Below are positions 1 through 7,478 of a DNA stretch of 7,478 bases, piece by piece. Numbering within the stretch: position 1 is the stretch's first letter; each line of letters starts with the position of its first letter. Both the position numbers and the translations under genes were made by a program. Source of the stretch: Nitrososphaerota archaeon. GTDB lineage: Archaea > Thermoproteota > Nitrososphaeria > Nitrososphaerales > UBA57. Under the pieces are notes generated by a model that was not told the DNA's origin, did not search any database, and was given only the letters and a program-made list of their open reading frames with translations. The stretch is taken from positions 1-7,478 of the forward strand of contig JACAFS010000045.1 in the NCBI GenBank assembly GCA_013378385.1, given 5' to 3'.

Positions 1-96
1 GACAAATGGGTTGAAATCATTGATGGCGTAGTCGAGAAGAACGGCTCATGGGAAACCAGAAAGAATTACTCACCAATCTTATTTGAGGAAGCGTAA
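1..96 (+). CDS. 3' end of an upstream gene (partial; product unknown)
   Basis: Frame 1 is open from the window edge to TAA at 94-96. My hand translation is DKWVEIIDGVVEKNGSWETRKNYSPILFEEA*. The stop overlaps the next start as TAATG, the same coupling style seen elsewhere in the cluster. Composition matches the GC-richer downstream gene. This ORF is not in the supplied track because it lacks a start in the window, and I recognise no family. Confidence 0.45.
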   Translation, partial: DKWVEIIDGVVEKNGSWETRKNYSPILFEEA

Positions 97-1355
97 TGAA
101 AAAAACAGTATTATTAATAGGTCCAGTAACTCGCAGAGCAGGATACGGAGAGCAAGCAAGGTTCGCCCTTCGCTCCATGCGAGCACACGAAGACAGGTTC
201 AACATCCTAATCCAAGACATCCCGTGGGGCAAGTCTGGACAAGTATCTGAGGACAACGAAGAACAAAGATACATCAGAGAAACTATTGCAAAAACACAGC
301 ACCACATACAAAATAAACTACCAGTAGACATAACTCTCCAAGTCACTATCCCAAACGAGTTCAAGAAACTCGCACCAGTGAATATTGGCTACACAGCAGG
401 TATCGAGACAACCAGAGTCGCACCTCAATGGATTCAGCAAGCGGAATTGATGGACAAAATCATCCTTGTCTCCAACCACTCAAAGAATGTCTATGAGAAA
501 ACATCATATGAAGGAACTAATAACCAAACAGGAGAGAAGGTTATTATTCAGACGCAGGTTCCAATGGAAGTTGTAAACTATCCAGTTCGAAGCCTTGAGG
601 TTGATGACTTGGGACTTGAACTCAAACACGACTTCAACTTCCTCACTATCGCCCAACTTGGACCAAGAAAGAATCTCGCCAACACTGTCAAGTGGTTCCT
701 CGAAGAGTTCCACGACGACGAAGTTGGACTAGTAGTAAAAACTAATATGATGAACTGTAGCACTGCCGACGGACAATACTGCCTACAGACTATGAAAGAA
801 ATGACAAAGCAGTTCCCAGACAGAAAATGCAGTGTCCATCTACTTCACGGAGACTTGTCTCTCGAACAAATGAATTCACTCTACACTCATCCAAAAATGA
901 AGGGTTTCGTCACTCTCACTCACGGCGAAGGATATGGACTCCCCATCTTCGAAGCAGCATACCACGGCTTGCCCGTAGTTGCCCCTGGTTGGAGCGGACA
1001 AAATGACTTCCTCTATGCCCCCGTCAAAAGCGGAAAACAAAAGAAAGCGAAGCTACGCCCCCTATTTGCAAAAGTTGACTACACCATAGGACAAGTTCCA
1101 CGACAGGCAGTTTGGGAGGGAGTAATCCAACAAGACGCTGGATGGTGCTACCCAACTGAAGACGGAGCAAAGACGACAATGAGAGATGTCTATGAAAATC
1201 ACTCAAAGTATGTTGGAATGTCTCGTAAACTTGAGAAGCATATATTGAAGAACTTTACTGAAGAGCAAATGACAACTAAGTTCGCCAACGCGGTTTATGA
1301 ACCAGATCCAGAATATATAGAGTGGATGAGACAATTGGACGAGATTAATGACTGA
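96..1355 (+). CDS. Glycosyltransferase, GT-B fold, family 4 / group 1 type
   Basis: 419-aa ORF with SD-like GAGGAAG at 84-90. The C-terminal half carries the Glycos_transf_1 signature ...FVTLTHGEGYGLPIFEAAYHGLPVVAPGWSGQNDF..., which is the E-x7-E nucleotide-sugar binding motif (EGYGLPIFE). It is preceded by ...NFLTIAQLGPRKNLANTVKWF..., typical of the start of the second Rossmann-like domain. The N-terminus LLIGPVTRRAGYGEQARFALRSM fits a GT4 N-terminal loop plus helix. Donor and acceptor cannot be read from the sequence. Confidence 0.8.
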   Translation: MKKTVLLIGPVTRRAGYGEQARFALRSMRAHEDRFNILIQDIPWGKSGQVSEDNEEQRYIRETIAKTQHHIQNKLPVDITLQVTIPNEFKKLAPVNIGYTAGIETTRVAPQWIQQAELMDKIILVSNHSKNVYEKTSYEGTNNQTGEKVIIQTQVPMEVVNYPVRSLEVDDLGLELKHDFNFLTIAQLGPRKNLANTVKWFLEEFHDDEVGLVVKTNMMNCSTADGQYCLQTMKEMTKQFPDRKCSVHLLHGDLSLEQMNSLYTHPKMKGFVTLTHGEGYGLPIFEAAYHGLPVVAPGWSGQNDFLYAPVKSGKQKKAKLRPLFAKVDYTIGQVPRQAVWEGVIQQDAGWCYPTEDGAKTTMRDVYENHSKYVGMSRKLEKHILKNFTEEQMTTKFANAVYEPDPEYIEWMRQLDEIND

Positions 1356-2199
1356 CGACATAATAATGGTAATGGATTTTTATTTCTCGGAAATAAAGGG
1401 AGGCGCGGAATTAAATGCCGAAACTCTTATTGACAGGTTTTCAGATGCAGGGTATAATATAAAAAAAGTTAAGTCAGCATCGTTGACTGTTGATTTTTTG
1501 AAACAAAACGTAGACAAAAAGTTTATATTCTCAAATTTTATTTTTGTAAGTAAGGATTGTAGGGAATACGCTATAAAAAACTTGCAATACGCCATATACG
1601 AACAAGATCATAAATATCTTAAAACTAGGAATCCTATTCAATATGTTGACTTTATCGCCCCAAAGGATCAGTTGGCAAATATTGAATTCTATAAAAATGC
1701 AGTAGTAGTGTTCTTTTTAACCAAGTTGGCTACAGATGTATTTGTTGCGAATACGAGATTACAAAATGTGTGTAATTTAAAATCCTCTGTGTGGAGAAAA
1801 GAAGAACTGGACTTCATGAAGACGATATGTGATACCGAAAAAATAAAAGAAAATGCAGTTCTTGATTCGAGCAACCCTATTAAAAAAAGAGGAAAGTGCA
1901 TTAGTTATTGTGAAAGAAATAATTTGGAATATGAATTAATAAAAGATGACGATTTTAAAACTTTCTTAAAAAAGATGTCTTCTTTTAAGAGACTTATTTT
2001 CTTCACAGGGCATTTAGAAACTTGTGCCAGAATTTTAGTGGAAGCTAAGATGCTAAACTTGGAAGTAACGTATCAAAAGAGGCTCATTGGAGCAGCTTCA
2101 GAAGAATGGTTTAGTCTATCTGGCATTGACATGATTGATAAGATGGAAGAGATAAGCTCACATATGCCCGATAAGGTTTTGGAGTATTTCAATGATTAA
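1348..2199 (+). CDS. Hypothetical protein; possible short, divergent GT-B (GT4-like) glycosyltransferase
   Basis: 283-aa ORF whose start overlaps the upstream stop (ATGACTGA). N-terminal ...FYFSEIKGGAELNAETLIDRFSDAGYNIKKV... resembles the GT4 G-G-x-E loop followed by a helix and strand. C-terminal ...RLIFFTGHLETCARILVEAKMLNLEV... resembles the E-x7-E region. It is short for a GT4. Alternative in-frame ATGs lie at 1366 and 1372. I am confident it is a real gene (length, coupling, no competing ORF), but the functional call is weak. Confidence 0.45.
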   Translation: MTDDIIMVMDFYFSEIKGGAELNAETLIDRFSDAGYNIKKVKSASLTVDFLKQNVDKKFIFSNFIFVSKDCREYAIKNLQYAIYEQDHKYLKTRNPIQYVDFIAPKDQLANIEFYKNAVVVFFLTKLATDVFVANTRLQNVCNLKSSVWRKEELDFMKTICDTEKIKENAVLDSSNPIKKRGKCISYCERNNLEYELIKDDDFKTFLKKMSSFKRLIFFTGHLETCARILVEAKMLNLEVTYQKRLIGAASEEWFSLSGIDMIDKMEEISSHMPDKVLEYFND

Positions 2200-3049
2200 G
2201 TGGAAAGACATACCTGTTAAGAGTAGAAAAGAAGTTTATAAAGAAATATCTCGCGACAAATCGCTTTTAATGAAGACGGCTATGTTCAAGGACATGTATA
2301 AAGGATTGGAATGTGTTGTCTTGAGTTGTGGCGTGAGCACCGCAGAGTTTCCAAAGGAAAAAATAGAGGAATTTTGTAAAGATAAACCAGTTTTTACAGT
2401 AAAGACTGCAACGACGAAATATTCAAATATATCAGATGTATGCATCACTAACTTATATGCAACTTGCGATTTCCCAAAAGAGAGGGATTATCTTATATTC
2501 GCAAGGCAAGAAATGCCATTAGGATACGACAATTGGATAAATCCAGATTTAGTAGATACGGAAACTCTCACGCAGATGTTTTCCAATGAGCCAAATATTC
2601 TGTGGGGATCTGACATATCTGCAAGACATTCTAACTCTGTCGTAAACGCTGATAGGTGGGATGAGAACTCTTTACAAAAAAATCCCTTTAATAGAATCAT
2701 AGGACCTGGTATAATGAATGACATGGTAGTTCCTATATTAGTTCATTGCGGAATTAGCAAAGTCAGTATCTTAGGATGGGATGGAGCTAATATTCAGAAT
2801 GACGGAAGTATCAAACATTTCTACGATGTAGAAACAGAATACAAGCCAGATATAAACTATGTTTCAAGTAAGTTCAATTTAAACAATCTAAAATCAGATA
2901 CCAATGAATGCGAGCAGCAAATAGCTAAGAAGGGCGAATTGTCGGTAATGCGTTACCTTAAAAGTAAAAATATAGAAATAGAGATTTTGACAAAGAATAG
3001 CAATATAAATGATAATATTAATAGGAACTACGTTCTTTATGGAGAATAG
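2192..3049 (+). CDS. Hypothetical protein; candidate DUF115/Maf-like or GT42-like nonulosonic-acid transferase
   Basis: 285-aa ORF with an ATGATTAA overlap with the upstream stop and GGAG about 8 nt upstream. Two motif blocks sit in the order and spacing seen in DUF115 (MptE/Maf) proteins and in CstII-type sialyltransferases. The first is an early strand-loop, GLECVVLSCGVSTAEFPKEKIEEF (compare xxIAGNGPSLxxI), followed by KPVFTVKTAT...SDVCITN. The second is a late block, IIGPGIMNDMVVPILVHCGISKVSILGWDGANI (compare small-residue loop, helix, LGxxxIxLxGxD). The C-terminus is Asn-rich and low in complexity. The gene sits directly upstream of a NeuB synthase and a cytidylyltransferase. The family assignment is by eye only. 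Confidence 0.4.
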   Translation: MIKWKDIPVKSRKEVYKEISRDKSLLMKTAMFKDMYKGLECVVLSCGVSTAEFPKEKIEEFCKDKPVFTVKTATTKYSNISDVCITNLYATCDFPKERDYLIFARQEMPLGYDNWINPDLVDTETLTQMFSNEPNILWGSDISARHSNSVVNADRWDENSLQKNPFNRIIGPGIMNDMVVPILVHCGISKVSILGWDGANIQNDGSIKHFYDVETEYKPDINYVSSKFNLNNLKSDTNECEQQIAKKGELSVMRYLKSKNIEIEILTKNSNINDNINRNYVLYGE

Positions 3050-3883
3050 GTGAAAAAGACATACATAATTGCAGAAATCGGAATAAACCACAACGGATGT
3101 TTAGAAACAGCTAAGAGGCTTATAGACGTAGCAGCAGTCTCAGGCTGCGATGCCGTTAAGTTTCAGAAGAGAAATCCAGACATTTGCGTCCCAGAACACC
3201 AGAAAGGTGTGATACGAGATACTCCGTGGGGCAAGATGACTTATCTCGAATACAAACATCGTGTAGAGTTCGGAAAGAAAGAATACGATGAAATAGACGC
3301 ATACTGTAAGCTCAGAGGCATTGCATGGTCTGCCTCTCCTTGGGATGTTGATAGTCTTAAGTTTCTAATGAAATATGATATTCCATTTATTAAAGTACCG
3401 TCAGCAATGATAACTAATAAAACTCTCATGTCAGCGGTAGCACAGACTGGTAAAAAGGTTATTTTCTCCGTCGGCATGAGCAATCTCAAAGAAATTGACA
3501 TCGCTGTCCAGCAAATGAGAGATAAAAAAGTAGACTTCAGTTTACTTCATTGTAATTCCACTTACCCAGCGCCTCTCTCCGAATTAAACCTGTCTTGTAT
3601 AGGAACTTTGAAGGAGCGCTATGGATGTGAAGTGGGATATAGTGGACATGAGTTTAGGCTCGGAACATCTGTGGCAGCAATATATCTCGGAGCCACTATA
3701 ATAGAAAGACATATAACTCTTGACAGAACTATGTGGGGTACGGATCAATTATCGTCAGTAGAACCTCAAGGATTGATTAAGTTGGTAAAAGGAATCAGAG
3801 AACTGGAACTTGCATATGGCGACGGAGTTAAAAGAGTAACAGAGAGTGAATTAGGTCCTAGAAAGAAACTAAGGGGATACTAA
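3050..3883 (+). CDS. neuB: NeuB-family nonulosonic/sialic acid synthase, catalytic TIM-barrel domain only (no SAF domain)
   Basis: 277 aa. The GTG start at 3050 is forced. An in-frame TAG sits at 3047-3049, the conserved strand YIIAEIGINHNG begins at codon 5, and the first internal Met is residue 62. GGAG lies at 3041-3044. NeuB motifs are present in order: IIAEIGINHNG, CDAVKFQK, FIKVPS, KVIFSVGMS, LLHCNSTYPAP, VGYSGHE, IIERHITLD. The protein ends ...DGVKRVTESELGPRKKLRGY*, in the linker where the SAF domain normally starts. The symbol is family level only; neuB, pseI and legI orthology is undetermined. Confidence 0.8.
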   Translation: MKKTYIIAEIGINHNGCLETAKRLIDVAAVSGCDAVKFQKRNPDICVPEHQKGVIRDTPWGKMTYLEYKHRVEFGKKEYDEIDAYCKLRGIAWSASPWDVDSLKFLMKYDIPFIKVPSAMITNKTLMSAVAQTGKKVIFSVGMSNLKEIDIAVQQMRDKKVDFSLLHCNSTYPAPLSELNLSCIGTLKERYGCEVGYSGHEFRLGTSVAAIYLGATIIERHITLDRTMWGTDQLSSVEPQGLIKLVKGIRELELAYGDGVKRVTESELGPRKKLRGY

Positions 3884-4566
3884 TGAAAGCTCCAGAAGAA
3901 GTAGCAGTTTTAATCCAAGCTAGATTATCCAGTCAGCGATGTCCAAGAAAGATGATACGTCAATTCGCAGATACAACATTGATGGATCTCTGCATTCAAA
4001 AATTAGTAGAATCTAATATTCCAAACGAGAATATATGGATTTCAGTGCATGAACCAGAACTGGTTGAATTGGTAAAGAAATATCCAGTTAATCTATTTCA
4101 TCGATCAGAGAAATCAGCAATGTCTGAGGGCACCCCTTTGACTGAAATTTATGATTGGTGGGATAAACTACCTCACAAGTACGTGGTATTAGTTAATGCC
4201 TGTGCGCCTTTTCTTAAAACTGAGACAATTGAGAGATTCTTTAGTGATTATTGTTCAACTGAAAATAATGGCATGTTTGGCGTAGTTTCAAAGAAAAACT
4301 ATTTTTGGTCTCATGACGGAGAATTCTTAACCCCTATGAATGAGGTAATAATGAATACTAAAACCGCCAATCCTGTTATGGAGGCTGCACACTGCTTGTA
4401 CGCTAGTTCGCAGGCTTCAATTGGTCAAGGAATATGGATGGGTAGATTTAATGTACCAGGAGAAATTAAACTATGGCATATGGCTGAAGAAGAAATATTC
4501 GACATTGACTATGAGTGGGAATTCAAAATGTATGAAGCGCTATATAAAAGTTTAAATAACACTTGA
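3883..4566 (+). CDS. Cytidylyltransferase-family protein (CTP_transf_3; candidate CMP-nonulosonate synthetase), divergent
   Basis: 227 aa with a TAATG overlap with the upstream stop and AGGGG about 8 nt upstream. N-terminal VAVLIQARLSSQRCPRKMI matches the (I/V)xAR-x2-S-x-R-x-P-x-K phosphate-binding loop of the NeuA/KdsB/PseF family. YVVLVNACAPFL sits where the family has the (Q)xT(S)P or QGDEP block. The C-terminal IFDIDYEWEFKMYEALYK matches the common xDIDtxeDfxxaexl ending. The context next to a NeuB gene fits this call. Confidence 0.6.
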   Translation: MKAPEEVAVLIQARLSSQRCPRKMIRQFADTTLMDLCIQKLVESNIPNENIWISVHEPELVELVKKYPVNLFHRSEKSAMSEGTPLTEIYDWWDKLPHKYVVLVNACAPFLKTETIERFFSDYCSTENNGMFGVVSKKNYFWSHDGEFLTPMNEVIMNTKTANPVMEAAHCLYASSQASIGQGIWMGRFNVPGEIKLWHMAEEEIFDIDYEWEFKMYEALYKSLNNT

Positions 4567-4591
4567 TAAGCGATAAAAATCGTGTTATTAT
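4563..4591 (+). promoter_or_regulatory. Candidate sigma70-type promoter with extended -10, driving the downstream gene block
   Basis: This lies in the only intergenic gap of the window. TTGATA at 4563-4568 is the -35 (5/6 to TTGACA) and overlaps the TGA stop at 4564-4566. After a 17-nt spacer comes TGtTATTAT at 4583-4591, i.e. an extended -10 TG plus TATTAT (5/6 to TATAAT). The downstream SD GGAG at 4615-4618 sits 7 nt before ATG 4626. An alternative AT-rich element, TATAAAAA, lies at 4598-4605. Confidence 0.4.
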
Positions 4592-4625
4592 ATTGTATAT
4601 AAAAACTGGATGACGGAGCGGACTC

Positions 4626-5618
4626 ATGAATAGCTTTATAAGTGGAAGAAAATTCTTTATTACTGGCGGAACTGGGACACTGGGCAAAGCCTTGGTAAAA
4701 AGAATCCTTCATAACGATGGGCAAGTAGTTGTCTACAGTAGAGATGAAGGAAAACAAGCACTTAACTTCGGACAGAATAAAGACGTCAAGTGTATTATTG
4801 GAGACGTTAGGGATTATAGTAAGTTATCCGTCTCTATATTTCGCGAAAAGCCCGACATTGTAATACACACGGCAGCGCTGAAAAGAATTGATGACATGGA
4901 GATACACCCAGACGAGTGTATAAAAACAAACATAACTGGCTCCGAAAATGTTGCAAGAGCTTGTCTCGAAAATCATATTGATAAGTGCATTCTTATATCA
5001 ACAGATAAAGCCTGTCAACCCGTGAATGTTTATGGATCTTCAAAGTTCATTGCTGAAAGGCTCTTTACAAATTATGACTATAATAGTAATCATACAATAT
5101 TCTCATCAGTAAGGTATGGTAATGTCATATGTAGTAGAGGCTCATTTATCCCTTTATGGCTAGGAATGTTGAATGAAGGGAAAAACATTAGTGTCACATC
5201 GTTGGAAATGACTAGATTCTTGTTTACTATTGAAGATGCAGTGGATACTGTTTTAGGTTCAGTGTATCATTCTGAGGGAGGAGAAGTATTCATTCCTCAA
5301 ATCAAATCTTTCGATATGAGTACAATTATAAGCGCCATCGGAACCATAACTGCACAAGATGTTGGTTATGATTTAATTGGATTGAGACCTGGCGAGAAGT
5401 TGCATGAAGACATGTTGGCTGAAACTGAACTACCTTTTACATTCAAGGTGCCAGATATAAATTTGCTCTGTGTCCGCCCTCAGTATACCGAGAGGAAGCA
5501 CAACACTGAGTGGGAGAAATATAATGGTGAGCATTTCAATTCCGCATTGCACGTTTCAAATGAAGTCAACCAATTGATAAAGCTTATCAAAAAAGGAAGT
5601 ATAGAAAGTGGTTCTTGA
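4626..5618 (+). CDS. pseB: UDP-N-acetylglucosamine 4,6-dehydratase, PseB/FlaA1-type (Polysacc_synt_2 short-form SDR)
   Basis: 330 aa. Near-continuous motif agreement with PseB/FlaA1 as I recall it: FFITGGTGTLGK, VYSRDEGKQ, IIGDVRD, IHTAALKRI, DECIKTNITGSENVARAC, LISTDKACQPVNVYGSSK (TDK plus YxxxK retained), VRYGNVICSRGSFIPLW, MTRFLFT, GGEVFIPQIKS, GLRPGEKLHEDM. The symbol reflects family resemblance. The true pathway role is uncertain because the adjacent gene is a reductase. Confidence 0.85.
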   Translation: MNSFISGRKFFITGGTGTLGKALVKRILHNDGQVVVYSRDEGKQALNFGQNKDVKCIIGDVRDYSKLSVSIFREKPDIVIHTAALKRIDDMEIHPDECIKTNITGSENVARACLENHIDKCILISTDKACQPVNVYGSSKFIAERLFTNYDYNSNHTIFSSVRYGNVICSRGSFIPLWLGMLNEGKNISVTSLEMTRFLFTIEDAVDTVLGSVYHSEGGEVFIPQIKSFDMSTIISAIGTITAQDVGYDLIGLRPGEKLHEDMLAETELPFTFKVPDINLLCVRPQYTERKHNTEWEKYNGEHFNSALHVSNEVNQLIKLIKKGSIESGS

Positions 5619-6417
5619 TAAAACTCTCTTAATCACTGGAACAACTGGAATGCTAGGTAAGCAGTTTTTAGATTTTTTTAAAGATAAATGCAACAATGTA
5701 TACACTTTGAATAGAGTGGATGGTGACTTGCTAGATTTTGATTTTGTTAAAGAATTCGCCTTAAAATATAACCCTGATATAATAATTCACTGCATTGCGA
5801 ATACAAACTTGAAGTATTGCGAAGAGCAAGAAAAAGATACACTATTGCTACATTGTGGATTAACTCATTGTTTATCATCACTTGATTGTAAGATGGTATA
5901 CATATCAACTAGTTCTGCGCAAGATCCACATAATTTTTACGACAAAACAAAACTCCTCGGAGAGCAAATTTGTTTACTAAACAATAAAAATAATTTAGTA
6001 ATAAGAACAAATATATACGGAATCAATTCTAGTTCTGGAAAATCATTATTCGAATGGGCTTATAACAGTCTGACTGAAGACATACAAATAACGGGGTATT
6101 CTGACGTTTACTTTAATGCAGTTTACACTAAGCAGCTTGTAAGAACGGTATTCGACTTAATCAATAAAGAACACACAGGGATAATCAACATCGCTGGTGA
6201 TTATACTGTTAGTAAATTTAAGTTTCTTCAAAAGGTGTGCGAGATTTTTGAATTCGACAAAAACCTTCTGATTAAAGGCACTCAACCTGCAAATGCTTTA
6301 GTAAAGAGAAGTAAGAATATAGCATTAAATGTTAATGAAATAAAACAAAAATACAATATTAGGTTACACTTAGAAGAGGGGCTGAGTGAACTTAAAAACG
6401 ACTTGGAGATACAATGA
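5608..6417 (+). CDS. RmlD-like NAD(P)H-dependent nucleotide-sugar 4-ketoreductase (SDR)
   Basis: 269 aa. The GTG start at 5608 is the first start candidate after the in-frame TAG at 5602-5604. The first ATG would remove the Rossmann motif LLITGTTGMLGK. AGGAAG lies at 5594-5599. The start overlaps the dehydratase 3' end by 11 nt. The layout is RmlD_sub_bind-like: a short N-terminal Rossmann domain, NPDIIIHCIANTN, YISTSS, FYDKTKLLGEQ (YxxxK), LVIRTNIYG, KSLFEWA, NAVYTKQL and GIINIAGD. Confidence 0.65.
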   Translation: MVLDKTLLITGTTGMLGKQFLDFFKDKCNNVYTLNRVDGDLLDFDFVKEFALKYNPDIIIHCIANTNLKYCEEQEKDTLLLHCGLTHCLSSLDCKMVYISTSSAQDPHNFYDKTKLLGEQICLLNNKNNLVIRTNIYGINSSSGKSLFEWAYNSLTEDIQITGYSDVYFNAVYTKQLVRTVFDLINKEHTGIINIAGDYTVSKFKFLQKVCEIFEFDKNLLIKGTQPANALVKRSKNIALNVNEIKQKYNIRLHLEEGLSELKNDLEIQ

Positions 6418-7478
6418 AGGAAATAACCATAGACAATAAGAAAATAGGTCCGAACCAACCGACATATTTTATAGCAGATATTGCCGCAAATCATGATGGT
6501 GATTTAGAAAGAGCAAAGATGCTATGCAAGCTTGCAAAGGACAGCGGAGCAGATGCAGTAAAATTTCAACACCATAACTGTAAAAAATACGTTAGCGATT
6601 ATGGATTTAAAAATTTAGGAGGCAAATTCAGTCATCAATCTTCATGGAAAGAATCAATCTATGATACATATAAATCTGCTGAAGTGCCTTCATCTTGGAC
6701 AACTGAATTAAAGAAATATTGTAACGAAATGGGAATAACGATGTTCTCAACGCCTTACGATTTAGAAATGGTGGAACATTTAAATAATTTTATTGATTGT
6801 TATAAAATAGGATCAGGAGATCTGGCATTTGATTTAATGATAGAAACGGTTGCTAAGACGAAAAAGCCAGTTATGATATCAACTGGTGCCTCTACCTTAG
6901 ATGAGGTTGAAAACGCTGTTGAGATACTGAGGAAAAATAATACAGATATTGTCCTAATGCAATGTAACACAAACTACACAGGGAATGATGAAAACTTCGA
7001 TTTCATCAATTTAAACGTTTTAAATAAATACAAAAGAATGTTTCCAGATGTTATTATTGGGTTGAGCGATCATACTCATGGCTCAGTTACTACCTTGGGT
7101 GCTGTGGCTTTAGGGGCAAGAGTTGTTGAAAAACACTTTACAGATGACAATAGCCGTCCTGGACCAGATCACCCCTTTTCAATGAATCCTAAATCATGGA
7201 GAGAAATGGTTAATCATACGAGAATATTAGAAAGATCTATGGGCACTGATGTCAAGAAAGTTGAAGAAAACGAAAAAGAAACAGTGGTGCTGCAACGCAG
7301 AGCATTGCGACTTGTCAAGGATATGAAAAAAGGCGAGCTAATTTCTGTGTCTGATTTTGAATTTCAAAGACCTTGCCCTGAAGATGCCTTATCTATAAAC
7401 AAATTTAAAGCAATTATAAATAAAAAAATAAATAGAGATATTCCTTCTGGAGATTATCTTAAAGCTGGAGATATTGAC
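6414..7478 (+). CDS. neuB: NeuB-family nonulosonic acid synthase with C-terminal SAF domain (3' end runs off the window)
   Basis: Absent from the ORF track because it has no stop in the window. I translated it by hand from ATG 6414 (ATGA overlap with the upstream stop, GGAG at 6404-6407). It stays open for 355 codons to the window end. NeuB motifs: TYFIADIAANHDGDLERAK, ADAVKFQHH, YKIGSGD, KPVMISTGAS, LMQCNTNYTG, IGLSDHTHG, VVEKHFTDD...GPDHPFSMNP. These are followed by a SAF-like tail, VVLQRRALRLVKDMKKGELISVSDFEFQRPCP...INRDIPSGDYLKAGDID. It is probably only a few codons short of complete. The symbol is family level only. Confidence 0.85.
   Translation, partial: MKEITIDNKKIGPNQPTYFIADIAANHDGDLERAKMLCKLAKDSGADAVKFQHHNCKKYVSDYGFKNLGGKFSHQSSWKESIYDTYKSAEVPSSWTTELKKYCNEMGITMFSTPYDLEMVEHLNNFIDCYKIGSGDLAFDLMIETVAKTKKPVMISTGASTLDEVENAVEILRKNNTDIVLMQCNTNYTGNDENFDFINLNVLNKYKRMFPDVIIGLSDHTHGSVTTLGAVALGARVVEKHFTDDNSRPGPDHPFSMNPKSWREMVNHTRILERSMGTDVKKVEENEKETVVLQRRALRLVKDMKKGELISVSDFEFQRPCPEDALSINKFKAIINKKINRDIPSGDYLKAGDID

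What the first reader, a model, noticed from the sequence alone, without database searches (positions are those of the whole stretch)
96..7478. Compact nonulosonic-acid biosynthesis, activation and transfer cassette with non-canonical gene content
In 7.4 kb on one strand there are three putative transferases (GT4, GT-B-like orphan, DUF115/GT42-like orphan), two NeuB-family synthases, one cytidylyltransferase, one PseB-type dehydratase and one RmlD-like reductase. The established routes differ from this. Pseudaminic acid uses PseB, PseC (aminotransferase), PseH (N-acetyltransferase), PseG (UDP-sugar hydrolase), PseI and PseF. Legionaminic acid uses an analogous six-step route. Neu5Ac uses NeuC, NeuB and NeuA. 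The window shows no PLP aminotransferase, acetyltransferase or hydrolase/2-epimerase. It also shows no Wzx/Wzy/ABC exporter, no lipid-carrier priming transferase and no obvious acceptor such as flagellin. The extreme packing (overlapping stops and starts) and the mosaic composition fit an accessory or viral auxiliary module rather than a standard O-antigen or capsule locus. My hypothesis is that this self-contained module makes a CMP-activated sialic-acid-like sugar, possibly an atypical one, and attaches it to a protein or glycan target.
Basis: partly seen in the sequence, partly recalled or inferred. Interest (0 to 1): 0.75.

Follow-up and report, generated by a model that had tools for sequence, protein, structure and literature searches.

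The report
Phage sialic-acid-like sugar island, swapped cassette
This is part of a roughly 13-16 kb sugar-making and sugar-attaching gene island in an uncultured marine phage; one swappable block appears to replace the usual amination step of pseudaminic-acid synthesis with a reduction, which would yield an unusual sialic-acid-like sugar.

Summary
Eight tightly packed +strand genes encode two GT-B/GT4-like transferases, an MptE/DUF115-like transferase, a short NeuB, a cytidylyltransferase, a PseB-type dehydratase, an RmlD-like reductase and a long NeuB+SAF.

The cassette is not self-contained. Bases 1-96 are the end of another glycosyltransferase. A 99.96%-identical contig continues with GNAT, PIG-L deacetylase, formyltransferase, a second MptE-like gene, a 288-aa protein with no family match and the start of a further gene; an FkbM methyltransferase and a small HAD-like protein follow in close relatives. 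No aminotransferase or PseG/NeuC was found.

It is viral. 69 IMG/VR contigs carry related islands, and the nuclease-GT-GT anchor is syntenic with Flavobacterium phage immuto.

A sister strain (89% nt identity up to the last base of PseB) carries DegT-NeuB-formyltransferase-PIG-L where the window has reductase-NeuB-GNAT-PIG-L-formyltransferase. p8-type NeuBs always follow the reductase. They have Gly/Thr where aminotransferase-linked NeuBs have the Pse-type Phe.

Best reading: a hypervariable phage glycosylation island making two CMP-nonulosonic acids. One is probably a 7-hydroxy, 9-deoxy type. Chemistry and acceptor are inferred.

This is a new variant of a known kind, of moderate to high interest.

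The parts
1..96 (+). C-terminal 31 codons and stop codon of an upstream glycosyltransferase ('GTup', about 418-500 aa in relatives). It is the first gene of the island, and its stop overlaps the p1 start by 1 nt.
   Evidence: Translation. The same C-terminus (57-67% id) ends a 431-aa GT in L047 and a 418-aa Glycos_transf_1 protein in sister contigs L155-L159. A family representative is 48% identical to Flavobacterium phage immuto gp181.
96..1355 (+). p1, a GT4-like (GT-B, E-x7-E) glycosyltransferase of 419 aa. It is the conserved anchor gene of the island.
   Evidence: PHROG 2170 glycosyltransferase 9.4e-16. Pfam GT1/GT4 hits are weak. The motif EGYGLPIFE is read from the translation. 30% identity over full length to immuto gp180, E 9e-57. 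Present in 50 of the fetched loci.
1348..2199 (+). p2, a compact GT-B fold protein of 283 aa with a GT4-type E-x7-E motif (E224...E232). It is probably a glycosyltransferase. A PseG-like UDP-sugar hydrolase role is not excluded.
   Evidence: No Pfam, NCBIfam, PHROG or PDB sequence match. AF2 pLDDT 94.4. Foldseek PDB probability 1.0, E about 1e-6, to GtfC, TarM, BshA and HepE, and also NeuC at 1e-4. 111 homologue clusters, all environmental; the only named one is a 'Prokaryotic dsDNA virus sp.' record. It is inserted between p1 and p3, which are fused in other loci.
2192..3049 (+). p3, a divergent MptE-like/DUF115 (Maf/sialyltransferase-like fold) protein of 285 aa. It is the putative CMP-nonulosonic-acid transferase.
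   Evidence: AF2 pLDDT 90.9. The PDB top hit is M. jannaschii MptE 8sd5, followed by GT29 sialyltransferases and Maf 5mu5. BFVD hits to phage 'MptE-like' proteins reach E 2e-8. HHalign to the p12 MptE-like family gives 96.3%, E 1.5e-9. The domain is fused to the C-terminus of p1-like GT4 in about 20 viral loci.
3050..3883 (+). p4, a short NeuB-family synthase of 277 aa (GTG start) with no SAF domain. It belongs active-site class 'A/S'.
   Evidence: Pfam NeuB 1.2e-74. It scores below both the NeuB and PseI equivalog cut-offs. Its best solved relative is the 290-aa short NeuB 6NCS, 2.6e-42. It is 67-78% identical across many viral loci. The Ala/Ser signature is shared by 35 of 35 short NeuBs.
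3883..4566 (+). p5, a CMP-sugar-type cytidylyltransferase of 227 aa. It is the only one found in the window plus its downstream extension.
   Evidence: CTP_transf_3 2e-12. PseF TIGR03584 scores only 36 bits against a cut-off of 205.7. Best PDB match is mouse CMP-Neu5Ac synthetase 1QWJ, 2e-6. In strain L004 this gene alone drops to 71% nt identity while p1-p4 stay at 99-100%.
4567..4625 (.). The only intergenic gap (59 nt). It separates the GT/short-NeuB/CMP block from the PseB block.
   Evidence: ORF coordinates. A sigma-70-like match (TTGATA-17-TATTAT) lies at 4563-4591. This is a consensus match only and is not evidence of function.
4626..5618 (+). p6, a PseB-type (inverting) UDP-GlcNAc 4,6-dehydratase of 330 aa. 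It is shared by both alternative downstream cassettes.
   Evidence: Polysacc_synt_2 1.3e-76. PseB TIGR03589 2.6e-79, at 266 bits below the 407.75 cut-off. Best PDB match is H. pylori FlaA1/PseB 2GN4, 1.9e-62, with STDKA and YGxxK conserved. 95% nt identity to the sister strain, in which it is followed by DegT.
5608..6417 (+). p7, an RmlD-like NAD(P)H sugar reductase of 269 aa (GTG start). It is the first gene of the variable cassette and occupies the position of the PseC aminotransferase.
   Evidence: RmlD_sub_bind 6.8e-23; rmlD TIGR01214 4e-23. PDB matches are RmlD enzymes such as 2GGS, 4.6e-16. TGxxGxxG, Ser99, Tyr110 and Lys114 are invariant in the family. Nucleotide similarity to the sister strain stops at 5606.
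6414..7478 (+). p8, a long NeuB+SAF synthase (356 aa; the last codon and stop lie just beyond the window). It belongs to active-site class 'G/T' and is strictly coupled to the reductase.
   Evidence: NeuB 7e-74, SAF 2.6e-6. It scores below the NeuB (283.9 vs 399.65) and PseI (248.6 vs 340.25) cut-offs. It is equally similar to NmNeuB and CjPseI, at about 1e-49 each. 11 of 11 viral homologues at >=45% id directly follow an RmlD-like gene, against 0 of 45 other long NeuBs. It has Gly/Thr where the DegT-linked NeuBs have Phe.
5607..7478 (+). Left part of a swappable cassette of about 3.9 kb. In the composite of window plus L001 it spans 5607-9503 and carries p7, p8, GNAT, PIG-L, the formyltransferase and the first 170 nt of the second MptE-like gene.
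   Evidence: blastn of the composite against sister contig L155 gives 88.9% identity over 1-5606, no similarity over 5607-9503, and 84.6% identity over 9504-11337. The sister strain carries DegT-NeuB-Formyl_trans_N-Formyl_trans_C_2-PIG-L-66aa at this site.

Best explanation
The window is the 5' two-thirds of a glycosylation island, about 13-16 kb long, in a large uncultured marine tailed phage related to Flavobacterium phage immuto.

Shown: the island starts with two conserved GT4-like transferases (the upstream one and p1). It carries a variable sugar toolkit, all on one strand, and none of its 13 complete and 2 partial proteins examined (the upstream GT only as its last 31 residues) has a membrane-spanning segment.

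Inferred mechanism:
1. The short NeuB p4 and the cytidylyltransferase p5 make a first CMP-nonulosonic acid. The precursor is probably a host-derived hexose or hexosamine, possibly phosphorylated, because a small HAD-like protein (a predicted sugar-phosphate phosphatase) belongs to the island in relatives.
2. PseB (p6) converts UDP-GlcNAc to the 4-keto-6-deoxy intermediate. In this strain the RmlD-like enzyme p7 reduces the 4-keto group instead of a PseC aminating it. After loss of UDP, the dedicated NeuB p8 condenses the 6-deoxy-N-acetylhexosamine with PEP. The product would be a 5-acylamido-7-hydroxy-3,5,9-trideoxy-nonulosonic acid.
3. The PIG-L, formyltransferase and GNAT genes just downstream re-tailor the N-acyl group, and p5 activates the product.
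4. The MptE-like proteins (p3, plus a second one downstream) transfer the CMP-sugars, and the GT-B enzymes (p1, p2) build the underlying glycan. The acceptor is a soluble cytoplasmic one, most likely a virion protein.

The reductase cassette is one allele of a recombining hotspot. A sister strain carries the ordinary aminotransferase/Pse-type cassette at the same site.
For: Enzyme identities. Folds of p2 and p3.

Island extent: L001 is 99.96% identical to the window and continues downstream with GNAT, PIG-L, Formyl_trans_N, MptE-like, a 288-aa protein with no Pfam match, and the first 94 codons of a further gene. The sister strain and a 72%-related phage show that gene to be an FkbM-type methyltransferase, followed by the small HAD-like gene.

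Viral origin:
- 69 IMG/VR contigs of up to 167 kb carry related islands.
- Flanking genes are PhoH, ClpP, PD-(D/E)XK nuclease, RecA-like, DnaB and RNR.
- The nuclease-GT-GT order is syntenic with cultured phage immuto, at 48% and 30% identity.
- A p2 homologue carries the name 'Prokaryotic dsDNA virus sp.'.

Reductase-for-aminotransferase logic:
- The sister strain is colinear at 88.9% nt identity up to the last base of PseB. It then carries DegT-NeuB-Fmt-PIG-L in place of RmlD-NeuB-GNAT-PIG-L-Fmt, and becomes colinear again.
- 11 of 11 p8-type NeuBs directly follow an RmlD-like gene. None of the 45 other long NeuBs does, and 28 of those 45 directly follow DegT.
- At the position said to discriminate Pse from Neu/Leg synthases (PMC7371886), all 29 DegT-linked NeuBs have Phe and all 12 reductase-linked ones have Gly/Thr.
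- The cassette occurs without any DegT in 10 of 11 viral loci.
- It also occurs in Bacteroidota and other genomes as PseB-(PseF)-RmlD-like-NeuB-GNAT.

Chemical precedent: the F. nucleatum 25586 O-chain contains both 6-deoxy-L-AltNAc and a 3,5,9-trideoxy-nonulosonic acid (ref. 4 of PMC7371886).

Soluble acceptor: no TM-like segment in any island protein. The MptE-like domain is fused to GT4 in about 20 loci.
Against: - No product was measured. The C4 reduction and the stereochemistry are inferred from family membership and gene replacement only.
- No UDP-releasing enzyme (PseG/NeuC-like) was identified. Only p2, of unknown activity, has a compatible fold.
- A GNAT and a formyltransferase downstream suggest free amino groups to acylate. 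The model explains this only by invoking PIG-L deacetylation.
- Only one cytidylyltransferase was found for two synthases.
- The precursor of p4 is unknown. In some loci the short NeuB sits next to PseB with no other synthase, so it may use a PseB-derived sugar instead.
- No structural gene or acceptor lies in any fetched flank, so virion glycosylation is a guess by analogy.
- Host assignment (Bacteroidota) is weak. The upstream GT is equally similar to one in a Microcystis phage.
Confidence: 0.55

Rival explanations
1. It is an ordinary pseudaminic-acid (or legionaminic-acid) pathway whose missing steps are supplied by the host or by distal phage genes. Those missing steps are the aminotransferase and the UDP-sugar hydrolase. 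On this view p7 has an accessory role, for example a second SDR step as in the seven-enzyme Bacillus thuringiensis Pse route (recalled from memory).
For: - p6 is clearly PseB-like.
- A PseH-like GNAT follows p8. The bacterial counterpart's GNAT hits PseH TIGR03585 at 1.4e-12, below cut-off.
- The formyltransferase and GNAT imply amino groups to acylate.
- The bacterial counterparts carry a bona fide PseB and PseF.
Against: - The same PseB (95% nt identity) works with a DegT directly downstream in the sister strain, so it needs no helper SDR.
- The reductase and the aminotransferase are mutually exclusive at one site and each comes with its own NeuB clade.
- p8-type NeuBs lack the Pse-type Phe and score below the PseI cut-off.
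- 10 of 11 viral loci with the cassette have no DegT within +/-10 kb.
Confidence: 0.17
2. The biosynthetic reading is right, but the target is the host cell rather than the virion. The phage would remodel host surface glycans or glycoproteins (LPS, capsule, S-layer, gliding or flagellar proteins) during infection, for example to block superinfection or change adsorption. Alternatively it would feed CMP-sugars into host pathways.
For: - Phage-encoded glycosyltransferases that modify host O-antigen are well established (general knowledge).
- Bacterial Maf/DUF115 enzymes glycosylate host flagellins (general knowledge).
- The island lies among early/replication-type genes rather than structural genes.
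- Bacteroidota genomes carry the same reductase cassette.
Against: - There is no flippase, polymerase, priming transferase or any membrane protein in the island.
- An island of 13-16 kb with strain-level cassette switching is costly for a lytic phage if used only for exclusion.
- None of this is decisive.
Confidence: 0.18
3. The island hypermodifies phage DNA, with sugars attached to modified bases, rather than modifying proteins.
For: - p2's fold matches include T4 alpha-glucosyltransferase and a phage HY126 glycosyltransferase.
- The island's small HAD-like protein is closest to PDB 9IQW at 3e-10. Its entry code is close to that of the HY126 glycosyltransferase 9IQZ, and HY126 uses a HAD phosphatase for DNA arabinosylation (PMC13326640). 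The link between 9IQW and HY126 is my inference.
- The island sits next to a PD-(D/E)XK nuclease and replication genes.
Against: - No pyrimidine hydroxymethylase, hydroxylase, TET or thymidylate-synthase-like gene lies in any fetched flank.
- The GT-B matches are generic.
- MptE/Maf-like and CMP-dependent enzymes are not known to act on DNA.
- I know of no report of nonulosonic acids on DNA.
Confidence: 0.05
4. The sequence is cellular, a bacterial flagellin or surface-glycan locus misfiled as viral, and not part of a phage.
For: - All enzymes have bacterial homologues.
- The window itself contains no phage hallmark gene.
- The reductase cassette exists in bacterial MAGs.
Against: - Related islands sit on 69 IMG/VR contigs and on contigs of 84 kb (fetched, L160) and up to 198 kb (listed), with uniformly one-strand genes.
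- The anchor is syntenic with a cultured 160-kb myovirus.
- Bacterial relatives of p7 and p8 are only 25-53% identical, against 54-87% in viral contigs.
- PHROG and BFVD give viral matches.
Confidence: 0.03

Closest known systems
Pseudaminic acid pathway PseB-PseC-PseH-PseG-PseI-PseF (Campylobacter jejuni / Helicobacter pylori)
   Same: - It starts from a PseB-type inverting UDP-GlcNAc 4,6-dehydratase (best PDB match H. pylori FlaA1/PseB).
- It ends with a NeuB-family synthase and a CMP-transferase.
- A PseH-like GNAT lies just downstream.
- The sister strain carries the PseB-PseC-NeuB(Phe-type) arrangement at the same site.
   Different: - No PseC is present; an RmlD-like reductase takes its place.
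- No PseG is present.
- The synthase is below the PseI cut-off and lacks the Pse-type Phe.
- The CMP-transferase is far below the PseF cut-off.
- PIG-L and a formyltransferase are added.
- The locus is encoded by a phage.
Flagellin glycosylation islands with Maf/DUF115 (MptE-like) nonulosonic-acid transferases
   Same: NulO biosynthesis genes are clustered with MptE-like putative transferases (p3, and a second one downstream). All proteins are soluble and cytoplasmic.
   Different: - There is no flagellin or flagellar gene.
- p3 is too divergent for Pfam PF01973 and is often fused to a GT4 domain.
- The context is viral.
Glycan gene cluster of Flavobacterium phage vB_FspM_immuto (NC_055915, gp181-gp169)
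   Same: The anchor has the same order, PD-(D/E)XK nuclease, GT, GT (48% and 30% identity), followed by a variable sugar-gene block on one strand.
   Different: The immuto block is annotated with aminotransferases, GT2, a methyltransferase and an epimerase, and no gene there is annotated as NeuB or a CMP-transferase. Its function is equally untested.
[quoted passage not shown]
   Same: It is the only reported 7-hydroxy, 9-deoxy bacterial NulO (PMC7371886). Its co-occurring 6-deoxy-L-AltNAc is the sugar expected from PseB plus a 4-reductase, which is the logic proposed for p6-p7-p8.
   Different: The link is chemical only. I know of no described biosynthetic genes for that sugar, and no Fusobacterium sequence was compared here. 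The stereochemistry of the phage product is unknown.
Virus-encoded glycosylation machineries of giant viruses (Mimivirus fibrils, chlorovirus capsid glycans) and glycosylated mycobacteriophage virions (recalled from memory)
   Same: In each case a virus carries its own rare-sugar synthesis and glycosyltransferase genes, which are used on virion proteins.
   Different: The sugars and enzymes differ. No virion glycan has been shown for this phage lineage.
Kdn/Neu5Ac 9-phosphate synthase + HAD phosphatase + CMP-synthetase routes (e.g. Bacteroides thetaiotaomicron Kdn; recalled from memory)
   Same: The short NeuB, the CMP-transferase and a small HAD-like protein recur together in the viral islands. 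In several loci the HAD gene is directly adjacent to the short NeuB.
   Different: The HAD protein is only about 100 aa and has no Pfam match. The substrate is untested. The HAD gene is outside the window.

Membership tests
Pseudaminic acid pathway (pse) | PseB: inverting UDP-GlcNAc 4,6-dehydratase | tested here: inconclusive
   p6 hits TIGR03589 at 2.6e-79 but scores 266.5 bits against a cut-off of 407.75. Best PDB match is H. pylori PseB 2GN4, 1.9e-62, with STDKA/YxxxK conserved. Family-level membership is clear; equivalog status was not reached.
Pseudaminic acid pathway (pse) | PseC: PLP-dependent DegT-type aminotransferase acting on the 4-keto intermediate | tested here: not met
   No DegT_DnrJ_EryC1 hit in any window protein, in the 3.9 kb downstream, or upstream. 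A DegT gene occupies p7's position in the sister strain.
Pseudaminic acid pathway (pse) | PseH N-acetyltransferase | tested here: inconclusive
   Not in the window. A GNAT (Acetyltransf_3, 2.9e-17) lies directly downstream in L001. Its bacterial counterpart hits PseH at 48 bits against a cut-off of 93.
Pseudaminic acid pathway (pse) | PseG UDP-sugar hydrolase | tested here: not met
   No PseG or NeuC model hit for any protein. p2 has a GT-B fold of similar size but carries a GT4 E-x7-E motif and has no sequence match.
Pseudaminic acid pathway (pse) | PseI synthase (equivalog score; Phe at the C2-specificity position) | tested here: not met
   p8 scores 248.6 bits and p4 195.8 bits against a cut-off of 340.25. 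p8 has Gly and p4 has Ala where CjPseI and all 29 DegT-linked viral NeuBs have Phe (criterion from PMC7371886).
Pseudaminic acid pathway (pse) | PseF CMP-pseudaminic acid synthetase | tested here: not met
   p5 hits TIGR03584 at 36 bits against a cut-off of 205.7. Only the general CTP_transf_3 family is met, at 2e-12.
Neu5Ac pathway (NeuC-NeuB-NeuA) | NeuC hydrolysing 2-epimerase plus a NeuB equivalog | tested here: not met
   No NeuC/Epimerase_2 hit. p4 scores 259.6 bits and p8 283.9 bits against the NeuB_NnaB cut-off of 399.65.
Legionaminic acid pathway (leg) | LegB dehydratase, LegC aminotransferase, LegG hydrolysing epimerase | tested here: not met
   LegB TIGR04180 scores only 49 bits against a cut-off of 475 for p6. 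No aminotransferase or epimerase was found.
NeuB superfamily (PF03102) | NeuB TIM-barrel domain above the Pfam gathering score | tested here: met
   p4 scores 251 bits and p8 249 bits against a cut-off of 22.1. Only p8 has the SAF domain.
MptE-like / DUF115 (Maf-type transferases, PF01973) | Sequence match to PF01973, and an MptE/sialyltransferase-like fold with GxGPS and GxD motifs | tested here: inconclusive
   p3 has no PF01973 hit. However, HHalign to the p12 family gives 96.3%, E 1.5e-9; p12 itself hits PF01973 at 2.5e-6, below cut-off. The fold matches MptE 8sd5, Maf 5mu5 and GT29 enzymes and phage MptE-like proteins at E 2e-8. The family consensus motifs SCGPS and GWD are visible; the window's own p3 has SCGVS at the first motif. 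Transferase activity is untested.
GT4-type GT-B glycosyltransferases | GT-B fold with a C-terminal E-x7-E motif | tested here: met
   p2 has a GT-B fold at probability 1.0, and E224-x7-E232 is invariant in its family. p1 has a PHROG GT hit at 9e-16, an EGYGLPIFE motif (translation), and homology to the annotated immuto GT. Pfam scores are below cut-off for both.
Immuto-like phage glycan island | Gene order PD-(D/E)XK nuclease, GT, GT, then a variable sugar block on a large phage genome | tested here: met
   Sister contigs L155-L157 and L160 show PDDEXK-GT-p1 directly upstream of p2. The same order is found in NC_055915, with 48% and 30% protein identity.

The most novel reading that the evidence does not exclude
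A widespread group of large marine phages synthesises a nonulosonic acid class with no characterised pathway: 5-acylamido-7-hydroxy-3,5,9-trideoxy, 'fusaminic-like'. The route is a PseB, 4-reductase and dedicated-NeuB branch. The phages attach the sugar to their own virions with GT4-MptE transferases. Near-identical strains switch between this sugar and a Pse-type sugar by cassette exchange, which would be a viral equivalent of serotype switching.
Probability: 0.3. Interest if true: 0.8.

Novelty: new variant of a known kind. Interest (0 to 1): 0.62.

Why it matters
Nonulosonic acids are key recognition and evasion sugars on bacterial surfaces, and their known routes all aminate C4 of the 6-deoxy intermediate. 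Three things would follow if this reading holds.

- A reductase branch with its own synthase clade, present in phages and in Bacteroidota genomes, would give a genetic handle on the only known 7-hydroxy-9-deoxy class, which currently has no characterised pathway.
- Phages that carry 13-16 kb of such chemistry and swap cassettes between 89%-identical strains would have surface or target glycans under diversifying selection. That bears on host range, grazing or immune-like recognition, and how marine viral 'strains' are defined.
- The p6-p7-p8-p5 set is small enough to test directly in vitro.

Tried and rejected
- Megablast of the whole window against 50,697 phage records found no match, so there is no close cultured relative.
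- The search for related loci with p3 in IMG/VR found nothing by single-sequence patterns. PseB was used as the query instead.
- Profile searches of the p2 and p3 families against PDB sequences found nothing meaningful.
- tRNA and Rfam scans of the window were empty.
- The promoter/terminator scan was not above shuffles in a meaningful way. A perfect sigma-70 consensus at 1430-1458 lies inside the p2 coding sequence and is not conserved in the 72%-related phage, so I treated it as chance.
- Five literature searches found no paper describing phage-encoded nonulosonic-acid synthesis in the held library. This is absence from that library only.
- I considered p2 as PseG. I could neither confirm nor exclude it, and the E-x7-E motif favours a transferase.
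- I considered p4+p5 as a Kdn route. It stays a lead only (HAD adjacency).
- I considered a FnlA/FnlB/FnlC-type L-FucNAc route for p6/p7. I rejected it as the main reading because p6 keeps the PseB-type YxxxK (FnlA/CapE enzymes have Met there, from memory), FnlA scores lower, there is no FnlC, and p7 is always followed by a NeuB.

Full report

Yes. The window holds eight co-directional ORFs with almost no non-coding DNA. The junctions overlap by 1, 8, 8, 0, 1, 11 and 4 nt, and the single gap is 59 nt (4567-4625).

| Gene | Coordinates | Assignment and score |
|---|---|---|
| p4 | 3050-3883 | NeuB, 1.2e-74, no SAF domain |
| p8 | 6414->7478 | NeuB 7e-74 plus SAF 2.6e-6 |
| p5 | 3883-4566 | CTP_transf_3, 2e-12 |
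| p6 | 4626-5618 | Polysacc_synt_2 1.3e-76 and PseB 2.6e-79; best solved relative H. pylori PseB/FlaA1 at 1.9e-62 |
| p7 | 5608-6417 | RmlD_sub_bind 6.8e-23, with an invariant Ser/Tyr/Lys triad in its family |
| p1 | 96-1355 | weak in Pfam, but matches a PHROG glycosyltransferase family (9e-16) and has an E-x7-E motif |

The two 'orphans' have no sequence match anywhere curated. Structure prediction on alignments of environmental homologues was confident.

- p2 (pLDDT 94) is a compact GT-B fold. It matches GT4-type enzymes at Foldseek probability 1.0 and has an invariant E224-x7-E232.
- p3 (pLDDT 91) resembles MptE, GT29 sialyltransferases and the Maf glycosyltransferase.
- p3 also resembles many phage proteins annotated MptE-like, down to E 2e-8.
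- A profile-profile comparison links the p3 family to the Pfam-supported MptE-like family of the island at 96% probability.

The reported mosaic composition is real. GC is 0.44 in p1, 0.32 in p2, 0.41 in p4 and 0.32 in p7. No tRNA or Rfam family is present.

**2. The cassette is larger than the window.**

Bases 1-96 encode the C-terminus of another glycosyltransferase.

Contig L001 is 99.96% identical to window 804-7478. It continues with these genes:

- a GNAT (Acetyltransf_3, 2.9e-17);
- a PIG-L deacetylase (2.1e-22);
- a formyltransferase (4.3e-16);
- a second MptE-like protein (2.5e-6, below cut-off);
- a 288-aa protein without a family hit;
- the first 94 codons of a further gene, which also has no family hit.

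In the sister strain and in a 72%-related phage the gene at that last position is an FkbM-type methyltransferase, and the island ends with a small HAD-like protein of about 100 aa.

No aminotransferase and no PseG/NeuC-type hydrolase appear anywhere in the roughly 11.3 kb reconstructed.

**3. It is viral.**

- The PseB homologue recovers 69 IMG/VR contigs of up to 167 kb with related islands.
- Genes on those contigs are almost all on one strand.
- Flanking genes include PhoH, ClpP, a PD-(D/E)XK nuclease, RecA-like, DnaB-like and RNR genes.
- The order nuclease, GT, GT(p1) recurs in Flavobacterium phage vB_FspM_immuto, a cultured 160-kb myovirus. Protein identities are 48% and 30%, and a different sugar-gene block follows there.
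- Homologues of p2, p3 and p7 are environmental (mostly marine), on contigs of up to 198 kb. One is named 'Prokaryotic dsDNA virus sp.'.
- None of the 15 island proteins or fragments has a TM-like segment. No Wzx/Wzy or priming transferase is present.

**4. Architecture.**

Clustering all ORFs of the fetched loci shows a conserved anchor (upstream GT + p1) followed by a shuffled toolkit.

The p3 domain is fused to the C-terminus of the p1-like GT4 in about 20 loci. In the window's lineage the two are split and p2 is inserted between them.

The short NeuB p4 is the most conserved enzyme of the toolkit, at 67-78% identity. It travels with a CMP-transferase and, in many loci, with the small HAD-like protein, which is sometimes directly adjacent. 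The HAD protein's only solved relative is a 134-aa protein, 9IQW (3e-10).

The window therefore holds parts of two modules: p4-p5, and p6-p7-p8.

**5. The key result: a natural cassette swap.**

Tara contigs L155-L159 share a p2 that is 99% identical to the window's. Against a composite of window + L001, L155 behaves as follows:

| Composite coordinates | Identity to L155 |
|---|---|
| 1-5606 | 88.9% nt, colinear; ends at the last base before p7 |
| 5607-9503 | no detectable similarity |
| 9504-11337 | 84.6% nt, colinear again |

In the gap the sister strain carries DegT aminotransferase, NeuB+SAF, Formyl_trans_N, Formyl_trans_C_2, PIG-L and a 66-aa ORF. The window strain carries RmlD-like reductase, NeuB+SAF, GNAT, PIG-L and formyltransferase.

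The same PseB (95% nt identity) thus feeds either an aminotransferase or a reductase.

A second recombination trace was seen. Strain L004 is 99-100% identical over p1-p4 but only 71% identical over p5.

**6. The reductase cassette is a distinct, recurrent unit.**

- Among viral loci, which were selected by PseB and not by p7, 11 of 11 NeuBs with >=45% identity to p8 directly follow an RmlD-like gene.
- None of the 45 other long NeuBs does, and 28 of those 45 directly follow DegT.
- Ten of the 11 loci have no DegT within +/-10 kb.
- Minimal versions exist: PseB-reductase-NeuB-CMP in L030, and the same plus a GNAT in L032.

A published comparison (PMC7371886) names two active-site positions as discriminating Pse-type synthases (Phe; Ser) from Neu/Leg-type ones (Gly; Asn/Tyr). 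At those positions:

| NeuB class | Residues | Count |
|---|---|---|
| DegT-linked viral NeuBs | Phe at the first position | 29 of 29 |
| Reductase-linked NeuBs, including p8 | Gly/Thr | 12 of 12 |
| Short NeuBs, including p4 | Ala/Ser | 35 of 35 |

p8 is equally distant from N. meningitidis NeuB and C. jejuni PseI and scores below both NCBIfam cut-offs.

The same arrangement exists in cellular genomes: PseB, (PseF), RmlD-like, NeuB at 47-53% identity to p8, then GNAT, with no DegT detected. It was found in Chitinophagaceae, Flavobacteriaceae and Cryomorphaceae MAGs and a Chitinophaga isolate. It was also found in a Firmicutes MAG, and without the GNAT in a Woesearchaeota MAG. These loci were selected by p7 similarity, so they show existence, not association.

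**7. Mechanism.**

Shown: gene identities, folds, synteny, the swap, the co-occurrence and the residue signatures.

Inferred:
1. PseB makes the UDP-4-keto-6-deoxy intermediate.
2. p7 reduces C4 where PseC would aminate it.
3. UDP is removed by an unidentified activity.
4. p8 condenses the 6-deoxy-HexNAc with PEP. The product would be a 5-acylamido-7-hydroxy-3,5,9-trideoxy-nonulosonic acid, with a predicted mass of 293.27 Da for the N-acetyl form.
5. PIG-L, the formyltransferase and the GNAT exchange or add acyl groups.
6. p5 activates the sugar.
7. The MptE-like proteins transfer the CMP-sugars onto a glycan started by the GT-B enzymes.

There is chemical precedent. The single reported bacterial trideoxy-NulO, from the F. 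nucleatum 25586 O-chain, occurs together with 6-deoxy-L-AltNAc (ref. 4 of PMC7371886). That is the sugar expected from PseB plus a 4-reductase.

The acceptor is unknown. I favour virion proteins because the machinery is soluble, the locus is viral, and giant viruses and some mycobacteriophages offer an analogy (recalled from memory). Host-surface remodelling is a serious rival. DNA hypermodification is a minor one: GT-B and HAD resemblances to phage DNA-glycosylation enzymes exist, but no base-modifying enzyme was seen.

**8. Weak points.**

- No UDP-releasing enzyme was identified.
- There is one CMP-transferase for two synthases.
- The downstream GNAT and formyltransferase hint at amines the model does not supply, except through PIG-L deacetylation.
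- The substrate of p4 is unknown.
- The host is uncertain. Bacteroidota is suggested by immuto and by the bacterial counterparts, but a Microcystis phage GT is equally similar.
- Literature searches in the held library found no description of phage NulO synthesis. That does not prove there is none.

**9. Verdict.**

This is a phage-borne, recombining nonulosonic-acid glycosylation island. Its window-specific novelty is a reductase-for-aminotransferase cassette with its own NeuB clade.

It is not a member of the pse, leg or neu pathways as defined, because defining enzymes were tested and found absent. It works like a branch of the pse route.

- Novelty: new variant of a known kind.
- Interest: 0.62.

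Noticed in passing
window 3883-4566 vs L004 4121-4804: Strain L004 is 99-100% nt identical to the window over p1-p4. It drops to 71% over the CMP-transferase gene p5 and 85% over the following spacer. This is a second recombination breakpoint, at the p4/p5 junction.
   Followed up: partly
L047 7974-9998 and about 20 other loci (e.g. L012, L013, L046, L052): The p1-like GT4 and the p3-like MptE domain form one fused protein of 673-687 aa. In the window lineage they are separate genes with p2 inserted between them.
   Followed up: yes
L160 5562-8332 (between short NeuB and CMP-transferase): A 72%-related phage has four extra genes at the junction that is a 1-nt overlap in the window. They are two adh_short SDRs, an AP_endonuc_2 (sugar isomerase-like TIM barrel) protein and a cupin. 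They may supply or tailor the precursor for the short NeuB.
   Followed up: no
L044 6678-6974; L155 14537-; L160 16142-16453: A protein of about 100 aa with a DxDxT motif (HAD-like) and no Pfam match closes the island in relatives and recurs in 34 loci. Its only solved relative is PDB 9IQW (3e-10). Its entry code is close to that of the phage HY126 glycosyltransferase 9IQZ, from a phage known for DNA arabinosylation.
   Followed up: partly
window 1430-1458 (+): A perfect sigma-70 consensus (TTGACA-17-TATAAT, 12 of 12) lies inside the p2 coding sequence. It is conserved only in near-identical strains and not in L160, so it is probably chance.
   Followed up: partly
window 4563-4591 (+): A promoter-like match with an extended -10 (TTGATA-17-TATTAT) lies in the only intergenic gap, just upstream of PseB. 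It is a consensus match only, and Bacteroidota promoters would differ.
   Followed up: no
L075 6974-11198; L093 6264-10475; also L076, L079, L094, L100, L077: Bacterial and archaeal genomes carry an uncharacterised PseB-(PseF)-RmlD-like-NeuB-GNAT cluster in which no aminotransferase was detected. They include Chitinophagaceae, Flavobacteriaceae, Cryomorphaceae, a Firmicutes MAG and a Woesearchaeota MAG; the Woesearchaeota locus (L077) showed no GNAT hit. The NeuB there is below both the NeuB and PseI cut-offs.
   Followed up: partly
L001 9391-10257 (downstream of window): A 288-aa protein has no family hit. It contains an HxD...H pattern (FHVDK...GSHR) and distant similarity to the island's PhyH-like dioxygenases, so it may be a sugar hydroxylase.
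   Followed up: no
L023, L060, L020, L056 (IMG/VR loci): Some islands have only HAD, short NeuB, PseB, CMP-transferase and MptE-like genes, with no second synthase, reductase or aminotransferase. The short NeuB might therefore use a PseB-derived sugar rather than a host hexose.
   Followed up: no

What the first reader, a model, noticed from the sequence alone, without database searches (positions are those of the whole stretch)
4626..6417. PseB-type 4,6-dehydratase coupled to an RmlD-like ketoreductase where the Pse pathway has an aminotransferase
The dehydratase matches PseB/FlaA1 motif for motif. It retains the Tyr of YxxxK (NVYGSSK). As far as I recall, the related CapE/FnlA-type enzymes of the L-FucNAc/L-RhaNAc routes replace that Tyr with Met. 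In the pseudaminic-acid route the 4-keto product is transaminated by PseC. Here the next gene overlaps the dehydratase by 11 nt and looks like a dTDP-4-dehydrorhamnose-reductase-family 4-ketoreductase (GxxGxxG, YDKTK). There are two readings. (a) The pair makes a UDP-2-acetamido-2,6-dideoxyhexose (QuiNAc, 6-deoxy-AltNAc or RhaNAc type) as a separate donor for the GT4 enzymes. (b) That 4-hydroxy-6-deoxy-HexNAc is the substrate for the immediately following NeuB. This would give a 5-acetamido-3,5,9-trideoxy-nonulosonic acid with a 7-hydroxyl instead of the 7-amino group of Pse/Leg-type sugars. Gene order and coupling (dehydratase, reductase, synthase, with ATGA and 11-nt overlaps) favour a shared pathway.
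Basis: inference. Interest (0 to 1): 0.65.

Follow-up and report, generated by a model that had tools for sequence, protein, structure and literature searches.

The report
Aminotransferase-free sialic-acid-like sugar cassette in phage
A marine phage carries a dehydratase, reductase and synthase gene set that recurs unchanged in many viruses and bacteria and probably makes a pseudaminic-acid-like nine-carbon sugar with a hydroxyl where the usual pathway puts a second amino group.

Summary
Window 4626-5618 encodes a PseB-type UDP-GlcNAc 4,6-dehydratase that keeps the Tyr of YxxxK. Window 5608-6417 encodes an RmlD-fold SDR (GxxGxxG, S/Y/K). The overlaps are 11 nt and ATGA, and a NeuB-family synthase follows.

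The order PseB-like, RmlD-like, NeuB is not local. It recurs in about 20 contigs of uncultured T4-like marine phages and in more than 25 cellular loci (Clostridia, Bacteroidota, CPR, archaea). Every close relative of the reductase has NeuB directly downstream.

In compact bacterial modules the partners are true PseB and PseF equivalogs. The synthase belongs to a distinct clade (KIGSGD, MQCNTNY). No aminotransferase or PseG hydrolase is present.

That sugar class is already known from one case, the trideoxy fusaminic acid of Fusobacterium nucleatum 25586, which co-occurs with 6-deoxy-L-AltNAc.

Two points stay open: which protein releases UDP, and what the PseH/SpeG-like acetyltransferase acetylates. 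That acetyltransferase follows NeuB in nearly all relatives, joined by a PIG-L deacetylase and a formyltransferase in the phages. I rate it a new variant of a known kind, uncharacterised experimentally.

The parts
3883..4566 (+). CMP-ulosonic acid synthetase-like cytidylyltransferase (CTP_transf_3), probably the activating enzyme of the cassette
   Evidence: Pfam PF02348 E 2e-12. TIGR03584 PseF scores only 36 bits, cut-off 205.7. Orthologues at 45-71% identity sit either just upstream of the PseB-like gene or just after the formyltransferase in the viral relatives. In bacterial modules the equivalent gene is a true PseF (316 bits).
4563..4591 (+). sigma-70-like promoter match (TTGATA-17-TATTAT with a TG extension) in the only sizeable intergenic gap, 4567-4625
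   Evidence: This is a consensus match only, 10 of 12 positions. The whole-window count of such sites (33) is not far above the shuffles (23.3, sd 5.4).
4626..5618 (+). PseB-type UDP-GlcNAc 4,6-dehydratase (TGGTGTLG; STDK; Y135xxxK139)
   Evidence: It is 57-74% identical to the gene at the same position in viral relatives. The bacterial counterparts pass the PseB equivalog cut-off (513-537 bits).
5608..6417 (+). RmlD-fold SDR, proposed C4 ketoreductase (G11xxG14xxG17, S100, Y111xxxK115), with a virus-specific 13-residue loop deletion between the catalytic Ser and Tyr
   Evidence: The invariant residues are conserved over 28 sequences.
6414..7478 (+). NeuB-family nonulosonic acid synthase with SAF domain, cut by the window end, of a distinct clade (KIGSGD, MQCNTNY)
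   Evidence: It scores below both the NeuB cut-off (284 vs 400) and the PseI cut-off (249 vs 340). It is 87% identical to L001 and 47-54% identical to the bacterial cassette synthases.

Best explanation
The two genes are the first committed steps of a conserved nonulosonic-acid cassette carried by an uncultured lineage of T4-like marine phages.

Proposed steps:
1. The PseB-type enzyme converts UDP-GlcNAc to a UDP-2-acetamido-2,6-dideoxy-4-hexulose. This is inferred from family and active-site residues.
2. The RmlD-fold SDR reduces the 4-keto group with NAD(P)H to a 4-hydroxyl, giving a UDP-6-deoxy-HexNAc, most simply 6-deoxy-L-AltNAc. This takes the place of the PseC transamination. It is inferred from fold, catalytic triad and the systematic absence of an aminotransferase.
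3. UDP is released. The enzyme is unassigned.
4. The dedicated NeuB-clade synthase condenses the sugar with PEP to a 5-acetamido-3,5,9-trideoxy-nonulosonic acid that carries a 7-hydroxyl. This is a 7-hydroxy pseudaminic/fusaminic-type sugar.
5. The upstream cytidylyltransferase makes the CMP donor.

In the closest relatives the genes just beyond the window end are a PseH/SpeG-like GNAT, a PIG-L deacetylase, a formyltransferase and a Maf/MptE-like transferase. These would re-tailor the single N-acyl group, for example acetyl to formyl, and transfer the sugar to a target. Whether the window's own contig carries them cannot be seen.
For: Synteny:
- Every reductase relative above about 28% identity has NeuB immediately downstream. 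That is 49 fetched loci, covering IMG/VR viral contigs, Tara contigs, Clostridium, Chitinophaga, Flavobacteria, CPR and a Woesearchaeote.

Compact modules without DegT and without PseG:
- L019 has Wza-Ugd-Wzz-[PseB-RmlDlike-NeuB-GNAT-PseF]-Wzx.
- The flagellin islands L095 and L092 are bounded by flagellar genes.
- L093 sits in an ABC-transporter O-antigen locus.
- The viral locus L098 has only PseBlike-RmlDlike-NeuB-CTP-MptE.

Partner enzymes:
- The bacterial partners are true PseB (513-537 bits, cut-off 408) and true PseF (316 bits, cut-off 206).
- The synthase fits neither PseI nor NeuB. It carries a clade-wide signature, KIGSGD and MQCNTNY.
- In the region said to read C4-C6 of the substrate it aligns with PseI (W...Y..Y.SA..P..W). 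At the C2 discriminator it has Gly, as Neu and Leg enzymes do.

Reductase:
- It has an RmlD fold with an intact cofactor motif and Ser-Tyr-Lys triad in both viral clades.

Precedent for the product class:
- The F. nucleatum 25586 O-chain holds 6-deoxy-L-AltNAc together with a 5-acetimidoylamino-3,5,9-trideoxy-non-2-ulosonic acid (Vinogradov 2017, as cited in PMC7371886).
Against: - No biochemical data exist for any member. All database names are generic, such as 'dTDP-4-dehydrorhamnose reductase family protein'.
- A PseH/SpeG-like amine N-acetyltransferase follows NeuB in 42 of 49 loci. The bacterial modules have no obvious free amine for it.
- No PseG or NeuC-type UDP-releasing enzyme is present, so one step has no candidate.
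- An aminotransferase lies directly upstream of the reductase in L017 (DegT) and L048 (class III), which argues against simple mutual exclusion.
- Only 10 kb on each side was visible. The 84-198 kb phage genomes, or the host, could encode PseC and PseG elsewhere.
- The viral reductases have lost a 13-residue active-site loop.
- The window's own downstream genes are not visible.
Confidence: 0.5

Rival explanations
1. The cassette makes an ordinary diamino pseudaminic-type sugar. The 4-amino group comes from a PseC-type aminotransferase encoded elsewhere, in the phage genome or the host. The GNAT is a true PseH. The RmlD-fold protein does something other than 4-keto reduction, for example it substitutes for the missing PseG in freeing the sugar from UDP, or it performs a redox or epimerisation step.
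For: - The GNAT is PseH-like (76.8 bits, cut-off 93.1) and SpeG-like, that is an amine acetyltransferase. It is present in 42 of 49 loci.
- PseG is missing almost everywhere the RmlD-like gene is present.
- L017 reads PseB ... PseF-like, DegT, RmlD-like, NeuB, GNAT. That is a full Pse set with the RmlD-like gene where PseG would be.
- The partners are true PseB and PseF equivalogs.
- A published analysis of Clostridium flagellin islands also assumes that PseC is encoded at a distant locus (PMC13317340).
Against: - DegT is absent within 10 kb in most cellular loci and in 19 of 21 viral loci, including tidy operons bounded by unrelated genes.
- The synthase is not a PseI by score or by the Phe discriminator.
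- I know of no UDP-releasing RmlD-fold enzyme.
- The RmlD fold and triad are those of NAD(P)H-dependent 4-ketoreductases.
- L098 lacks the GNAT altogether.
Confidence: 0.25
2. Reading (a) alone. The pair makes a UDP-2-acetamido-2,6-dideoxyhexose (6-deoxy-AltNAc, QuiNAc or RhaNAc type) only as a glycosyl donor for the neighbouring glycosyltransferases. This would resemble WbvB/WbvR, FnlA/FnlB or Megavirus Mg534/Mg535. The NeuB enzymes would then use an unrelated substrate.
For: - Dehydratase plus RmlD-like reductase pairs for UDP-L-RhaNAc and L-QuiNAc exist in bacteria and giant viruses (own knowledge). PDB chain 4tqg matched the dehydratase at E 2.4e-46; I recall this entry as Megavirus Mg534, but the PDB label does not say so.
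- GT4-like genes are nearby.
- F. nucleatum uses 6-deoxy-L-AltNAc itself as an O-chain residue.
Against: - The reductase is tied to NeuB, not to any glycosyltransferase, in every locus examined.
- No 2-epimerase of the WbvD/FnlC type was found.
- The dehydratase has Tyr, not the Met of the CapE/FnlA type.
- No NeuC or other source of a separate NeuB substrate is present.
Confidence: 0.1
3. The viral reductase is a decaying or non-catalytic remnant because of the 13-residue deletion. It has been kept only for structural or translational-coupling reasons.
For: - All viral copies lack the loop between the catalytic Ser/Thr and Tyr that the cellular homologues have.
- The viral reductases diverge faster than their neighbours. 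Between viral clades they are 31-38% identical, against 57-66% for the dehydratase and the synthase.
Against: - GxxGxxG, Ser, Tyr, Lys and RTN(I/M)YG are invariant across 27 marine sequences at 48-73% identity, and they are kept in the second viral clade.
- The structure model is confident and compact, pLDDT 94.6.
- No frameshifts or stop codons are present.
Confidence: 0.05

Closest known systems
Pseudaminic acid pathway (PseB, PseC, PseH, PseG, PseI, PseF) of Campylobacter and Helicobacter
   Same: The first enzyme is a PseB-type inverting-dehydratase homologue with the Asp-Lys and Tyr-x-x-x-Lys residues. A NeuB-family synthase and a CMP-transferase are present. The bacterial versions of the cassette use true PseB and PseF equivalogs. 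A PseH-like GNAT usually follows.
   Different: The cassette has no PseC aminotransferase and no PseG hydrolase. An RmlD-fold SDR sits between the dehydratase and the synthase. The synthase falls below the PseI cut-off and has Gly where PseI has Phe. The window's own dehydratase and cytidylyltransferase score below the PseB and PseF cut-offs.
[quoted passage not shown]
   Same: It is the only reported trideoxy nonulosonic acid, with 7-OH and 9-deoxy. It co-occurs with exactly the sugar expected from PseB plus a 4-reductase.
   Different: It is known as a structure only. I found no biosynthetic genes described in the held library, and I could not test whether F. nucleatum carries this cassette. 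Its stereochemistry (gluco, tentative) may differ. The N-acyl group there is acetimidoyl, whereas the phage relatives encode a deacetylase plus a formyltransferase.
UDP-L-RhaNAc, L-QuiNAc and L-FucNAc routes (WbvB/WbvR/WbvD, FnlA/B/C, CapE/F/G; Megavirus Mg534/Mg535, Mimivirus R141/L780)
   Same: A UDP-GlcNAc 4,6-dehydratase is followed by a 4-ketoreductase, RmlD-like in some systems. Giant viruses also encode such pairs.
   Different: Those bacterial dehydratases (CapE, the FnlA type) have Met in place of the catalytic Tyr. Those clusters carry a UDP-sugar 2-epimerase and no NeuB synthase or cytidylyltransferase.
RmlD, dTDP-6-deoxy-L-lyxo-4-hexulose reductase
   Same: It has the same fold (TM 0.86-0.89), the same cofactor motif and the same Ser/Thr-Tyr-Lys triad.
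   Different: Sequence identity is about 20% and the score is below the family cut-off. No RmlA, RmlB or RmlC genes are nearby. A 13-residue loop is deleted in the viral copies. The presumed substrate is a UDP-HexNAc derivative.

Membership tests
PseB, UDP-GlcNAc 4,6-dehydratase (inverting), TIGR03589 | Whole-protein score at or above the curated cut-off (407.75 bits) | tested here: not met
   The window protein scores 266.5 bits. The bacterial cassette partners score 512.7, 519.8 and 536.8 bits.
PseB, UDP-GlcNAc 4,6-dehydratase (inverting), TIGR03589 | Active-site Asp-Lys (STDK) and Tyr-x-x-x-Lys aligned with FlaA1/PseB | tested here: met
   The alignment to 2gn4 places STDKA...NVYGSSK against STDKA...NLYGATK.
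PseB, UDP-GlcNAc 4,6-dehydratase (inverting), TIGR03589 | C5-inverting 4,6-dehydration of UDP-GlcNAc | not testable with these tools
   This needs an enzyme assay with NMR.
CapE/FnlA/WbvB-type dehydratase/5-epimerase (TIGR04130) | Met replaces the catalytic Tyr; score at or above 730 bits | tested here: not met
   The window has Tyr where CapE 3vvb and 4j2o have Met. The score is 204.2 bits.
RmlD, dTDP-4-dehydrorhamnose reductase (TIGR01214) | Score at or above 224 bits | tested here: not met
   The score is 81.9 bits. The bacterial cassette homologue L019 scores 145.4 bits.
RmlD, dTDP-4-dehydrorhamnose reductase (TIGR01214) | RmlD fold with GxxGxxG and a Ser/Thr-Tyr-Lys triad | tested here: met
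   The model has pLDDT 94.6. The top PDB matches are 3sc6, 5u9c, 1vl0 and 1kbz, with TM 0.82-0.89. G11, G14, G17, S100, Y111 and K115 are invariant.
RmlD, dTDP-4-dehydrorhamnose reductase (TIGR01214) | Genomic association with rmlA, rmlB and rmlC | tested here: not met
   No such genes were annotated in the window or in the Pfam-annotated cassette loci. NeuB follows the reductase in all 49 cassette loci.
PseI pseudaminic acid synthase (TIGR03586) and NeuB (TIGR03569), for the gene at 6414-7478 | Score above the cut-off; PseI-type Phe at the C2 discriminator (KIASFE) | tested here: not met
   PseI scores 248.6 bits against a cut-off of 340.25, and NeuB scores 283.9 against 399.65. The motif is KIGSGD, and MQCNTNY stands where HCxxxYP is usual. 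The discriminator is taken from PMC7371886.
Canonical six-enzyme pseudaminic acid pathway | PseC (DegT-family) aminotransferase in the locus | tested here: not met
   None is present in the window. Iterated HMM searches found DegT in 10 of 49 cassette loci and a class-III aminotransferase in 3. Only 2 of 21 viral loci have one, and there it lies 7-9 kb away.
Canonical six-enzyme pseudaminic acid pathway | PseG UDP-sugar hydrolase in the locus | tested here: not met
   True PseG-like hits occur only in L006, L014, L018 and L028. The search seed was a single Clostridium sequence, so its sensitivity is limited.
Canonical six-enzyme pseudaminic acid pathway | PseH N-acetyltransferase | tested here: inconclusive
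   This gene is not visible in the window, which ends inside NeuB. Relatives have a GNAT scoring 55-77 bits against TIGR03585 (cut-off 93.1), and it scores equally well against SpeG.

The most novel reading that the evidence does not exclude
Four to five enzymes suffice to turn UDP-GlcNAc into a CMP-3,5,9-trideoxy-nonulosonic acid, with no aminotransferase and no PseG- or NeuC-type hydrolase. If so, one of the cassette proteins has a so far undescribed UDP-releasing activity. The candidates are the RmlD-fold SDR, the GNAT, and the synthase clade marked by MQCNTNY. An alternative is that the SDR and GNAT together install an N-acetylamino group without PLP. An abundant lineage of T4-like marine phages would then use this route, with deacetylase and formyltransferase tailoring, to decorate a phage or host surface protein through a Maf-like transferase.
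Probability: 0.2. Interest if true: 0.85.

Novelty: new variant of a known kind. Interest (0 to 1): 0.6.

Why it matters
- Nonulosonic acids are recognition and immune-evasion sugars. Their known bacterial routes (Neu, Leg, Pse) all have defined enzyme sets.
- A widespread, unnamed, aminotransferase-free cassette would give a genetic basis for the trideoxy (fusaminic-type) sugars. It would also offer a marker set (RmlD-like gene plus MQCNTNY synthase) for predicting them from genomes.
- The cassette sits in a conserved position in many uncultured T4-like marine phages, next to Maf-like and GT4 transferases. This points to phage-directed glycosylation with a sialic-acid-like sugar in the ocean.
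- The missing UDP-release step and the unexplained acetyltransferase are concrete biochemical questions that can be tested.

Tried and rejected
- The megablast of the whole window and the tblastn of the reductase against 50,697 phage records gave nothing. The dehydratase and the synthase gave only distant hits.
- The window's own reductase is not on record in the contig index. An exact 39-mer from the window's 3' end is absent from the JGI metagenome contigs. The genes downstream of the window therefore could not be read directly.
- The single-sequence scan of IMG/VR found nothing. The alignment-based scan worked.
- The iterated HMM for PseG drifted onto formyltransferases, through a 729-residue stop-to-stop ORF in L028 that holds both PseG-like and formyltransferase parts. 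I corrected this with a single-sequence search.
- I searched the literature for an RmlD-like enzyme in nonulosonic acid clusters, for fusaminic acid biosynthesis and for phage-encoded pathways. None described this cassette.
- I could not test whether F. nucleatum ATCC 25586 carries the cassette.
- I considered a Pen/Pal-type split of the PseB reaction. The window's reductase matched Pen (6bwc) only weakly, and Pal did not appear among its matches.
Full report
**What is in the window**

All long ORFs lie on the + strand and are tightly packed:

| Coordinates | Product | Evidence |
|---|---|---|
| 96-1355 | GT4-like glycosyltransferase | PHROG 2170, E 9e-16 |
| 1348-2199 | protein with no family match | – |
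| 2192-3049 | protein with no family match | – |
| 3050-3883 | short NeuB-family synthase, no SAF domain | – |
| 3883-4566 | CTP_transf_3 cytidylyltransferase | – |
| 4626-5618 | dehydratase | – |
| 5608-6417 | reductase | – |
| 6414-7478 | NeuB plus SAF synthase, cut by the window end | |

The only real gap is 4567-4625. It holds one sigma-70-like match, which is a consensus match and nothing more.

**The dehydratase**

Its best solved relative is H. pylori FlaA1/PseB (2gn4, E 1.9e-62). The STDK residues and the Tyr-x-x-x-Lys motif align with it. CapE and the FnlA-type 4j2o have Met at the Tyr position. The protein scores 266.5 bits against the PseB equivalog model, whose cut-off is 407.75. 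It is therefore PseB-like, not a certified PseB.

**The reductase**

It is a divergent member of the RmlD family, scoring 81.9 bits against a cut-off of 224. Its model is confident (pLDDT 94.6), and its nearest structures are all RmlD, with TM 0.86-0.89. The GxxGxxG motif, Ser100, Tyr111 and Lys115 are invariant over 28 homologues.

The marine copies lack 13 residues between the catalytic Ser and Tyr that the cellular homologues have. A second, more distant viral clade has the same short loop and also keeps the triad.

**Origin**

The close relatives of the reductase (48-73% identity) occur only in marine metagenome contigs of up to 198 kb and in IMG/VR viral contigs. No species-representative cellular genome exceeds 36% identity.

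The flanking genes in these contigs are:
- a PhoH-like protein;
- a gp44-like clamp loader, at most 47% identical to those of cultured cyano- and pelagimyophages;
- a PD-(D/E)XK exonuclease;
- a lysozyme domain 47-52% identical to T4-like cyanophage endolysins.

I conclude that the window comes from an uncultured T4-like marine myovirus. This is an inference from the relatives, because the window's own contig could not be recovered.

**The key result: a conserved cassette**

A tblastn and HMM survey of all fetched loci found 49 in which the RmlD-like gene is directly followed by NeuB.

In about 20 viral loci the order is PseB-like, RmlD-like, NeuB, GNAT, PIG-L deacetylase, formyltransferase and cytidylyltransferase. 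A Maf/MptE-like transferase, GT4 genes and the short NeuB usually accompany them.

One viral locus, L098, has only PseB-like, RmlD-like, NeuB, cytidylyltransferase and MptE-like genes.

In cells the same core occurs in unrelated settings:
- a Chitinophaga capsule locus, Wza-Ugd-Wzz-[PseB-RmlDlike-NeuB-GNAT-PseF]-Wzx;
- two flagellin glycosylation islands bounded by flagellar genes;
- an ABC-transporter O-antigen locus;
- Clostridium flagellin islands;
- CPR bacteria and a Woesearchaeote.

A profile search found at least 2,280 proteins of this reductase family. All carry generic names.

**What the partners say**

In the bacterial modules the dehydratase passes the PseB cut-off (513-537 bits) and the cytidylyltransferase passes the PseF cut-off (316 bits). 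The synthase fits neither PseI (245 bits, cut-off 340) nor NeuB (281 bits, cut-off 400).

All cassette synthases, viral and cellular, share KIGSGD and MQCNTNY. Canonical enzymes have HCxxxYP at the second site, and PseI has KIASFE at the first. The Gly/Phe position is the published C2 discriminator (PMC7371886). In the C4-C6 region the cassette synthase aligns better with PseI than with NmNeuB. This marks a distinct orthologous group of synthases, consistent with a distinct substrate.

**Aminotransferase and hydrolase**

Within 10 kb, DegT occurs in 10 of the 49 loci and a class-III aminotransferase in 3. Among the 21 viral loci only two have a DegT, and it lies 7-9 kb away beside other genes. 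True PseG-like genes occur in four cellular loci only.

The recurrent absence of both, in operons whose borders are clearly other functions, is the main argument that the pathway needs no 4-amination. On this view the RmlD-like enzyme disposes of the 4-keto group by reduction.

The expected product is a 5-acylamido-3,5,9-trideoxy-nonulosonic acid with a 7-hydroxyl. That sugar class is known from one case. The F. nucleatum 25586 O-chain contains 6-deoxy-L-AltNAc together with a 5-acetimidoylamino-3,5,9-trideoxy-non-2-ulosonic acid (Vinogradov 2017, cited in PMC7371886; also PMC8517482 and PMC10915975). I found no description of its biosynthesis.

**What does not fit**

- The GNAT that follows NeuB in 42 of 49 loci is an amine N-acetyltransferase by similarity, to SpeG at E 1e-12 and to C. 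jejuni PseH at E 4e-5. The phage loci supply a possible amine through the PIG-L deacetylase, and the formyltransferase could then re-acylate it. The bacterial modules have no such source.
- No protein is assigned to UDP release.
- In L017 and L048 an aminotransferase lies immediately upstream of the reductase.

These points keep alive the rival in which the sugar is a normal diamino Pse-type acid, PseC acts in trans, and the RmlD-like protein has another role.

Reading (a), a stand-alone 6-deoxy-HexNAc donor, is unlikely as the sole function because the reductase is tied to NeuB in every locus. It may still hold in addition, as the F. nucleatum structure suggests.

**Verdict**

A shared pathway with NeuB is well supported by comparative genomics. 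The 7-hydroxy product is the most economical inference, but it is unproven and it is not a new sugar class.
- I rate the finding a new variant of a known kind: a Pse-like route with reduction in place of transamination. It is widespread, unnamed and experimentally untouched, and here it is carried by a marine phage.

Noticed in passing
window 3050-3883: A second, short NeuB-family synthase (277 aa, no SAF domain, LLHCNSTYP motif) lies upstream. It is 70-81% identical in other viral loci. In L001 it is followed by SDR, AP_endonuc_2, SDR and cupin genes that the window lacks. This suggests a second ulosonic-acid route in the same island.
   Followed up: partly
window 1-1300 versus 1300-7478: G+C drops from 0.42-0.47 over the GT4-like gene to 0.29-0.40 over the rest of the window. 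This hints at a mosaic origin of the island.
   Followed up: no
window 1348-2199 and 2192-3049: Two overlapping ORFs (283 and 285 aa) have no Pfam, NCBIfam or PHROG match. They are 62-64% identical in L001. The second is also weakly conserved (23-29%) in other viral loci, between the GT4 gene and the short NeuB.
   Followed up: no
window 1430-1458: A perfect 12 of 12 sigma-70 consensus (TTGACA-17-TATAAT) lies inside the 1348-2199 ORF. It may be chance.
   Followed up: no
window 5608-6417; alignment A1 columns 127-139: All viral reductases, in two clades that are 31-38% identical to each other, lack the 13-residue loop between the catalytic Ser/Thr and Tyr that every cellular homologue has. They also diverge faster than their neighbouring genes.
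   Followed up: partly
L028 816-3002: In a Rhodospirillaceae MAG, PseG-like and formyltransferase parts lie in one 729-residue stop-to-stop ORF next to a PseI-type NeuB and an RmlD-like gene. It may be a fusion that links formylation to UDP-sugar hydrolysis.
   Followed up: no
L008 9118-9885, 11986-13503 and 14294-16066: A more distant viral version of the island adds a 2OG-Fe(II) oxygenase between PIG-L and the formyltransferase. It also adds a radical SAM protein and a GFO_IDH_MocA/DAO fusion. These suggest further tailoring of the sugar.
   Followed up: no
L006 3825-6449: The Clostridium magnum flagellin island that holds the cassette also encodes an unannotated 413-aa protein followed by HisH- and HisF-like proteins. 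From memory, this resembles the acetamidino-forming trio of other nonulosonic acid clusters.
   Followed up: no
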